Part shown: in pieces, positions 1 through 52,369 of the stretch
Position numbering within the stretch: the first letter of the stretch is position 1
How the letters are laid out: every line of letters starts with the position of its first letter
Assembly: GCA_041659005.1 (NCBI GenBank)
Contig: JBAZZD010000004.1
Location: forward strand, 1-52,369
Reading direction: 5' to 3'
DNA length: 52,369 nucleotides
Origin: Minisyncoccota bacterium
Lineage (GTDB): Bacteria > Patescibacteriota > Minisyncoccia > UBA6257 > GWB1-50-10
Position numbers and translations under genes: made by a program
The notes under the pieces: generated by a model
Told to the model about the DNA's origin: nothing
Databases searched by the model: none
The model's input: only the letters and a program-made list of their open reading frames with translations

Positions 1-33
1 CTATTTGTCAATTATTGAAAAAAAAGCATAAAT

Positions 34-66
34 CGTTCTATACTGTGATAGAGAACGGTTTTTTTG
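34..66 (+). terminator. Rho-independent terminator of an upstream off-window gene
   Basis: Stem cgttctata/tagagaacg (34-42 / 49-57, one mismatch) followed by a T7 run at 59-65. Confidence 0.5.
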
Positions 67-99
67 TATCCGTCTTAATGTATAAATCACCCAAACGAA

Positions 100-1800
100 A
101 TGAAACAATCTCATTATTTTCTCAAAACCAGTAAGACATTCTCTGAAGAAGATTCGATAATTTCAGCCCGTTTTTTGAAACAGGCAGGATTTGTTCAGGA
201 GTCGGTTGCGGGACGATATTATTTTCTTCCTATTGGACATAGGGTTCAGCAGAATATTATGAGAATTATAAAGGAAGAAATGGATAGAGTTGGGGCACAA
301 GAAATGATTGCTCCTATTTTACATCCACTTGAGTTATGGAAAGAAACAAATAGAACAAACACTACTGGATTTGAATTAATGAAAGTTAAGGATAGACGGG
401 GATCCGAGTTCGCATTAGGAGGAACAGCCGAGGAAATGTTTGTTGATTTGGTTCGTAAATATGAATTGAGTTACAAAAATCTTCCGTTTCATTTATATCA
501 ATTTTCTCCAAAGTTTCGTGATGAGATTCGTGCGCGCGGTGGACTGCTTCGGGTGCGTGAATTCATTATGAAAGATGGATATTCATTTCATAGAAATGAA
601 GAGGATTTCAAAGTGGTTTACGAAGAGATGAAGCGGGTGTATTCAAAGATATTTGAGCGAATGGGGCTTAAAACAGTTATTGTTGAGGCAGATAATGGGT
701 ATATTGGAGGAGAATACTGTCATGAATTTATCGTTGAGGCCGAGAGCGGAGAAAGTAGATTTTTTGTCTCTGATGATGGATTATATGCAGCGCACGAAGA
801 TATTGCAAAATTTAAACGTGATCCAGCAAATGGCGGAGAGAAAGAGCTTCCATTTGAAATTATTTCACAGCCTGAGTGGGTGCAGACAATGGATGATAAC
901 GTAAAGCATTATCAGAAAGAAAAAAAACATTTTTTAAAAAATGTTGTATATAAAAATACTATAACAGGAGAACTTATTATTGCGGTAGTAACGGGGGATT
1001 TGGAAGTAAATCAGACAAAACTTGAGCACGTGCTTAAGATGGTGGGTCAGCTTTCTCCCGCGGAAGAGATTGATTTAGAAAAATTAGGAACGAAACATGG
1101 ATATGTTCATTCATGGGGACATAACGCACGATATATTGGAGACGTTGTTTTATCTTATGCAAAAAATCTTATTGGGGGACAAAAAGCAGACACAACAGAT
1201 TCAATTAACGTGAATCATGGACGAGATTTCACATGTGAGTTTCTTGCGGATATTGCATCGGCAAAACCAGGTGATATATCGGAGAATGGAAGTGTATTAA
1301 AAGAGAAGCGAGGAATTGAGGTGGGAAATACATTTCAACTTGGGTATCACTACACGACTCTTATGAAGGGTGCGACATATAAGGACGAAGACGGAAGCGA
1401 CAAGCCATTGTATATGGGATGCTATGGAATTGGGGTTGGCCGGACGATGGCGACACTTGTGGAGCAGTTCCATGACAGAAAAGGGATACAGTGGCCAGAG
1501 GCGGTTGCTCCGTTTAGAGTTCATCTCATTGCATTATTAACAAAGGACGATAATTTGAAAAAGGAAGCAGAATTACTTTATACTAGACTTGTTGCTCTGG
1601 GAGTTGAAGTGCTCTTTGATGATCGGGAGGGGATATCTGCGGGTGAGAAACTTGCAGATGCAGATCTTATTGGAATTCCATATCGGGTGCTTATCAGTGA
1701 AAAAACACAAAAAGAAGGAAAGATAGAGATAAAAAAGAGAACAGAGGAAGTGGCGCAATTACTGAATGAAGATGAGATAATAAAAATAATTACAAAATGA
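100..1800 (+). CDS. proS: Prolyl-tRNA synthetase (class II, bacterial type)
   Basis: 566-aa ORF. Class II motifs FRDEIRARGGLLRVREF and GCYGIGVGR. C-terminal anticodon-binding region. Confidence 0.95.
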   Translation: MKQSHYFLKTSKTFSEEDSIISARFLKQAGFVQESVAGRYYFLPIGHRVQQNIMRIIKEEMDRVGAQEMIAPILHPLELWKETNRTNTTGFELMKVKDRRGSEFALGGTAEEMFVDLVRKYELSYKNLPFHLYQFSPKFRDEIRARGGLLRVREFIMKDGYSFHRNEEDFKVVYEEMKRVYSKIFERMGLKTVIVEADNGYIGGEYCHEFIVEAESGESRFFVSDDGLYAAHEDIAKFKRDPANGGEKELPFEIISQPEWVQTMDDNVKHYQKEKKHFLKNVVYKNTITGELIIAVVTGDLEVNQTKLEHVLKMVGQLSPAEEIDLEKLGTKHGYVHSWGHNARYIGDVVLSYAKNLIGGQKADTTDSINVNHGRDFTCEFLADIASAKPGDISENGSVLKEKRGIEVGNTFQLGYHYTTLMKGATYKDEDGSDKPLYMGCYGIGVGRTMATLVEQFHDRKGIQWPEAVAPFRVHLIALLTKDDNLKKEAELLYTRLVALGVEVLFDDREGISAGEKLADADLIGIPYRVLISEKTQKEGKIEIKKRTEEVAQLLNEDEIIKIITK

Positions 1801-2822
1801 TATTAAAGAAAATTATCGGGATAGATCTTGGAACTGATACAACCCAAATATATTTGAAGGGATTGGGAGTTGTAGTAAATGAACCAACAATTGTTGCATG
1901 TAATAATAGAACTGATCGAGTTGTCGCGGTTGGAAATGAAGCAAAAAAAATGCTTGCTCGAACACCTGCTCACATCACCGCACTTCGTCCAATTATGAAC
2001 GGGGTGATTGCTGACTTTGATATGGTAAAAGAGCTGCTTCAAAGTTTTTTGAAACGAGATGTTATCCCATGGTCTTGGATTACTGAGACTATTGTGAGTA
2101 TTCCTACTAATCTTACCGAAGTAGAACGAAAATCAGTTGAAGATTTATTAAAGGAATCGGGGGCGAATTCAGTGTACTTAATTGAGCAACCACTTGCGGC
2201 AGCATTTGGAAGCCGACTGGACATCAATCTTCCCTCTGCGTTTCTTGTCGTTGATATTGGTGCGGGGACAACGGATATGGCAATTATCTCAATGAATGGG
2301 ATTGTTGTCTCGCGCCGTCTAAAAATTGCAGGGGACTATCTTAACCAAGAAATTATCAAAGGAGTGCGCGACGAACTTCGTCTCCATATCGGAGAACCAA
2401 CCGCCGAAGAAATAAAAATTGCGGTGGGTTCTGTTATTCCAACTGGGGAGCGCCTTGAGCTTACGGTGCGAGGAAGGGATGTTGCTTCAGGACTTCCAAG
2501 AGAAATTTCAATTCGTGATACGCAGGTTCGTTTGTGGCTTATTCGACCAATAAAACAAATAATAGAAGCAATAAAAGACCTAATTGAATCAGCACCGCCA
2601 GAACTTGTTGGGGATATTTATAAGAACGGAATGTATTTTTGTGGTGGAGGGAGTTTGCTTCGTGGAATTGATCAGGTAACAGAAAAAGAAATCGGTGTTC
2701 GAGTTCAGATTGTTGAAGACCCATTAGCATGTGTTGCACGCGGAACTGGTCTTGTATGTGAGAAATTTGATACACATAAGCATCTTTTAAATAATTTTTC
2801 ACGTTTGAAACTTGATGAATAA
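1797..2822 (+). CDS. mreB: Rod shape-determining actin-like protein MreB
   Basis: ATGA overlap with proS. Actin-fold motifs GIDLGT, VDIGAGTTD and CGGGSLLRG. Followed by mreC/mreD. Confidence 0.9.
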   Translation: MILKKIIGIDLGTDTTQIYLKGLGVVVNEPTIVACNNRTDRVVAVGNEAKKMLARTPAHITALRPIMNGVIADFDMVKELLQSFLKRDVIPWSWITETIVSIPTNLTEVERKSVEDLLKESGANSVYLIEQPLAAAFGSRLDINLPSAFLVVDIGAGTTDMAIISMNGIVVSRRLKIAGDYLNQEIIKGVRDELRLHIGEPTAEEIKIAVGSVIPTGERLELTVRGRDVASGLPREISIRDTQVRLWLIRPIKQIIEAIKDLIESAPPELVGDIYKNGMYFCGGGSLLRGIDQVTEKEIGVRVQIVEDPLACVARGTGLVCEKFDTHKHLLNNFSRLKLDE

Positions 2823-2835
2823 TTTTTTTGGATTC

Positions 2836-2934
2836 GTCCCGTTAGAAGCGGATATATCTTTGAACTAATATGGAATATGTTTATACGCTTTATTTTAAAA
2901 ATGTCGAAAAATTCTTGGCTAGCTTTCTAACGGG
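2836..2934 (+). repeat. Inverted-repeat element copy 1 (GTCCCGTTAGAAGC ... GCTTTCTAACGGG), between mreB and mreC
   Basis: Left arm at 2836-2849 and right arm at 2922-2934, directly abutting the mreC ATG at 2935. Same architecture as the copies at 11454, 14414, 25746 and 27440. Confidence 0.8.
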
Positions 2935-3627
2935 ATGAAAACAACCCGTGTATTAGTTCAAGTTTTGCTGCTTATTACCTTAGTTATCGTGCTCCTCACC
3001 GCTCAGAGTGAGGTGGGTAATTTTATTGTTGGTCTTCGTAATATTGCATACGGAATATTTGGTCCCTCATGTGATGTGCAGAATATGAAACGTGTCGAAG
3101 TTGAAAATAAATCACTGAGGAAACAGGTTGAGTTTCTTTCACTAAAAACCGGAATAAAAGATGAAAACGGAGAACTTTTAGCAAATGTATATTCATCATA
3201 TCCATTTAGCGATAAAGTTCATATTGTTGTTGATAAAGGAAGTATAGATGGAGTAAATACTGGCATGCCAGTTATGATAGACAAGAATATTGTTGTTGGA
3301 AAAATTATTTCTGTTCGCAAAACCCAGAGTGAGGTACAGACAATATTTGATCCAGAATGGAAAACGAGTGTGATCGTAGGGACATCTACAAAAGCAGTCT
3401 TAAAGGGAGGTAATATTCCAGAAATTCAGTTTATTCCGAAGGATGCAACTATCGCCCCATTTGATACAGTTTTAAATATCGCTCAGGAATTTCCGATGCG
3501 TGCATTACTTGGTTCAATAAAGTCGATCAGAGAAGATGAGAAGAAATTATGGCAAATTGCAACACTCGAAATACCAATTTCATTTGATGCAATTAATTTA
3601 GTGACCATTCTCACCAAGTTTCCATAA
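2935..3627 (+). CDS. mreC: Rod shape-determining protein MreC
   Basis: N-terminal TM helix, then a coiled-coil (VENKSLRKQVEFLS), then a beta-rich C-terminal part. Lies between mreB and mreD. Confidence 0.7.
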   Translation: MKTTRVLVQVLLLITLVIVLLTAQSEVGNFIVGLRNIAYGIFGPSCDVQNMKRVEVENKSLRKQVEFLSLKTGIKDENGELLANVYSSYPFSDKVHIVVDKGSIDGVNTGMPVMIDKNIVVGKIISVRKTQSEVQTIFDPEWKTSVIVGTSTKAVLKGGNIPEIQFIPKDATIAPFDTVLNIAQEFPMRALLGSIKSIREDEKKLWQIATLEIPISFDAINLVTILTKFP

Positions 3628-3632
3628 AGTAT

Positions 3633-4109
3633 ATGAAAGCATTTTCTTTTTTTCTTATTATAACCATCATTTTTATTATTGCGCTTATTAGCATGAATTC
3701 GGGCGCACTTCGTTTTTTTAATACGAATCCGAATTTAGTTTTTGCATTTATTGCTGGACTTATTGCTCTTCGTGTAAAAAATAGTATTGTTTGCTCCCTT
3801 CTTTTTCTTTTGCTTCTTCTTGCCTTTCTTTTTTTTCCTTTTTGGATTGTAGAATATTCATTATTATGTGGTGTTGGATTTATTTCGCTTTTTGCTCGTT
3901 CAAAATTAACAGGAAATTCGATAAGCGATGTACTTATTCTTTCTTCAATTGGCTCTCTTCTGTTTTCTCTTTGTCTTTGGTTTTTTTCTCACTCATCAAT
4001 TGATATATATCAAATAGTATTACAAGTAGCATATAACAGTATTTGTGGTGTTATTTTAGTATTAATTTTAAAGCCGTTAATAAAACGGGGAGGGATTTCG
4101 CGATTATGA
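3633..4109 (+). CDS. mreD: Rod shape-determining protein MreD (polytopic membrane protein)
   Basis: 158-aa, very hydrophobic ORF. Position after mreC. Stop overlaps the PBP2 start (ATGA). Confidence 0.55.
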   Translation: MKAFSFFLIITIIFIIALISMNSGALRFFNTNPNLVFAFIAGLIALRVKNSIVCSLLFLLLLLAFLFFPFWIVEYSLLCGVGFISLFARSKLTGNSISDVLILSSIGSLLFSLCLWFFSHSSIDIYQIVLQVAYNSICGVILVLILKPLIKRGGISRL

Positions 4110-5971
4110 GGTCAAGAAAGAATATAGAATTTGAAGAAATCCTTTCTGATAAAAGTGTTGAGGGAAGTATACGGGAGGTTCCAATTCGCGAGCGGAAATT
4201 TTTTATTCTAATCGCTGTTGTTGCTATTATTGTTGGGGCGATGATAGTGGAATTAGTTTGGTTAAATATTGGGAAGCAAGAACTATATACCGAACGCGCG
4301 CTTGATAACGTATCTGATTCGAAGGTAAAACATTCTCCGCGCGGGATTATTTATGACAGATTTGCAAAAGCGATGACCGAAAATGCTCCTGCATTTAACG
4401 TATATCTCATTCCGCAGAAGCTTCCCGTTGATAGAGTTCAACGCCAACAAGCAATTAAAAGAATTGCAGACATATTGAGAATGTCTGAGTGGGAAATTGT
4501 AAAAAAAATTGAAGAAAAAGATTGGTCTATCTCTGGGAAAATGCTTTTAGCTGATGAAATTTCGCAAAATCAACTTGTCGAGCTTTCATCGTCAGAATAT
4601 TTGGGTATTTCAATTGAGGAAAGTTTTCAGCGAATCCATTCAGTTCCCTATGCCTTTTCTGAATTCATTGGATATACTGGGCTTGTAAACAAAGAGGACA
4701 TTTTAAATAATTCTGATTTAACGATCGACGACAGAATTGGACGTTCTGGACTTGAGATGTATTACGATCAGTTTTTGCGTGGTGTTAATGGAAAAGATGT
4801 AGTATATAAGACCGCAAAGGGGGAAATAAAAGATGAGCGTCTTGAGCGTGAACCGAAGCCAGGAAAAAACATAACGACATATATTGATTCAGATTTTCAA
4901 AAGTTTTTTTATGAAAGTCTAAAGAAACAACTTGAAGTTCTTGGAAGAGATGTTGGTGTTGGTATTGCGATTGATCCACGGAATGGAGAAGTACTTGCAC
5001 TTACGTCTGTTCCTGGGTTTGATTCGCAGAAAATTGGAAGTGCAATTATTGATTCACGGAGGCCGTTATTTAGTCGATCAGTTGCTGGAGTGTATAATCC
5101 TGGATCAACGATAAAGCCACTTGTTGCCACCGCGGCACTTACTGAGGGGACGATAACACCCGTTTCTAGTTTTTTTTCTTCTGGAATGCTTGAGATTCCT
5201 AATCCCTATACCCCGTCGCTTCCATCAAAATTTCCTGACAACAAGGCGCATGGGTGGGTGAATGCTCGATCCGCACTTGCTCGGTCAAGCAATATTTTTT
5301 TCTATATTGTTGGTGGGGGATATCAAAATCAAAAAGGGCTTGGGATTTATAAACTTAAAGAGTGGTGGACAGCATTTGGATTGGCAGAAAAAACAGGAAT
5401 CGATATTCCAGGAGAAAAAATTGGATTTCTTCCCGACCCAGAGTGGAAGGAGAAAGAAACCGGCGATCCATGGCGATTGGGAGACACTTATCATGTGTCT
5501 ATTGGGCAGGGAGATTTTTCAATAACCCCAATTGAGTTGTTGAATTATATTTGTGCAATTGCAAATGGAGGAATGCTTTATAAACCAAGAATTGTTGATC
5601 AGATAACCAATAGTGAGGGAAATGAATTATTAAAGACCCGTCCAAGTGTTATTCGTGACTTGAAAGCGAAGATATCTCCTGATGCGCTCCATGAAGTGCA
5701 GGAAGGAATGAAAGATGTAGTTGATATGCAATATGGAACTGCATACTTACTTCATGACATTCCAATGAACATTGCTGCGAAATCTGGAACAGCACAAATA
5801 CAAAATAATGCAAAAACAAATGCGTTTTTTGTCGGATATGCACCTGCAGAGGATCCAAAGATTGCGATCCTTATTCTTGTTGAAAATTCGCGTGAGGGGA
5901 GTTTAAATGCGACTCCAGTAGCCAGAGATGTTCTCCTGTGGTACTATAATAATCGTCTCAAGGGGTTGTGA
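4106..5971 (+). CDS. mrdA: Penicillin-binding protein 2 (elongation transpeptidase)
   Basis: Motifs SxxK (GSTIKP), SxN (RSSN) and K(S/T)G (KSGTA). N-terminal TM helix. The ATG at 4106 is preferred over the TTG at 4043 because of the ATGA coupling with mreD. Confidence 0.85.
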   Translation: MRSRKNIEFEEILSDKSVEGSIREVPIRERKFFILIAVVAIIVGAMIVELVWLNIGKQELYTERALDNVSDSKVKHSPRGIIYDRFAKAMTENAPAFNVYLIPQKLPVDRVQRQQAIKRIADILRMSEWEIVKKIEEKDWSISGKMLLADEISQNQLVELSSSEYLGISIEESFQRIHSVPYAFSEFIGYTGLVNKEDILNNSDLTIDDRIGRSGLEMYYDQFLRGVNGKDVVYKTAKGEIKDERLEREPKPGKNITTYIDSDFQKFFYESLKKQLEVLGRDVGVGIAIDPRNGEVLALTSVPGFDSQKIGSAIIDSRRPLFSRSVAGVYNPGSTIKPLVATAALTEGTITPVSSFFSSGMLEIPNPYTPSLPSKFPDNKAHGWVNARSALARSSNIFFYIVGGGYQNQKGLGIYKLKEWWTAFGLAEKTGIDIPGEKIGFLPDPEWKEKETGDPWRLGDTYHVSIGQGDFSITPIELLNYICAIANGGMLYKPRIVDQITNSEGNELLKTRPSVIRDLKAKISPDALHEVQEGMKDVVDMQYGTAYLLHDIPMNIAAKSGTAQIQNNAKTNAFFVGYAPAEDPKIAILILVENSREGSLNATPVARDVLLWYYNNRLKGL

Positions 5972-5992
5972 ACCCTTGTTTTCCAAAAAATT

Positions 5993-6463
5993 ATGTCAAC
6001 AAATAAAAATTATCTTACAAAAGAGCGATATGCGGAGATTATTACAGAGCTTGAATCATTAAAGCTTGAAGGACGTCGCACGGTTGCGGAGCGACTGAAA
6101 CATGCGAAAGAACTTGGTGATTTGTCTGAAAATTCAGAATATCAAGAAGCTCGTGATGAGCAGGCGCGCCTTGAGGGAAAAATTGCAGAACTTGAAGACC
6201 TACTTCGCAATTCCGCGATTATTGAGAAGACTACAAATGGAGCTGGGGGAGTACGAGTTGGTTCAAGGGTAACAGTAAAGAAAGGAGGAGAAACACGCGT
6301 GTTCACCATTGTCGGTTCAAATGAATCAAAACCAACTGAAGGATTAATATCGAATGAATCGCCAATTGGTCAGGCGCTCATTGGAAAAAAAGAAGGAGAG
6401 AAAACAACCGTGGTAACCCCAACGGGTATTACCGTTGAATATACAGTAGTTTCAATTGAGTAA
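5993..6463 (+). CDS. greA: Transcription elongation factor GreA
   Basis: 156 aa. N-terminal coiled-coil with the GDLSENSEYQEARDEQ motif. C-terminal FKBP-like domain. Confidence 0.9.
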   Translation: MSTNKNYLTKERYAEIITELESLKLEGRRTVAERLKHAKELGDLSENSEYQEARDEQARLEGKIAELEDLLRNSAIIEKTTNGAGGVRVGSRVTVKKGGETRVFTIVGSNESKPTEGLISNESPIGQALIGKKEGEKTTVVTPTGITVEYTVVSIE

Positions 6464-6469
6464 TTGCTT

Positions 6470-7912
6470 ATGATCGAAGATATCATTGAAGAGCGAAAGA
6501 AAAAACTTGCAGAATACTCAAAAATTGCGAGTGCATATCCTGCACGCATTACTCGAGACATGACAATCGCTAATGCGATTTCGAAATTTGATGAATTTTC
6601 CGAACAGAAAAAGAAAGTAACTCTTGTAGGAAGAGTTACTGCCCTCCGCGATCAGGGAAAAATTTTGTTTTGTGATATAAAAGACGAAAATGGAAAAATT
6701 CAAGCGGTTTTAAACGATGCAGAAATGGATAATTTTACGCTTATCCAAAATACACTTGATGTCGGAGATTTTATTGAGGTGTGTGGAACGTTATTTGCGA
6801 CAAAACGTGGAGAAAAAAGTATTTCGCCTATTTTAGTACGAATTATTGGGAAAAGTATCCGTCCGCTTCCGTCTGAATGGTATGGATTAGAAGACACTGA
6901 AATACGTTTGAGAAAGCGATATCTTGATATGCTCACTCATCCAGAGATACGCGAACTTTTTATAAAAAAAGATATTTTTTGGACTACTATTAGGAATTTT
7001 TTAAAAAATGAAGAATTTCGAGAAGTTGAAACCGCAGTATTGGAACCTATTCCTGGAGGAGCAGAAGCTGAGCCGTTTGTAACACATCATAATGCACTTG
7101 ATACCAATTTTTATCTTCGTATTTCACTGGAGCTTCCGCTGAAGAGGCTTCTTGTTGGCGGATTTGAGAAGGTATTTGAGATTGGGAGAATTTTTAGGAA
7201 TGAAGGAATTGATAGGGAACATCTTCAGGATTATACCCAAATGGAATGTTATTGGGCGTATGCAGATTATAACAATATGATGGATCTCACTCGAAAGATG
7301 TATCAAGAAGTGGTGAAGCAGATTACTGGTGGATATGTGACAACGTATCAGGATATGAAAATTGATTGGGGTGGAGAATGGCCACTGGTTGATTATTATG
7401 ATGAGTTTAAAAAAGAAACGGGATTGGATTTGAAAATTGCGACAGGAGAAGATCTAAAAAAGAAGGCAGAAGAATTAAAAATACGGCTTGAGCCAAATAT
7501 GGGGCGTGGTCGTCTTATTGATTTAGTGTATAAAAAAGCAGTTCGCCCATTATTATTACAGCCATGTTTTTTAATAAATCCTCCGGTTGATATTGAACCG
7601 CTCGCAAAGCGAAGTGAAAAAGACAAGGGAAGAGTTGAACGGTTTCAGATTATGGTGGGAGGAACAGAACTTGGGAAAGGATTTTCTGAACTTAATGACC
7701 CCATTGATCAGCGAGCACGATTTGAGGAGCAGATGAAACTTCGAGAAGCAGGAGACAATGAGGCGCAGAGAATTGATAATGATTTTCTTGAAGCACTTGA
7801 ATATGGAATGCCGCCTGCTGCGGGATTTGGTCTTTCAGAGCGATTATTTTCGGTAATTATGAATCGGCCGATTCGGGAAACGGTAATTTTCCCTCTTATG
7901 AGGCAAGAATAG
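6470..7912 (+). CDS. lysS: Lysyl-tRNA synthetase (class II)
   Basis: OB-fold N-domain and class II core (FRNEGIDREHLQDYTQMECY, GFGLSERL). The ATG at 6470 is preferred over the TTG at 6464. Confidence 0.92.
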   Translation: MIEDIIEERKKKLAEYSKIASAYPARITRDMTIANAISKFDEFSEQKKKVTLVGRVTALRDQGKILFCDIKDENGKIQAVLNDAEMDNFTLIQNTLDVGDFIEVCGTLFATKRGEKSISPILVRIIGKSIRPLPSEWYGLEDTEIRLRKRYLDMLTHPEIRELFIKKDIFWTTIRNFLKNEEFREVETAVLEPIPGGAEAEPFVTHHNALDTNFYLRISLELPLKRLLVGGFEKVFEIGRIFRNEGIDREHLQDYTQMECYWAYADYNNMMDLTRKMYQEVVKQITGGYVTTYQDMKIDWGGEWPLVDYYDEFKKETGLDLKIATGEDLKKKAEELKIRLEPNMGRGRLIDLVYKKAVRPLLLQPCFLINPPVDIEPLAKRSEKDKGRVERFQIMVGGTELGKGFSELNDPIDQRARFEEQMKLREAGDNEAQRIDNDFLEALEYGMPPAAGFGLSERLFSVIMNRPIRETVIFPLMRQE

Positions 7913-7914
7913 GT

Positions 7915-8259
7915 ATGACATTAAAAGAGTTAGACATATTTATCAAAGCTGAGGATATACGTCTGCAAACAATGCATGGGAATTATGAAGATGAAGAAAA
8001 GCGTCTTCTTGCGCGCACGGTAAAACTTTCTGAGGAAGTTGGAGAACTTAGTGAGATGATTCTTTCGCATTGTTCGTTTCAAAGAAAAGAAAAACTTGAA
8101 GCACTCAACAAAGCACAAATTTCAGGAGAGTTTGCAGATGTTATCATTGTGTGTGCCTTGCTTGCGAATACTATGAAGGTTGATCTCGAAGATGCAATCG
8201 AAAAAAAGATAAAAGTTATCGAAGAAAGACATAAAAAACATTTAGAAACAATGGTATGA
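7915..8259 (+). CDS. MazG-like all-alpha nucleotide pyrophosphohydrolase
   Basis: 114 aa with the EExGE...EFADV pattern (EEVGELSEMI, GEFADVIIVCALLAN) typical of MazG-type NTP-PPases. Confidence 0.6.
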   Translation: MTLKELDIFIKAEDIRLQTMHGNYEDEEKRLLARTVKLSEEVGELSEMILSHCSFQRKEKLEALNKAQISGEFADVIIVCALLANTMKVDLEDAIEKKIKVIEERHKKHLETMV

Positions 8260-8292
8260 AAATTGGAAAATTACGATCGTTCATTGATGCGG

Positions 8293-8321
8293 TTGACTCA
8301 CGAAAGCTAAATTAATATAGA
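8293..8321 (+). promoter_or_regulatory. Candidate sigma70 promoter of serS
   Basis: TTGACT-N17-TATAGA, about 40 nt upstream of the serS ATG. Confidence 0.45.
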
Positions 8322-8362
8322 GTTATTTTTGTCGCAATCTAAATTTAAAATTTAAAAAAATT

Positions 8363-9628
8363 ATGTTAGATATTCAATATATTCGTGAAAACGAAGAAAA
8401 AGTAAAAAAAGGATTAGAAAAAAAGAAACAAGATCCAAAGTTAGTTGATAAGTTTTTGCATGCCGATGAAGAGCTTCGTGGGAAAATTCTTGCATTTGAA
8501 ACATTAAAAGCGGAACAGAATGCACTTTCAAAACAACTTTCAGCAGGGCGAAGTGAAGATCTGGTGAATAAGGCACAGGTAATGAAGAAGAGACTCGCAG
8601 AGCTTGAAACTGAGCGAGAAGAACTTGAGAAGAAGAGAAGTGATATTCTCTCGCGTATTCCTAATATGCCATTCGAAGATGTAATTGTTGGGAAAGATGA
8701 AACGGAAAACAAGGTTGTGCGGGAAGTAGGAGAGAAGAGAGATTTTGAGAGCGAGGGATTCAAACCGCTCGATTATCTTGTGATCGGAGAAAAATTGGGA
8801 ATTATCAATGTAAAAAAAGCGGCAGAGGTTTCAGGAAGTCGATTCGGATACCTATTAAAGGATGCAGTACTTTTAGAATTTGCATTAGTAAAACTTGCAA
8901 TGGATACATTGCTTGAAAGAAATTTTACTCCTGCGGTTCCACCGGTAATGATAAAACCAGATGTCTACGAAGGAATGGGACGTCTTGCAGCAGATCAAAA
9001 AGATGAGCGATATTATTTTGAGAAAGATGATTTGTATCTCGTAGGAAGTTCGGAACACACCATGGGTCCGATTCATATGAATGAAGTGTTAGAAGTCGAA
9101 ACTCTTCCACGACGATATGTAGCATTTTCTACCTGCTTCAGAAGAGAAGCGGGAACATATGGAAAAGATACTAAAGGAATTTTACGCGTACATCAATTTG
9201 ATAAAGTTGAAATGTTTTCATTTTCACATCCAGAAAAATCGGAAGAAGAACACAAGTTTCTTTTAGACTGTCAGGAGACATTATGGAAAAAACTTCAGAT
9301 TCCGTATCGTGTAATTGAATTGTGTACGGGAGACATGGGGTGGACTGATGCGCGACAATTTGATATTGAGGCATGGATGCCAGGGCAGGGAACATATAGA
9401 GAGACAAATTCATGTTCAAACACGACTGATTTTCAATCACGGGGCACAAACATTAAATATAAGAATAAAGAAGGAAAAAAAGAATTAGTGCACATGTTGA
9501 ACGCAACCGCATTTGCAATTGGGAGAACGATTATTGCAATTATTGAAAATAATCAGATGAAAGATGGAACAATAAAAGTACCAAAAGTGTTGCAGGCATA
9601 CGTGGGGAAGGAGATTATTACCTTATAA
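8363..9628 (+). CDS. serS: Seryl-tRNA synthetase
   Basis: N-terminal coiled-coil arm and class II core (FRREAGTYGKDTKGILRVHQF, NATAFAIGRT). Confidence 0.93.
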   Translation: MLDIQYIRENEEKVKKGLEKKKQDPKLVDKFLHADEELRGKILAFETLKAEQNALSKQLSAGRSEDLVNKAQVMKKRLAELETEREELEKKRSDILSRIPNMPFEDVIVGKDETENKVVREVGEKRDFESEGFKPLDYLVIGEKLGIINVKKAAEVSGSRFGYLLKDAVLLEFALVKLAMDTLLERNFTPAVPPVMIKPDVYEGMGRLAADQKDERYYFEKDDLYLVGSSEHTMGPIHMNEVLEVETLPRRYVAFSTCFRREAGTYGKDTKGILRVHQFDKVEMFSFSHPEKSEEEHKFLLDCQETLWKKLQIPYRVIELCTGDMGWTDARQFDIEAWMPGQGTYRETNSCSNTTDFQSRGTNIKYKNKEGKKELVHMLNATAFAIGRTIIAIIENNQMKDGTIKVPKVLQAYVGKEIITL

Positions 9629-9681
9629 CCAACAACAAAAGGGGCAACAGAAAATTATAAATTTTTAAGCAAATAAAGAAT

Positions 9682-9722
9682 ATCACACATCTGAACGGTC
9701 GTTCGGATGTGTGATATTTTTT
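9682..9722 (+). terminator. Rho-independent terminator after serS
   Basis: 16-bp stem atcacacatctgaacg/cgttcggatgtgtgat (one G-U pair) followed by ATTTTTT. Confidence 0.8.
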
Positions 9723-9827
9723 GAATAATATAATACCATAGATCAAAGAAATCAAAAGAATCAAAATGCCGATGTTCAGTAGTTAATTTGGCTTTTACCT
9801 TGATCTTAGCTCTTGCAATTATATGTA

Positions 9828-9856
9828 TTGCATTTTTCTAAATAGTGTGGTATAAT
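9828..9856 (+). promoter_or_regulatory. Near-consensus sigma70 promoter of the accessory locus
   Basis: TTGCAT-N17-TATAAT with TGg immediately upstream of the -10. The first ATG of the tracked ORF (9855) lies inside the -10 box, so it is unlikely to be the start. Confidence 0.65.
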
Positions 9857-9938
9857 GCAGACACCATTAAGAACGATTATTTGGGGTCTTTTGCGGGTGC
9901 AAAGGATGAGGAATAATCACAATAAAAGGAGAAACGCC

Positions 9939-10058
9939 ATGAAAAGCGTGTTCACAAAAGCGATTAACTTAATTTCTGAATTTTTTATAAATTTCAGAAA
10001 AAAAACGATGGAATTAGGAATTTCCGAAGAAGAATTTCAAACTCTTTTAGAGAGCTAG
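9939..10058 (+). CDS. Small hypothetical protein (39 aa), or the N-terminal part of a TAG-interrupted gene
   Basis: ATG preceded by AAAGGAGAAACGCC, a strong SD that is rare in this window. Ends at TAG 10056-10058. The same frame stays open to 10586. Confidence 0.35.
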   Translation: MKSVFTKAINLISEFFINFRKKTMELGISEEEFQTLLES

Positions 10059-10172
10059 GAATTTGTTTCGAAGATTGGGGACGAAGCAAGAAAGTTTTTA
10101 GGGAAATGTAAAGAATTCTTATCCGTCCTGAAGGAATCAATCTCTATTGTAACATCAGCATTCAGCAAGTCG

Positions 10173-10586
10173 TTGTTCACGACTAGTACCTCACTCAAAT
10201 ATTACATTTGGGACGACTTCCAGAAATGGATATTGGATAAGGCATCTGAAATTATTCCCGAATTCAAGAGAACATTAAAAACTTTGAAGCTCACCAAGAA
10301 TATGAATGATTCAGAAATCCTTGCAGAAATCGGAGAATCAAACGTGTTCACGATTGATGAAGTTTGTGCCATATTGAAGGCACTTACTGAACGTCAGCCT
10401 AATGGTGAAGCAGGTGATCTTCTAAACAACGGACATGCGAACATCATCTATGTTCGCCTAGACGAAAAAACTGTTGTTCCTGCGCACGTGGGTTGGCATT
10501 CTGGCGGTCGCCGGTGGGGCTTGGGTGCGGGTTCGCTTGATGGCCATTTGTGGGGTGCTGGCCGCCGTGTGCTTGTCTGGGGCTAA
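10173..10586 (+). CDS. Hypothetical protein with a Gly/Trp/Arg-rich C-terminus (possibly continuous with 9939-10058)
   Basis: 137-aa ORF from TTG. There is no stop codon between TAG 10056 and this TTG. The last ~96 nt are GC-rich and almost free of A. No recognisable domain. Confidence 0.4.
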   Translation: MFTTSTSLKYYIWDDFQKWILDKASEIIPEFKRTLKTLKLTKNMNDSEILAEIGESNVFTIDEVCAILKALTERQPNGEAGDLLNNGHANIIYVRLDEKTVVPAHVGWHSGGRRWGLGAGSLDGHLWGAGRRVLVWG

Positions 10587-10617
10587 TCATTCCTGAACAC
10601 TGAATATTGTTTTATTG

Positions 10618-10650
10618 ACCTTGTTTCCGAATGGAAACAAGGTTTTTATT
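10618..10650 (+). terminator. Rho-independent terminator of the accessory locus
   Basis: Stem accttgtttcc/ggaaacaaggt with loop gaat, followed by TTTTTATTT. Confidence 0.8.
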
Positions 10651-10692
10651 TAATTCACAAACGTCTATTCCAATTCATGCTAAAATGAAAAG

Positions 10693-11388
10693 GTGAATGG
10701 ATTTGTAAAATTTGTATTGTGGGTAATAGTTCTCTCTGTGCTGGGGTATTTTGGGTATCAGGCATATACCAAGTGGTGGGACACCAGTGCGATCAATCAA
10801 AAGAAAGATCAAATTGCTGGAACATTGGGAAGTACCGCAAGTAGCACAAAGGATGTTTTAATAGAAAAAATAGGTGAGGCAAAGGGGAAAGTCAATGAGT
10901 ACACAAGTCAGGTTGTGGGGGAGGCAAAAGAAGGGGCATTAGATTTTATTAAGGGAAAAATTGGAGAGGGAATTACTGCAATAGGAGATAGTATTTCGGG
11001 ATTAGGAAGCAATCTTGCGGGGAATAAAGACCTAGCGCAAACAAATCCAATTTCAGTTTCTAATATTGTGCAAAATTATTATTCCACATCAGGAGGTGTC
11101 CAAGTAAGTGCAAATCAAATTCCTGCGCCAACAAGTTCTTCATACTTTAAGCCACCTTCTTCTACTTCAATCATAGCCGGCATAAACGTTCCGTTGGTCT
11201 TTTCTATAAATTCAAATGTTTCATATCAAGTTGATTGGGGAGATGGAAATAAAGAAGAGGGAATTGAGACCAGCGGAAATATAAAATTATTAAGTCATGC
11301 GTGGAAAGAAAAAGGGGATTACAACGTAAAATTTTCGGTAAAAAATGGATCAACAACAGAATATTCATTTCCGATACGGGCGTACTAA
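10693..11388 (+). CDS. Membrane-anchored protein with a C-terminal PKD-like domain
   Basis: GTG start. N-terminal TM helix. C-terminal [13 protein letters not shown]...[17 protein letters not shown] matches the PKD signature WxxGDG...HxY...GxYxV. Confidence 0.6.
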
Positions 11389-11453
11389 CTGAAGTGCAAA
11401 ATTCAAAAGTTTATATCAATTCCAAAAAATTAGTAGATTTCAAAACAACACCC

Positions 11454-11730
11454 GTCCCGTTAGAGACAATATGTACTACTATGTTTATATATTACAAAAC
11501 AAAAAGGACAATACATTCTATACTGGGTTAACCGGAGATTTACGGAAACGTTTAAAAGAACACAATGAAAATAAATCAACACGTACGAAAGGAAGGGGGC
11601 TATTTACACTTAGCTATTATGAAACTTGTCTTAATAAAACAGACGCAAGGTCGCGTGAAATCTATCTTAAATCAGGAATGGGTAAGCGATTCATCAAGGA
11701 TCGTCTTAAACGTTTCCTGTCTCTAACGGG
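11454..11730 (+). mobile_element. Long copy of the inverted-repeat element, carrying a GIY-YIG ORF
   Basis: Perfect 13-bp arms CCCGTTAGAGACA (11456-11468) and TGTCTCTAACGGG (11718-11730). The right arm abuts the ATG at 11731. Confidence 0.7.
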
Positions 11731-11734
11731 ATGA
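11471..11734 (+). CDS. GIY-YIG (URI-domain, COG2827-like) small nuclease
   Basis: 87 aa. YYVYILQNKKDNTFYTGLTGDLRKRLKEHN gives the GIY / YxG / R...E pattern. Stop overlaps the next ATG (ATGA). Confidence 0.85.
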   Translation: MYYYVYILQNKKDNTFYTGLTGDLRKRLKEHNENKSTRTKGRGLFTLSYYETCLNKTDARSREIYLKSGMGKRFIKDRLKRFLSLTG

Positions 11735-12516
11735 AAGAGCAGGTATTTATAAAAACAGATAAATCAGGAGCGAGAAAGAAGTACTATTATGGTGCTGGAA
11801 TTATTATTGGAATCGTTGTTGTTGCTGCTGTTGGTATGTATTTTTACTATTGGAGTCCAATGCTAAGAATTGGTGAGTTTTCTATTATTGGCGCCAACTC
11901 AAAAGAGGAGGCAAAAATTGCGATTATTAATTATTTTGATTCTTCGCGGTCATTTTTTTCACCCGCAGCCGATCGGATTGTTTTTTGGATGCAGTATAAT
12001 GAGGAATTTATTCAGTCACCGCCATTTCTTCCTTATGCGTCATCAATCAAACTTACAAGTAATATCGCTGAAAAAAAAGTGACTGCAGAAATAATACCGC
12101 GAGTAATGAGTGGGGTGTGGTGTATCAGCGAGAAATGTTTTGTATTTGATGATAATGGTATTGTATTTGCCGAGGCTCCTGATGTTTCGGGATCGTTAAT
12201 TTTAAAAATTAGAGACGAGAATAACACGCCAGTATCGCTGGGGCGATCGGTATTGAGTGGAGAAGAATTTAGTTCAATAAAAAAAGCGATTCTAAGCATT
12301 CAGAAAAATAAAATTCCAATATCTGAAGTTCTTATTCAAAATATGGAATTAAAAGAATGGGCTACTGTTGCACCAAACGGATTTTCAATAAAGTTTAGCT
12401 TTAATTCAATTCCCGATGATCTTGATTCTGTATTTAAGGGAATCTTTGAGAGGACAAACATTGATAAACTTACTTATATTGATCTTCGTGTTCCCAATAG
12501 AGTTTATTTTAAATAA
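11731..12516 (+). CDS. FtsQ/DivIB-like cell division protein (single TM plus POTRA-like region)
   Basis: N-terminal TM helix, then IGEFSIIGANSKEEAKIAIINYF. The call rests on architecture only. Confidence 0.4.
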   Translation: MKEQVFIKTDKSGARKKYYYGAGIIIGIVVVAAVGMYFYYWSPMLRIGEFSIIGANSKEEAKIAIINYFDSSRSFFSPAADRIVFWMQYNEEFIQSPPFLPYASSIKLTSNIAEKKVTAEIIPRVMSGVWCISEKCFVFDDNGIVFAEAPDVSGSLILKIRDENNTPVSLGRSVLSGEEFSSIKKAILSIQKNKIPISEVLIQNMELKEWATVAPNGFSIKFSFNSIPDDLDSVFKGIFERTNIDKLTYIDLRVPNRVYFK

Positions 12517-12537
12517 TAGGTTATACTGAATAGAAAT

Positions 12538-13353
12538 ATGCAGTGCTTTAATTTTAAAGATAACAAATCTGGATTTACGCTTATTGAGCTTCTTATTTAT
12601 GCGGCAATTTTTTCGGTAAGTGCCGTTTTTTTGGTAAATATTTTAACTTCAATTACTCAAACACAAATTCGTCAAGCATCTGCAAATGAAGTTTCACAAC
12701 AGGTTTCGTTTGTGAGCAATACTATCCAACGCTTAGTTCGTGAAGCAAGCATTATTGAAAATGATTCGGGAGTTGCAAGTTCAACAATTAGAATTCGTAC
12801 GAGTGCGTCGTCTACTGATCCAACTCTCATCTATTGGGATGAGACAGCTAATACTGTGCAACTAAGACAGGGAGCGAATGACCCTGTTCAGCTTACGAAT
12901 GAAAAAGTGATTGTGAGTTCGTTCTCTATGACAAAATATGAAAACCCAGGAGGAAATGCAATTGTTCAAGTTGATCTTTCGCTTTCTGCAAATACAACAG
13001 TAGAAAGGGCAAAAGTAACAAAATTTTGGAGAGGAGCCATTACAAGAATTTCGGCCGCAACGTTTGATTCCGATCTTCTTCCAAATACTTCTAATGTTTT
13101 AAATCTTGGTGGTGCGGGGTCTACATGGAAAGATGGATTTTTTAATGGGGCAGTAAACATAATCGGAAAGCTTGGAGTAAGTACTCAACCTTCTGATATT
13201 TCTGGCATGGCCTCTGGAATAAAAGTGAATGGTGATGTTTCGTTTATGGCATCAGCAAATGGGGTTATTTTAAAATCACCTGGTGGAACATGTTTTCGTG
13301 TCACAGTAACGAATGCTGGTGCGCTATCTACTGCAAGCTCTACGTGCCCATAG
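12538..13353 (+). CDS. Type IV pilin-like protein (prepilin N-terminal cleavage/methylation domain)
   Basis: N-terminus KSGFTLIELLIYAAIFSV is the classic G/FTLIE prepilin signal. C-terminal Cys pair (CFRV...STCP). Confidence 0.8.
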   Translation: MQCFNFKDNKSGFTLIELLIYAAIFSVSAVFLVNILTSITQTQIRQASANEVSQQVSFVSNTIQRLVREASIIENDSGVASSTIRIRTSASSTDPTLIYWDETANTVQLRQGANDPVQLTNEKVIVSSFSMTKYENPGGNAIVQVDLSLSANTTVERAKVTKFWRGAITRISAATFDSDLLPNTSNVLNLGGAGSTWKDGFFNGAVNIIGKLGVSTQPSDISGMASGIKVNGDVSFMASANGVILKSPGGTCFRVTVTNAGALSTASSTCP

Positions 13354-13488
13354 GGGTGACTTCAAAAATCATTCTTTTGAGTAAAATTTTCATACAATAT
13401 AAATTCGTTTATGAATATATACGTGTTAGTATGTTCGTTTTTAATCAAAACCAACGAATCAATTCCCTAAATATTTCTTAGACGAAAA

Positions 13489-13676
13489 AATCCATAGGTA
13501 TAGATGTGTGCTAGAACGTACTTTTATAAATCCACGAATGGGAAGAAATTATAAAGAATGTAATAAAGAAAGCTGTTTGAGGCGCCCTTGGCGCTGAGTT
13601 CTTTCTCTATTACATTCTTTTCTTTCCTGAGTTGGATTTATAGTATGTGAAAGTTTCATCTATACCTATGGATTCT
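13489..13676. repeat. Long (~187 nt) imperfect palindrome with a GC-rich tip
   Basis: Outer arms atccataggtatagatg (13490-13506) and catctatacctatggat(t) (13658-13675). Inner pairs tataaatcca/tggatttata and aagaatgtaataaagaaag/ctttctctattacattctt. Tip is ggcgcc-ctt-ggcgct. Confidence 0.7.
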
Positions 13677-13680
13677 GGAG

Positions 13681-13707
13681 TTAGCACTTGACACTGTCCA
13701 GTGCTAA
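13681..13707 (+). promoter_or_regulatory. CIRCE operator (HrcA binding site)
   Basis: TTAGCACTT-N9-CAGTGCTAA against the consensus TTAGCACTC-N9-GAGTGCTAA. Lies immediately upstream of hrcA. Confidence 0.85.
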
Positions 13708-13715
13708 TTTATAAT
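13688..13715 (+). promoter_or_regulatory. Consensus sigma70 promoter embedded in CIRCE
   Basis: TTGACA (13688-13693) -N16- TATAAT (13710-13715). The -10 overlaps ATG 13714. The second in-frame ATG is at 13723. Confidence 0.6.
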
Positions 13716-14400
13716 GAACTGGATGAGGGAAAGAACCCAGTCAATTTTAGATGCTTCGGTACGGGAATATATCAAAACGGGGAAACCAATTACCTCAGAG
13801 ATTTTATATGAAATCTATGATTTTGGAATTAAACCTGCGATGATTCGTTTAGAGCTTGGTGATTTATCCCATGAGGGTTTTTTATACCAAATTCACCCCT
13901 CTGGAGGACGATATCCAACTGACAAGGCATACAAACACTTTGTTGCAAATGTTATTGAAAAAGAATCTAAGACAGAGCAAAAGTGGATTGATGAAGACAA
14001 GATTGAGGATGACCTTAAGGGATTTATGGACGATCTCTCACATCATCTTGGGGTGCTTTCAATCGGATTTGATGTAGAAAAAAATATCGTCGTCGGTTCT
14101 GGGTTGTGCGAATTACTTGAACGGATTCCAACCGACGCGAAAGAAGGACTGCTTTCTATTGTGAGCGACTTTGAGGCAATTGAAGAGCGATTACAAAAAC
14201 AACGAGAGTGGATGATGAATGATAGTATGTGGCCTCGAGTCTTTATTGGAGAAAGTCCGATTACGAAGAGCAAAGAACTTTCAGTAGTAGCAGGCAAAGT
14301 AATTAATGATGAAAATGAGGTAATTATATTTTCAATTGGACCCAAACGAATGGACTATGAAAGGGCGATAGGAATTATGAAACTAATATCAAATGATTAA
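13714..14400 (+). CDS. hrcA: Heat-inducible transcription repressor HrcA (short form)
   Basis: N-terminal wHTH resembling HrcA (ITSEILYEIYDFGIKPAMIRLELGDLSHEGFLYQIHPSGGRYPTDKAYKHFV). CIRCE upstream and grpE-dnaK downstream. The true start may be ATG 13723. Confidence 0.8.
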   Translation: MNWMRERTQSILDASVREYIKTGKPITSEILYEIYDFGIKPAMIRLELGDLSHEGFLYQIHPSGGRYPTDKAYKHFVANVIEKESKTEQKWIDEDKIEDDLKGFMDDLSHHLGVLSIGFDVEKNIVVGSGLCELLERIPTDAKEGLLSIVSDFEAIEERLQKQREWMMNDSMWPRVFIGESPITKSKELSVVAGKVINDENEVIIFSIGPKRMDYERAIGIMKLISND

Positions 14401-14413
14401 GTAGAATATATGG

Positions 14414-14517
14414 ATCCCGTTAGAAGACGGGATAGTAAAAAATAATTTATTGAATATATATGAAAAAGCAAACATTTAAATTGTCGAGCAAGCAAAATAA
14501 TCAAATTTTCTAACGGG
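14414..14517 (+). repeat. Inverted-repeat element copy 3, between hrcA and grpE
   Basis: Left arm ATCCCGTTAGAA (14414-14425) and right arm TTCTAACGGG (14508-14517), abutting the grpE ATG at 14518. Confidence 0.8.
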
Positions 14518-15018
14518 ATGGAAGAAGAAAAAAAAGAAGAAAATATTGCGGAGGAGTTAGATCTTGAAGGAATCCAAAAAGAGCGGAATGAATATCTTGA
14601 AGGATGGAAACGCGCGCGAGCAGATTTTATAAATTATAAAAATGAAGAGAGTGAGCGAGCAAGGCGATTGGGTGTAATAACAAAAGAAGTAATTATTGTA
14701 GACATTCTTCCGGTTCTTGATAGCTTTAGGCTTGGAATTATGTCATCAAATGATGAGCAGTCAAAAAAAGGAATGGAACTTATCCGAATGCAATTAGAAG
14801 AAGTATTGAAACGGAATGGATTGGAGAAAATAAGCATAAGTCCAGGAGAAATATTTAATCCATTGTATCACGAGGCAATTGGGGAAAAAGAATCTGAATA
14901 TCCCGAAGGAACGATTGTAGAAGAAATTGGAATTGGATATATACTTGATGGGCGAGTAGTGCGACCAACAAAGGTAAAAATATCAAAGGAGTCGAAAACA
15001 ATAAACAATAAACAATAA
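14518..15018 (+). CDS. grpE: Nucleotide exchange factor GrpE
   Basis: 166 aa. YLEGWKRARADFINYKNE coiled-coil motif and C-terminal beta domain. Position between hrcA and dnaK. Confidence 0.9.
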   Translation: MEEEKKEENIAEELDLEGIQKERNEYLEGWKRARADFINYKNEESERARRLGVITKEVIIVDILPVLDSFRLGIMSSNDEQSKKGMELIRMQLEEVLKRNGLEKISISPGEIFNPLYHEAIGEKESEYPEGTIVEEIGIGYILDGRVVRPTKVKISKESKTINNKQ

Positions 15019-15104
15019 ACAACTAATTCAATCACAACTGAATTCATATAACCAAAACAAATTTGCTATAAGTTGTATGTTGTAGGTTGTTGGTTACAAA
15101 TCAT

Positions 15105-17003
15105 ATGTCAAAAATTTTAGGAATAGATCTTGGTACGACAAACTCAGCGATGGCGATTATGGAAGGGGGAGAAGCGAAAGTGCTTGAAAACCATGAAGGA
15201 AATCGTACCACTCCTTCAATTATTGCACTTTCAAAAGCAAATGAGCGTCTTGCAGGGTTGCTCGCAAAGCGACAGGGTGTAGTAAATCCAAAGAACACAA
15301 TTAATTCAGTAAAGCGTCTTATCGGAAGAAAATGGACTGATGCAGAAATCCAACATGACAAACAGTGGCTTTCATATGACATACGTGAGTCATCTCACGG
15401 TGGCGTTGAGGTAAAATTGGGAGATAGGTGGTATACACCAGAAGAAATTTCTGCGATGGTGCTGCAAAAATTAAAAGTAGATGCAGAAGCAAAAATCGGA
15501 GAAAAAATAACTGAGGCAATTATTACTGTTCCCGCGTATTTTGATGATACACAGAGGCAGGCAACAAAGAATGCAGGAGAGATTGCTGGGTTTACCGTTC
15601 GTAGAATTATTAATGAACCAACCGCAGCGGCATTCGCATATGGTGCGAACAAAATGAAAAATGAGAAGATTGCTGTCTACGATTTTGGTGGGGGAACATT
15701 TGATATTTCGGTACTTGAAATTGGATATGACGCAGACACGAAAGAGCAGACCGTTGAGGTAAAGGCAACAGGAGGGGATACCCATCTTGGTGGTGATGAT
15801 TTTGATAAAAAAATTATTGAATATTTAGTTGCTGAATATAAAAAAGCTGAAGGAGCTGACATCTCAAACGATCCGCTTGCAATACAGCGCCTAAAAGAGG
15901 CAGCAGAGCGAGCAAAACATGAACTTTCAACAGCGATGGAAACGGAAATCAATCTTCCCTATATTACCTCAGACGCATCGGGCCCAAAGCATTTTATGAT
16001 GAAATTTACACGTGCAAAATTAGAGGATTTGGTACGTGAATATATTGATCGATCAATTGTATTAGTAAAGGAAGCAGTTACTGCGCCCGCACCAAAAGGT
16101 GCAGGACTAACACTATCTGACATTGGAGAGGTGATATTAGTTGGGGGACAAACGCGAATGCCCGCAATTCAAGACGCGGTTAAAAAATTATTTAACAAAG
16201 AACCACACAAAGGAATAAATCCAGATGAAGTTGTTGCAATTGGGGCAGCGGTTCAGGCAGGAATTCTTCAGGGAGATGTAAAAGATATTCTTTTGCTTGA
16301 TGTGACTCCGCTTACACTTTCGATTGAAACATTGGGAAGTGTTGCAACTCCGATGATTCAGAAAAATACCACTATTCCAACAACAAAATCTCAAGTATTT
16401 TCAACTGCCGCTGACAATCAGACCTCAGTAGAAATTCATATTGGACAAGGTGAGCGTCCGATGATGGCAGATAATAAAACACTTGCACGGTTCATTCTTG
16501 ATGGTATTCCGCCATCTCCTCGAGGCATCCCTCAGGTTGAGGTAATATTTGATATTGATGCGAATGGAATTTTGAATGTGTCAGCAAAAGATAAGGCAAG
16601 TGGAAAAACACAATCAGTTCGCATTGAGGCATCAACAGCACTTTCAAAAGATGAGATAGAGCGCCTGAAGCAAGAGGCAACAGTACACGCAGCAGATGAT
16701 GAAAAAAAACGAGAACTTATTGAAGCAAAAAACCATGCTGAGACCCTTGTATATACTGCAGAAAAATCATTGAAGGATGCCGGGGAAAAAGTTCCACAAG
16801 AACTTAAGGATTCAATCAACACGAAAATTACAAACCTTAATGCGGTAAAAACTGGAGAAGACAAGGAGTCAATTGAATTAAAAACTCAAGAACTATCAAC
16901 AGAACTTCAAAAGATTGGAGAAATCTTGTATAAAGAGAATAAGGCAACAGATACTCCAAACGAGCCAACTAATCATGATCAACCAAGCGCCGGAAATAAT
17001 TAG
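15105..17003 (+). CDS. dnaK: Chaperone DnaK (Hsp70)
   Basis: Hsp70 signatures [19 protein letters not shown] and [11 protein letters not shown]. The ATG at 15105 matches the canonical MSKI(L)GIDLGTT N-terminus. Confidence 0.97.
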
Positions 17004-18024
17004 CCAGTCAAAAATAGAAGAAACTGATTATAATGCACTAAAAATAACATTGCTTGGTGTTATTGGTGTGGCTACAAGTATTTTTGCAGTATATGAGTTT
17101 GATCAGTTTCTTCTTACGTTCCAATATGCATTTCTTTGGTTCGCGTTATTTGGAATGGTAGCTTTTCTTGTTATTAATATTTTACTTTCATTTTTTGTAA
17201 AACATTTTCTCATTACATTTGGAATTATCTTTGCAGAGACATTTGTTCCAATTGTATTTTTTACATCGCAATTTTCAAAGCCAAATATTGAGATATTGAT
17301 TATTGGATTTATTTTATTTTTTGTATTTACATTGCTTGGTGTTGGACGAGGAGTAAATAGGTTTCGCAATAGTATAAAAATGAAGTTTTTTGAAATTACT
17401 AAAGTAATTACGCCTAAATTAGTGACGGGAATACTTATTCTTGCAAGTATATTATTTTATGGAGAATATTTTCTTTGGGGTTCTGTGAACGAATCAATGG
17501 CACGAACGGTTTTTGATCAAACGCTACGAAGCACAGAATCAATTGCTCATTTGTGGTATTCTGACATCTCGGGTGACCAGACAGTAAATGCTTTTTTTGA
17601 ATCAATAATCACAACGCAATTAAAAAAAACACCGCAAGTAATAATCGATGGTGTGCCAGTAAATATGCGCGACGGATTAAAAGAGCTTACCCCAGAGATG
17701 CAAAAGAAGATTATGGGTGCTCTTTCTGATGGATTGCGAAAAAAAGCAGAAGAAGCAGTTGGCACGTTAAATCCGAATGCTAAAGTAAGTGACGTGTTGT
17801 TTCAATATATTAAGGATTGGATTGCGACACTTTCGTCAAATATGAAATTGATCTTTGGGATAGGGGTAACTGTGCTTTTGTTCTTTTCAGTAAAGAGTCT
17901 GATGTTTCTCTTGTATTGGTTGATAAATCTTATCGCATTTCTTGTATTCAAACTTCTTATCGTCGCAAATTTTGCCGTTCCAGGATACGAAACTCGCACA
18001 CGAGATTTTGTTCTACTTCCATAA
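16975..18024 (+). CDS. Polytopic membrane protein of unknown function, inserted between dnaK and dnaJ
   Basis: Long ORF with several hydrophobic helices at both ends and a soluble central segment. Start chosen at the first ATG (16975), which overlaps the dnaK 3' end by 29 nt. No recognisable domain. Confidence 0.5.
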
Positions 18025-18117
18025 ATTATAGGGTATAGTTGCTAAGGTATAGAAATGAATGAGATGTTTTATTTTGTATTCTAGTTTCTAAACCCTATAC
18101 CCTAAATAACTATCCGT

Positions 18118-19221
18118 ATGTCAAAAGATTATTACAAAGTGCTCGGTGTTCAAAAAAACGCTACTGAAGACGATATCAAAAAGGCGTTTCGTAAGCTTGC
18201 ACATCAACATCATCCCGATAAGAAAACGGGAAACGAAGAAAAGTTTAAAGAAATAAACGAAGCATATCAGGTGCTTTCGAGTAAGGAAAAACGTGCACAA
18301 TATGACCAATTTGGGCAGACATTTTCCGCCCAAGGCGGACCCGCCTATGACGGGGATGGATTCCCATTTGGAGGATTTCAAAACGGTGGCTTTAATGTAG
18401 ATTTTGACGGAGGAGATATGAGCGACATTTTTGAGGCAATGTTTGGTGGAAGTCCATTTGGTGGGAGAGCTCGCACATCATCCCGTTCGCGCGGTGCAGA
18501 TCTTGAATTTGTAGAAACAATAACACTCGAAGAGGCGTTTTCTGGAGCAAAAAAAACAATTCACTTTGAAACATATTCAAAATGCGCAAGGTGTTCTGGT
18601 GCGGGATTTGATACATCAAAAGGAACAAAACAGTGTGGAATGTGTAATGGTCGCGGGCAGGTACGAGAAGAAAAACGAACAATACTTGGCACTATTGCAT
18701 CAGTTCGAGCGTGTGCGTCATGTAAGGGAAAAGGAACAATTCCCAATGAACCATGTAAAGAATGTAAGGGAACAGGACGGGTGATGGGAAGAAAAGAGGC
18801 ATCATTTGATGTCCCGCGTGGAATCGAGGACGGGCAGGTAATAAAACTTGCCGGACAAGGTTCTGCCGGCGAGGAGGGAATGGGAAGTGGAGATTTATAT
18901 GTAATTATACGAATAAAAAAACACAAGGAATTTGAACGAGAAAAAACTGATTTATATACTATAAAAGAAATTTCTCCAATTGATTTATTGTTAGGAAAAC
19001 AAATTTCGTTAAGAGATATTGACGGATCACTTTATAGTACGACGATTCCAGAAGGATTTAATATAAAAGATCCATTGCGAGTACAAGGAAGGGGAATGCC
19101 TCGTCCGGGAATGTTTGGATCTTCGCGCGGTGATTGTTTTGTGTCCCTTACATTTAAAACACCGAAGCATCTTTCTAAAAAAGCACGGGAATTACTCGAG
19201 AAGTTGGAGGGGGAGCTATAG
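18118..19221 (+). CDS. dnaJ: Co-chaperone DnaJ (Hsp40)
   Basis: J domain with HPD (HHPDK), a G/F region, and four CxxCxGxG zinc motifs (CARCSGAG, CGMCNGRG, CASCKGKG, CKECKGTG). Confidence 0.95.
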   Translation: MSKDYYKVLGVQKNATEDDIKKAFRKLAHQHHPDKKTGNEEKFKEINEAYQVLSSKEKRAQYDQFGQTFSAQGGPAYDGDGFPFGGFQNGGFNVDFDGGDMSDIFEAMFGGSPFGGRARTSSRSRGADLEFVETITLEEAFSGAKKTIHFETYSKCARCSGAGFDTSKGTKQCGMCNGRGQVREEKRTILGTIASVRACASCKGKGTIPNEPCKECKGTGRVMGRKEASFDVPRGIEDGQVIKLAGQGSAGEEGMGSGDLYVIIRIKKHKEFEREKTDLYTIKEISPIDLLLGKQISLRDIDGSLYSTTIPEGFNIKDPLRVQGRGMPRPGMFGSSRGDCFVSLTFKTPKHLSKKARELLEKLEGEL

Positions 19222-19225
19222 AAAA

Positions 19226-19254
19226 TTGACATAATAACGTTTTTCCTTTTTAAT
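19226..19254 (+). promoter_or_regulatory. Candidate promoter of a two-gene small-protein cassette
   Basis: TTGACA-N17-TTTAAT. The tracked ATG at 19253 overlaps the -10. Confidence 0.45.
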
Positions 19255-19282
19255 GTTACCATCATTAACATTCGGAGAAAGT

Positions 19283-19516
19283 ATGTTGAAGTCGTGTCTT
19301 TCAATCGTTCTTATTTTAATCATTGCGTTATACCTTGGTGTCTATGTTTGTGCCGTCGGTGGGGTGGTCGTTTTTATTGATGCAGTAAAGGCAACCCCAA
19401 CTTCTGGTTCTGGAATTCTCTGGGGAACAGTGAGATTTTTTCTTTCTGTCCCAGTTTTCTTCTTGGTGGTCGCTATTGCCGGATGGCTTGGGCTTCGTAG
19501 TCCAAAAAAACGATAG
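19283..19516 (+). CDS. Small two-TM membrane protein (77 aa)
   Basis: ATG preceded by GGAGAAAGT (SD-like). Two hydrophobic helices. Basic C-terminus (SPKKR). Confidence 0.45.
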   Translation: MLKSCLSIVLILIIALYLGVYVCAVGGVVVFIDAVKATPTSGSGILWGTVRFFLSVPVFFLVVAIAGWLGLRSPKKR

Positions 19517-19524
19517 GTGTGAAA

Positions 19525-19722
19525 ATGGTTGCTAATAGTTTTCACACATCAAAAAAGTTTTTTAGTGTTAACCGAAATAGCTGTGGTAAAAAGAAAGAAA
19601 AAATTCAGAAACCAAAAGTAAAAAAGAATATTGCAAAAAGTATCGTATTTGCAAGGTGTAATGCTGCGGCAGAAATTGATGCAATTATGCGCTTTTTAGA
19701 AAGATTTGAAGGTATGTTTTAA
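19525..19722 (+). CDS. Small lysine-rich hypothetical protein (65 aa)
   Basis: ORF that starts 9 nt after the stop of the previous ORF and is followed by a terminator. No recognisable domain. Confidence 0.3.
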   Translation: MVANSFHTSKKFFSVNRNSCGKKKEKIQKPKVKKNIAKSIVFARCNAAAEIDAIMRFLERFEGMF

Positions 19723-19746
19723 TCCCCAAAATGGGGATTTTTATTT
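19721..19746 (+). terminator. Rho-independent terminator
   Basis: Stem aatcccca/tggggatt followed by a T-run. Confidence 0.75.
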
Positions 19747-19772
19747 GACTTTTTACTGATTCGGGCTATTAT
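19745..19772 (+). promoter_or_regulatory. Promoter of the rplJ-rplL operon
   Basis: TTGACT-N16-TATTAT. Confidence 0.55.
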
Positions 19773-19782
19773 ATATTCATAT

Positions 19783-19915
19783 CCGTAGATCGCAGGTCGA
19801 AGACCCCGAGGTAACACCGAGGGGCAAACGATAAATCCTGCTGAGGAAACCCAAAAATTTATAAGGAAACTTATAAACGATGTCTACGGCATAAAGGTCG
19901 TAGGCGTTTTTATTT
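19783..19915 (+). promoter_or_regulatory. Ribosomal protein L10 leader-like attenuator
   Basis: Long-range stem CCGTAGATCG (19783-19792) / CGATGTCTACGG (19878-19889). Internal hairpin CCCC-GA-GG-uaaca-CC-GA-GGGG with tandem G-A pairs (kink-turn-like). Alternative hairpin CTACG...CGTAG (19884-19903) plus a T-run just before the rplJ ATG. Confidence 0.55.
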
Positions 19916-19917
19916 TT

Positions 19918-20406
19918 ATGAAAACTAAAAGTCAAAAATTAACACAAATTGAGGAAGGAGCAGGAGTATTGAAAAATGCTCAATCAGTAGTTCTTACTGA
20001 TTTTACTGGTCTTTCCGCAAATGAAATGAATGCACTTCGTAAGAATGTGTTTGGTTTGGGTGGATCATTGTTAGTGTTTAAAAAGCGTTTGCTCAAATAT
20101 GTTTTTGAAAAAGAAGGAATGGAATTTACTCCATCTGACTTTGCGGGACAAGCAGGCGTAGTGTTTTCTCCAAAGGATATGGTGGAAACTGCTGGAGTAG
20201 TATATCGATTTTCAAAAACACAAAATAAACTCAAAATAATGGGCGGATTTAATGTTCTTGAAAAAAGCTTTGTTACCGCAAAAGACACACAAGCAATTGG
20301 TCAACTTCCAGGACGCGAAGTACTATTGGGTCAATTAGCGTATATGTTGGGAAGCCCAATTCGTTCATTTATGATCGTATTACAAGAAAAAGCAAAAAAG
20401 TCGTAA
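19918..20406 (+). CDS. rplJ: 50S ribosomal protein L10
   Basis: 162 aa. Position upstream of rplL. L10-like N-terminal region (VVLTDFTGLSANEMNALRK). Confidence 0.9.
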   Translation: MKTKSQKLTQIEEGAGVLKNAQSVVLTDFTGLSANEMNALRKNVFGLGGSLLVFKKRLLKYVFEKEGMEFTPSDFAGQAGVVFSPKDMVETAGVVYRFSKTQNKLKIMGGFNVLEKSFVTAKDTQAIGQLPGREVLLGQLAYMLGSPIRSFMIVLQEKAKKS

Positions 20407-20448
20407 CTTTAAATTTCAAATTTAAGTACAAAAATATTAAATAATAAT

Positions 20449-20808
20449 ATGGAAAAATTTAACAAAATTATTGAAGAGGTAGAAAAGCTCTCAGTGCTTG
20501 AGCTTTCAGAATTGGTAAAAGCATTTGAAGAGAAGTTTGGTGTTTCAGCAGCAGCGATGGCGACTGCGGGACCTGCAGCGGCAGTAGCAGAAGAGAAAAC
20601 ATCTTGGGATGTAGTTCTTAAGAGCGGCGGCGAGCAGAAAATTAATGTTATCAAGATTATCAAGGAAGCAACCGGACTTGGTCTTAAAGAGGCAAAGGAC
20701 TTGGTTGAAGGAGCTCCAAAGGAAATAAAGAAAGGAATGAAGAAGGAAGAGGCAGAAGAGCTCAAGAAAACTCTTGAAACCGCGGGTGCAGTAGTAGAAT
20801 TGAAATAA
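20449..20808 (+). CDS. rplL: 50S ribosomal protein L7/L12
   Basis: 119 aa. Ala-rich hinge. C-terminal [28 protein letters not shown] motif. Confidence 0.95.
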
Positions 20809-20843
20809 TAGTCACTAGTGATTAGGGTTTAGGGTCTAGTAGA

Positions 20844-20876
20844 AAATCCACCCGAAAGGGTGGATTTTGTTTTTGT
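20844..20876 (+). terminator. Rho-independent terminator after rplL
   Basis: Stem aaatccaccc/gggtggattt with loop gaaa, followed by a T-rich run. Confidence 0.85.
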
Positions 20877-20898
20877 TTGATGCTAACATTTTTTCGAT

Positions 20899-20972
20899 GG
20901 GCAATTAGCTCAGCTGGTTAGAGCGTTGCATTCACATTGCAAAGGTCACTGGTTCGAGTCCAGTATTGCCCA
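20899..20972 (+). tRNA. tRNA-Val (anticodon CAC)
   Basis: Hand-folded cloverleaf. Acceptor gggcaat/attgccc, D-arm tagctcagctggttagagc, anticodon stem ttgca/tgcaa with loop ttCACat, T-arm actgg-ttcgagt-ccagt. No encoded CCA. Confidence 0.9.
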
Positions 20973-20980
20973 CACAGAAA

Positions 20981-21005
20981 AAAATCGCCGTAAGCGGCGA
21001 TTTTA
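20981..21005 (+). terminator. Terminator after tRNA-Val
   Basis: Stem atcgccg/cggcgat with loop taag, flanked by an A-run and a T-run (could act in both directions). Confidence 0.7.
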
Positions 21006-21043
21006 ATTTCAATTTATAATTTACAAATTTCAAATACAAAGGA

Positions 21044-21134
21044 CTCGAATCCTGCTCACCGACAGGGTGACGCTGGGTTCGTGTGAGTGATTCGGAGAGT
21101 AACGTTCGATTTCTGTTGTCAACTTTTTGTTGAC
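21044..21134 (+). other. GC-rich structured segment of unknown function, upstream of the kinase-like ORF
   Basis: Inverted repeat CTCGAATCCTGCTCAC (21044-21059) / GTGAGTGATTCGGAG (21083-21097). Inner hairpin tcacc-gaca-gggtga. A second hairpin GTCAAC-ttttt-GTTGAC (21118-21134) followed by TTT. Confidence 0.3.
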
Positions 21135-21181
21135 TTTCCCCAGTTTTTATAGTAAAAAAAGGTATCTTTAATAATATAAAA

Positions 21182-22186
21182 ATGGAGAAAATTATGAACA
21201 TCAGGTGTGTTATAGTAAAAATGTCATTTTATAGTAGATTTCTATATAGTTTACTAAATAGGATTATGATTAGTTCAGCAACAAGAGAACAAGCAAAAAA
21301 AGAATCAGTAGTTAATATTGAGCTTATTCTTAAGGAAAATAATTTTCAGCTTGTAGATACGGAATCTTTTCGGCAAAAGAAAACCGTATTTAAGGTAAAA
21401 GATAACCAAGACACTCTTTTTATTCTTAAAACCGGAAATATTGAACCTCTACAAATTCAACTTTTTCAAATTGCAAAATTACTTGAAAATAAACTTGCAT
21501 TTAAAGTGCCAGCTATTATAAAACAAGGTGTTGGCTGGATACTATTTGAGTATATTGATGGAAAACCGCTTAATGATTTTTTTGAGGAAAAACAAGATTG
21601 GTGTATAAAAGTTAGTAAAAAAATTTCCGATGATTATCAATTAGTTGTTCAGGAACTACAAAAGACTCAATTGCTTGGTAACTTATTGGCCGATGGTAAA
21701 GAATGGTTTTTTTCGCGTCTTAATATGTGGAGCAAACCGATTATTGATGCTGGACTTATTGATTTTCCACTTATTCAGCAATTAAAAAAAGAATTTGAAG
21801 AAATTATTAATAAAAACGATGCTGATTTTTTTGGGTGGGTTCATGGAAACATCATTGGTGATCATATATTAGTTTCCGATGAAAATCTTTATCTGCTTGA
21901 TCTTGATGTCGTTCCTCGAATTGGCGGAAAATATTATGATTTTCTTCGTTCTTTAGATTTTGCATTTATTAAATCTAAAGATGAAGAAAAGGTTTTCAAA
22001 TCCATTCCAAAATGGATGAAACAGTATCTAGCGAATTTTAGTGAAATGGAAATAAAACTTGTCTTCGCTTTTAGAAACATCGGTATTTTGGGATGGGATA
22101 TGATTCATTGCAAAGCTGAAGATGGCAAAGAAAATGTTGAAAGAAAAAAACAGTTGGCATTAAAATTTATAAGAAGAGAATATTAG
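21182..22186 (+). CDS. Kinase-like (aminoglycoside/choline phosphotransferase fold) protein
   Basis: WVHGNIIGDHILV...LYLLDLD resembles the HGDxxxxN catalytic loop and the DxD metal site of the APH/ChoK family. Divergent, and the start codon is uncertain. Confidence 0.5.
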   Translation: MEKIMNIRCVIVKMSFYSRFLYSLLNRIMISSATREQAKKESVVNIELILKENNFQLVDTESFRQKKTVFKVKDNQDTLFILKTGNIEPLQIQLFQIAKLLENKLAFKVPAIIKQGVGWILFEYIDGKPLNDFFEEKQDWCIKVSKKISDDYQLVVQELQKTQLLGNLLADGKEWFFSRLNMWSKPIIDAGLIDFPLIQQLKKEFEEIINKNDADFFGWVHGNIIGDHILVSDENLYLLDLDVVPRIGGKYYDFLRSLDFAFIKSKDEEKVFKSIPKWMKQYLANFSEMEIKLVFAFRNIGILGWDMIHCKAEDGKENVERKKQLALKFIRREY

Positions 22187-22191
22187 CAAAG

Positions 22192-22223
22192 GGCCTCAGG
22201 TATTTACTTGAGGCCATTTTTTT
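22192..22223 (+). terminator. Terminator between convergent genes
   Basis: Stem ggcctca/tgaggcc followed by a T7 run. Confidence 0.65.
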
Positions 22224-22286
22224 GAATCAATCAAAATCATGTTTTGTTCTCTTTTTGCAAGAAAATTATAGAAAGTGTTGAATAAT

Positions 22287-23567
22287 TTACACTCCCTTAG
22301 TGAGTGTATAGAACATTAAGACGGCGGCGATACCCATTAAAACAAAGGTGAGCCAGATAAAGATCTTTGAGAGAATACCACTCACATATTCTCCCATTAT
22401 TTTTTTGTTTTGAGCGATTCGAGCAATGATAAAAATGAGAGGAACTGCTGCAACGCCGTTAAATACTGCAGTAAAAACAAGAGCTTTCATTGGATCAATT
22501 CCGATGAAGTTAATCATTAATCCAATAAGTGTTGCGACGGTGATGACGCCGTAGAACCCATGTGCTCGCTTAAACTTGCGGTTTAAACCCTCTTTCCAGT
22601 TGAATGCCTCTGATACTGCGTATGAGGCAGACGCAGAGAGTACGGGGATTCCTAAAAAGCCAAGACCCAAAATACCAATGGAGAAAATTAGTTTTGCAAG
22701 AAAACCAGCATTTGGAAATGTATTTACCAGTGGCTCTAATGCTTTCGCCGCATCTGCCGCGGTTCGTATGTCATGGATTCCATTTGCAAAAAGGACTGTT
22801 CCTGCAACCACAATAATGCACCATGTAGCGAGATTTGAAGAAAACATTCCGACAATTGTATCCATTCGGATTGTTTTCATAAATTGTCGCGTCATTGCTG
22901 GCTTTCCACCTTTTATTAAATGGTTTGCGCGTTCTTCTTCAACTTCTTCTGATGCTTGCCAGAAAAACATATACGGAGAAATAGTTGTTCCTAATACTCC
23001 AGTGATAATAAATAGAAATCCAAAACTTAATTCAAAAGTAGGAATAAATGTTGCATAAATAACTTCTTTCCACGGGAGTCGAATTAAAAAAATTGTAAGT
23101 GGATACGCAAGAAGTGTAAGTGTGGCCCATTTTAAAATTTTTGAATAGTTTTTGTATGAAACAAATATTTCGAGCACTAAAATTATTGCGGCAAAAAATA
23201 ATACTAATACTCCAAATGGAAGGGGAATGATAAGTTGCGCTGCCGCGCCCATTGCGCCGAGATCCGCACCGATATTGATTGTGTTTGCGAGAAGTACAAG
23301 AAATATCACCCAATATAGAACCCATTTTTTATAATGCTCCCTTACTACTGCTGCAATTCCCTTTCCCTGCGTTGCACCAATGCGTGCGCACGCCTCTTGA
23401 ACTGAGATCATAAATGGAAGCATAAAAAGTGCGGTCCACAACTGACCATATCCAAATTGTGCTCCTGTTTGTGAGTAGGTTGCGATTCCTGATGGATCGT
23501 CATCTGCTGCGCCTGTAATTACTCCAGGACCTGCTGATTTAACGAATTTTCGTACTCCTTTAAACAT
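22287..23567 (-). CDS. mntH: NRAMP-family divalent metal (Mn/Fe) transporter
   Basis: 426 aa, about 11 TM helices. N-terminal GPGVITGAADDDPSGIATYSQTGAQFGY is the NRAMP signature region. Confidence 0.85.
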   Translation of the reverse strand: MFKGVRKFVKSAGPGVITGAADDDPSGIATYSQTGAQFGYGQLWTALFMLPFMISVQEACARIGATQGKGIAAVVREHYKKWVLYWVIFLVLLANTINIGADLGAMGAAAQLIIPLPFGVLVLFFAAIILVLEIFVSYKNYSKILKWATLTLLAYPLTIFLIRLPWKEVIYATFIPTFELSFGFLFIITGVLGTTISPYMFFWQASEEVEEERANHLIKGGKPAMTRQFMKTIRMDTIVGMFSSNLATWCIIVVAGTVLFANGIHDIRTAADAAKALEPLVNTFPNAGFLAKLIFSIGILGLGFLGIPVLSASASYAVSEAFNWKEGLNRKFKRAHGFYGVITVATLIGLMINFIGIDPMKALVFTAVFNGVAAVPLIFIIARIAQNKKIMGEYVSGILSKIFIWLTFVLMGIAAVLMFYTLTKGV

Positions 23568-23875
23568 TAATTCAATTATTACACAGAATTTTTAATTTTG
23601 TAATTTTGTAAACAAAAGATGAAAATTTTATTTCCTTATTAGCGGCATAGTTGGGAATGATATGTATTTAGTTGATTTCCTTTTGATCACTAAACCCTAA
23701 TCCCCAATCTCTATCCCTGGTGGGGAATTGTAAAAAAATATAAAAATGAAAAACTAAATCACAAACAAAGAACCGCACAACTGTTGATAACTATATGTGC
23801 TGTTTATCTTCATTTTATAAGGGCAAATCAAATATATAAGGCAAAGAAGGTTGTGTATATCAAAGAAGGGCTTCG

Positions 23876-23884
23876 TGGTATACT
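23876..23884 (+). promoter_or_regulatory. Extended -10 promoter of the mraZ (dcw) operon
   Basis: TGGTATACT (TGn plus TATACT), about 90 nt upstream of mraZ. Confidence 0.5.
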
Positions 23885-23895
23885 CATATATGTAA

Positions 23896-23940
23896 GTGGG
23901 GAATTGTGGATAAAAGTGTGGATAAGGTCGAAATCTGGGG
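23896..23940 (+). promoter_or_regulatory. Candidate MraZ operator (direct GTGG(G/A) repeats)
   Basis: GTGGG (23896), GTGGA (23906), GTGGA (23918) and TGGGG (23936) spaced 10-12 nt apart, just downstream of the -10. MraZ is known to bind spaced direct repeats upstream of its own gene. Confidence 0.5.
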
Positions 23941-23976
23941 ATAACCCTCAATAACTAACCAAGGTAACGCTAAAAA

Positions 23977-24408
23977 ATGCTTCTCGGAGAATTTAAACAT
24001 ACTATTGACGAAAAGGGCCGCGTTGCGGTTCCCGCGAAGTTCCGGCATGCGTTTCAAGGGGGGGCTATTATCACTCGAGGTCTCGATCACTGCCTTTTTA
24101 TCTTTAGTCTTAGTGAGTGGGAGAATCTTGCAAAGAAAATCAATGATCTCCCACTTGCGCAGGCTAATTCTCGTGCATTTTCTCGTTTGATGCTTGCGGG
24201 TGCGATGGATGTAAAGGTTGATGTACAAGGACGCATACTTGTTCCTGATTATTTGCGTGAATACGCAGGCATAAAGAAGCAGGTAGTTGTTGCGGGGGTA
24301 TATAACCGAGCAGAAATTTGGGATGAGACGGCATGGAATGAATATAAGTCACGCACCGAATCAGCATCTGATGAAATAGCCGAGAAATTGGGGGAATTAG
24401 GAATCTGA
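23977..24408 (+). CDS. mraZ: Transcriptional regulator MraZ
   Basis: 143 aa. Duplicated SpoVT/AbrB-like halves (DEKGRVAVPAKFR and DVQGRILVPDYLR). Confidence 0.93.
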   Translation: MLLGEFKHTIDEKGRVAVPAKFRHAFQGGAIITRGLDHCLFIFSLSEWENLAKKINDLPLAQANSRAFSRLMLAGAMDVKVDVQGRILVPDYLREYAGIKKQVVVAGVYNRAEIWDETAWNEYKSRTESASDEIAEKLGELGI

Positions 24409-24536
24409 AGTAGTTAAAAACTCAAAATGCAAAGGTCAAAATTGAAAGTTAAAAGTAGCAAACTAGATAGCAAGAAAATACTTCGTTATCTCGTTTTGAA
24501 TTTTACTTTTGATCTTTGAGATTTGATTTTTGAATT

Positions 24537-25421
24537 ATGAGCAAGCATGTACCAGTTCTTTTACGAGAAGTAATTGAAGATCTTAATCCACAGCCAGGAG
24601 AATTTTTTATTGATGGAACATTGGGTGGGGGAGGACACACGCGAGCAATTGCAGAGCGAATTGGTAATTTGGGAAAGATGCTTTGTATTGATTGGGATCA
24701 GAATGCGGTATTGAATTTTAAAAAACCAGACGGAAGAGATGTTCCTGAAATGGTAGTGAAGAATGCAAACTATCGAGATATTCCAGAAATATTAAAAGAT
24801 GAACATCTTCCAAAAGCAGACGGCATGATTCTTGATCTAGGATTTTCCTCTGATCAAATTGAAGACGCAGAACGAGGATTCAGTTTTCAGTATGATGGCC
24901 CACTGGATATGCGATATAGCGGGGAATATCAAAGTGCGGCAGATATTGTAAACCAATATCGAGAGCATGAATTAGAAACGCTGTTTCATGCATTTGGTGG
25001 AGAGCGATACGCAGGACGAATTGCAAAGGCACTTTGTGAAGTGCGAAAGAGAAAGAAGTTTGAAACCACCAAAGAACTTGAAGATGTTATTTTCCATGCG
25101 GTGCCAGCATTTACTCGAAAAGGAAAAATTCATCCAGCAACAAGAGTATTTCAAGCACTTCGTATTGCGGTGAATCATGAGCTTGAAAATGTTGCCTTGA
25201 TATTAAAAACAATTTCAGAATGTGTGAAATCAGGAGGGAGAGTTGCGATTATTACCTTCCACTCGCTTGAAGACAAGATAGTGAAAGAAGGATTTAAGGA
25301 TCTTGTAAGCAACGGAAAGGCAGAATTCATACATAAAAAACCAATTTCACCACAAAGAGACGAAATAAAAAATAATCCACGCAGTCGTTCAGCAAAAATT
25401 CGATCAATTAAAATACTCTAA
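24537..25421 (+). CDS. rsmH: 16S rRNA m4C1402 methyltransferase RsmH (MraW)
   Basis: HVPVLLREV, DGTLGGGGH, LDLGFSSDQ and FHSLEDKIVK motifs. Confidence 0.93.
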   Translation: MSKHVPVLLREVIEDLNPQPGEFFIDGTLGGGGHTRAIAERIGNLGKMLCIDWDQNAVLNFKKPDGRDVPEMVVKNANYRDIPEILKDEHLPKADGMILDLGFSSDQIEDAERGFSFQYDGPLDMRYSGEYQSAADIVNQYREHELETLFHAFGGERYAGRIAKALCEVRKRKKFETTKELEDVIFHAVPAFTRKGKIHPATRVFQALRIAVNHELENVALILKTISECVKSGGRVAIITFHSLEDKIVKEGFKDLVSNGKAEFIHKKPISPQRDEIKNNPRSRSAKIRSIKIL

Positions 25422-25434
25422 TTTATAAAATAAC

Positions 25435-25725
25435 ATGACAATCATTCGTCCACACAAATCATCTTCAATAAAATATTTTCTCTACTCACTTTTTGGTGTA
25501 CTATTAATTTGTGGTGGCTTTTATATTTCTGAATATACAGCGCTTGCAGAGACGCGAAATTCAATCAATACCTTAAAAGGATTTGTTGGGAAACTTCAAG
25601 GGGAAAATGCGGATTTGAAGAATGAACTCTACACAATGATTGATCCTGCTCGGCTTGAAGCGGCAGGGGTAGATTCAGGACTGCAAAAAGAATTACGACC
25701 ACAGTATGTAACAACAAGTCAATAA
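25435..25725 (+). CDS. ftsL: FtsL-like cell division protein
   Basis: 96 aa with a single TM helix followed by a coiled-coil. Position between rsmH and ftsI. Confidence 0.55.
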   Translation: MTIIRPHKSSSIKYFLYSLFGVLLICGGFYISEYTALAETRNSINTLKGFVGKLQGENADLKNELYTMIDPARLEAAGVDSGLQKELRPQYVTTSQ

Positions 25726-25745
25726 TCTTTTGGAGAGCAGATTAT

Positions 25746-25834
25746 ATTCGTGGTCTCAATAACAAACTAATACATTGATAGAAATAAATATCACATAAAA
25801 ATGTCGCACCTATCCATGAACTGCTTCTAACGGG
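25746..25834 (+). repeat. Inverted-repeat element copy 4 (left arm decayed), between ftsL and ftsI
   Basis: The right arm GCTTCTAACGGG abuts the ftsI ATG at 25835. ATGTCG mini-ORF at 25801-25830. The left end keeps only ATTCGT (25746-25751), shared with copy 1. Confidence 0.6.
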
Positions 25835-27439
25835 ATGAAAATCCGATTTTATATAATTACAGGATTTTTTACTTTGTTGTTTACCCTTCTCGGCGTGAAT
25901 CTGTATCAGCTTCAAATCGAGAAGGGCAAGGATTTTACGAGTAAAATTGAAGCACAAAATGCTTCACGAGAAGAACTTAATCTCCGAAGGGGGAGTATTT
26001 TATTTTCAAACCGTTCAGGAGATGAGATTCAAGTTGCTCTTAATAAAGATTTTCCTATTGTATATGCGGTACCAAAGGAAATTGAAAATGCAAAAGAAAC
26101 TGCGCGTACAATCGCTGCATTATTTTCGCTTGATGAGGCAAAACTTGAGAAAGATTTTTCTAATAAAAAAAGTCTATTTAAGCTTTTGAAGAATAAGGCA
26201 GACAATTCAACACTTGCTTCTGTTCGTTCACTTAATATAAAAGGGATTTACACTGACACAAAACAGTATCGATATTATCCATTCAATGAACTCGCAAGTT
26301 CGCTTATTGGATTTGTCGGGGTAAATGAAGATGCAAGTGAACCAATTGGGTTATATGGAATTGAGAAAATGTATGATGAAATACTTGCGCGAGGCGATCA
26401 AGTTTCATTTACCATTGATAGAGAAATACAAGCAAAGGCAGAACAAACACTTGAAGAGCTTTTGATTGCACATAATGGAACTGCTGCAACAATTGTGGTA
26501 CAGGAACCAGTTACTGGGAAAATACTTGCACTTGCAAACAAGCCAAGTTTCAATCCGAATGAGTATGAAGATTCGTCTACACAGAATTTTATGAATACTG
26601 CGGTGCAATATGTGTATGAGCCCGGTTCGGTGTTTAAGCCATTCACTATGTCTGCAGGAATTGATTCTGGCGCGATCACTCCGGATACAACCTATGTTGA
26701 TACGGGAAGCGTGACACTAAATGGGGCAACAATTCGAAATTGGGATTTAAAGGCACACGGGAAAGTTACAATGACGAATGCAATTGAGCTTTCATTAAAT
26801 ACCGCAACAGTGTTTGCTGAACAAAAAACTGGGCATAAAACATTTCATGAATATTTAAAAAAATATGGCTTTGGTGAGTTGAGTGAAATTGATCTTCCCG
26901 ACGAGGTGCGCGGAAGCATAAAAAACTTAGAACGAAAAGAAGTGCGTGATGTTGATTATGCGACCGCAGCATATGGACAAGGGGTTTCACTTACTCCAAT
27001 TCAACTCATTGCCGCATTTTCTGCGATTGCAAACGGTGGCGTGTTGATGAAGCCATATGTACGTACAAGCGAAACGCCGTATGTAGTTCGTCGTGTAATA
27101 AAAAAGGAAACAGCAGACAAAGTTCGCATGATGATGGAATCTGCCGTTGATAAAGCAAGAATTGCGGCGATCCCAAATTATCACGTAGCGGGTAAAACAG
27201 GTACTGCATTTATTCCCGATTTTAAGCGAGGTGGATATACAGAAGATCTGATACAGACTTTTGTTGGTTTTGCGCCCGCGACCAATCCGAAGTTCGTGAT
27301 TTTAATAAAACTTGATAAACCAAATAAAGAACTTGCGGGACTTACTGTTGTTCCTGCGTTCAAAACATTTGCACAATTTATCTTGAATTATTACAATATT
27401 CCTCCTGATCGAATTGGAGAACAAATTAAATCACAATGA
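25835..27439 (+). CDS. ftsI: Penicillin-binding protein (FtsI/PBP3-type transpeptidase)
   Basis: N-terminal TM helix. SxxK (GSVFKP), SxN (SLN) and KTG (KTGTA). dcw context. Confidence 0.85.
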   Translation: MKIRFYIITGFFTLLFTLLGVNLYQLQIEKGKDFTSKIEAQNASREELNLRRGSILFSNRSGDEIQVALNKDFPIVYAVPKEIENAKETARTIAALFSLDEAKLEKDFSNKKSLFKLLKNKADNSTLASVRSLNIKGIYTDTKQYRYYPFNELASSLIGFVGVNEDASEPIGLYGIEKMYDEILARGDQVSFTIDREIQAKAEQTLEELLIAHNGTAATIVVQEPVTGKILALANKPSFNPNEYEDSSTQNFMNTAVQYVYEPGSVFKPFTMSAGIDSGAITPDTTYVDTGSVTLNGATIRNWDLKAHGKVTMTNAIELSLNTATVFAEQKTGHKTFHEYLKKYGFGELSEIDLPDEVRGSIKNLERKEVRDVDYATAAYGQGVSLTPIQLIAAFSAIANGGVLMKPYVRTSETPYVVRRVIKKETADKVRMMMESAVDKARIAAIPNYHVAGKTGTAFIPDFKRGGYTEDLIQTFVGFAPATNPKFVILIKLDKPNKELAGLTVVPAFKTFAQFILNYYNIPPDRIGEQIKSQ

Positions 27440-27544
27440 ATCCCGTTAGAAAACGAACAAATATTAGTGGGTTTCCTATAGTGTTTTTATTTAATTTATT
27501 ACTATCTATGTCGAAAAAACAAAATTGTCATATCTTCTAACGGG
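27440..27544 (+). repeat. Inverted-repeat element copy 5, between ftsI and murF
   Basis: ATCCCGTTAGAA (27440-27451) and TTCTAACGGG (27535-27544), abutting the murF ATG at 27545. Confidence 0.8.
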
Positions 27545-28858
27545 ATGAAAAAATTTATGATTTCCATACTTCAGGGCATTTTGAAATATATTGCACGGGC
27601 AATAATTGCCAAATATAATCCAATGATTATTGGAATTACAGGGAGTGTTGGGAAGACATCCGCAAAAGAAGCGGTGCGCAATGTTATTGCGCGCGAGCGA
27701 ATAGTACGTGCGCCGTCAAAGAATTTTAATAACGAGCTTGGACTTCCACTTGCAATTATTGGTGATTTCGAATCAATTGGCGGGATTTTGTTCTGGATTT
27801 TTGTATTATGCAAAGGTGTTTATATCATCATTATTAGAAATAAATCCTATCCAGAGGTTTTGATACTTGAATATGGTGTTGATCGTCCTGGAGATATGAA
27901 AAAATTACTTGATATCGCTCGTCCTCATGTTGGAATTTTTTCTGCTATGGGAAAAGTACCGGTACACATTGAATATTTTACTGGTCCAGATCAGGTAGCA
28001 AAAGAAAAAACAAAGTTGATCGCACAACTTCCTGCTACTGGATTTGCGATTTTAAATGCAGACGATCCATTGGTGATGCGCGCAAAAAATGATACTCGTG
28101 CACAGATACTAACGTTTGGGATGAGCGAACATGCTGATGTGAGAATTAGTAATTTCTCAAATCACTTTGATGGTCACAATACTGAAATTTCAATGAAACT
28201 TACGTACGGTGGAAGCTTTGTTCCTGTTCGTATTAATGGGGCACTTGGGGAATCACAAGCATTTACCTCCGCAATTGCGTGTGCAGTTGGATTGGTATTT
28301 GGAATGAATCTTGTCTCAATCGCTGAATTGCTTTCAAAATATGAAGCGCCAGCAGGACGATTACGATGTATACAAGGAATTCGTGAATCAATGATTATTG
28401 ATGACACATACAACGCATCGCCAAAGGCGATGGAGAATGCGGTTGATACACTTGCGTCACTTCCAGCACGAAGACATATCGCAGTGCTCGGTGATATGTT
28501 AGAGCTTGGGAAATATACTCTCGAGGCACACGAAGAAATTGGGAAAATGATAAAAAAGAAAGGAATTGATATATTAATAACTCTTGGACTTCGAGGAAAA
28601 TTGATTGCGGAAGCAGCGCAAAATGCTGGAATGTCATCAAAATCAATATTTATTGCGGACACTATTGATGAGGTTGTTCATTTTCTCGAGACAAAAATTC
28701 AGAAAAGTGACTTGTTATTAGTAAAAGGATCACAAGGTGTTCGAATGGAGAGAATTGTAAAACGAATTATGGCAGAGCCTGAACATGCATACGATCGTAT
28801 CGCTCGCCAAAATTCAGAATGGATTGTAAAGAAGGGAATGTATGATGAGGGGGAGTAG
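27545..28858 (+). CDS. murF: UDP-MurNAc-tripeptide--D-Ala-D-Ala ligase MurF
   Basis: Mur ligase P-loop GITGSVGKTS. Central and C-terminal Mur ligase domains (DDTYNASP, LVKGSQGVRME). Confidence 0.9.
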   Translation: MKKFMISILQGILKYIARAIIAKYNPMIIGITGSVGKTSAKEAVRNVIARERIVRAPSKNFNNELGLPLAIIGDFESIGGILFWIFVLCKGVYIIIIRNKSYPEVLILEYGVDRPGDMKKLLDIARPHVGIFSAMGKVPVHIEYFTGPDQVAKEKTKLIAQLPATGFAILNADDPLVMRAKNDTRAQILTFGMSEHADVRISNFSNHFDGHNTEISMKLTYGGSFVPVRINGALGESQAFTSAIACAVGLVFGMNLVSIAELLSKYEAPAGRLRCIQGIRESMIIDDTYNASPKAMENAVDTLASLPARRHIAVLGDMLELGKYTLEAHEEIGKMIKKKGIDILITLGLRGKLIAEAAQNAGMSSKSIFIADTIDEVVHFLETKIQKSDLLLVKGSQGVRMERIVKRIMAEPEHAYDRIARQNSEWIVKKGMYDEGE

Positions 28859-28860
28859 GT

Positions 28861-28947
28861 AATACGCTCATCTCATATATTCTTTCGAACTGTCTCCGGG
28901 GCGACGCCCAAGTCTTAGTCCTCAAGAATATATGAGATAAGCGTATT
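28861..28947. repeat. Long hairpin (24-bp stem) at the end of the dcw operon, probably a terminator
   Basis: Arms aatacgctcatctcatatattctt (28861-28884) and aagaatatatgagataagcgtatt (28924-28947), one mismatch. GC-rich loop with ggggcgacgccc. Followed by TTTTG. Confidence 0.7.
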
Positions 28948-29044
28948 TTGATGTTGGGGGGTGTTTAGAAAGATTAGAGAAGATACGAATAATCAAAAAT
29001 TACTTGCAAATAAAGCGAAAATGACGCATAAATAAGTTCAGCTT

Positions 29045-29116
29045 GGTCCCATCGTCTAACGGTTAGGACATTGCCCTCTCACGGCGAAAATAGGAGTTCG
29101 ATTCTCCTTGGGACTA
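29045..29116 (+). tRNA. tRNA-Glu (anticodon CTC)
   Basis: Hand-folded. Acceptor ggtccca/tgggact (G1-U72), D-arm tcgtctaacggttaggac, anticodon stem ttgcc/ggcga with loop ctCTCac, T-arm aggag-ttcgatt-ctcct. Confidence 0.85.
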
Positions 29117-29122
29117 CAAGAA

Positions 29123-29147
29123 AACCCGACTATCTGTCGGGTTTTGA
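29123..29147 (+). terminator. Terminator after tRNA-Glu
   Basis: Stem aacccgac/gtcgggtt with loop tatct, then TTT. Confidence 0.75.
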
Positions 29148-29234
29148 ATTTTAAATTATTCAATTTCAAATTTTAAATAAGCGGAATGTTTTTGCTCATT
29201 TATTGTAATAGTGTTTTAATTAATAAATTAAGAG

Positions 29235-29897
29235 ATGTTAACTGATTTAATAACTTTTATTACGCCGTTTATTCAACACTATGGTGCGTGGGGGGTTTTT
29301 GTTATTTCGATTGTTGAAGAAGTCATTGCTCCGATTCCATCTTCGTTTGCACTTCTTGGTGCTGGTTTTTTTCTTCTTCCTGCATATGATTCATTTTCCA
29401 GTGTTCTCTTTCAATCAATTTTTAAAGTAGTGATTCCTGGAGGTCTCGGACTTGCAATTGGTTCTTTGTTTGTATATGCGCTCGTCTATCTTGAGGGTGA
29501 GCCAATTATTCGAAAATATGGAAAGTGGTTTGGTATTCATTGGAGCGATATTGAGAGAATAGACAGTAAAATGAAAAAAGGAAAAGCAGAGGAGTGGATA
29601 CTATTTGCATTGCGCGCATTACCTATTGTTCCTAATATCGCAATATCTGCAATGTGTGGATTAATAAAATATCCAGTTAAACGATATTTTCTTATCACAT
29701 TTTTAGGAAGTGCATTGCGCGCATTTTTAATGGGAATTTTAGGATGGTCACTCGGAGAGGCATATGTCATTTACGCGAGCCAAATTGAAGAATTTGGGGC
29801 CTATGTTTTATATGGATTTTTTGGATTGTGTATGATTTGGATTCTTTACTTTTTTATACAAAAATTTCGCAAAAAACATAAGAAAAATGAGGGATAA
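29235..29897 (+). CDS. dedA: DedA/VTT-family membrane protein
   Basis: 220 aa. N-terminal YGAWGVFVISIVEEVIAPIPSS and a later ALRALPIVPN re-entrant motif, typical of DedA. Confidence 0.8.
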   Translation: MLTDLITFITPFIQHYGAWGVFVISIVEEVIAPIPSSFALLGAGFFLLPAYDSFSSVLFQSIFKVVIPGGLGLAIGSLFVYALVYLEGEPIIRKYGKWFGIHWSDIERIDSKMKKGKAEEWILFALRALPIVPNIAISAMCGLIKYPVKRYFLITFLGSALRAFLMGILGWSLGEAYVIYASQIEEFGAYVLYGFFGLCMIWILYFFIQKFRKKHKKNEG

Positions 29898-30000
29898 TCC
29901 CACTCATTTGTCCAGTGAATGCATTGTTATTTACACGCCATTTGTGATATAATTGATAAAAAGAAGGACGCAGAAAAAGGCGTTTTTTCTTTGGAAATTT

Positions 30001-31920
30001 ATGGCAGAAAAAACAAAGAAACAATCATCATATAGCGCAAAAGATATACAAGTACTTGAGGGATTAGAGCCAGTACGGAAGCGTCCTGGAATGTATATTG
30101 GTACTACGGGGCCGGAGGGATTACACCATCTTGTATGGGAAATTGTAAATAATTCAATAGACGAGGCAATGGCAGGATATGCAAAAACGATACAAGTAGA
30201 ACTTTTAAATGATGGAGGAGTGAGAGTAGAAGATGATGGTCGCGGAATTCCCGTTGACATTCATCCGAAGACAAAAAAATCCGCACTTGAAACTGCACTT
30301 TGTACGCTTCATGCGGGAGGAAAATTTGATGGGGCATCATATAAAGTTTCAGGTGGACTTCATGGGGTTGGCGTTTCGGTAGTGAATGCGCTTTCGACTT
30401 ACATGAAAGCAGAGGTGAATAAAGATGGGGGAGTATATGTGCAAGAATATAAACGTGGTGCTCCACAGTATAATGTAAAAAAAGTTGGGACAACAAAAAA
30501 AACTGGGACAACTATTACTTTTTATCCCGATCCAGAAATTTTTCCAAAAACAGACTTTGATTTAAAGAAAATTTTAGATTATTTACGCAATCAGGCATAT
30601 CTTACCAAAAGTGTGAGAATTAATACCGCGGATTATCGTGAGGCAGTTCCGTCGTATTATAGTTTTTATTTTGAAGGGGGACTTTTATCCCTGCTTGATT
30701 ATTTACTCGGAAACAGAGATTCATTACACTCGAATCCTTTTTATGCACAGAAGGAAATTGATGGAATTGATGTTGAGGTTGCATTTACTTATACCGATGA
30801 TGTAGAACCTGAAGAACTAAGCTTCGCAAATAATATTTTTACTCCAGACGGCGGGACTCATCTTACTGGGTTTCGTGCGGCGCTCACACGAACACTTAAT
30901 GATTACGCTCGTCGTGAAGGATATCTCAAGGAATCAGAGGAAAATCTTACTGGTGATGATGTTCGAGAGGGAATTGTTGCGGCAGTTTCAGTTAAAATTC
31001 GCGAGCCGCAATTTGAAGGACAGACAAAGGCGCGACTCGGAAATACGGAAGCGCGTGCTGCAGTTGAAACGGCGGTTTCTGATGCGCTTAAAGAGTTTTT
31101 AGAGAGATACGGCGCCGATGCAAGAAAAATATTAGAAAAGAATCTTCTTGCAGCAAAAGCACGAAAAGCGGCAAAAGCGGCAAAAGATACAGTACTTCGC
31201 AAGGGTGCATTTGAGGGACTCACATTACCAGGAAAACTTGCGGATTGTAGCTCACGAAAGGCAGAGGATTCTGAATTGTTCATTGTTGAGGGAGATTCTG
31301 CGGGAGGTTCTTGTAAGCAGGGACGAGATCGAAGAACGCAGGCGGTACTCCCACTAAAAGGAAAAATTTTAAATGTAGAAAAAGCACGTATTGATAAGAT
31401 GCTACTCAATAAGGAAATTCGTTCTCTTGTTGTGGCACTCGGAACGGCAATTTCTGATCAGTTTGATATTGCGAAATTACGGTATCATAAAGTAATACTT
31501 ATGACCGATGCAGATGTTGACGGGGCGCATATTCGCACATTATTGCTCACTTTATTTTATCGATATTTTCCAAAAATTATTGAGGGTGGGTTTTTGTATA
31601 TTGCACAACCGCCATTGTACCGAGTGCAAAAAGGGAAAGAATTTCATTACGCATTTGCAGAAAAAGAACGCGATATATTTACAAAGCAGCTTGGTGGAGA
31701 AGGAGTAACAATTCAACGATATAAAGGTTTAGGAGAGATGAATCCATCACAATTGTGGGAAACTACGCTTGACCCAGTGAATAGGATATTAAAACAGGTT
31801 AATATTTCTGACGCAGTTGCGACAGATAGGATGTTTGATATTTTGATGGGAGAGGCGGTTGAGCCACGAAAGAATTTTATTCAGGCGCATGCCACAAGCG
31901 TGAAAGATCTCGACATTTAA
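30001..31920 (+). CDS. gyrB: DNA gyrase subunit B
   Basis: GHKL ATPase ([31 protein letters not shown]), Toprim (EL(F)[33 protein letters not shown]). The ATG at 30001 gives a canonical N-terminus. Confidence 0.97.
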
Positions 31921-31953
31921 TGATTTTGTTGGTACTATAGACATACAAATATT

Positions 31954-32142
31954 ATGGGAGCAAAAATTCATACATTTTTACAAGAAACTCGACAGGAGTT
32001 AAAGCGCGTAAATTGGCCGTCAAAACAAGAAACAACTCGATATACGGTATTTGTTATTATATTTTCCGCATGCTTTGCTATCTTTTTAGGGATTCTCGAT
32101 TACGGATTTGTATACGTTTTGGAGCAGGTGGTAATAGGCTAA
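31954..32142 (+). CDS. secE: Preprotein translocase subunit SecE
   Basis: 62 aa. ETRQELKRVNWPSKQE followed by a single TM helix. Upstream of nusG. Confidence 0.8.
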   Translation: MGAKIHTFLQETRQELKRVNWPSKQETTRYTVFVIIFSACFAIFLGILDYGFVYVLEQVVIG

Positions 32143-32158
32143 TTATAAAAAAATTACT

Positions 32159-32731
32159 ATGGCAGAACGAAAACAAAAAGAAAAAACAACACTCTCGCGA
32201 GAGCGTCATTGGTATGCGATTCACACCTATTCCGGGTACGAAGATGCAGTAGTGCGTTACCTAAAACAGCGCATTGATTCGATGTTTATGTCAGATAAAA
32301 TTTTTAGTGTTATTGTTCCAAAGGAGGTAAAAATAAAAGTAAAGGGAGGAAAACGATATACTCATGAAGAGAAAATTTATCCGGGATATGTGCTTGTTGA
32401 TATGGTTCTTGATCATGATTCATGGTCGGTGGTGCGAAATACTCCACGGGTTACAGGATTTATTGGGGCTGACACTACTACGCCAACGCCACTTTCTGAT
32501 GCAGAAGTAAAAGAGTTACTCTCAAAGATGGAGGGAGGAGATGAACATACAAAGTTCACTGTTGATTTAAAAATTGATGACGTAGTGAAAATTACCGATG
32601 GACCGTTCAAAGAACAAGAAGGAAAGATTGCAGAAATCGACGAGGAACACGGAAAGGTAAAAGTGCTTGTCCCAATTTTTGGGAGAGATACGCTTTTAGA
32701 ACTTGATTCTCTTCAAGTTAGAAAGATTTAG
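32159..32731 (+). CDS. nusG: Transcription termination/antitermination factor NusG
   Basis: NGN domain (WYAIHTYSGYE) and C-terminal KOW (VKITDGPFKEQEGKIAEID). Confidence 0.93.
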   Translation: MAERKQKEKTTLSRERHWYAIHTYSGYEDAVVRYLKQRIDSMFMSDKIFSVIVPKEVKIKVKGGKRYTHEEKIYPGYVLVDMVLDHDSWSVVRNTPRVTGFIGADTTTPTPLSDAEVKELLSKMEGGDEHTKFTVDLKIDDVVKITDGPFKEQEGKIAEIDEEHGKVKVLVPIFGRDTLLELDSLQVRKI

Positions 32732-32798
32732 TTTTTTTGAATATATCTATTGACGATAAGGGTAAACAAAGGTAAGCTAACACTCGAGTTATAGTATT

Positions 32799-33224
32799 AT
32801 GGGAAAACCGATAAAAACAGTATTAAAACTTCAAATTGCAGCAGGAAAAGCAAATCCAGCGCCACCTATTGGTCCAGCGCTTGGGCAGCACGGAGTAAAT
32901 ATTGCGCAATTCTGTCAGCAATTTAATGCTGCGACGCAAGAATTTGCTGGAGATATTATCCCTGCAGAAATTACCATTTTTGAAGATCGAACATTTGAAT
33001 TTAAATTAAAAACCTCGCCATCCTCAGCACTTCTTCGGAAGTATGCTGGTGTGGAAAAAGGATCGGCAACACCACACACGAAAAAGGTTGGGAAGGTTAC
33101 ACAAGCTCAACTTCGTGAGATTGCAGAAAAAAAGATGGAAGACTTAAATGCACACGATGTAGAAGCAGCAATGAAGATCATCGAAGGTAGCGCACGAAAT
33201 ATGGGAATAGAAATTATTGACTAG
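32799..33224 (+). CDS. rplK: 50S ribosomal protein L11
   Basis: [25 protein letters not shown] is the L11 N-terminal signature. Confidence 0.95.
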
Positions 33225-33226
33225 TA

Positions 33227-33253
33227 AAAACCCCGCCGAGGCGGGGTTTTTAG
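33227..33253 (+). terminator. Rho-independent terminator directly after rplK
   Basis: Stem aaaaccccgc/gcggggtttt with loop cgag, plus a T-run. Confidence 0.85.
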
Positions 33254-33305
33254 TTTCCATCCATTTGTTTCGTTGAATAGACATTGAAGAAGTTTATTGT
33301 GCTCA

Positions 33306-33333
33306 TTGCATATATTTTTGGCTAGTATAGAAT
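33306..33333 (+). promoter_or_regulatory. Promoter of the zinc-ribbon / Tmk-like pair
   Basis: TTGCAT-N16-TAGAAT. The tracked ATG at 33332 overlaps the -10, so the start is taken at 33374. Confidence 0.5.
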
Positions 33334-33373
33334 GCAATTATTCATTAACAATTTACAAAGAAAGAGATTTTTT

Positions 33374-33694
33374 ATGTCTAATCTTGGAACAAAAAAAATT
33401 GTGTTCAAGATTATAGATTTGGACACAGAAATAGAGACTCGATTAAGAGAATTACAAAAAAGGTGTCCTCATTCAATTATTTTTGGGAAACACGATAGTT
33501 TTGACCACTATATATGTCCAAAATGTGGAAAGAGAGATACTTCTTTTGGCCATGGAGGCTGGGACTTGAACAGCAAAGATATTAAATGGATTTCAAGTGT
33601 AGCTTTTGATTCCATTTTTAAGGAAAAGGAAATTGTCCTTTTATCTAAAGACGCAATTAATAAAATTATTAAGAATATATTGGAGAAAATATGA
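33374..33694 (+). CDS. Small hypothetical protein with a putative zinc-binding motif
   Basis: 106 aa. CPH...x16...CPKCG pattern. ATGA overlap with the next gene. Confidence 0.45.
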   Translation: MSNLGTKKIVFKIIDLDTEIETRLRELQKRCPHSIIFGKHDSFDHYICPKCGKRDTSFGHGGWDLNSKDIKWISSVAFDSIFKEKEIVLLSKDAINKIIKNILEKI

Positions 33695-34494
33695 AAAAAG
33701 GAATTTATATTTTAGTTGAATGTCCATCGGGATCAGGTAAATCTTCAAGAGCAATGGATATCTTCAAATTATTGAAGGAGAAAGGAATCCCAGCAATTTT
33801 CAATTCACAACCAACAAAGAAGAATCCCTTTGGGTTCGTTATTCGCGAGTTAATCGAGAGGAGAAATTCATCTGATGAATTGCTTTTCTTGTTTGAGAAG
33901 AAGATTGACGAGTTGTGGAGAATTCTAAAAGATCGATTGCATTCAACAGATGATTTGACTCTTGTGGAAAGATTCATTGGAAGTCTTGGTGTAGTGCCAG
34001 ATCTTTTGCGAGGAAATCGCAGCAACGAAATATCAGAACGAGTGCGCCAGAGCATATTCTGTGCCGATGGATTGTTTGATTTGATTGAAACAATACTTCC
34101 GGCATTAGAGAGGGGTGAGTGTGTTGTGCAAGATAGGGAGCGTACAAGCTCACTTACTTATGGATCAGCGCATGGAGTTCCATTTTTAGAAAATCTTAAA
34201 ATTCATCAGCTTATTATTGGAGAATTTTATAGAAAACCGGACATTTTTTTCTATATTGATACCTCTGCTGAAACATGTGTTGAGCATCTAGCAAAATCTG
34301 GAAAGGTGCTTGATATATATGAAAAGAAAGAAAGTTTAGTGAAGACTATTGATGAATATGGAGCAATGCTTTCCTATTTCAACGAAAATCCGGAGATTGG
34401 ATATACCAACATTTTTTGTATAAATGGAGAGCAAGATGAGAAGAAGGTTTTTAATGACATGATTGATGTTCTTAAATTTTTTAATGTTATTTAA
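33691..34494 (+). CDS. Thymidylate kinase-like P-loop kinase with an internal insertion
   Basis: P-loop ECPSGSGKSS. DRERTSSLTYG resembles the Tmk DRYxxSxxAYQ motif. At 267 aa it is longer than a typical Tmk, with an extra segment after the P-loop region. Confidence 0.55.
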   Translation: MKKGIYILVECPSGSGKSSRAMDIFKLLKEKGIPAIFNSQPTKKNPFGFVIRELIERRNSSDELLFLFEKKIDELWRILKDRLHSTDDLTLVERFIGSLGVVPDLLRGNRSNEISERVRQSIFCADGLFDLIETILPALERGECVVQDRERTSSLTYGSAHGVPFLENLKIHQLIIGEFYRKPDIFFYIDTSAETCVEHLAKSGKVLDIYEKKESLVKTIDEYGAMLSYFNENPEIGYTNIFCINGEQDEKKVFNDMIDVLKFFNVI

Positions 34495-34497
34495 ATT

Positions 34498-34526
34498 GTG
34501 CCCCGCTTTATGGTGGGGCTTTTTTG
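34498..34526 (+). terminator. Rho-independent terminator
   Basis: Stem gcccc/ggggc followed by a T6 run. Confidence 0.6.
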
Positions 34527-34621
34527 ACTTTTAATTTTCGAACCTTGATAATATACTTAATCGTCAATGTGTGTATTTCAGTACTTTTGAGTTTTGATTT
34601 TTGCATTTTGACCTAATATTT

Positions 34622-36055
34622 ATGTACATCCCGACAATTGGACTTGAGATTCATATGATTGTGAAGACAAAAACGAAGATGTTTTGTGCCTGCCCAAATT
34701 CGTTTGAAGATGGGAATCCGAATGTAAATGTATGTCCAATATGTCTTGGACATCCTGGAACGCTTCCTGTGGCGAATGAGGAGGCGGTGAGGGCTGCAGT
34801 GAAGCTTGGACTTGCACTTAACGGAATAATTGCGACAAAATCACATTTTGACAGAAAGAGTTATTTTTACCCTGATTTACCAAAAGGATATCAAATTTCA
34901 CAATATGATGAGCCGTTTGTTTCAAAAGGAATATTGAATGGAATTCGCATTACTCGTATACATCTTGAGGAAGATGCAGGGAGGTTGCTTCATGACATTG
35001 CGGGAAAAAAAGATAATGCAACGTATGTTGATTATAATCGTGCAGGATCACCGCTTTTAGAACTTGTTACTGAGCCTGATGTGAAAAATGCAGAGGAAGC
35101 AGTTTCTTTTGCAAAAGAATTGCAACGCATTGTGCGGTATCTTGGAATTTCTGATGCAGATATGGAGAAGGGACAGATGCGCGTTGAAGCAAATATTTCT
35201 ATTAGTAAAAAAACAGGAGAGCTTGGGACAAAAGTTGAGGTAAAAAATATAAACTCATTTCGTGCGGTTCGTGATGCAATTGAGTTTGAGCTTGCTCGAC
35301 AAGAGGATGTGCTTGGGTCAGGCGGTAAAATCATTCAAGAAACACGAGGATGGAATGATGTTAAAAAAATAACTGAAAGCCAGCGTTCAAAGGAGTCTGC
35401 GCATGATTATCGTTACTTCCCAGAGCCCGATCTCGCTCCTATTGATTTGTCGTCGTGGAATGTAGAAGAAATGAGAAGGGAACTTCCAGAGCTTCCCGAG
35501 GCAAGACGAACTCGTTTTATTGAACAGTACGGAATCTCACGAGAACTTGCTGAGGCACTAATTGAACAGAAAACGTGGGCAGATTATTTTGAAAATTCTG
35601 CATCAGAACTTCGCACTGAAGAAAGAACAGCAAATATTTCATTGCTTGCGAATTATCTCACGAGTGATCTTAGAGGAATGTTAAATACAAAAGGAGTAGA
35701 CATTATTGATATTAAAATTACACCAGAGAACTTTGCTGATCTTGTCCGTTTAGTCGATGAGGGAAAACTTTCGAGCCGCCTTGCAAAGGATATGTTACTT
35801 AAGATGTTTGAGACAGGAGAAGATCCCGAGGTATTAATGAGGGAAGGAGGGATCCACGTAATTGGAGGGGAGGATGAATTGATTCCAGTTGTGCAGGAAA
35901 TTCTTAGTAAAAATCCAAAAGCAATTGAAGATTATAAAAATGGAAAAATGAATTCTGTTCAGTTTTTAGTTGGACAAGGAATGGCGCGTACTAAGGGACA
36001 GGCAAGTCCGGATATGTTGAGAAGCTTATTCGAGAGGGAGTTAAAAAAAATATAA
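34622..36055 (+). CDS. gatB: Asp/Glu-tRNA(Asn/Gln) amidotransferase subunit B
   Basis: PTIGLEIH, CPICLGHPGTLP, HLEEDAGR and a C-terminal YqeY-like tail. ATG 34622 gives a canonical N-terminus. No gatA or gatC adjacent. Confidence 0.93.
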   Translation: MYIPTIGLEIHMIVKTKTKMFCACPNSFEDGNPNVNVCPICLGHPGTLPVANEEAVRAAVKLGLALNGIIATKSHFDRKSYFYPDLPKGYQISQYDEPFVSKGILNGIRITRIHLEEDAGRLLHDIAGKKDNATYVDYNRAGSPLLELVTEPDVKNAEEAVSFAKELQRIVRYLGISDADMEKGQMRVEANISISKKTGELGTKVEVKNINSFRAVRDAIEFELARQEDVLGSGGKIIQETRGWNDVKKITESQRSKESAHDYRYFPEPDLAPIDLSSWNVEEMRRELPELPEARRTRFIEQYGISRELAEALIEQKTWADYFENSASELRTEERTANISLLANYLTSDLRGMLNTKGVDIIDIKITPENFADLVRLVDEGKLSSRLAKDMLLKMFETGEDPEVLMREGGIHVIGGEDELIPVVQEILSKNPKAIEDYKNGKMNSVQFLVGQGMARTKGQASPDMLRSLFERELKKI

Positions 36056-36124
36056 AATTGACTATTTTTGTGTTTTGTTATATAAAATACATATCGTTTA
36101 TTTAAAAATTTAATAGGAGAAATT

Positions 36125-37642
36125 ATGGAAAAGATTCAAGAAGTCCTTAAGGATGTTTTGAGAATTCTTGAGGCGGAAAATTCTGAATTCTTTTTTGGGT
36201 ATTTTGCGAGAAAAAGACCAGAAAGCAAAAAAATGACGTTAAGCATGAGTGATGAGGAGATTGAATATAATTCGCGCCCTATCTCTTTGGTAATAACGGG
36301 GATGCTCAGTGATTTCTTTAATATAAAAGAAAACGAGATGTATCCATCAATTTTTCTAAAGAATTCTAATCGGAAAGGAGTATTTTCTTTAGATGGAATA
36401 AGAAAATTTCTTGGAATTTTTTCGTTGTTGCGGTGTTCGATAATTAATGAAAAAATAATTTGTTTCTATTTCCTTGATCCAATCAATTATGGCGAAATAA
36501 AGAATATTGCAGAATCTTGCGGGTTTTCTGTGTCGAATAATCAAGAAATTCTTGAAGTTCGTGGCGGCGATTCGCAAATTTTTATTAAGGGACACAGGGT
36601 TTATATGCAAATTTCTGGAACGTGGACTCAAAAAGAAGCACTGAAGAATATTTGTATGCTTAGTACTATTATTGTGCGCATTCATCAAGACCACCTTGTA
36701 GAGAGCGATAACAATTTAATACGGTTATCATTTTACTCAAGATGGTTTGATCTTATGGATGTCCGGGCTGGTTCCCTTGCTGCCAATCTTAAAATTGTAG
36801 CCGAAGAAATTTTAGCGGGAAGATTTCCTAATGAAATTCTCAAGGAAACAAGACGAAGTAGTAAAAAAAGCTTTGAGGACAAATGTTTTAAGCTTGAAAA
36901 GAAATATCTTGAAGAACATATTCAATACGTGGTTTTTCTTCCTAAGGAGAGGGCATTTGCCGTTCGCTTTTCTATTCCGATTGACAAACATGCTGTAGAA
37001 AGCCGTTTTACAAATTTTGAATTTAATTGTGAAAAAACTGAATTCAGAAAAAAAGGATTTCTTAAAAAAGGAGGAGCAACTCGATTTATTAATAGAAAGA
37101 TAACTCTTAAAATACTAAAAATATTCAAAAATAAAAGAGAACTTGCATCAATAATTGGAGATAGAATTTTCAAATTTTCTCTCGACTCTCTTGAGGAGGC
37201 GATTGAAATTTTTTCTTCAATTTGCTCAAAGCGTATGCTTGTGTCTGGATGGATGCAAACAGCGAGTCATGATTGTGATCTTAATGAATTTGAACGCTAT
37301 GCAATCAAAAATGTTGATGATCTCATTGCCATCTATTCATTTTTTGTCCATCATATTGAAGAGCATGAATGGGGGCAGCAAGTCGCAAAAGGGATGGCAG
37401 AGATAGACGGTTTTGATCACCGAAAGAGCGTTCCTGATACCGTATATGAATTACTTACTAATGGTAATGAATGTACTAATTTTTTTGCTGATCTTTCGCG
37501 AGTTCTTTTCGACCTACAACCGAAAGTAACACGAGCATTTGACCATTATCTAAAATTTGAGGGTGATACAAGAGTGTGTGCAATTTCTTTGTTTGAGAAA
37601 TATCTTACCATGACTTCAGCATTGAGAGTTATTAAAAAATAG
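36125..37642 (+). CDS. Hypothetical protein (505 aa, no recognisable domain)
   Basis: Long uninterrupted ORF preceded by TAGGAGAAATT-ATG, a strong SD that is atypical here. Soluble, Lys/Ile/Phe-rich. Confidence 0.6.
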   Translation: MEKIQEVLKDVLRILEAENSEFFFGYFARKRPESKKMTLSMSDEEIEYNSRPISLVITGMLSDFFNIKENEMYPSIFLKNSNRKGVFSLDGIRKFLGIFSLLRCSIINEKIICFYFLDPINYGEIKNIAESCGFSVSNNQEILEVRGGDSQIFIKGHRVYMQISGTWTQKEALKNICMLSTIIVRIHQDHLVESDNNLIRLSFYSRWFDLMDVRAGSLAANLKIVAEEILAGRFPNEILKETRRSSKKSFEDKCFKLEKKYLEEHIQYVVFLPKERAFAVRFSIPIDKHAVESRFTNFEFNCEKTEFRKKGFLKKGGATRFINRKITLKILKIFKNKRELASIIGDRIFKFSLDSLEEAIEIFSSICSKRMLVSGWMQTASHDCDLNEFERYAIKNVDDLIAIYSFFVHHIEEHEWGQQVAKGMAEIDGFDHRKSVPDTVYELLTNGNECTNFFADLSRVLFDLQPKVTRAFDHYLKFEGDTRVCAISLFEKYLTMTSALRVIKK

Positions 37643-37654
37643 GTCTCATAAAAT

Positions 37655-38569
37655 CTAACCCCGTCGCGTTTGCGGCGGATTTTTTATATATGAACTTATT
37701 TCTTGATAGTCATTTATCCAATGGATGGCTTTATTTTGTTTAAACCAGGTGTTTTGTCGTTTTGAATAATCAATAATTGCTTTTTCTAGTTGGGAAAGCA
37801 TTTCCTCTTTTGTAATCAGCCCTCTGAGATATCGCGAGACATATCGATATTCTAATCCAAAATCATCAAGTTTTTTCCAAGAAACTTTCCTTCCCACCTT
37901 TCCATTATGAAGATTTTGAATTTCCTTTATCATTCCTTTTTTAATTCGAGAAAGAAGGCGAATATGAATTCGTTTTTTTAAAATTTCTGCATCTTTTAAA
38001 ATTCCAATCCATATTGTTTCATAGGGAAGTGGGTCATATCGTTTTTCGGGGACATATCCGAGATTTGTTGCGATTTCAATGGCCCGTACTAATCTGCGTG
38101 GATTATTTCGGTCAATTGTTTGGGCTCGTTTTGAATCTATTTTTTTGAGTAGTAAAAAAAGTTCTTTTGTTGTTTTATTTTCTAGAGATTTTCTTAATTT
38201 TTTGTCAGGTTTTACTTCTGGAATTATAAGTCCCTCAACAAGTGCCTCAATATAGTGTCCAGTACCCCCGCAGATAATTGGGGTTTTGCCACGTTTTATA
38301 ATGTCTTTTATTATCTTTCGTCCAATTGTTTTATAATGAGAAACGGTAAATGTGTTCCACGGATTTACCACATCAATGAGATAATGGGGAACACCACTCA
38401 TTTCTTTTTTTGTTATTTTTCCAGTTCCCAGATTCATTCCACAATATACTTGCCGGGAATCAGCGGATATAACTTCCCCTTTTACTTTTTTTGCTATTTT
38501 GACAGCGTAGTCACTTTTCCCACTTGCAGTTGGGCCAATGATAACAATAATTTTTTGCGTACTTTCCAT
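37655..38569 (-). CDS. miaA: tRNA dimethylallyltransferase MiaA
   Basis: P-loop GPTASGKS, DSRQVY, and the IICGGTG motif. Confidence 0.92.
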   Translation of the reverse strand: MESTQKIIVIIGPTASGKSDYAVKIAKKVKGEVISADSRQVYCGMNLGTGKITKKEMSGVPHYLIDVVNPWNTFTVSHYKTIGRKIIKDIIKRGKTPIICGGTGHYIEALVEGLIIPEVKPDKKLRKSLENKTTKELFLLLKKIDSKRAQTIDRNNPRRLVRAIEIATNLGYVPEKRYDPLPYETIWIGILKDAEILKKRIHIRLLSRIKKGMIKEIQNLHNGKVGRKVSWKKLDDFGLEYRYVSRYLRGLITKEEMLSQLEKAIIDYSKRQNTWFKQNKAIHWINDYQEISSYIKNPPQTRRG

Positions 38570-38630
38570 TTGTTGCTTTTTGTTACCAGACAGATACTGG
38601 CAATCGTCGATATTTTGTAATAAAAATTTG

Positions 38631-40436
38631 TTACGCCCGTTCTTCTATTTCTTTTTTTACCTTTTCAATAAACTGTTTTGTTGGGATTGTTTCCGTTTCT
38701 TTTTGGTGACGAGTACGAACATTTACTGAACGTGACTCAATTTCTTTATCTCCCACAACAAGTGTGTAAGGGATTTTTGCCATTTCAGAGTTTCGGATTC
38801 TTTTTCCAAGCGTTTCTGATGCATCGTCTACCTCAGTCCGAATTCCATTTGATTTCAATTCTTTTGCCACTGTGTGCGCATAACTTGCGTGACGCTCGCT
38901 TACTGGGAGTATCCGAATTTGCTTTGGTGAGAGCCATACTGGAAAGTCTCCCGCATAGTGTTCAATCAAGAAAGCCATAAAGCGTTCATGCGTGGAAAGT
39001 GGTGCGCGGTGAATAACAAATACTTCATTGTTATCTTTTCCTGTTGAATCTTTGTAGGTAAGCCCAAAGCGCTTTTTTGCCACAAAATCTAATTGAATGG
39101 TAGACATAGTTTCTTCCCTTCCAATAACTGAGGTGATCTGCACATCTACTTTTGGTCCATAGAACGCTGCCTCATTTGCCGCTTCAGTAAATGGTACCCC
39201 AAGTTCTTTTAGAATTTTACGAAGAATATCCTCAGTAAATTTCCAATTTTTTGGTTCATTAAAATACTTTTCCTTATTCTTTGGATCCCACTTTGAGAGT
39301 CGGAAGCGATAATCTTTTATTCCAAATAGATTGAAATAAAAAAGATTTAAATGAAGTACTTTCCTAAATTCTTCTTCAATTTGATCTTTTGTGCAGTAAA
39401 TGTGTGCATCATTCATTTGAAGTGATCGAACACGGAGAAGTCCTGCAAGCGTGCCAGAAAGTTCATTGCGGTAACACGTTCCGTATTCTGCAAGGCGCAA
39501 AGGTAGATCTTTGTAACTTTTTGGTTCTGCTTTATAGATAATATGGTGGTGCGGACAGTTCATCGCCTTTAGATAATATGTGCCGTCATCCATGACCATT
39601 TTTGGATACATGCTATCTTCGTAATAAGGAAGATGTCCAGAGGTTAAATATAATTCTTGTTTTGCAAGATGAGGGGTTGAAACCCGTTTATAGTCATATT
39701 GCTCTTCCATTTCAATGGCAAGTTTTTCAATCTCATTTTTCATAATTGTTCCATTTGGAAGCCACAACGCAAGTCCTTTTCCAACCATGTCGTCAAAATG
39801 GAAGATGCCCATTTCCTTTCCAATCTTTCTGTGGTCACGTCGCTTTGCTTCCTCTTGTAGCAAAAGATATGCATCAAGTTCCTTTTTTGATTCAAATGCA
39901 ACACCATAAATGCGAGTTAACATTTTGTTTTTCTCGTCTCCTCTCCAGTATGCGCCGGCAATAGACATTAGTTTAAATCCGTCGGGATTGATTTCTCCAG
40001 TATTCTTTACGTGGGGACCAGCACAGAGATCCATAAATATCACTACTTTGTTTTTTCCTGTTCCTCGCGTGGTTTCATATATTGAAAGCGATTTTTTTTG
40101 CTTTTTTAAATCCACAATTAACTCTTTTTTATATGATGCGTTTTTAAACTTTTTTGTCGTTTCGAGTGGAGTAATAGATTTTTTTGAGAAAGTAAGTTTT
40201 TCTTTTACAAGTTCTTTCATTCGCTTTTCCAAAACTTTAAGAACCTCGTCGGTTATTGGTTTTGTAAATTCAAAATCGTAATAAAATCCATTTTCAATGA
40301 CTGGTCCAATACCAAGTTTTGCAGTTGGGTATGCCTCAAGCACTGCTGTTGCAAGCAGGTGAGAAAGTGAGTGGCGAATATTGTGTAATTGTTTGTCCCG
40401 TGCAGATTCCGAGGACTTTTTCTGTGTTTTAGCCAT
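38631..40436 (-). CDS. thrS: Threonyl-tRNA synthetase
   Basis: 601 aa. Editing-domain HxxxH (HSLSHLLA), class II core (FRLSKWD, CYRNELSG), C-terminal anticodon-binding domain. Lacks the N-terminal TGS domain. Confidence 0.95.
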   Translation of the reverse strand: MAKTQKKSSESARDKQLHNIRHSLSHLLATAVLEAYPTAKLGIGPVIENGFYYDFEFTKPITDEVLKVLEKRMKELVKEKLTFSKKSITPLETTKKFKNASYKKELIVDLKKQKKSLSIYETTRGTGKNKVVIFMDLCAGPHVKNTGEINPDGFKLMSIAGAYWRGDEKNKMLTRIYGVAFESKKELDAYLLLQEEAKRRDHRKIGKEMGIFHFDDMVGKGLALWLPNGTIMKNEIEKLAIEMEEQYDYKRVSTPHLAKQELYLTSGHLPYYEDSMYPKMVMDDGTYYLKAMNCPHHHIIYKAEPKSYKDLPLRLAEYGTCYRNELSGTLAGLLRVRSLQMNDAHIYCTKDQIEEEFRKVLHLNLFYFNLFGIKDYRFRLSKWDPKNKEKYFNEPKNWKFTEDILRKILKELGVPFTEAANEAAFYGPKVDVQITSVIGREETMSTIQLDFVAKKRFGLTYKDSTGKDNNEVFVIHRAPLSTHERFMAFLIEHYAGDFPVWLSPKQIRILPVSERHASYAHTVAKELKSNGIRTEVDDASETLGKRIRNSEMAKIPYTLVVGDKEIESRSVNVRTRHQKETETIPTKQFIEKVKKEIEERA

Positions 40437-40444
40437 TACTCAGA

Positions 40445-40472
40445 ATTATACCGCCAATTTTTTTACTCGCAA
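40445..40472 (-). promoter_or_regulatory. Candidate thrS promoter giving a leaderless or near-leaderless mRNA
   Basis: On the minus strand, TTGCGA-N16-TATAAT, with the -10 ending 8 nt before the ATG. Confidence 0.5.
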
Positions 40473-40728
40473 AGGATCTGTCATCTTCGAGCCCGCTCTA
40501 GGACCCGCTTGGTTATGTCTTAGTCTCTAAAATAACAGGTCCATTTGCTCGCTTTTAAGTGCAGAGATTTCACTCATAAATATATCCTATGAACAGACTT
40601 TAGAGATTTAGTCTACTCATAGGATATATTTATTCATTTTAGAGGTAGGGGAATATGGTTGCTTACTGTTTGGTGGGCAGTCGCGGAGTTTTAGAGATTT
40701 AACTTGTTCGTGTTGTATATGTGCTCAT

Positions 40729-42284
40729 TTATTTATATTTTTCTAATTTTAATTGTGGGGGAATAAAATCTGGATTCAAAGAAACCGCAATTTGCCAATT
40801 TTTTCTTGCGGTTTTTAGATCTCCAAGAGCTTCGTATGAATTTCCAAGATTGTGATATGGAATGGGATTTTGTGGATCGAGTTGTATTGCGTGAGTGTAT
40901 GCATCAATTGCTTGTTCGTGTTTATCTGAATAGGCTATTCCTAAATTATTCCACACACGTAAACTTGTTGGTGCGTGCAATAATGTCTGTTTGTACAGTG
41001 TTATTGGATCCCTCCATTCGGTATTTCTTGATATGGTGCGCACAGAAAGAAAAATACCCCATACGATTATAGTAAATAGAATAATGACTAGATATTTTTT
41101 GTTTTTAAATTTTTCAGAAAAATTAGCAAAAAGTGCTCCAAGTATGATTGAAATTCCGATTATTGGTGTATACATATAGTGTTCATACATAATTCCTGCT
41201 ACGGGAATTATAATTCCAGATGCTGGTAAAAATGAGACAAAAAGAAAAAGTGTTCCAAACGTATATTTGGGGTTGCGTTCTATTGTAAATAACGAAAGAA
41301 AAATAAAAGCGAGCGTGATACAAATTCCAATAAGAACTGATGGATCAAAAATTGTTTGAGCATATGAAATAGTTTCCGATCGTTCCATAAAAAGTGTTTT
41401 TGGAAAGAAATAAAGACCTACGTATGATGGAAGAATTTTTAGAAATGTGTCAGTTCTTACAAGTATATTTGTAGTATATGGAGTCTCTGCATTATAAATA
41501 TTGAATGTATTTTGGAAGTTTAGTATGGTGCCACGAAGAAGTAGAAAAATACACGCAATAAGAATAAATGGAAGTAATGACAAAGAAAGTTTTTTTAAAA
41601 AATTTTTAAAATAAGTTTTTTCTTTATACCAATACCACAATTCAATAAGCAGAAGATATGCGGGAAAAATGATTCCACGTTCTTTTGTGAGTAGTGTGAC
41701 AATGAAAAGAAATAAAGTGCCAAAATAAAAAAATATTCCACGCTTTTCTTTTGAATTTTCTAGCCACCGCATGTAGAGCATGATACCAAGAAGTATATAA
41801 AAAAAGGAAAGAGAGTCTCCTAACCCAGAAACGTATGTGACAGCTTCAGTTTGTAGTGGATGAATGAGAAAAATTAGTGATGGGAAAAATCTAAAGAAAA
41901 AATTCTTTGAAATACGTGTAAGTAAAAGGAATAAGAGAATGGCATTGAGAATGTGAATTAGTGTATTTACAAGATGATATCCAGGCGCCCAATTGCCCCA
42001 GATACTCCATTCTATTGCATAGACAATTAAAAGCATTGGGCGCCAATAATTACTTTGAAATCCTGCACCGGCAATAAGATTTTGAGTAAAAAATTCTTTT
42101 ATTTCAAAGTTTTTACATATGCATTATTTAAAATTCCATCGTTATCATCCCAGAACATTTGGTTTGAAAAACTATTTGCGTAAATACTAATTCCAATAAT
42201 AAAGAGAAACATAATTGCCACGAGTATTTGGTGAGCTCGAAAATAATTGGTGATTAGTTTTATATAATTTTTTATAACGTTCAT
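40729..42284 (-). pseudogene. Membrane glycosyltransferase-like (PMT_2/TMTC-like) protein with C-terminal TPR repeats, split by a 1-nt frameshift
   Basis: ORF 42099-42284 (MFWDDNDGILNNAYVK...) and ORF 40729-42036 (...YWRPMLLIVYAIEW...HLVNTLIHILNA) read as one protein if one A is added to the A5 run at 42110-42114. The frame of the downstream ORF is open from 42119. C-terminus has TPR-like repeats. Confidence 0.6.
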
Positions 42285-42308
42285 GTCTTTGTAAAAGTCT
42301 ATGACGTA

Positions 42309-45300
42309 TTATGATTCTGCCCGTGACGTTGGAAGTCCACGAGCCTCATCAACGATAAATTTTGTCTCATCATTTTTCCAACTAATTCTTCCTCCTGCTG
42401 CGATCGCCCTTCCTTCAACCCAAAGATCTGGTTTATTTTTTATCACCTCTTCAAATACAAGAAGTTCAATTTTGTCAGTGAGATCTTCTAGGGCCACAAA
42501 ATACATGGTCGTTTTTTTCTTTGTCACATATTTTTGGATTGTCGCAACAATTCCAGCGACCCACATTTTTTGGCTTCTTTCTCCATCTTTTGGAATTTTT
42601 AAAATCTCCTTAAGTGGGGGGATTTTTCCTTTTAATAGGTTGGTATATGGACTAAATGGGTGATCGCTGATATAGAGTCCGAGCAGCTCCTTCTCCCATT
42701 TAAGTATTTCTGATTTTGGAATTTGTGTTTTTGCGGTACGGAGTTTGCACTGATGAACATGTGATTCCCTCCCAAATAGTGAGGACTGATTTAATGAGGC
42801 ACTTTTTCGGATTCCCTGATTAAATTCAATAATGTCATCAATACTTTCTAATAGGTCGGCGCGAGAAATACCAAGTGAATCAAATGCTCCTGCCTTAGCG
42901 AATGCTTCAATTGATTTTTTATTTAAATCTCGGTGATGGATGCGATTCAAAAATTCGGTGAAATTTAAAAAAGGACCGAGTTTATTACGGGATTCAATAA
43001 TTGCATCAACTACACCAACTCCAACTCCTTTGATTGCATTTAGTCCAAAACGAATATCTTTTCCATCGGCTGCAAATTCTTTTACGCTTGTATTGATGTC
43101 TGGTGGAAGCACATTTATTCCTAAGTGCTTCATTTCGCTTACTAAGAAGGTAATTCGCTCAACATCAGTTCCTGAGACATTTAATAAGCTTGCGGTAAAT
43201 TCAAGTGGGTAGTGTGCTTTGAGGTATGCGGTTTGATAAGCGATAAGCGCATAGCAGGCAGCATGACTGCGATTGAATCCATACCGTGCGAATGGAGGAA
43301 ATAGTTCCCAAATTGCCTTTGCAGTTTCTTTGCTTATTCCATTCTTTATCATTCCATCAATAAGTTTTCCTTTTTGTTCCGCAAGGAGTTCTTTTATTTT
43401 CTTACCAATAGCCTTTCGAAGCGTATCTGCTTCTGCAAGTGTGAATCCTGCGAGGTCACGTGCAATGCGCATCATTTGTTCTTGATAAATTCCAACTCCA
43501 TATGTTTTTCCCAAGATTGGCTCAAGTTTGGGGTGAAGATAAGTAACATCTTCTTTTCCGTGTTTTCGTAAAATGTACGATGGAATAAGATCAATTGGTC
43601 CTGGGCGATAGAGTGCAACCATTGCGATGATATCTTCTAGTTCAGTTGGTTTGAGTTCTTTGAGATATCGTTTCATTCCTGAGGATTCAAATTGAAATAC
43701 GCCGGTGGTGTCTCCAATGCGAAATAATTCAAATGCCTTATCGCTATCAAGAGGGAGTGCATCAATATCAATATCAACTCCGTGGTTCTCACGAATGAGT
43801 CGAAGAGTCTTTTCGATGATGGTTAGATTCTTGAGTCCCAAGAAGTCCATTTTAAGAATTCCAATATCTTCAACTGCATGCATTTCGAACTGCGTAATAA
43901 TAGCATCTTCTCCTTGTGGCGCTTTTTGGAGCGACATGTAGTTTGTGAGTGGCTCGGGCGCAATCACAACGCCACACGCATGAACGGATGCATGCCGTGC
44001 AACTCCTTCTAATTTTTTTGCAGAATCAATTAATTTTTTTGCTTGTGCATCGTTGTCGTATTTTGCTTTAAATTCAGGAACCATTTTTAAACACTCATCA
44101 ATCCAACCCTCCTTCATTCCCTGTGTGGGATTGAACGGAATCATTTTTGATAATTCATCGCATACTGCATAGGGGACTCCAGTAGCGCGCCCAGTATCAC
44201 GAATCGCTGCACGTGCAGCCATGCTTCCAAATGTAATAATTTGTGCGACTTTATCATTTCCATATACTTCTCGAACATATGACAATACTTCATCACGACG
44301 AATATCGGTGAAGTCGGTGTCTATGTCGGGCATTTGTATACGATCGGGATTTAGGAAGCGTTCAAAAAGTAAATCGTATTTTAACGGATCGATATTTGTT
44401 ATACGAAGAATAAATGTAACGATTGATCCGGCCGCAGAACCTCTTCCTGGACCAACGACGATTCCGTGATCCTTTGCCCAATTGATATAATCTTGAACGA
44501 TTAAAAAGTAGTCAGCATATCCAGTACGCTCTATAACGGAAAGTTCCATATCTATACGAGCTTGAATTTCTGGAGTAACTGTTGGGAAGCGACTATGTAC
44601 TCGTTCGATTACTAATTGTTTTAAATATTCAAATGCGGATAATGATGGGTCCGGTGGGGCAAATTTTGGGAGTAAGACTTTCCCGAGTTCAAGGGTCACA
44701 TTACATTGTTCTGCAATGACGGCTGTGTTTTCAATTGCTTCAGGAATGTGTTTGAACACCGTCTCCATTTCTTCAGAAGAGGAAAGTGAAATATCATAAT
44801 CTTTCAGTGTTAAACGATCCTCATCATCAAGTTTGCTCGATGTTTGTACGGCGAGAAGAATTTCGTGTGCAGTTTTGTCGTCTTTATGTGCGTAGTGAAC
44901 ATCTTGTGTCGCAACAAGATTAATTCCCAATTCTTTTCCAAGTGCGATAAGTGGTGCGTGGAGATCAGGAGAGTGTTTTTGAACCTCTAAATAAAAGTTT
45001 TCACCAAATGTTTCTTTATACCATACCGCGGCAGCACGAGCCTCAACGTTTTGTCTATGTTTTATATAATAGGCAATTTCTCCGCCATAACATCCAGAAA
45101 GACAAATTAGTCCTTCTCTGTATTCTTTTAAAATTTCCTTATCAATACGTGGTTTATAATAAAATCCCTCAAGGTTTGACTGAGTAACAAGTTTTAAAAT
45201 ATTTTTCCATCCAATTTCGTTTTTTGCGAGAAGGGTGAGATGAAAACGTGTATCGTCAACTTTTGGTCGCTTATCAAATCGTGAGTGCGGGGCTAAGTAG

Positions 45301-45503
45301 GCCTCAACACCAAGAATTGGTTTTATTCCAGCTTTTTTTGCCTTCTTATAGAATTCAACTGCTCCATATAGATTTCCATGATCAGTGAGCGCAAGAGAAT
45401 CCATTTCTAATTCTTTTGCGCGCTTGATGAGGTCATCAATTTTTGCAAGTCCATCAAGCAATGAGTAGTGACTATGTACGTGTAGGTGAGTGAACTTGCT
45501 CAT
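42309..45503 (-). CDS. dnaE: DNA polymerase III alpha subunit DnaE
   Basis: PHP domain (FTHLHVHSHYSLLDG), polymerase core and OB-fold. The ATG at 45503 gives the canonical N-terminus. The tracked ORF extends to 45596. Confidence 0.95.
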   Translation of the reverse strand: MSKFTHLHVHSHYSLLDGLAKIDDLIKRAKELEMDSLALTDHGNLYGAVEFYKKAKKAGIKPILGVEAYLAPHSRFDKRPKVDDTRFHLTLLAKNEIGWKNILKLVTQSNLEGFYYKPRIDKEILKEYREGLICLSGCYGGEIAYYIKHRQNVEARAAAVWYKETFGENFYLEVQKHSPDLHAPLIALGKELGINLVATQDVHYAHKDDKTAHEILLAVQTSSKLDDEDRLTLKDYDISLSSSEEMETVFKHIPEAIENTAVIAEQCNVTLELGKVLLPKFAPPDPSLSAFEYLKQLVIERVHSRFPTVTPEIQARIDMELSVIERTGYADYFLIVQDYINWAKDHGIVVGPGRGSAAGSIVTFILRITNIDPLKYDLLFERFLNPDRIQMPDIDTDFTDIRRDEVLSYVREVYGNDKVAQIITFGSMAARAAIRDTGRATGVPYAVCDELSKMIPFNPTQGMKEGWIDECLKMVPEFKAKYDNDAQAKKLIDSAKKLEGVARHASVHACGVVIAPEPLTNYMSLQKAPQGEDAIITQFEMHAVEDIGILKMDFLGLKNLTIIEKTLRLIRENHGVDIDIDALPLDSDKAFELFRIGDTTGVFQFESSGMKRYLKELKPTELEDIIAMVALYRPGPIDLIPSYILRKHGKEDVTYLHPKLEPILGKTYGVGIYQEQMMRIARDLAGFTLAEADTLRKAIGKKIKELLAEQKGKLIDGMIKNGISKETAKAIWELFPPFARYGFNRSHAACYALIAYQTAYLKAHYPLEFTASLLNVSGTDVERITFLVSEMKHLGINVLPPDINTSVKEFAADGKDIRFGLNAIKGVGVGVVDAIIESRNKLGPFLNFTEFLNRIHHRDLNKKSIEAFAKAGAFDSLGISRADLLESIDDIIEFNQGIRKSASLNQSSLFGRESHVHQCKLRTAKTQIPKSEILKWEKELLGLYISDHPFSPYTNLLKGKIPPLKEILKIPKDGERSQKMWVAGIVATIQKYVTKKKTTMYFVALEDLTDKIELLVFEEVIKNKPDLWVEGRAIAAGGRISWKNDETKFIVDEARGLPTSRAES

Positions 45504-45619
45504 ACGGATATTTATTCTCTTCATTGTAATTTTTTTATTATGCAATGCAATGTTGCAGATGAAGAATAAATTGTTGTGTAGTATGGGTTTTTTCATACAT
45601 TTTTGTTGTGAGAAATCAA

Positions 45620-45656
45620 ATTATCCCACACCTTTTAATAAAAGGTGTGGGATAAT
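45620..45656. promoter_or_regulatory. Perfect 17-bp palindrome containing back-to-back extended -10 elements (dnaE / rnhB divergent promoters)
   Basis: ATTATCCCACACCTTTT-aat-AAAAGGTGTGGGATAAT. Each arm reads TGgGATAAT toward its gene. The arm also resembles a DnaA box with one extra C (TTATCCCACA against TTATCCACA). Confidence 0.5.
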
Positions 45657-45668
45657 ATACTTTTGAGT

Positions 45669-46310
45669 ATGAATTGTGTCGATTTTCATATTGGTGTTGA
45701 CGAAATGGGGCGAGGACCGCTTGCGGGAGCACTTTATGTATGCGCGTGTGGAATAGTTGATTTAAAAAATCTTCCAAAATCAACAAGAGCACTTCCTATA
45801 AGAGATTCAAAGAAACTTTCAGAGAAACGCAGAAAAGAGTGGTGGAAAATTTTGGATACAAAGAAAAGAAAAAAAGAAGTATATCTTGAATATTCAGCGA
45901 TTTCAGTAAAAACAATTGATTCAAAAGGAGTTTCGTATTCTACAAAAACTGGCGCAACACAATCAGTAAAAAAAGTGCTTAAAAAAGCAAAATTATCTTC
46001 TGGGGTTATATATATTCAACTTGATGGCAGTTTATTTGTTGATGTTGCAGAATTACAAAAATCATTTCCAAGATGCACATTTAAAACACAAACAATCATA
46101 AAAGGGGATGAGTCGGTGAAAATTATTAGTTTTGCATCAATTTATGGAAAGGTGATGCGAGATCGGTATATGGTGAAATTAGACAAGGAATATCCTCAAT
46201 ATGGATTTAAGAAGCATAAAGGATATGGAACGAGACAGCATATTAAGGCGTTAAAAAAACACGGAATGTCATCTTTGCATAGAAGATCATTTTTAGGGAG
46301 AATTATGTAA
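45669..46310 (+). CDS. rnhB: Ribonuclease HII
   Basis: GVDEMGRGPLAG (DEXGRG motif) and GDESVK... The ATG at 45669 is preferred over the GTG at 45645, which lies inside the palindrome. Confidence 0.9.
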   Translation: MNCVDFHIGVDEMGRGPLAGALYVCACGIVDLKNLPKSTRALPIRDSKKLSEKRRKEWWKILDTKKRKKEVYLEYSAISVKTIDSKGVSYSTKTGATQSVKKVLKKAKLSSGVIYIQLDGSLFVDVAELQKSFPRCTFKTQTIIKGDESVKIISFASIYGKVMRDRYMVKLDKEYPQYGFKKHKGYGTRQHIKALKKHGMSSLHRRSFLGRIM

Positions 46311-46324
46311 TAGGTTTTTGGTAT

Positions 46325-46352
46325 TTGACAAATATTATATATGTGCTATAAT
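46325..46352 (+). promoter_or_regulatory. Consensus promoter upstream of the rpmF leader/sRNA
   Basis: TTGACA-N16-TATAAT. Confidence 0.65.
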
Positions 46353-46358
46353 GAAGAC

Positions 46359-46548
46359 ACTTGAATATCGCCTAACGGGTATCAAGTGTGATTAAAGAAC
46401 AGCTAGGTCGCTCTTAAAGACGTTTCTCGGTCTGAGAGCGAACGACAGGGATATCCTTCTGGTGTCGCTCACACTTTAAGGAGATATATTTTTGAGCAAC
46501 ATATACATGTTGGGCCAAAGGAAACTGCGGCCCTTTATTTTTTTTATT
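46359..46548 (+). ncRNA. Candidate structured RNA (about 190 nt): either a cis-regulatory leader of rpmF or an independent sRNA
   Basis: Lies between a consensus promoter and a GGGCC...GGCCC plus T-run terminator. Hairpins ACACTTGAATA...TATCAAGTGT, CGCTCT..AGAC...GTCT.AGAGCG, CGACA...TGTCG and CAACAT-atac-ATGTTG. An alternative pairing AGTGTGA/TCACACT is possible. Confidence 0.4.
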
Positions 46549-46569
46549 TTTAGTGTATACTATTTTTAT

Positions 46570-46746
46570 ATGTCACGGTTAAGTCATCATTCAACATCAA
46601 AAGTAGGACGCAGGCGTTCACAGCTCGCACTCAAGAAGTCACCAGTAGTTGTATGCAAAAAATGCGGAGGTGCTTCGTATGCACACAAGAGTTGCCCACA
46701 GTGTGGTTCTTATGATAAACAGGCAAAGAAAAAATCAGCAAAATAA
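46570..46746 (+). CDS. rpmF: 50S ribosomal protein L32 (zinc-ribbon form)
   Basis: 58 aa. SKVGRRRSQ motif. CKKCGG...CPQCG cysteine pairs. Confidence 0.9.
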   Translation: MSRLSHHSTSKVGRRRSQLALKKSPVVVCKKCGGASYAHKSCPQCGSYDKQAKKKSAK

Positions 46747-46800
46747 CGCTGATTCTATGTTATTTTAGTTAAGCTTGGTTCTTTTTCCTTAGTACATTAT

Positions 46801-47283
46801 ATGGCAACAAGACATCTTATCAGAACTATCGTGCTACAGTCGCTCTACGAGTGGGATTTTTATAAAAAAAATGCCGACTTATCGCAGGTAATAACTCGAA
46901 ATATTGATGAATTTGGTCCCGGTATTGATGAGCCACAATTCGTAATTGATATGGTTACTGGAATTGTAGAGCATCTTGTGGAGCTTGATGCGACCATCAC
47001 TCGCGTTGCACCAGAGTGGCCGGTTGAGCAGATTGCTATTATTGATAGAAATGTGCTCAGGATTGGATTATATGAACTTATGTTTGCTGATCATGAAGAG
47101 GTTCCTCCCCGTGTTGCAATTAATGAGGCAATTGAAGTTGCAAAAGCATATGGTGGGGTGAATTCTCCAAAATTTATTAATGGAGTATTGGGAACGGTAT
47201 ATAAAGAGCTTATTGAATCAGGAAAGTTGGTTGATGTTCCAAAACCAGAAAAAACAGAAGAAGAAAAAGAAGAAAAGAATTGA
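46801..47283 (+). CDS. nusB: Transcription antitermination factor NusB
   Basis: RHLIRTIVLQSLYEWDF and IDRNVLRIGLYEL motifs, plus an acidic C-terminal tail. Confidence 0.9.
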   Translation: MATRHLIRTIVLQSLYEWDFYKKNADLSQVITRNIDEFGPGIDEPQFVIDMVTGIVEHLVELDATITRVAPEWPVEQIAIIDRNVLRIGLYELMFADHEEVPPRVAINEAIEVAKAYGGVNSPKFINGVLGTVYKELIESGKLVDVPKPEKTEEEKEEKN

Positions 47284-47305
47284 ATGATATTTTGCAGCCC
47301 AAAGT

Positions 47306-47998
47306 ATGAAGGATTCAAAACAATTTGAAGAAAAGTTAGGAGTATATTTTAAAAATAGCGACACGCTCAAAGAAGCGCTTACTCATCGTTCTTATTTAAA
47401 TGAAAATCCGGAGTGGACACTTCCACAAAACGAACGATTAGAATTTTTGGGAGATGCGGTATTAGAACTCATTGTTACACGATTTTTATACGAAAAATTT
47501 CCTGATTTTCAGGAGGGGCATTTAACGAGTTTGCGTGCAGCGCTCGTAAATTACCAAATACTTGGAAGAATAGCGAAAGAAATGTCGCTTGATAAATTTT
47601 TATTTCTTTCAAAGGGTGAGGCGCGTGATTTTGGAAAGGCGCGAGAAGTTATTCTTGCAAATGCAATTGAAGCATTATTTGGAGCAATCTATCTTGATCA
47701 AGGATATGATGCGACAAAGACAGTTGTGGAGCAGTGGGTGCTTCCGCATCTTGACGAGATTATTGAAAAAAAGTTATATCGTGATCCAAAAAGTGAGTTA
47801 CAAGAGTTAGTTCAGGAGCGCGATCGTATTACGCCGGTATATAAGGTCTTAAGTGAAGAGGGTCCTGATCACGCAAAAGTGTTTAAGGTTGGAGTATTTA
47901 TTGGTCATACAATGACAGCCGAGGCGGAAGGAACATCAAAACAGGAAGCAGAAGTAAATGCAGCGTTAAAGGCACTTGAAGCATTTGGAGAAAAATAA
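47306..47998 (+). CDS. rnc: Ribonuclease III
   Basis: Signature NERLEFLGDAVLEL, plus a C-terminal dsRBD (PDHAKVFKVGV...GTSKQEAEVNAA). Confidence 0.93.
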   Translation: MKDSKQFEEKLGVYFKNSDTLKEALTHRSYLNENPEWTLPQNERLEFLGDAVLELIVTRFLYEKFPDFQEGHLTSLRAALVNYQILGRIAKEMSLDKFLFLSKGEARDFGKAREVILANAIEALFGAIYLDQGYDATKTVVEQWVLPHLDEIIEKKLYRDPKSELQELVQERDRITPVYKVLSEEGPDHAKVFKVGVFIGHTMTAEAEGTSKQEAEVNAALKALEAFGEK

Positions 47999-48001
47999 CA
48001 C

Positions 48002-50173
48002 ATGCACCACTCTACATTTTTACGGAGATTAGAACTTCAAGGGTTTAAGTCATTTGCACAGAAAACGGTGTTTGAATTTCCTGATAGGGTAACAGCGGTG
48101 GTTGGCCCAAATGGTTCCGGAAAATCAAATATCATTGATGCATTGCGTTGGGTATTAGGAGAACGTGAAGCAAAACAACTTCGAGGGGATTCTCTTGCAA
48201 ACCTTATATTTGCAGGAACTCCAAAGCGTCCCGCAGTTGGTTTTGCGAAAGTTTCTCTTGTTTTTGATAATAGTGAAAAATTGTTTCCTCTTGACGCACC
48301 CGAAGTCATTGTTTCGCGGAAAATAGATCGAACAGGCGCATCGGAATTTTCCCTTAATGATTCTGAGATGCGACTTAAGGATTTACAACCAATTTTGGCA
48401 CGTGCGAAATTAGGAGCTCGTGGACTTACGATGATTGGACAGGGGCAGAGTGATTTATTTGTACGCTCAACTCCTGAAGAGAGACGGGGAATGATTGAAG
48501 AAATTTTAGGACTTCGCGAATTCAGATTAAAAAAGAACCAATCGGAACGACAACTTACGAATAGTGAAATAAATATGGAGAAGGTTCGCGCAATGATTGA
48601 TGAAATTACCCCACATTTGAAATTGTTACGTCGGCAGAAGTTGCGGTTTGAACGAAGAACAGAAGTTGAAAAAGAGTTGAAGACGTTTGAATCTGCATAT
48701 TTTTCACACCGATATCATGCGATTTTGCATGATATGAAAACTACTCGTGCTCCTGTTGCACGGATTGAAGAAGAAAAGGGCACAAAAGAAAAAGACGTTT
48801 TTCTTGCAGAGCAAGAGGTAAAAATGGTTGGACAAAAAGATGAAGGGATTGAAAAAGGAAAACAGCTTCGCGATGCATTAAACGAGTTATTTAAGAAGCG
48901 CGCAGAACTTGAGCGGGTGTTTGCAAAGGCAGAGGCGAGAATTGAAATGGAATCAGTTCCTGTTACACAAGCAGAAAAAAGTGCGGCAGATATGCATGCA
49001 TTTTTGGGAACGATAAAAGAGGAAATCGCAGTTATGGTGGATTGGCATGAAATTGAGAAAATAAAAATTTCACTTCAATCAATTACCGAACGAATTAGCA
49101 AATTTTTTGACCGCGATGTTCGCCATCGTGACATATCGGACTTAAAACAAGAAATTGAACGAATAAAAAAAGATTTGGAAGCTGTTAGAAAAGAAATCGA
49201 TATAATGCGTACTGCAGAAGAAGAGCTTGCCGAATCAGGAAGACGTGCAAATCAAGAATTTCGCGCAAAAGTTGAAGTGTTGGAAAATAAAAAGAATGAA
49301 CTTCGCAAACTTGATCAAGAACTTGTTAATCTCCGGTTTGACTATGAACGTGTGGTGATGAGAAGAGAAGAGTTAGAGCGTGAATGGATGGCACTCGGGA
49401 ACACAAAAGAGGAGTTGGATGAAATCCCTGAGATGCGGGATGTCATTGCGTCAAGTGATCTTGAACGAAAAATGATTCGGATGCGTGGCGAGCTCGCCTC
49501 AATTGGAGAAATTGATAGCAACCTTATGAAGGAAGCAGAGGATACTGAGGTGCGATATGCATTTTTAACAAAAGAGCTTGGGGATCTAACGCAGGCAATT
49601 GTTGATTTGAGGGCTCTCATTAAAGAACTTGAACATAAGATTCATGCTGATTTTAAAAATGCATTTTCTTCAATTAATGATGCATTTGACCATTATTTTA
49701 AACTCATGTTTGGAGGCGGAAAAGCAAAAATGAAACTAATAACGCCTGAAATTAAAGTACAGGACATAGTAGTTCAAGAAAGTGGGGAAGAAGTAATTGA
49801 AGAAAAGAAAGAAAAAGGATCTGAATTGCAGGCAGGTGTTGAAATTGAGATTTCCATTCCGCGAAAGAAAATAACAAGTTTAGAAATGCTTTCGGGTGGA
49901 GAAAAGAGTTTAGTTTCGCTTGCGGCACTCTTTGCACTTATTGCGGTGAGTCCGCCACCATTTTTAGTGCTTGATGAAATAGATGCTCCACTCGATGAGG
50001 AAAATGCACGACGGTTTTCTGATTTAGTAAAAGATTTTTCAAAGAGCAGCCAATTCGTGATTGTTACACACAATCGAGCTACTATGGAGGCGGCCGATGT
50101 GTTGTATGGGGTTACGATGGGAGATGATGGAGTTTCCACAATCCTTTCCTTGAAACTTGAAGGAATGAAATAA
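48002..50173 (+). CDS. smc: SMC-like chromosome partition ATPase, short form without a recognisable hinge
   Basis: N-terminal head (FKSF...GPNGSGKSNIIDALRWVLGE), C-terminal head (LSGGEKSLVSLAALFAL, LDEIDAPLDEEN, VTHN). Only 723 aa, and the middle is continuous coiled-coil-like sequence. Confidence 0.8.
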   Translation: MHHSTFLRRLELQGFKSFAQKTVFEFPDRVTAVVGPNGSGKSNIIDALRWVLGEREAKQLRGDSLANLIFAGTPKRPAVGFAKVSLVFDNSEKLFPLDAPEVIVSRKIDRTGASEFSLNDSEMRLKDLQPILARAKLGARGLTMIGQGQSDLFVRSTPEERRGMIEEILGLREFRLKKNQSERQLTNSEINMEKVRAMIDEITPHLKLLRRQKLRFERRTEVEKELKTFESAYFSHRYHAILHDMKTTRAPVARIEEEKGTKEKDVFLAEQEVKMVGQKDEGIEKGKQLRDALNELFKKRAELERVFAKAEARIEMESVPVTQAEKSAADMHAFLGTIKEEIAVMVDWHEIEKIKISLQSITERISKFFDRDVRHRDISDLKQEIERIKKDLEAVRKEIDIMRTAEEELAESGRRANQEFRAKVEVLENKKNELRKLDQELVNLRFDYERVVMRREELEREWMALGNTKEELDEIPEMRDVIASSDLERKMIRMRGELASIGEIDSNLMKEAEDTEVRYAFLTKELGDLTQAIVDLRALIKELEHKIHADFKNAFSSINDAFDHYFKLMFGGGKAKMKLITPEIKVQDIVVQESGEEVIEEKKEKGSELQAGVEIEISIPRKKITSLEMLSGGEKSLVSLAALFALIAVSPPPFLVLDEIDAPLDEENARRFSDLVKDFSKSSQFVIVTHNRATMEAADVLYGVTMGDDGVSTILSLKLEGMK

Positions 50174-50175
50174 CT

Positions 50176-50204
50176 TTGACACTTTGCACCAGATACGATA
50201 CACT
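50176..50204 (+). promoter_or_regulatory. Promoter of rpsP-khpA(-trmD)
   Basis: TTGACA-N17-TACACT. The -10 ends 12 nt before the rpsP ATG, so the 5' UTR is very short. Confidence 0.55.
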
Positions 50205-50216
50205 AATTTTGAAATT

Positions 50217-50501
50217 ATGTTGGCAATAAAGCTAAAAAGAATTGGAAAAAAAGGACAGGCGACCTATCGAATAGTGGTTGCAGAGAGGCGGTCAAAAATG
50301 ACTGGCAAGTTTACTGATGATTTGGGTTGGTGGAACCCACATCAAAATAAGAGTGTTATTGAAGGAGAAAAAGCGCTTAGTTGGATGAAAAAGGGATCAC
50401 AACCAACCGCAACAGTTCACAATATTTTAGTGAAGAAAGGAATTTTAAAAACTGAAAAGATTGAACTTCACAAGAAACCAGCGAAAAAGGAGAAAAAATA
50501 A
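50217..50501 (+). CDS. rpsP: 30S ribosomal protein S16
   Basis: MLAIKLKRIGKKGQATYRIVVAE is the canonical S16 N-terminus. The ATG at 50217 is preferred over the TTG at 50184. Confidence 0.93.
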   Translation: MLAIKLKRIGKKGQATYRIVVAERRSKMTGKFTDDLGWWNPHQNKSVIEGEKALSWMKKGSQPTATVHNILVKKGILKTEKIELHKKPAKKEKK

Positions 50502-50563
50502 TTGTATTATATTAAAAACAACGAAAGGTCGCATGATAAGATAATTGGTATTCAACGGGTTTT

Positions 50564-50848
50564 ATGATGTCAGATAAAGATTTTTTGGAATATGTAGTTA
50601 AATCAGTAGTTGAGCATCCTGATGAAGTAGTTATTGATCGCAAGGTTGATGAAATGGGCGTTCTCTTAACTTTAAAGGTGAGCGCACAGGACATGGGACA
50701 GATTGTGGGCCGCCAAGGTTCAACTGCCAAGGCAATCCGCACACTGCTTCGTATCGTTGGAATGAAAAACAATGCACGCGTCAATTTGAAAATTGATGAG
50801 CCTGAAGGCTCCACTCATGTTCCACGAACTAGCTCAGAACAAATTTAA
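50564..50848 (+). CDS. khpA: KH-domain RNA-binding protein (KhpA/YlqC family)
   Basis: LEYVVKSVVEHPDEV...GQIVGRQGSTAKAIRTLL (GxxG KH motif). Position after rpsP. Confidence 0.8.
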   Translation: MMSDKDFLEYVVKSVVEHPDEVVIDRKVDEMGVLLTLKVSAQDMGQIVGRQGSTAKAIRTLLRIVGMKNNARVNLKIDEPEGSTHVPRTSSEQI

Positions 50849-50850
50849 AA

Positions 50851-50880
50851 AAGACCCTGAAAATGGGTCTTTTTTATTTT
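50851..50880 (+). terminator. Rho-independent terminator after khpA
   Basis: Stem aagaccc/gggtctt followed by TTTTTATTTT. Confidence 0.75.
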
Positions 50881-50914
50881 TAATTTATAAGTAATAATTG
50901 AAGTGAACTTAGCT

Positions 50915-51619
50915 ATGAAAACGTTTTACATTATTTCGTTATTTCCTGAATCAGTTGAATCGTATATTAATGCTTCAATTATTGGACGTGCGCGCGAGAG
51001 AAAATTAATAAAAATTAACCCAGTGGCACTTCGTCAGTTTGGACTAGGGAAGCACAAGGTAACTGATGAGCCGCCATATGGGGGAGGGCCTGGTATGGTG
51101 CTTAAGGTAGAACCAATTTATAACGCAGTTAAAAAAGTTTTAGCAAAAATAAAAAAGGGGAAGACACGAACCACCCGTGGTGAACGAAGTCGAACCATTT
51201 TATTTTCAACACGAGGAAAAGTATTTACCAATACTGATGCAAAGCGACTCGCAAAATATGACAATATTATTTTTATTTGTGGGCGGTATGAGGGAGTAGA
51301 CGAGCGAGTTGCAAAATATATTGCGGATGAGGAGATTTCAATAGGGGATTTTGTGCTTTCTGGTGGTGAACTTCCCGCACTGGTTGTGCTTGATGCGGTT
51401 TCTCGTCAGATTCCAGGAGTGTTAGGAAAAATAGAATCACTTGAAGAAATAAAAGGATCATATCCGGCATATACAAAACCAGCAGAATTTATAATCACAG
51501 AGAAGGGGAAGAAAAAAAAGGTTTGGAAAGTTCCCGAAGTATTACAGTCAGGAAATCATAAGCTTATTGACGAGTGGAGATTGAAAGATCAAAAGTCAAA
51601 CTTCAAAAATCAAAATTGA
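50915..51619 (+). CDS. trmD: tRNA (guanine37-N1)-methyltransferase TrmD
   Basis: PYGGGPGMVL, ICGRYEGVDERV and GDFVLSGGELPA motifs. ATG 50915 is preferred over GTG 50903. Confidence 0.93.
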   Translation: MKTFYIISLFPESVESYINASIIGRARERKLIKINPVALRQFGLGKHKVTDEPPYGGGPGMVLKVEPIYNAVKKVLAKIKKGKTRTTRGERSRTILFSTRGKVFTNTDAKRLAKYDNIIFICGRYEGVDERVAKYIADEEISIGDFVLSGGELPALVVLDAVSRQIPGVLGKIESLEEIKGSYPAYTKPAEFIITEKGKKKKVWKVPEVLQSGNHKLIDEWRLKDQKSNFKNQN

Positions 51620-51637
51620 AACTCAAAAGTAAAAAAT

Positions 51638-51663
51638 AACAGCAGCCAATGGCTGCTGTTTAT
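51638..51663. terminator. Hairpin between convergent genes (possible bidirectional terminator)
   Basis: Stem aacagcagcc/ggctgctgtt with loop aat. The T-run is weak on the + strand. Confidence 0.5.
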
Positions 51664-51784
51664 ACTTATTTTTGATTTATATTTCTTTGTGGGAAATTTA
51701 TTTCCTCAAGAAATTCTTCTTCGATGTTTGTTTTTATCTTGAAGAAGTTTTTTATTTCATTACAAATTACATTTTTAATTGTTA

Positions 51785-52144
51785 TTACTTTCTAAAATGT
51801 CCGGGGATATAGGTAATTCGTGCATAAAAGTCAAAAAAATAATAATCAATTTTGCTATCTTGTTGCCGGGCAGCACGAATATTTAATTCATGCCGAATTG
51901 ATTCCTGAAATTTTTTCAACATTTCGTTATTCTCTTTCTTTGTTTTTGGTGTGTTGAAAATTGCCAAAACTATTTCTCGATTTTTCTCTCTTCCGTTGTG
52001 TGCGAGGTTTGCCCATATGTGACTTATGGCATCCTCAAAATTTTGTTTGAAATCTAGGCCAAAAATTCCAGCCCACTCATTATCTTTATTTAAAATGATA
52101 ATACGTGGGTTTTTGTCTGCAAAATCAACAAATTTAACTTCCAT
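51785..52144 (-). CDS. Hypothetical protein (119 aa from the internal ATG)
   Basis: ORF with no recognisable domain. Start chosen at MEVKFVDF (52144). The tracked ORF extends to 52192. Confidence 0.4.
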   Translation of the reverse strand: MEVKFVDFADKNPRIIILNKDNEWAGIFGLDFKQNFEDAISHIWANLAHNGREKNREIVLAIFNTPKTKKENNEMLKKFQESIRHELNIRAARQQDSKIDYYFFDFYARITYIPGHFRK

Positions 52145-52256
52145 GGTAATTTCCCTTTTTGTGAATGTTCTTGAAAACACTATACATGCCACATATGGAA
52201 TTTACAAGTCAAAAGATTTCATATATAGTAGTGAGGCCTAAAAAGGGCGAATTTTT

Positions 52257-52369
52257 ATGAGTAAAGAAAGAGAAATAACCAGTGAGTTGGTCGCGGAACT
52301 CGTTACCGCGGGTGTCCTCACGGGGCATAAGCGTTCAAAAACGCATCCTCGCATGAGACAACACATTGC
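52257..52369 (+). CDS. rpsB: 30S ribosomal protein S2 (5' partial, runs off the window)
   Basis: MSKEREITSELVAELVTAGVLTGHKRSKTHPRM matches the conserved S2 N-terminal pattern LLEAGVHFGHxxxxWNPKM. Confidence 0.75.
   Translation, partial: MSKEREITSELVAELVTAGVLTGHKRSKTHPRMRQHI

Follow-up and report, generated by a model that had tools for sequence, protein, structure and literature searches.

Five repeats that adjoin start codons in the window, i.e. the whole stretch of 52,369 nucleotides analysed here, are most probably copies of a palindrome-ended mobile element, the sole gene of which encodes a UPF0213 / SLX1-like GIY-YIG nuclease. Copy 2 would be the gene-bearing form and copies 1, 3, 4 and 5 would be short, MITE-like derivatives. 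The original prediction had described the repeats as an RNA hairpin that clamps the start codons of cell-envelope and chaperone genes; under the mobile-element reading this hairpin is the terminal repeat of the element. The evidence comes from empty and decaying sites in relatives, a 5-bp target duplication, terminal arms that are part of the nuclease gene and a family spread over three phyla.

Five copies in the window

The motif TCCCGTTAGA…TCTAACGGG followed by ATG was found five times in the window, each time adjoining a gene start (Table 1). The left arm TCCCGTTAGA has its first base at 2837, 11455, 14415 and 27441 and the right arm TCTAACGGGATG at 2926, 11722, 14509, 25826 and 27536. These arm counts were matched by none of 100 dinucleotide shuffles, which confirms the five predicted copies, including the decayed left arm of copy 4. 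Each right arm ends at the ATG of a long ORF, namely mreC, the ftsQ-like gene, grpE, ftsI and murF, and all copies are co-oriented with their flanking genes, as had been claimed.

Table 1. Copies of the element and associated features, in window coordinates
Feature	Position	Strand	Basis
Copy 1, short non-autonomous element, mreC start codon (ATG 2935)	2837..2934	+	Arms located
Copy 2, long putatively autonomous element, ftsQ-like start codon (ATG 11731)	11455..11730	+	Arms located
87-aa GIY-YIG nuclease gene within copy 2	11471..11734	+	Pfam PF01541, 6.6e-15
Left copy of duplicated target ATGGA, copy 3	14410..14414	+	Sequence and single ATGGA at empty sites
Copy 3, short element, grpE start codon (ATG 14518)	14415..14517	+	Arms; right ATGGA 14518-14522
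Copy 4, old short element, ftsI start codon (ATG 25835)	25751..25834	+	Right arm intact, left decayed
Left copy of duplicated target ATGAA, copy 5	27436..27440	+	Sequence and empty sites
Copy 5, recent short element, murF start codon (ATG 27545)	27441..27544	+	Arms; right ATGAA 27545-27549
Mini-ORF of copy 5, 34 codons, M-N-P-V-R-K…	27436..27540	+	Direct sequence reading

Copies 3 and 5 have 5-bp direct repeats on both sides, the start codon being included. The left ATGAA of copy 5 contains the ftsI stop TGA (27437-27439), and the mini-ORF that starts at this left ATG ends at a TAA in the right arm, 4 nt upstream of the murF ATG. Copy 1 lacks a direct repeat, and its left end TTCGT (2833-2837, the T at 2837 being shared) is an inverted match to ATGAA. 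The terminal repeats of copy 2 measure 14 bp (TCCCGTTAGAGACA / TGTCTCTAACGGGA) and its left junction is irregular, with ACCCGT in place of the expected ATGAAT. No transposase gene was found near the window copies.

Immediately to the left of TCCCG, copies 3 and 5 have A whereas copies 1 and 2 have G, an observation that had been made before and read as a sign of selection on RNA pairing. The observation stands but has another explanation: the A is the last base of the duplicated ATGRA, and the G belongs to copies without a duplicated left ATG. The AGAGACA/TGTCTCT of the long copy, earlier taken for a compensatory change in an RNA, is likewise present and is the long form's terminal repeat. The direct repeats of copies 3 and 5, the arm-encoded C-terminus of the copy 2 protein and the wider family had all been missed at that stage.

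Empty and decaying sites in relatives

Clean empty sites for copies 2, 3 and 5 were identified in close relatives with the same gene order. ATGAA or ATGGA occurs once at the empty sites and twice, around the element, at the filled ones. Copy 5 is missing in L203, L204, L205 and L206, the MurF sequences of which are 76-86% identical, and at the empty sites of L206 and L203 the sequence is CACAATGAAGAAATTT, in which the ftsI TGA and the murF ATG overlap. Relatives are present in the groundwater series of Hainich and Rifle. Copy 3 is shared with L207, where its right arm has changed to TCTAATGGG, and is missing in L208, L209 and L210; the empty sites of L208 and L209, as well as that of the more distant L152, have a single ATGGA. 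Copy 2 is missing in all four syntenic relatives (L207-L210), the empty site of L209 consisting of CAAACAAG joined directly to ATGAAAGAG. Empty orthologous sites with a single target, as left by MITEs, are hence present among L203-L210 at ftsI-murF, at hrcA-grpE and between the hypothetical and ftsQ-like genes.

Copies 1 and 4 are old insertions that are decaying in relatives. The orthologue of copy 1 is present and mutating in L207, where CCTGTTAGA / TCTAACAGG form a compensatory pair (C-G to T-A); it is likewise mutating in L208, and in L209 just a 32-nt remnant is left. The orthologue of copy 4 is decaying in L206 (TTTAACGGG) and L203 (TTTAAGAA), and L204 is empty at this junction, with a spacer of 10 nt. 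The window copies are MITE-like yet under strong positional constraint. Simple insertions without positional constraint had been named beforehand as the outcome of low interest; the insertions are seen (copies 2, 3 and 5), the lack of constraint is not.

A dispersed family with a 5-bp target duplication

More than 120 genomes, from Patescibacteria, Omnitrophota and Planctomycetota, contain this arm pair; the complete genome CP011215.1 has a copy. Family-wide, interiors are unconserved and host genes are unrelated and arbitrary, which argues against the proposed specificity for cell-envelope and chaperone genes. We collected 130 copies from other genomes solely by arms and ATG, leaving the left flank unselected. 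In 116 of these an ORF of 60 aa or more begins at the right ATG, in line with the prediction that the right arm abuts a start codon, which holds for 5/5 copies in the window. The left flank has an ATG in 94 copies and a perfect ATGNN repeat, with variable NN, in 83. The same duplication was found in 31 of 75 arm-flanked long elements. Its length is 5 bp, with a few variants of 4 or 6 bp. In L070 a tandem re-insertion reads ATGAA-element-ATGAA-element-ATGAA, and L038 and L046 show near-identical interiors at different genes of one genome.

Three GTGNN/ATGNN cases prompted the idea that the element carries its own ATG and duplicates only 2 bp. This is less favoured; the 5-bp duplication is preferred because the empty sites show the whole pentamer as single before insertion. 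It is also possible, if somewhat unlikely, that the apparent duplication is templated, the element spreading by nuclease breaks and copying repair from another copy, primed by 5-bp microhomology. GIY-YIG proteins are the classic homing nucleases and each donor copy is flanked on both sides by a pentamer that is also in the target, while such repair would explain why a hydrolase alone could suffice and why junctions can be irregular, as in copy 2, or inverted. However, the two repeats of a copy agree even where NN is rare (CG, CC, GG, TA), as expected from fill-in of a staggered cut and not obviously from a donor with another NN.

Short-copy interiors, compared with long copies by blastn, gave only chance-level matches of 13-18 nt, hence short copies are not recognisable as internal deletions of the nuclease gene; that they may nevertheless have arisen in this way is suggested by intermediates, namely the 186-nt copies of L209 and L210. 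An apparent occurrence of interiors in both orientations was rejected: all 'opposite' matches are elements flanked CAT…ATG and matched on both strands, either an element with its own reverse complement or a reverse-strand duplicate with another copy. Phages were set aside as vector, a single viral contig carrying the element.

Target choice

The element and its flanks are laid out as X1-X5, x1', CCCGTTAGA … TCTAACGGG, X1-X5, in which x1', the outermost base on the left, is the complement of X1. T-type elements, with T at x1', have a fixed orientation and the target ATGRR, mostly ATGAA. The dinucleotide AA makes up 69% of duplications vs 25% of ordinary starts, and position 5 is a purine in 97% vs 55%. 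Among 77 insertions 68-74 lie at gene-start ATGs and 3 are intergenic; other ATGAR sites comprise 330 start-like, 307 intergenic and 1,924 intragenic ones. The excess at start codons (p≈3e-20) is conditional on a search pattern that required ATG, and of the T-type copies in a small sample free of this bias, no more than about two thirds are at an ATG. A perfect repeat is missing in approximately one third of T-type copies, some of which have an inverted left end (TTCAT). ATGRR at real start codons is hit far above what pentamer preference and selection lead one to expect.

C-ended elements have duplications that begin with G, their targets being GTRAA. Direct repeats were found in 12 of 42 C-type copies, which are mostly away from start codons and often truncate host genes. 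No association of C-type copies with tRNAs was found. Stop-codon targeting (GTAAA, GTGAA) is not claimed for them, since the TAA/TGA is the upstream gene's stop in L177 and not in L196.

A preference for the pentamer ATGRR only, with the association with start codons arising wholly from selection against insertions elsewhere, is an unlikely explanation. ATGRR is a simple target and also the commonest gene start, ATGAA accounting for 25% of starts; C-type elements use a pentamer away from starts, some T-type copies are at ACTAA, ATTGA and ATAAG, and no extra motif or SD lies upstream of insertion sites. Insertion into a 5' UTR or spacer should cost the host less than splitting a gene from its initiation region, and the tolerated non-intragenic ATGAR sites are divided nearly evenly between starts and spacers, but the insertions are not. 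An SD-defined target was rejected for lack of enrichment upstream of the left ATG (12% vs 12%). Genes of the window show no SD enrichment (9.6% vs 15% in random 15-mers), in line with the earlier remark on SD-less leaders.

The nuclease

The ORF that had been seen in copy 2 encodes a GIY-YIG protein, matching PF01541 with 55.6 bits (cut-off 22.6) over profile positions 1-70 of 78. Its last codons, CTG TCT CTA ACG GGA TGA, are the right arm (…SLTG and stop), and the TGA overlaps the host ATG (ATGA). Among 120 homologues the C-terminus …RFLSLTG was found in 103 and the N-terminus MxPVR[DE] in 32, both arms being coding parts of the nuclease gene (PVR… and …SLTG with the stop). The family nuclease, of 86-94 aa, consists of the catalytic domain and one helix. 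Its ORF almost fills the approximately 275 nt between the arms of the long element, so there is no room for a second gene, nor was a second ORF found. No known transposase (DDE, HUH, serine/tyrosine recombinase) is encoded by the long form, its only ORF being the nuclease.

Residues Y6, Y17, G19, R27, H31 and E63 are invariant and N77 is nearly so in 30 homologues; these may correspond to the catalytic residues of I-TevI. The predicted structure (pLDDT 90) has the alpha/beta GIY-YIG fold. Foldseek matches were 1ZG2, SLX1, HIGLE and I-TevI, the best being UPF0213 and SLX1 (1ZG2, 36% identity; SLX1 6SEH, TM 0.67, rmsd 2.0 Å). The match to NCBIfam TIGR01453, group I intron endonucleases, has 29 bits, under the cut-off of 56 bits. 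Nuclease sequences group moderately by element type (82% nearest-neighbour agreement vs a null of 50%), and no residue diagnostic of element type was found in them.

The repeats might instead be an ordinary MITE family mobilised by a conventional transposase elsewhere, with the GIY-YIG gene as passenger or independent homing-endonuclease gene. In favour of this, no GIY-YIG enzyme is known to transpose DNA, the majority of copies are short non-coding ones, and short interiors are unlike the nuclease gene. Against this, 70 of 80 homologous metagenome genes, gathered by protein similarity alone, have both arms, in frame and coding, about 275 nt apart, and a sister family of nucleases comes with related arms of its own, CCCCGTGAGATA / TATCTCACGGGG. 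With the missing second ORF in the long element and the lack of a transposase gene near the window copies, this makes a conventional transposase improbable. To our knowledge, strand-transfer activity has not been described for any GIY-YIG hydrolase.

Terminal arms and hairpin

The arms, which qualify as terminal inverted repeats, consist in all copies of a 10-bp invariant core and 3-6 covarying bp. The resulting terminal stem of 12-16 bp is kept by compensatory change while the interior varies freely. Each of the three inner pairs shows 4-5 pair types and is paired in ~94%. Double changes at these pairs number 139 vs 43.7±5.4, reached by none of 500 shuffles, hence the larger alignment does contain the compensatory changes that the RNA reading called for. 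The inner-pair mismatches are G·U in 11 cases and A·C in 14. Arm pairing covaries strongly, without RNA-specific signature.

The arms pair in the minimum-free-energy RNA folds of copy 1 (z=-4.6), copy 3 (-3.0) and copy 5 (-2.9), burying the A and U of AUG as predicted, and 171 of 178 copies have a purine (A or G) facing the U. The repeat appears not to be a described repeat or RNA family, in agreement with the first impression: Rfam gave no match at gathering score for the whole window and only chance-level matches at E≤1 around copies 1 and 5, and a full-text literature search found no description of the element.

A cis-regulatory hairpin kept by the host, to which these folds, the covariation with its C-G to T-A change in L207, the purine opposite U and the common orientation with the gene would all be congenial, is nevertheless very improbable, since relatives of 80-90% identity differ in whether a given junction is filled, old copies in L203, L206 and L208 have decaying arms, more than 120 genomes have the element at unrelated host genes and with unconserved interiors, 5-bp duplications flank the copies, the arms are the coding ends of the nuclease gene, G·U is not in excess over A·C and the purine opposite U belongs to the duplicated target. 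Conservation at orthologous positions and G·U-tolerant covariation, as expected of an RNA element, were thus not found. Integron attC sites were rejected as well: the polarity is reversed (GTTAGAR … YTCTAAC vs RYYYAAC … GTTRRRY), copies are dispersed at housekeeping genes and, as judged by ORF size, no integrase-sized ORF adjoins them.

Possible translation through the element

A left ATG is present in 28 of 38 intact T-type nuclease genes and is in frame and open in 18 of these 28; 9 of these genes lack an internal ATG. In 35 of the 38 the gene ends in a TGA that overlaps the host ATG. In short copies the mini-ORF frame is open in 47/132 cases, compared with 25/132 in antisense and 15.7±3.6 for shuffled interiors. 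An apparent enrichment of approximately 40-fold, based on 2/188 other frames being open, was dropped; that control is unfair because the arms carry stops in the other frames (TGA in ATGAA, TAG in CCCGTTAG), and fair nulls give 2-3-fold.

Element lengths at which the left ATG shares the reading frame of the host gene occur less often than the others (20 vs 40 and 41, p=0.015), and copies of such length are closed by stops (2/20 open vs 37/81, p=0.004). Judged from these patterns, translation of the element appears to be visible to selection. GGAG/GAGG is found 9-13 nt upstream of ATG in 7/13 copies of SD-using hosts vs 6/74 of others, mostly Patescibacteria. That nuclease genes and mini-ORFs often start at the left ATG and stop in the right arm beside the duplicated ATG suggests start-codon capture with termination-reinitiation. 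Host expression cannot depend on such coupling, since the mini-ORF is closed in 60% of cases.

Proposed mechanism

We propose that the nuclease recognises the ends when these are folded into a hairpin or cruciform, that the breaks it makes are what mobilises the element, and that short copies may use it in trans. Upon insertion, the host's translation start region and the left ATG would drive translation of the nuclease (M-x-P-V-R-D…) and, in short copies, of a mini-ORF of about 35 codons instead. This frame would terminate within the right arm, where the stop is either a TAA 4 nt upstream of the duplicated ATG or a TGA that shares bases with it. Translation of the host gene would follow by termination-reinitiation, and the hairpin that otherwise sequesters the AUG would be melted by the ribosome as it translates. 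In such start-codon capture, host promoter, leader and ATG would express the element, and the duplicated ATG would be returned via the stop-start overlap. Any effect on host translation would be a by-product, minimised by the element's evolution.

Comparison with known elements

Bacterial MITEs, such as Correia/NEMIS of Neisseria, RUP and ERIC, also have non-coding copies of about 100 nt, terminal inverted repeats, a short target duplication, many intergenic copies, co-transcribed hairpins and a longer coding relative. Known MITEs, however, go back to IS elements whose transposases are of the DDE or another established type, and they have short generic targets such as TA; here we find a GIY-YIG nuclease alone, ATGRR at start codons, fixed orientation and arms that are part of the enzyme's own reading frame.

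Free-standing GIY-YIG homing genes (T4 Seg, I-TevI family) resemble the element as small selfish nuclease genes wedged between host genes, often with overlapping stop and start. In contrast to it they have a DNA-binding domain, one cognate allele and homologous repair, and lack terminal repeats and duplications. The element has both terminal repeats and a 5-bp repeat and adjoins hundreds of unrelated genes, and its nuclease is structurally nearer SLX1 than I-TevI. SLX1, HIGLE and UPF0213 (YhbQ-like) proteins are small and share the fold predicted here, and the substrates of SLX1 and HIGLE are branched or cruciform DNA, in keeping with a palindromic substrate here; all are host repair or resolution factors not known to be mobile, whereas the activity of the present nuclease is putative.

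In IS200/IS605 and REP/REPIN-RAYT systems, too, hairpin-forming ends rather than protein-bound linear repeats define the unit, with a 4-5-nt target, fixed orientation and abundant short non-autonomous hairpin derivatives. The complementarity of the outermost base recalls the DNA-DNA base-pairing in their target choice. Those systems use HUH/Y1 transposases without target duplication, and REPINs are not tied to start codons; here the HUH/Y1 gene is absent and the duplication is present. Rickettsia palindromic elements are short, palindromic, mobile and tolerated through translational read-through, but they lie in frame inside genes as part of the protein, whereas the present element precedes the coding sequence and avoids in-frame read-through.

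The most fitting classification of the element is that of a transposable element of a new variant, at superfamily level. That it represents a new prokaryotic class, with a minimal SLX1-like nuclease recognising its own folded ends, complementarity-aided target choice, start-codon capture and multi-phylum spread, has in our judgement an even chance. GIY-YIG proteins are listed among the genes predicted to have been donated by Patescibacteria to other bacteria (PMC12455944).

Implications

If this explanation is true, the enzymes that drive bacterial transposons include a nuclease family for which this role had not been known, which raises the question of how a hydrolase of about 90 residues moves DNA. 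Borrowing the host start and returning a duplicate would explain why insertions are tolerated before the essential genes mreC, ftsI, murF and grpE, in tiny, tightly packed genomes. In the annotation of Patescibacteria and of further uncultured phyla, hundreds of genes called 'GIY-YIG nuclease family protein' would belong to mobile elements, start codons beside arms would be open to mis-calling, and 'intergenic spacers' of about 100 nt in otherwise overlapping operons would be insertions. The compact nuclease, possibly specific for both structure and pentamer, could have practical interest. The pattern of presence and absence would provide strain-level markers, and the exact 22-nt signature common to several phyla would trace horizontal transfer.

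Copies in the window and in relatives

Exact searches of the window recovered TCCCGTTAGA four times and TCTAACGGGATG five times, all on the plus strand, counts that were reached in 0 of 100 dinucleotide shuffles. The original prediction that these arms pair into five copies stands, and the last bases of each right arm are indeed the start codon ATG of a long ORF (mreC, ftsQ-like, grpE, ftsI and murF for copies 1 to 5, respectively). As had also been stated, the repeat belongs to no recognised RNA family (no Rfam match at gathering score or E≤1), the window's own genes give no Shine-Dalgarno (SD) signal, and the 276-nt long copy 2 holds an ORF, which corresponds to an 87-aa GIY-YIG nuclease domain. 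The interpretation as an RNA clamp on start codons nevertheless changes, since a 5-bp direct repeat containing the start codon borders copies 3 and 5 on either side (ATGGA-T-CCCG…CGGG-ATGGA and ATGAA-T-CCCG…CGGG-ATGAA, with the ftsI stop codon inside the left ATGAA of copy 5), and the right arm of copy 2 is coding: it supplies the last codons of the nuclease ORF (CTG TCT CTA ACG GGA TGA, translated as L S L T G stop), the TGA of which overlaps the ATG of the downstream gene. The left flank of copy 1, TTCGT, is an example of the inverted flank (TTCAT…ATGAA) that lengthens the palindrome in some copies. A motif (A)ATGTCG(A/C) is found ~20-25 nt 5' of the right arm in all four short copies and in orthologues from the relatives L203, L206, L207 and L208; this shared motif assigns them all to a single lineage of short elements.

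Relatives in which gene order is kept (L203 to L210) were found via MurF (76-88% identity) and the FtsQ-like protein (63-85% identity). MurF and FtsQ-like relatives carry Paceibacterota / Parcubacteria annotation, which makes this group the probable origin of the window. The ftsI-murF junction lacks an element in L206 and L203, where it reads CACAATGAAGAAATTT with a single ATGAA and the ftsI TGA overlapping the murF ATG, whereas it is filled in the window (CACA-ATGAA-T[CCCG…CGGG]-ATGAA-AAAATTT). The hrcA-grpE junction is filled in the window and L207 and empty in L208 and L209 (one ATGGA) and L210 (one ATGAA). The nuclease-bearing copy between the hypothetical gene and ftsQ is missing from 4/4 relatives, the matching empty site ending …CAAACAAG/ATGAAAGAG. 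Copies 1 and 4 are older, with orthologues in L207/L208 and L206/L203, respectively, that have mutated arms (TCTAACAGG, CTCGTCAGA, TTTAACGGG, TTTAAGAA); copy 1 is reduced to a 32-nt remnant in L209 and the copy 4 site is empty in L204. The L207 orthologue of copy 1 combines CCCGTTAGA to CCTGTTAGA with TCTAACGGG to TCTAACAGG, L208 shows the right-arm change only, and L210 has at the same mreC start codon a separate, partly deleted 186-nt long-form copy with an ATGAA repeat. Insertions are thus gained and lost at these junctions and afterwards decay, which argues against maintenance of the arms for a host function.

Structure of the ends and target rule

The stem consists of an outer T/A pair, a 9-bp core and three inner positions, the latter being ~94% Watson-Crick with 4-5 pair types each and ~20 different complementary triplets. 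The arms covary: 100 arm pairs contain 139 double-sided changes, versus 43.7±5.4 upon shuffling (0/500 as high), and pairing drops from 96% to 48% or less once the partner is slid. In long copies this covariation alters the encoded residue (L-S-L, L-A-L, L-T-L). The tolerance of G-U pairs, which had suggested RNA-specific selection, was not corroborated: inner-pair mismatches are equally rare (G·U 11, A·C 14), so there is no sign that the sense RNA alone matters, and pairing is needed at a level at which wobble does not help. Short-copy interiors are extremely diverse; copies that do have a common interior (L038/L046, L068 and others) are all oriented in the same way with respect to the gene.

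Elements and their flanks are generally arranged as [X1-X5][x1'][core…core'][X1-X5], where x1' is the complement of X1. Elements with T as outermost left base (T-type) insert at ATGRR: AA accounts for 69% of their duplications versus 25% of ordinary starts, and purines occupy positions 4 and 5 in 93% and 97%, versus 68% and 55%. A protein-ascertained sample, unbiased as to ATG, exposed many C-ended elements (C-type), with a duplication in 12/42 that begins with G (GTAAA, GTAAG, GTGAA, GTTTA, GCTGG). C-type copies lie mostly away from start codons, long ones being in spacers or host-gene 3' ends. In different metagenomes, C-ended nuclease copies repeatedly interrupt the 3' end of the same gene, which has an ORF6N (KilA-N-like) domain, at three distinct positions; each insertion leaves a new …P-R-stop end furnished by the left arm. 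Nuclease sequences cluster only moderately by type (nearest-neighbour agreement 82% versus 50% null) and their comparison showed no residue diagnostic for T- or C-type, which agrees with the first target base being read, as we infer, from the DNA end and not by the protein.

To see whether pentamer preference together with selection could account for the start-codon location, perfect-repeat elements were removed and each restored site was classed beside all other ATGAR sites of the same loci. Restored sites fall on a gene-opening ATG in 68-74 of 77 cases and are intergenic in three, whereas the 2,561 other sites comprise 330 that are start-like, 307 that are intergenic and 1,924 that lie within genes; the comparison is conditional, since the search pattern required ATG. 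With a cruder classifier the figures were 92% versus 35% (p≈3e-20). This split points to a factor beyond the pentamer that favours start sites. Of the T-type copies in the small sample free of this bias, about two thirds sit at an ATG. No further motif or SD is visible upstream of the insertion sites.

The nuclease and translation

A metagenome scan seeded by the nuclease protein yielded at least 551 confirmed relatives; 80 loci were kept, 70 of which have both arms ~275 nt apart. The C-terminus reads …RFLSLTG in 103 of 120 homologues and the N-terminus M-x-P-V-R-[DE] in 32, the latter being the translation of ATGNN-TCCCGTTAGAGAY. The GIY-YIG gene, with the arms as its termini, is part of the element. 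The predicted structure (pLDDT 90) best matches UPF0213 protein 1ZG2, followed by SLX1 (TM 0.65-0.67, rmsd ~2 Å) and plant resolvase HIGLE, with the I-TevI catalytic domain ranked below these. The sole NCBIfam match, to group I intron endonucleases, is below threshold.

A second, related selfish family encodes 82-83-aa GIY-YIG nucleases; its distinct but related arms (CCCCGTGAGATA…TATCTCACGGGG) are accompanied by a longer outer inverted repeat. Three relatives carry it just 5' of the rplJ start codon (L206, L207 and L210, with L204 being the same contig as L210), and it is missing from the window (site just 5' of rplJ ATG 19918), L208 and L209/L203, which are one organism. The rplJ leader (~140 nt) is conserved in all relatives, with long-range pairing CCGTAGA…TCTACGG, a terminator-like end GGTCGTAGGCGTTTTT and nothing in Rfam at gathering score; the L206 solo hairpin sits in its variable middle.

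Intact T-type nuclease genes keep the left ATG in 28/38 cases, in the nuclease frame and open in 18 of these 28 versus one third expected; nine lack an internal ATG, which makes the captured host codon the sole possible start. The stop is a TGA overlapping the host ATG in 35/38. In short copies the P-V-R frame, terminated by right-arm TAA or TGA, is open across the interior in 47/132, versus 25/132 antisense (p=0.0035) and 15.7±3.6 for shuffled interiors. Lengths that would join left ATG and host gene in one reading frame are scarcer (20 versus 40 and 41, p=0.015) and such copies are open in 2/20 versus 37/81 for other lengths (p=0.004), stops closing nearly all. These patterns are what selection would be expected to produce if ribosomes do initiate at the left ATG. 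The right inner stem contains GGAG/GAGG, at 9-13 nt 5' of ATG, in 7/13 copies from SD-using hosts (Planctomycetota, Omnitrophota) and 6/74 from other hosts, mostly Patescibacteria.

Spread of the family

The family was scanned with exact TCCCGTTAGA-N65-95-TCTAACGGGATG, left flank unconstrained, in one genome per species, by which at least 120 loci were identified. Hosts among the matches listed comprise many Patescibacteria lineages, Omnitrophota, Planctomycetota and a small number of MAGs that bear the label Gammaproteobacteria or Desulfobacterales. Despite the unconstrained flank, 94 of the 130 copies listed carry ATG at positions -5 to -3 and 83 a perfect ATGNN repeat, NN being AA, AG, GA, TA, CA, CG, CC or GG and always identical on both sides; in 116 the right ATG starts an ORF of 60 aa or more, versus 28% of random ATGs. 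The common middle ATGAA of a tandem pair in L070 shows that the duplicated pentamer itself serves as target; L074 and L120 look similarly arranged. Solo hairpins, with arms 8-30 nt apart, may be either minimal mobile units or excision/deletion footprints. The viral copy has further small hairpins nested inside, with related arm CCCTGTTAGAGG…CCTCTAACAGGG.

Coordinates of features in the window and in loci from other genomes or metagenomes (L-numbers)
Feature	Location	Remark
Copy 2, left junction	window 11449-11464	irregular in this recently inserted copy: ACCCGT-CCCGTTAGAG, apparent CCCGT duplication; ATGAAT-CCCG expected
ATGTCG-type motif	window 2904-2910; 14487-14493; 25802-25807; 27508-27514	second, variant TTGTCGA; third, ATGTCG only
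Copy 1 and orthologue	window 2833-2937; L207:1705-1806	compensatory double change in invariant core
rplJ leader	window 19780-19917	
Second family, just 5' of rplJ start	L207:18125-18445; L210:17145-17460; L206:1300-1625	
ORF6N-gene insertions	L139:5290-5985; L159:1196-1549; L164:330-872	relatives L145, L147, L156, L171, L174, L176, L180, L191
SD-like copies	L005, L024, L035, L042, L044, L048, L051	…GGAG/GAGG-TCTAACGGG-ATG; complementary CCTC in left arm
Tandem pair of different short elements	L070:1280-1500 (minus strand)	ATGAA[el]ATGAA[el]ATGAA
Sole match in viral collection	L211:3735-3828	IMG/VR contig, 8.5 kb; ATGAA-flanked
Solo hairpins	L206:1124-1156; L168:5401-5430, 5789-5818, 7065-7091, 7279-7306; L025:2141-2170; L079:4278-4304; L044:7078-7124	

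Mechanism and classification

The copies form a family of mobile elements whose ends are palindromic, whose insertion duplicates 5 bp and whose orientation is fixed. Its target is ATGRR, start codons being strongly over-represented, and inserted copies decay; short derivatives amplify on their own. The nuclease would recognise the folded ends and make breaks, the terminal base of the element being matched to the first target base. The host initiation region would then be used for the element's own expression, and the duplicated ATG would be handed back to the host via termination-reinitiation. Candidate routes for insertion by a hydrolase are a staggered cut followed by fill-in, and break repair templated by another copy via the 5-bp homology.

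The element behaves like a MITE with its parent element, but its nuclease is no known transposase. Like homing endonuclease genes it codes for a GIY-YIG protein, yet it falls outside their definition. Hairpin ends and a short target are common to IS200/IS605 and REPIN-RAYT; unlike these, the nuclease element duplicates its target and has no HUH enzyme. A full-text literature search found no description of the element. GIY-YIG proteins are listed among genes predicted as Patescibacteria donations to other bacteria (PMC12455944). Conservatively, the element is classed as a new superfamily of transposable element, with an even chance of being ranked as a new class once its mechanism is known.

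Follow-up and report, generated by a model that had tools for sequence, protein, structure and literature searches.

A likely IS-like mobile element of very small size, carrying a single GIY-YIG nuclease gene and widespread in Patescibacteria

The locus, its arms and its nuclease

The stretch of DNA analyzed here (the window) comprises 52,369 nucleotides of contig JBAZZD010000004.1 from a Minisyncoccota bacterium (assembly GCA_041659005.1). At 11455-11731 it holds a compact unit in which a gene for a stand-alone GIY-YIG nuclease is enclosed by inverted repeats, placed exactly at the start codon of another gene. The features of this locus, and of the related copies elsewhere in the window, are:

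11455-11731, + strand: full-length element (277 bp when the terminal T...A pair is counted), made up of inverted-repeat ends and a GIY-YIG gene
11453-11468, + strand: left terminal inverted repeat (CGT)CCCGTTAGAGACA, non-coding in the window copy; pairs with 11718-11733
11718-11733, + strand: right terminal inverted repeat TGTCTCTAACGGG(ATG), which codes for the invariant C-terminus ..LSLTG and extends into the host ATG
11471-11734, + strand: stand-alone GIY-YIG nuclease ORF, 87 aa, its TGA stop provided by the host ATGAA
11731-12516, + strand: abutted host gene, a 261-aa protein without a Pfam family, with orthologs on the related contigs L082 and L083
11429-11454, + strand: about 26 nt to the left of the terminal T (11455), missing from the empty site of L082 in the alignment
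2837-2935, + strand: short non-coding copy between mreB and mreC; its left flank TTCGT pairs with ATGAA, and there is no duplication
14411-14522, + strand: short copy preceding grpE, with the 4-bp duplication TGGA at 14411-14414 and 14519-14522
25798-25835, + strand: right-end relic (ATGTCGC...CTTCTAACGGG/A) at the ATG of a PBP/FtsI-like gene, its left arm gone
27437-27549, + strand: short copy following the PBP/FtsI-like gene and preceding a Mur ligase gene; its duplication, TGAA, is at 27437-27440 and 27546-27549

The initial annotation of this DNA described perfect 13-bp arms enclosing an intact nuclease ORF, and both observations hold. The sequence CCCGTTAGAGACA is found exactly at 11456-11468 on the + strand and its reverse complement at 11718-11730, and the 87-aa ORF between them (11471-11734) matches the Pfam GIY-YIG family PF01541 with an E-value of 6.6e-15 (55.6 bits; cut-off 22.6) as a single domain spanning residues 2-68. 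The paired stem is in fact longer than 13 bp, running over 11453-11468 and 11718-11733 (CGT...ATG, with one G.T pair), and the host ATG therefore lies within the stem; when the DNA is folded as a single strand, the arms are predicted to close the element. As was also noticed, the TGA stop of the ORF (11732-11734) overlaps the ATG (11731) of the next ORF. The name ftsQ-like given to that downstream gene does not stand, for Pfam yields no FtsQ/POTRA match even at E<=1. Similarly, the Pro-Val-Arg reading of the left arm (CCC GTT AGA) is in frame with the ORF (11471-11456 = 15) but proves meaningless, as left arms across the family sit in all three frames (NPVRD, IPLET or SR followed by a stop), and the left arm is therefore not conserved as protein. 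A tblastn search with the ORF found no further GIY-YIG copies within the window.

What kind of protein is encoded? The AlphaFold model (pLDDT 89) shows a beta-beta-alpha-beta-alpha-alpha order, i.e. the GIY-YIG fold. Foldseek places the UPF0213 protein BH0048 of B. halodurans (1zg2) and Slx1 at ranks 1-8, followed by I-TevI, and 1zg2 is also the best PDB sequence match (E 7.6e-11). With TIGR01453, the model for group I intron endonucleases, the protein reaches 29.1 bits (cut-off 56). No second domain was found in the 87-aa protein, and no recognised transposase (DDE, HUH, serine or tyrosine) was found in the element, whose only ORF is the GIY-YIG nuclease. Gonococcal SsnA shares 34% identity with the window protein over 64 of 94 residues (68% cover; hhalign probability 96%), with an E-value of 4e-9 that comes from a single pairwise comparison with the N. 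gonorrhoeae ortholog from locus L086; the window protein is equidistant from Ssn and from B. subtilis YazA (UPF0213).

A dispersed family with conserved, covarying ends

In a scan that took one genome per species, at least 566 loci encode proteins 60-79% identical to the window protein, most of them in Patescibacteria. Hosts outside this phylum, among the matches listed, include Omnitrophota, Planctomycetota, Thermodesulfobacteriota and others (60-71% identity), and one cross-phylum copy sits on a 2.2-Mb deltaproteobacterial contig. Some cross-phylum labels may reflect mis-binning of MAGs; loci L011 and L015, for example, are identical and carry different taxon labels. A protein collection holds about 200 close relatives (62-79% identical; 85-129 aa, mostly 85-100 aa), and the named ones are labelled Patescibacteria/Paceibacterota. 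When 32 homologs are aligned, the C-terminus RFLSLT shows no variation, and the invariant columns of this alignment are, by construction, found in the window ORF as well; about half of the relatives are annotated with an N-terminal extension M-N-P-V-R-D/E, which is the left arm (ATG AAT CCC GTT AGA GAC) in translation. The viral contigs of IMG/VR yielded no relative. Plasmid carriage was considered and set aside, the plasmid search having returned merely distant GIY-YIG genes (<=43% identity); gonococcal SsnA was recovered from a chromosome filed as a plasmid in PLSDB.

The arms accompany the gene. Around related GIY-YIG genes, the arms CCCGTTAGAG...CTCTAACGGG are present at 80 of 80 loci examined (78 found by script and 5 checked by eye, one of these degenerate). 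Family-wide, the terminal inverted repeats read (T)CCCGTTAGAGAC...GTCTCTAACGGG(A) over 14-15 bp, and the 277-bp window copy falls within the 272-283 bp class to which most of 78 full copies from other genomes belong. Additionally, 39 gene-less copies occur in 1.2 Mb of related loci, and tandem arrays with a common ATGAAT or GTTTAC spacer exist. The 68 downstream ORFs represent 56 host gene families, among which Pfam recognises ten functions: MreC, GrpE, PBP, Mur ligase, LigT, PEBP, RNase H, NTP transferase, beta-CASP and PilM. The gene of the homolog nearest to the window protein (79%) overlaps, once more through ATGA, the start of a Germane-domain gene; 1.8 kb beyond it, a short copy precedes an FKBP gene. 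Copies also recur within genomes: one MAG carries two that are 94.9% identical with unrelated flanks (L042/L078), and a second pair, L012/L045, is 88.8% identical, likewise with unrelated flanks.

Within the window, the arm core 10-mer CCCGTTAGAG, with up to one mismatch allowed, occurs 9 times against 0.96 expected, a count reached in 0 of 100 shuffles. The four short copies first reported are actually three complete ones (2838-2934, 14416-14517 and 27442-27544) and one lone right arm (25826-25834), and they share more than the arms, since a TGTCGA motif is also common to them. They have an architecture in common, in which CTATGA lies close to the left arm, a GTCG motif is present, and a GC-rich hairpin, preceded by CACGG, adjoins the right arm; this last arrangement recalls the layout of the neisserial NTS repeats discussed below. 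Folded as RNA and compared with shuffles, the short copies form stems closed by the arms (z -4.07 for the copy at 2838, and -2.7 and -3.1 for the others); the relic at 25798-25835 forms no stem (z -0.76). All five right arms in the window directly precede the ATG(A/G)A of a + strand gene, namely mreC, the gene of the 261-aa protein, grpE, the PBP/FtsI-like transpeptidase gene and the Mur ligase gene. The short copies and the 25826 relic, which repeat the ends and the geometry of the full copy but do not contain the gene, are supported as members of its family.

The more specific proposal that the full copy is the literal parent of these short copies fails. Their arms carry AGAA/TTCT, with A:T where the full copy has G:C (AGAG), and the interiors are dissimilar. 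An HMM of full-length elements, run with nhmmer against 14 short-copy interiors, gave 0 hits, and no alignable match was found among the short-copy interiors themselves. The mini-ORF MEYVYTLYFKNVEKFLASFLTG of the 2838 copy was entertained as a deleted nuclease gene, a reading that neither the HMM result nor the dissimilarity of the interiors supports. Internal deletion of a full copy is directly visible at just one orthologous site, locus L083. The copy at 2838 is also present at the mreC site of contig L082 (746 kb, with about 84% identity to the window) and is therefore older than the split between the two; its arms there are gaining mismatches and decaying. With window short copies that are old and mutually dissimilar inside, and with this decay in L082, present-day activity in the window genome is at most a possibility.

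The arms are nucleotide signals that are held complementary by compensatory changes. Among 73 distinct copies, 96% of the cells of a 15-bp stem are paired, two-sided changes affect 6 of the 15 pairs in 57 cells, and on none of five measures of this covariation does any of 500 shuffles come up to the observed value; when the register of the stem is slid, pairing falls to 32-44%. For example, stem position 11, whose base on the right is a synonymous third codon position (Leu), is seen as U:A (33 copies), C:G (26) and A:U (11). The window itself offers an instance, with G:C in its full copy at a pair that is A:T in its short copies. Position -2 has G:U in 12 cells and no pair in 5, two of these being A:C. 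We considered this preference of G:U over A:C as a sign of an RNA stem and discarded it; the bias affects a single position, itself dictated by the ATG and the target word, and does not count as evidence for RNA.

Insertion footprint and the lock onto start codons

If the unit moves, it should leave marks in the DNA that receives it. We defined element ends as N-CCCG...CGGG-N', the terminal pair being T..A in 75 copies and C..G in 31; no association was found between this terminal-pair class and protein similarity. A 4-bp direct repeat flanks 58 of the 75 T..A-class copies (permuted mean 41, maximum 47) and 14 of the 31 C..G-class copies (permuted mean 3.4, maximum 8), and the duplication length varies from 3 to 5 bp. 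The T..A-class word is mostly TGAA, from the host ATGAA start, and where the host start is ATGAG or ATGGA, the left copy is likewise TGAG or TGGA; all 4 copies with TGAG on the right flank have TGAG on the left too. The reconstructed target of this class is A/TGAA (slash, insertion point), in surroundings that are otherwise unconserved. The words duplicated by the C..G class are diverse (TTTA, TATG, CTCA, TCCA, TTCA and TTGA). The full copy of the window has no left TGAA duplication and instead has about 26 extra bases beside its left end; 8 copies are exceptions resembling this one.

Empty orthologous sites complete the picture. Before the gene of the 261-aa protein, L082 reads ..CAATTCCAAATAAC/ATGAAAG, with the element absent, and before grpE it reads ..AAATAT/ATGGAAG where the window has ..ATATGGA[TCCCG...CGGGA]TGGAAG, so that the TGGA duplication is exact. 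Locus L083, about 80% identical to the window, has decayed relics at both of these sites, one of which still reads CGTTTCCTGTCTCTA, the last codons of the nuclease; a full copy has therefore eroded there. Of the two, the empty L082 is the more similar to the window and L083 is occupied, which implies either precise loss or repeated gain. The mobility of the element is well supported, and the early suggestion of a selfish mobile unit is borne out by the 4-bp duplications, the empty orthologous sites, the many host genes abutted, the near-identical paralogs and the arms at 80 of 80 loci.

The lock onto start codons that was suspected from the window alone is real and family-wide in Patescibacteria. 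All 58 of 58 full T..A copies point in the same direction as the host gene. The window contains ATGRA at 16 annotated gene starts, at about 35 other intergenic positions and at 377 intragenic ones, and 5 of its 5 elements lie at gene starts. The C..G-class copies, mostly from other phyla, are not at start codons. We note that the restriction to start codons could be due to selection instead of targeting.

The geometry of the insertion is one in which the host start codon is preserved. The right duplicate keeps the host ATG and provides the nuclease with its stop (GGG-A-TGA), and the left duplicate at times provides the stop of the upstream gene, as in the copy at 27437, where the left TGA (27437-27439) is the stop codon of the preceding gene. 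The right arm TCTAACGGGATGA reads TAA in one frame, TGA in a second and, in the third, N-G-M into the host protein; upstream translation therefore either stops at the host gene or runs into it. The element could thus probably sit on essential genes such as mreC, grpE, ftsI or a Mur ligase gene with little harm, given that frames stop at or run into the host gene. The window organism is essentially without Shine-Dalgarno motifs, and their lack may explain why insertions are tolerated on essential genes. Two other accounts of the position were rejected. A duplicated left ATG that hijacks the host Shine-Dalgarno site is contradicted by the near absence of such motifs and by a left ATG that is in frame with the nuclease in only 23 of 49 copies, and the ATGA stop/start overlap as the target is true of just about 11 of 55 copies.

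Known relatives, candidate mechanism and meaning

The configuration was at first thought to be undescribed. The element itself was indeed not found in the literature, where searches on the arm sequences, on GIY-YIG with MITE, REP, target-site duplication or start codon, and on Patescibacteria returned no description of it; the configuration is less novel than supposed, in that an IS-like pairing of a GIY-YIG gene with dispersed hairpins is known from the Ssn/NTS system (PMC11893778). Chenal et al. (2025, PMC11893778) described Ssn proteins as 94-aa single-domain GIY-YIG nucleases that cut only single-stranded DNA, beside NTS hairpins, with cleavage persisting when the hairpin is split over two oligonucleotides. 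The ssn genes are flanked by NTS repeats, which are dispersed in hundreds of copies, mostly intergenic, and the authors termed the 'NTS-ssnA-NTS' layout identical to an IS (PMC11893778). The text of that paper contains nothing on duplications, empty sites, insertion at start codons or stop-codon capture, and the terms 'start codon' and 'Patescibacteria' are absent from it.

The element of the window is a variant of this recently described nuclease-plus-hairpin kind, with signatures of transposition and a lock onto start codons in addition. Both systems have a single-domain GIY-YIG protein of about 90 aa (87 aa in the window) with no added DNA-binding domain, and both pair the nuclease with its own dispersed, hairpin-forming repeat, seen here as the arms at 80 of 80 loci and the 39 gene-less copies. 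The differences are also clear. Here the gene lies inside one split palindrome, whereas ssnA of N. gonorrhoeae lies between complete NTS hairpins. Ssn proteins were delimited by blastp to Nm SsnA at E<1e-10 with 75% query cover, or by cd10448 as the top CDD hit (PMC11893778), and the window protein falls short of the blastp threshold (68% cover, E 4e-9, against the N. gonorrhoeae ortholog); its family is a separate clade, about as near to UPF0213/YazA as to Ssn. The SRM pattern of that study, HGTCWY N0-2 YYVSBRH N0-5 WNVSBRG N0-2 RNCYNB on both gene flanks (PMC11893778), matches 5 times in the 1.2 Mb of related loci and nowhere in the window, as against 9 NTS sites in a 2.6-kb locus around gonococcal ssnA.

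Other systems share parts of this design. REP/RAYT (REPtrons) and IS200/IS605 resemble it in having a small nuclease gene surrounded by palindromic repeats, many gene-less intergenic palindromes, and single-stranded DNA hairpins as the likely substrate. Their enzymes are HUH/Y1 transposases that act through covalent intermediates, and IS200/IS605 is not known to make a target duplication; here, by contrast, a GIY-YIG enzyme is encoded, the two ends pair with each other over the full length of the element, and 4 bp are duplicated. MITEs and their IS partners share with it the terminal inverted repeats, the short target duplications and the non-coding short copies that have only the ends of the coding copy, and features expected of IS/MITE transposons are found here: terminal inverted repeats, duplications with empty sites, and multiple unrelated loci per genome. 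Unlike them, the coding copy is only about 277 bp with no DDE, serine, tyrosine or HUH transposase, and insertion is confined to start codons in a fixed orientation. UPF0213 proteins (1zg2, YazA, E. coli YhbQ) and the nuclease domain of Slx1 are the best sequence and fold matches, but their C-terminal half is unlike that of the window protein. Moreover, the one UPF0213 gene inspected, yazA, sits among housekeeping genes between trmNF and rsmI (trmNF-yazA-rsmI), whereas the window gene is present or absent between close relatives and occurs at many loci.

Taken together, we think it likely, candidate mechanism included, that 11455-11731 is a full copy of an IS-like mobile element, very small and with one GIY-YIG gene of 85-95 aa, that occurs widely among Patescibacteria. 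How might such an element move? In single-stranded DNA, the arms are predicted to pair with each other, and the nuclease, by analogy with Ssn at NTS hairpins, would recognise this stem and cut at its base. Cutting would drive the excision or copying of full and short copies alike, and host repair would then finish integration, creating the 4-bp duplication. Frames entering the right arm would stop at the host ATG or continue into the host protein, and the host's missing Shine-Dalgarno sites would aid tolerance on essential genes. From the same analogy, we infer that the nuclease may mobilise the element, which would make the full copy 'autonomous', as first proposed. GIY-YIG enzymes are hydrolytic nucleases. 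We know of no DNA transposase of the GIY-YIG fold, so integration would require additional partners. A bolder version, to which we give clearly less than even credence, is that the family constitutes a new class of prokaryotic DNA transposon: an element of about 277 bp, the smallest autonomous one known, with an 85-95-aa GIY-YIG protein as its sole product, a single-stranded intermediate with paired ends, insertion at A/TGAA, a borrowed stop, and translation handed to the host, all of which would open the essential genes of streamlined Patescibacteria to it.

A mobile element is not the only way to read these data. It is conceivable, if unlikely, that we are looking at a domesticated Ssn-like system in which nuclease and palindromes serve the host, for instance by regulating transformation or recombination through cuts at the hairpins of single-stranded DNA, whether incoming or replicating, the copies being fixed and immobile. 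A control role through cutting of single-stranded DNA hairpins has been proposed for Neisseria SsnA/NTS (PMC11893778). The homology and common layout with Ssn fit such a role, as do the strong conservation of the protein (65-79% identity) and the age of the short copies in the window, which are not recent duplicates. Patescibacteria are, furthermore, thought to depend on DNA uptake, which points the same way. Fixed copies are hard to square with the 4-bp duplications, the filled/empty polymorphism between genomes that are about 84% identical, 95%-identical paralogs at unrelated loci, and arms that decay at an orthologous L082 site. Domestication and mobility can coexist.

Quite improbable, in our view, is a free-standing homing endonuclease like Seg/Mob of T4, which would cut the cognate empty allele and be copied by break repair, the repeats being incidental. 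T4 SegA-G and I-TevI do share the catalytic fold and an intergenic place between conserved genes with the window gene, there is a fold match with the I-TevI catalytic domain, and TIGR01453 matches weakly (29 bits). That score is far under the cut-off of 56, however, and the protein, at 87 aa, is without a DNA-binding domain; the 56 host gene families abutted offer many target genes and no single cognate site. Target duplications exist, the inverted-repeat termini are conserved and covarying, the same ends occur on gene-less copies, and the viral contigs gave no copies.

Least probable of all, and by our estimate very much so, is a host RNA element in which the arms form an mRNA stem (a terminator, RNase III site or translational control) with a housekeeping GIY-YIG gene in its loop: the stem does take in the first bases of the host AUG, short copies do fold better than shuffles (z -2.7 to -4.1), G:U does outnumber unpaired cells 12 to 5 at position -2 and copies do lie inside operons, but there is no Rfam match at gathering thresholds, the two tRNAs found by ARAGORN are both away from the elements, the sites are dispensable (empty in L082), duplications occur and the loci are many and unrelated, the G:U bias sits at the single position fixed by the ATG and target word, and C..G-class copies of other phyla lie away from start codons.

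Returning to the reading as an IS-like mobile element, several consequences follow. The invariant arms are a simple annotation marker and account for the 'MNPVRD' extensions that have spuriously been given to the N-terminus of about half of the database entries. By analogy, a nuclease whose substrate stem is assembled from two distant half-sites could serve as a reagent in single-stranded DNA cleavage. Should the nuclease indeed mobilise the element, the GIY-YIG fold would join the DDE, HUH, serine and tyrosine enzymes as a basis of DNA transposition, in a transposition unit far below any known IS in size; the elements described here may rank among the smallest transposon-like units known to be self-contained. 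Evidence for movement, a matter left open by the 2025 Ssn study, would be supplied by this family, which would also suggest how such hairpin repeats might multiply. Lastly, the start-codon geometry offers a parasite an economical means of living on the essential genes of very small, Shine-Dalgarno-free genomes.

Gene-less hairpins and tandem copies of the element

The gene-less copies of the element include a second class, simple hairpins (43–69 bp) with C..G termini, which carry the element's usual ends, CCCGTTAGA/TCTAACGGG, and are flanked on both sides by 4-bp repeats, frequently TTTA. These hairpins lie away from start codons and were found at both Omnitrophota-type and Patescibacteria loci (L007, L009, L013, L028, L032, L048, L057, L070 and L076).

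Full and short copies can also occur together; in two loci from other genomes, a full-length copy stands in tandem with a short one of 118 bp, and a single ATGAAT spacer is common to both members:
L011, 5262–5661, tandem of full and short element
L015, 7–406, tandem of full and short element
The two loci are identical, yet one is labeled Woesearchaeota and the other Saccharibacteria, which points to mis-binning of metagenome-assembled genomes.

Database annotation of the related nucleases

The N-terminus is wrongly extended, by MNPVRD or a like sequence, in about half of the element family's entries in the protein database (P0002, P0012, P0013 and others); the extra residues arise when the duplicated host ATG and the left arm are called as coding sequence. 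PLSDB lists entire chromosomes of Neisseria gonorrhoeae, 2.17 Mb in size, among its plasmids. One of them is locus L086 (NZ_CP119140.1), in which the ssnA ortholog, from the related Ssn/NTS system, is left without annotation and is surrounded by nine NTS repeats inside a 2.6-kb locus.

Other repeats and candidate insertions in the window

Further features of the window are as follows:
10173–10586, ORF of 137 aa
13489–13674, nested palindrome (~186 nt; outer arms 18 bp, perfect; inner pair 20 nt; centre GC-rich)
13682–13708, CIRCE-like operator TTAGCACTTGACACTGTCCAGTGCTAA, immediately 5' of the hrcA-like gene
13714–14400, hrcA-like gene, with grpE next downstream
28861–28947, imperfect 31-nt inverted repeat (87% complementary, 25-nt loop)
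29045–29117, tRNA-Glu

The nested palindrome lies in the 360-nt spacer ahead of hrcA, and since this spacer does not align with L082, a 746-kb contig of a relative 84% identical to the window, the palindrome may be a further inserted element or a structured RNA. The stretch at 9838–10613 (~775 nt), which contains the 137-aa ORF, may be another insertion; its counterpart is missing in L082. The imperfect inverted repeat sits between a Mur ligase gene and tRNA-Glu.

Translation initiation in the host

Across 32 upstream regions of window genes, Shine–Dalgarno-like motifs are almost absent and the leaders are A/T-rich, so translation initiation in this organism is probably independent of Shine–Dalgarno-like sites.

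Follow-up and report, generated by a model that had tools for sequence, protein, structure and literature searches.

Multicopy repeats of about 100 nt with inverted-repeat ends, which are co-transcribed as hairpins in operons, are represented by Correia/NEMIS of Neisseria, ERIC, RUP and REPIN-RAYT. A survey of MITEs published in 2024 mentions neither Patescibacteria nor start codons (PMC11602168). In T4-like phages, the gene mobE follows nrdA with its start overlapping the upstream stop, an arrangement that has been read as translational coupling (PMC2988022), and strict coupling at stop/start overlaps has been demonstrated experimentally in E. coli and Haloferax (PMC6728339). The locus described here, from a Minisyncoccota bacterium, holds an element of comparable size at the start codon of murF.

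The window, namely the whole analysed stretch of 52,369 nt (contig JBAZZD010000004.1), carries the features discussed below on the + strand. The ORF list places a PBP/FtsI-type transpeptidase gene of 534 aa at 25835..27439 (ftsI; Pfam Transpeptidase, 7e-74, together with PBP_dimer) and a Mur ligase gene of the MurF type at 27545..28858 (Pfam). The TGA of ftsI (27437-27439) overlaps an ATG (27436-27438) in the form ATGA, and this ATG opens a mini-ORF of 34 codons (27436..27540), which is included in the ORF list and translates as MNPVRKRTNISGFPIVFLFNLLLSMSKKQNCHIF up to the stop. Between the two genes lies an inserted, non-autonomous element of 104 nt (27441..27544), composed of T + CCCGTTAGAA … TTCTAACGGG, whose left arm CCCGTTAGAA (27442..27451) and right arm TTCTAACGGG (27535..27544) are terminal inverted repeats within a perfect 12-nt inverted repeat (27440-27451 / 27535-27546); both arms are inside or crossed by the mini-ORF. 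The right arm contains the mini-ORF stop (TAA, 27538-27540), which leaves a gap of 4 nt before the murF ATG at 27545 on the same strand (TAA CGGG ATG). Both the ATGA overlap and the passage of the 34-codon frame through the two arms had been pointed out in a sequence-only reading of this DNA, and they were borne out by direct reading of the sequence and by translation, respectively. An arm pair followed by ATG occurs three times in the 52-kb window against 0.00 expected, and TTCTAACGGG with at most one mismatch occurs nine times against 2.2 expected.

Comparison with related genomes reveals the origin of this arrangement. The element, which was recognised from its sequence and by pattern match, is present at the same site in the closest relative (L256) and missing from four others (L123-L126), where the empty murF site reads …cacaATGAAGAAATTT, with the ftsI TGA overlapping the murF ATG. 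Before the insertion, the murF ATG overlapped the ftsI TGA (ATGA); after it, the frame of the old ATG at 27436, which belongs to the left copy of the 5-bp duplication ATGAA (27436..27440) and is the ancestral murF start codon, runs through the element to the right-arm TAA, and the duplicated ATG at 27545, which belongs to the right copy (27545-27549), now starts murF. The 34-codon mini-ORF owes its existence to an insertion of the element placed precisely in the murF start codon, which was duplicated in the event. A second short copy was found by pattern match in the hrcA-grpE spacer (14410..14522; ATGGA/T CCCG…CGGG/ATGGA), where the empty site …taaataatATGGAAGAAGAA in L257 and L258 provides a second case, and the duplications against the empty orthologous sites are ATGAA at murF and ATGGA at grpE; the old-ATG frame of the grpE copy stops after 11 codons. 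The third short copy, also a pattern match, lies in the mreB-mreC spacer (2838..2934) and has ATTCGT instead of an ATG 6 nt before its left arm. An old, decayed copy before ftsI (ftsL-ftsI spacer, 25801..25834), of which the right arm and an ATGTCG…TAA segment are left, brings the short or partial copies in the window to four; L123-L126 have its 3' segment too, whereas L127 and L128 lack it. The element has terminal inverted repeats and a target-site duplication with empty sites, and it is small, multicopy and devoid of a transposase gene, as MITEs are. An integron attC-like site was rejected on inspection by eye, since the GTTAGAR/YTCTAAC motifs look core-like but stand in the wrong order and no second site was found.

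The family was sampled by two scans, each of which yielded more than 120 loci, mostly from Patescibacteria; the short-copy scan drew on one genome per species, and both scans required an ATG after the right arm. The counts given in this study refer to 126 short homologous elements from other genomes (83-113 nt) and 112 long copies, among the matches listed. An ATG is present at position -6 in 92/126 listed short copies, and the next two bases agree with codon 2 of the downstream gene in 81 of these 92; the corresponding figures are 75/112 and 67/75 for the listed long copies. The old ATG is absent in the other 34 of the 126 short copies. In the reconstructed target, ATGAA alone is conserved. 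In 114 of the 126 listed copies, an ORF of 60 codons or more begins at the ATG behind the right arm, compared with 28% for random ATGs. The genes downstream of the copies are unrelated to each other and include mreC, grpE, ftsI, murF, pheT and an isochorismatase gene. The insertion sites of the family are gene starts that read ATGAA, and it is these 5 bp that become duplicated. Nine copies at non-ATG sites were also met incidentally. Across the 126 listed copies, the arms continue beyond the conserved 9-mer for a median of 5 bp. Carriage by phages was considered and set aside, with one match in IMG/VR.

The stretch 27441-27544 is MITE-like in being non-autonomous, and it belongs to a mobile family in which the full-length form has the same inverted-repeat ends on either side of a GIY-YIG nuclease gene. 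Translated, the arms CCCGTTAGA / TCTAACGGG give the two termini (MNPVRD… / …RFLSLTG and stop) encoded by a GIY-YIG gene of 86-95 aa, whose homologues begin with MNPVRD, MDPVRD or MSPVRE and end with RFLSLTG and the stop, as the translated arms do. This gene begins at the start codon of the host gene and ends in a TGA that overlaps the duplicated ATG; loci picked by protein similarity alone have the same left end (ATGAAT-CCCG) and the same TGA overlapping the ATG of the next gene (isochorismatase, pheT). The window itself holds one such long copy (11456..11734), in which the arms enclose an 87-aa GIY-YIG ORF (11471-11734; PF01541, 6.6e-15) that ends in a TGA overlapping the start of the following gene (ATG, 11731); the old ATG is absent there. 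GIY-YIG coding remnants are recognisable in two short copies (E = 8e-7 and 4e-5). That the short copies arose from the GIY-YIG ORF by simple internal deletion was discarded as a general account, as it is demonstrable for 2/126 and the match of the murF copy is weak (E = 0.027). The proteins of 86-95 aa consist of the catalytic domain alone, without a separate DNA-binding domain; their best solved relatives, 1zg2 (1.4e-8) and 1ywl (3e-4), are of the UPF0213 / YazA-YhbQ type, and the group I intron endonuclease model TIGR01453 gives a weak match below the cutoff. Judged by its position between the ends, the GIY-YIG protein is a candidate for the mobilising enzyme, and we know of no precedent for transposition catalysed by a protein of this kind. 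One homologue in the protein database (P0116) has an N-terminal extension read through a right arm. The sequence-only reading had not seen the mobile insertion into the murF start, the 5-bp duplication or the identity of the arms with GIY-YIG coding ends.

The reading that we favour, to which a probability of about 0.58 is assigned, holds that the insertion into the murF start is accompanied by a termination-reinitiation relay that keeps murF expressed. Ribosomes ending ftsI would still restart at 27436 and read 34 codons; their transit through the mini-ORF would unwind the arm-arm hairpin, in whose stem the bases immediately ahead of the new AUG, and part of the AUG itself, are otherwise paired; termination 4 nt upstream of AUG 27545 would then be followed by reinitiation there, so that the insertion would be nearly silent for murF expression. 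The full-length element may use the same trick, with the host start codon driving the nuclease ORF and the TGA of the latter overlapping the duplicated ATG.

The strongest challenge comes from the view that the mini-ORF is an accidental by-product of insertion and that murF is initiated directly at ATG 27545 when the hairpin opens, for instance by local pairing of its left arm with an internal CGGG-type decoy or by breathing, which we regard as unlikely though deserving serious weight. It agrees with the openness of the mini-ORF taken alone, as 7.9% of interior shuffles are also open to the TAA (p = 0.08), and with a CGGG inside the element, no more than 40 nt from the left arm, in 32 of the 126 listed copies, against 4.2 expected and 2 copies with the mirror arrangement at the right end. 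In a way that is compatible with either view, subfamilies in some hosts bring their own Shine-Dalgarno motif for the duplicated ATG (GGAG/GAGG 10-14 nt upstream, 16 copies, with a clear positional peak), the listed cases being mostly MAGs of Planctomycetes, Omnitrophica and Deltaproteobacteria; at murF itself, however, ATG 27545 has no such motif upstream and its first two bases lie in the stem. The family-wide frames are hard to explain unless ribosomes read the elements: of the 126 listed short copies, 42 are open in the frame that terminates at the arm TAA, 23 in the one terminating at the overlapping TGA and 1 in the fusion frame, which is in phase with the host ORF; shuffles gave about 13.4 ± 3.4 for each (about 14 expected for the TGA frame). 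Openness is moreover tied to the old ATG, being seen in 34/92 listed short copies that have it and in 5/34 that do not, and in the former the other two interior frames are open in 8/92 and 10/92. When the copies are divided into three length classes, frame 0 proves open in 25/54, 13/41 and 1/31 (Fisher p = 4e-5), a pattern that holds after cluster weighting, and 54 of the 112 listed long copies are open from -6, the old-ATG position, to the overlapping TGA. The relay geometry proposed in the sequence-only reading is thereby supported as non-random across the family; it is not an obligatory one, because 58 of the 92 listed short copies that keep the old ATG (63%) stop early instead of leading ribosomes to within 4 nt of the ATG, and the 27% of listed copies without the old ATG precede intact genes all the same, both of which sit well with the by-product view.

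A quite improbable alternative is that the hairpin has been co-opted as a regulatory or processing site at the RNA or DNA level (an RNase III site, an mRNA stabiliser or an attenuator of the ftsI:murF ratio), the ORF being incidental. It draws on L256, whose element is 87.5% identical without any indel, compared with 63-72% at third codon positions of the flanking genes (p <= 1e-4 for the excess). The L256 ortholog, which speaks for the relay as well, keeps the 34-codon frame, the TAA and the arm pairing, with CCCG/CGGG changed to CCTG/CAGG, and its stem shows one compensatory arm change and one G:U change. The expectation that frame and stop are kept as the peptide drifts is matched in L256, where 7/34 residues differ; 31% of random substitution sets, however, retain frame and stop equally. 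Codon changes amount to 4 synonymous versus 6 non-synonymous, and because the peptide is not conserved, the nucleotide conservation needs another cause. Recent recombination was rejected, and a transfer tract is unlikely, because the directly abutting flanks (36 nt; ~73% upstream and ~86% downstream) are more diverged than the element. The predicted folds of the elements are also stable (z = -3.0 to -3.9), with -25.5 kcal/mol and z = -3.0 for the RNA hairpin across the mini-ORF. Against a co-opted hairpin stand the facts that the comparison is a single orthologous pair, that a compensatory pair would arise by chance with a probability of roughly 0.07 by our own estimate, and that the frame statistics are left unexplained. 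Selection on the RNA stem, judged by extended-stem mismatches in the 126 listed copies, was likewise not seen, with no sense-strand G:U bias (11 G:U vs 12 A:C), and the hairpin may be significant as DNA ends only. With Rfam 15, two tRNAs alone reach the gathering score in the window, and the interval 27380-27620 matches best to a miRNA model (E = 0.37), with no ribozyme or intron family.

The sequence-only reading had also drawn attention to short frames with an (A/T)TGTCG start in every short copy, and those at 2901-2930, 14481-14513, 25801-25830 and 27508-27540 read as it had claimed. The frame between the mreB stop and the TAA at 2928 is indeed open, with 35 sense codons rather than 36. On this basis, (A/T)TGTCG could be the start of a second short ORF ending at the TAA, giving a two-step relay, or the end of the -10 box of an outward murF promoter, both of which we consider very unlikely. 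All four window copies have (A/T)TGTCG in frame 27 or 30 nt before the TAA, and the segment is conserved in the old ftsL-ftsI copy across three lineages; the shared spacing may nevertheless be inherited, because the four copies are one subfamily. The proposed start is specific to this genome and does not hold across the family, with 6 NTGTCG in the 126 listed elements, 1 of them in frame, and WTGTCGMAM is not enriched in the window (8 vs 4.7 expected). In the ftsL-ftsI copy, TTGATA-16-AAAAAT ends at the ATG that begins ATGTCG, but an outward sigma-70 promoter inside the element was rejected, as a + strand site in 1/4 window copies is the chance level. Skipping of the element at the RNA level, by a splicing-like excision between the ATGAA copies or by ribosomes bypassing from the first to the second ATG, is scarcely credible: ATGAA duplicates around a strong hairpin do resemble take-off and landing sites, with no further support found, but interior frames so strongly non-random relative to the host frame would not be selected if never read, and no ribozyme or intron family is matched.

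Beyond the murF locus, the insertion-and-relay reading can be extended, tentatively and at somewhat less than even odds, to a cross-phylum family of GIY-YIG transposons and miniature derivatives that occupy ATGAA starts specifically and make their insertions phenotypically silent through a counterpart of splicing at the level of translation. The host start would drive the element ORF, all three frames would be closed shortly before the duplicated start, ribosomes would restart, a Shine-Dalgarno motif would assist in some lineages, and some copies (ftsI-murF) would be kept under purifying selection by the host. If true, this would represent a third way, besides introns and inteins, for selfish nuclease genes to occupy essential operons harmlessly, with the host start codon borrowed and ribosomes handed back by termination and restart. 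To our knowledge, it would be the first prokaryotic inverted-repeat element with a GIY-YIG nuclease as its sole gene. It would also assign a role to some members of the large UPF0213-type family and account for many 'MNPVRD…' N-terminal extensions and odd spacers in annotations of Patescibacteria. Gene callers may choose the wrong start or fuse ORFs at the element sites.

With bacterial MITEs and palindromic repeats, the family has in common a length of about 100 nt, terminal inverted repeats, a short target duplication, many copies per genome, a position within operons where the copies would be co-transcribed as hairpins, and a putative autonomous partner with the same ends. It differs in that the partner is a single-domain GIY-YIG nuclease where those elements have a DDE or HUH transposase, insertions fall on ATGAA at start codons instead of TA or intergenic sites, and the ends are coding (MNPVRD… / …SLTG and stop), with frames organised around the host start codon. 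Assignment to REPIN-RAYT or IS200/IS605-derived elements does not fit, as the gene is GIY-YIG instead of HUH (Y1) and 5-bp duplications are present. A literature search of incomplete coverage, in which absence is not proof, returned nothing that describes the arms, the targeting of start codons or bacterial MITEs associated with GIY-YIG genes. UPF0213 / YazA-YhbQ-type GIY-YIG proteins have the same size and single domain; as far as we know, no mobile context, start-codon hijack or arm-encoded termini have been reported for them. Coupled ATGA/TGATG gene pairs have a parallel in the murF site when empty and in the long GIY-YIG copies, all of which are ATGA overlaps, but at the occupied murF site the upstream 'gene' is a 34-codon element ORF with a gap of 4 nt, for which coupling is putative. 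Free-standing phage GIY-YIG homing genes (seg, mob) are similarly selfish genes wedged between host genes; their enzymes have a DNA-binding domain and one cognate locus, whereas this family occupies many unrelated genes and has the inverted-repeat ends, start-codon duplication and short derivatives that the phage genes lack. As with group I introns and inteins, a selfish nuclease gene enters an essential gene and avoids harm; the window proteins show no intein signature in the domain search, and nothing is spliced here, so that the harmlessness would come instead from restart at the duplicated start.

The features on which the sequence-only reading had built its relay were confirmed. The FtsI-type penicillin-binding transpeptidase gene (25835-27439, 534 aa) ends in a TGA that overlaps an ATG at 27436, from which a 34-codon frame, MNPVRKRTNISGFPIVFLFNLLLSMSKKQNCHIF, traverses a perfect 12-nt inverted repeat (ATCCCGTTAGAA / TTCTAACGGGAT) and stops at a TAA (27538-27540) 4 nt before the ATG (27545) of the MurF-type Mur-ligase gene. 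The short frames claimed at 2901, 14481, 25801 and 27508 are read likewise, and the open run from the mreB stop to the TAA of the first copy is present, except that it comprises 35 codons instead of the claimed 36. Taken by itself, the openness of the frame in the murF copy is unremarkable, the TAA being reached without a stop in 7.9% of shuffles of the interior.

The element traversed by this frame is, with a probability of about 0.9, a GIY-YIG-related mobile element inserted into the start codon of murF, and its nature is a more important result than the question of the mini-ORF. In four loci from other genomes whose MurF is 84-86% identical (L123, L124, L125 and L126), the site reads …aaaacacaATGAAGAAATTT, the element being absent and the ftsI TGA overlapping the murF ATG, whereas the site in the window reads …cacaATGAA|T-CCCGTTAGAA…TTCTAACGGG|ATGAAaaaattt. 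The filled and empty sites thus differ by an insertion of 104 nt with duplication of ATGAA; the ATG at 27436 is the ancestral murF start and the ATG at 27545 its copy. The same behaviour was found for the copy between hrcA and grpE (ATGGA|T-CCCG…CGGG|ATGGAAGAAGAA), whose empty site, …taaataatATGGAAGAAGAA, is seen in the relatives L257 and L258. The copy before ftsI is older and half-decayed, common to L123-L126 and missing from L127 and L128. In L257 and L258 a 117-aa gene of the 23S_rRNA_IVP family lies between a pilin-like gene and hrcA, and the corresponding 360-nt gap of the window (13354-13713) holds no ORF longer than 63 aa.

The window holds three arm pairs that lead into an ATG (0.00 expected), as well as a fourth arm pair enclosing 255 nt and a fifth site with the right arm only. 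The pattern CCCGTTAGA-N62-92-TCTAACGGGATG matched at least 120 loci when one genome per species was scanned; the matches listed come mostly from Patescibacteria MAGs, some being labelled Omnitrophica, Planctomycetes, Deltaproteobacteria, Nitrospirae or Gammaproteobacteria, a breadth that could be inflated by MAG binning errors. The statistics of these short copies, which are about 100 nt long, refer to the 126 distinct ones among the matches listed. An ATG stands 6 nt before the left arm in 92, the two bases after it match those after the downstream ATG in 81 of the 92, and the base adjoining the left arm is T in 119/126. Only ATGAA is conserved in the reconstructed target (behind the ATG, A occupies the first position in 84% and the second in 88%). 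In 114/126 the downstream ATG begins an ORF that reaches 60 codons or more, compared with 28% of random ATGs from the same loci, which matters because the pattern would accept any ATGAA insertion, yet the copies sit at gene starts.

About a quarter of the copies have neither an ATG before the left arm nor a duplication; their recurrent left flanks, ACTTGT (L023, L025, L057, L070 and L119) and xxxCGT, as well as ATTCGT (2832-2837) and ACCCGT (11450-11455) in the window, may represent an alternative type of left junction or a decayed old start. Tandem pairs joined by …TCTAACGGGATGAATCCCGTTAGA… were observed in two loci on the minus strand, L009 (around 106-327) and L069 (around 1281-1500), where the duplicated start of one element served as the target of another. 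In IMG/VR a short copy was found in one viral contig only (L255, 3736-3830), from which the element appears essentially chromosomal.

The two arms are the terminal stretches of a GIY-YIG gene. In the window, the long copy (11456-11730) contains an 87-aa GIY-YIG ORF whose last codons, TCT CTA ACG GGA TGA, form the right arm, with the TGA overlapping the ATG of the next gene. At least 198 homologues were retrieved at E <= 1e-5, those with a source name being Patescibacteria; they occur as 86-aa and 94-95-aa forms, the longer beginning with MNPVRD, MDPVRD or MSPVRE, which corresponds to ATG-NNT followed by the left arm, and 21 of the 24 inspected end in …RFLSLTG (or …LTE), the other three extending beyond. 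When metagenomes were scanned for arms with a spacing of about 255 nt, at least 120 loci emerged. Among the 112 distinct long copies in the matches listed, 75 have the upstream ATG, of which 67 show the duplication; 54 of the 112 are open from -6, the position of the old ATG, as far as the TGA that overlaps the second ATG. Loci picked by protein similarity alone displayed the same architecture, before an isochorismatase gene and between pheS and pheT, and recognisable pieces of the ORF remain in two short copies. The protein consists of a UPF0213-type catalytic domain and nothing else; it is a putative mobilising enzyme only. One homologous database protein, P0116, reads …TVSNGMNPVRD…, an N-terminal extension running through a right arm into a GIY-YIG copy, which suggests that gene-calling software puts starts in the wrong place at such sites.

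The short copies bear on whether the frame is translated. Where the old ATG is present, its frame is free of stops through the interior in 34/92, against 8/92 and 10/92 for the other two; where it is absent, the same frame is open in 5/34. Counted by exit, the frame ending at the arm TAA is open in 42/126 (shuffle mean ± sd 13.4 ± 3.5), that ending at the TGA overlapping the downstream ATG in 23/126 (13.9 ± 3.4) and that in phase with the host ORF in 1/126 (13.3 ± 3.3), the count for every single frame lying within 4-25 over 500 shuffles. When the copies are divided by element length, an open old-ATG frame is seen in 25/54 of the class in which this frame terminates at the TAA, in 13/41 of that in which it terminates at the TGA and in 1/31 of that in which it would run on into the host protein (Fisher p = 4e-5; the same pattern with sequence-cluster weighting). 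The final in-phase stop of the short copies usually lies 5-8 codons ahead of the host ATG, and all three frames are therefore closed at the exit of the element. This pattern is what would be expected if ribosomes do read these elements, and it also fits selection for termination beside the duplicated start and against N-terminal fusions.

The sequence-only reading, in which translation of the mini-ORF hands over to murF, is accordingly only partly supported: the family's frame asymmetry speaks for it, and against it the frame is cut short in 58 of the 92 short copies that have the old ATG (after 5-31 codons; after 11 in the grpE copy of the window), while the mreC and GIY-YIG copies of the window have no upstream ATG. 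On balance, we lean slightly towards the mini-ORF acting as a relay for murF. The closest competitor is direct initiation at the murF start codon, which would make a relay needless. At a distance of 10-30 nt behind the left arm, 32 of the 126 short copies (L003-L122) have an internal CGGG, against 4.2 expected and 2 at the mirror position (in the window, 14426-14432, ACGGGAT, and 2855-2858); it could pair with the left-arm CCCG as a small local hairpin, competing with the arm-arm stem and freeing the downstream AUG, which fits direct initiation. The hairpin as a family feature is explained by the DNA ends of the element, and a sense-strand G:U excess was looked for among the mismatches of the extended stem and none was seen. 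GGAG/GAGG lies 10-14 nt before the duplicated ATG in 16 short copies, the listed cases being mostly Planctomycetes, Omnitrophica and Deltaproteobacteria MAGs; given this sharp positional peak, some lineages also receive a ribosome-binding site from the element. GGAGG directly before the right arm, for example in L004, L044, L050 and L112, pairs with a CCTCC-like sequence adjoining the left arm. The proposed '(A/T)TGTCG' start, common to the four window copies (27 or 30 nt ahead of the TAA), is rare and out of frame across the family, and as a promoter motif it is at chance level.

The closest relative, L256 (MurF 88% identical), carries the element at the same site (1338-1441), aligned with 27441-27544 over 104 nt without indel at 87.5% identity, compared with 63% and 72% at the third codon positions of murF and ftsI; 13 or fewer differences in 104 nt have p <= 1e-4 at flanking silent-site rates. 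The anticipated retention of frame and TAA with a drifting peptide was borne out, with 7 residues changed, but random substitutions keep both 31% of the time. Since the peptide is not conserved, the nucleotide constraint comes from something beyond an absence of stops. The arms changed from CCCG/CGGG to CCTG/CAGG (compensatory) and from TTCT to TTTT (a G:U pair). A recent recombination tract is unlikely, as divergence is higher in the adjoining flanks than within the element. Directly past the murF stop, the window has a separate inverted repeat (28861-28947; 31-nt arms, 87% complementary, 25-nt loop), with which the sequence downstream of murF in L256 does not align.

No prior description of the element was found in Rfam or in the literature, whose coverage was incomplete. 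In form it resembles a MITE with an autonomous partner: it is bounded by inverted repeats, occurs in many copies, duplicates 5 bp and has empty counterpart sites. It differs from described bacterial MITE families in having a GIY-YIG nuclease gene as its putative partner, a start codon as its target, coding ends, and reading frames that seem arranged to pass translation on. Functionally, the nearest precedents by analogy would be the free-standing GIY-YIG endonuclease genes of T4-type phages, which overlap their neighbours and have been read as translationally coupled (PMC2988022), and ATGA overlaps, for which termination-reinitiation coupling has been demonstrated experimentally (PMC6728339).
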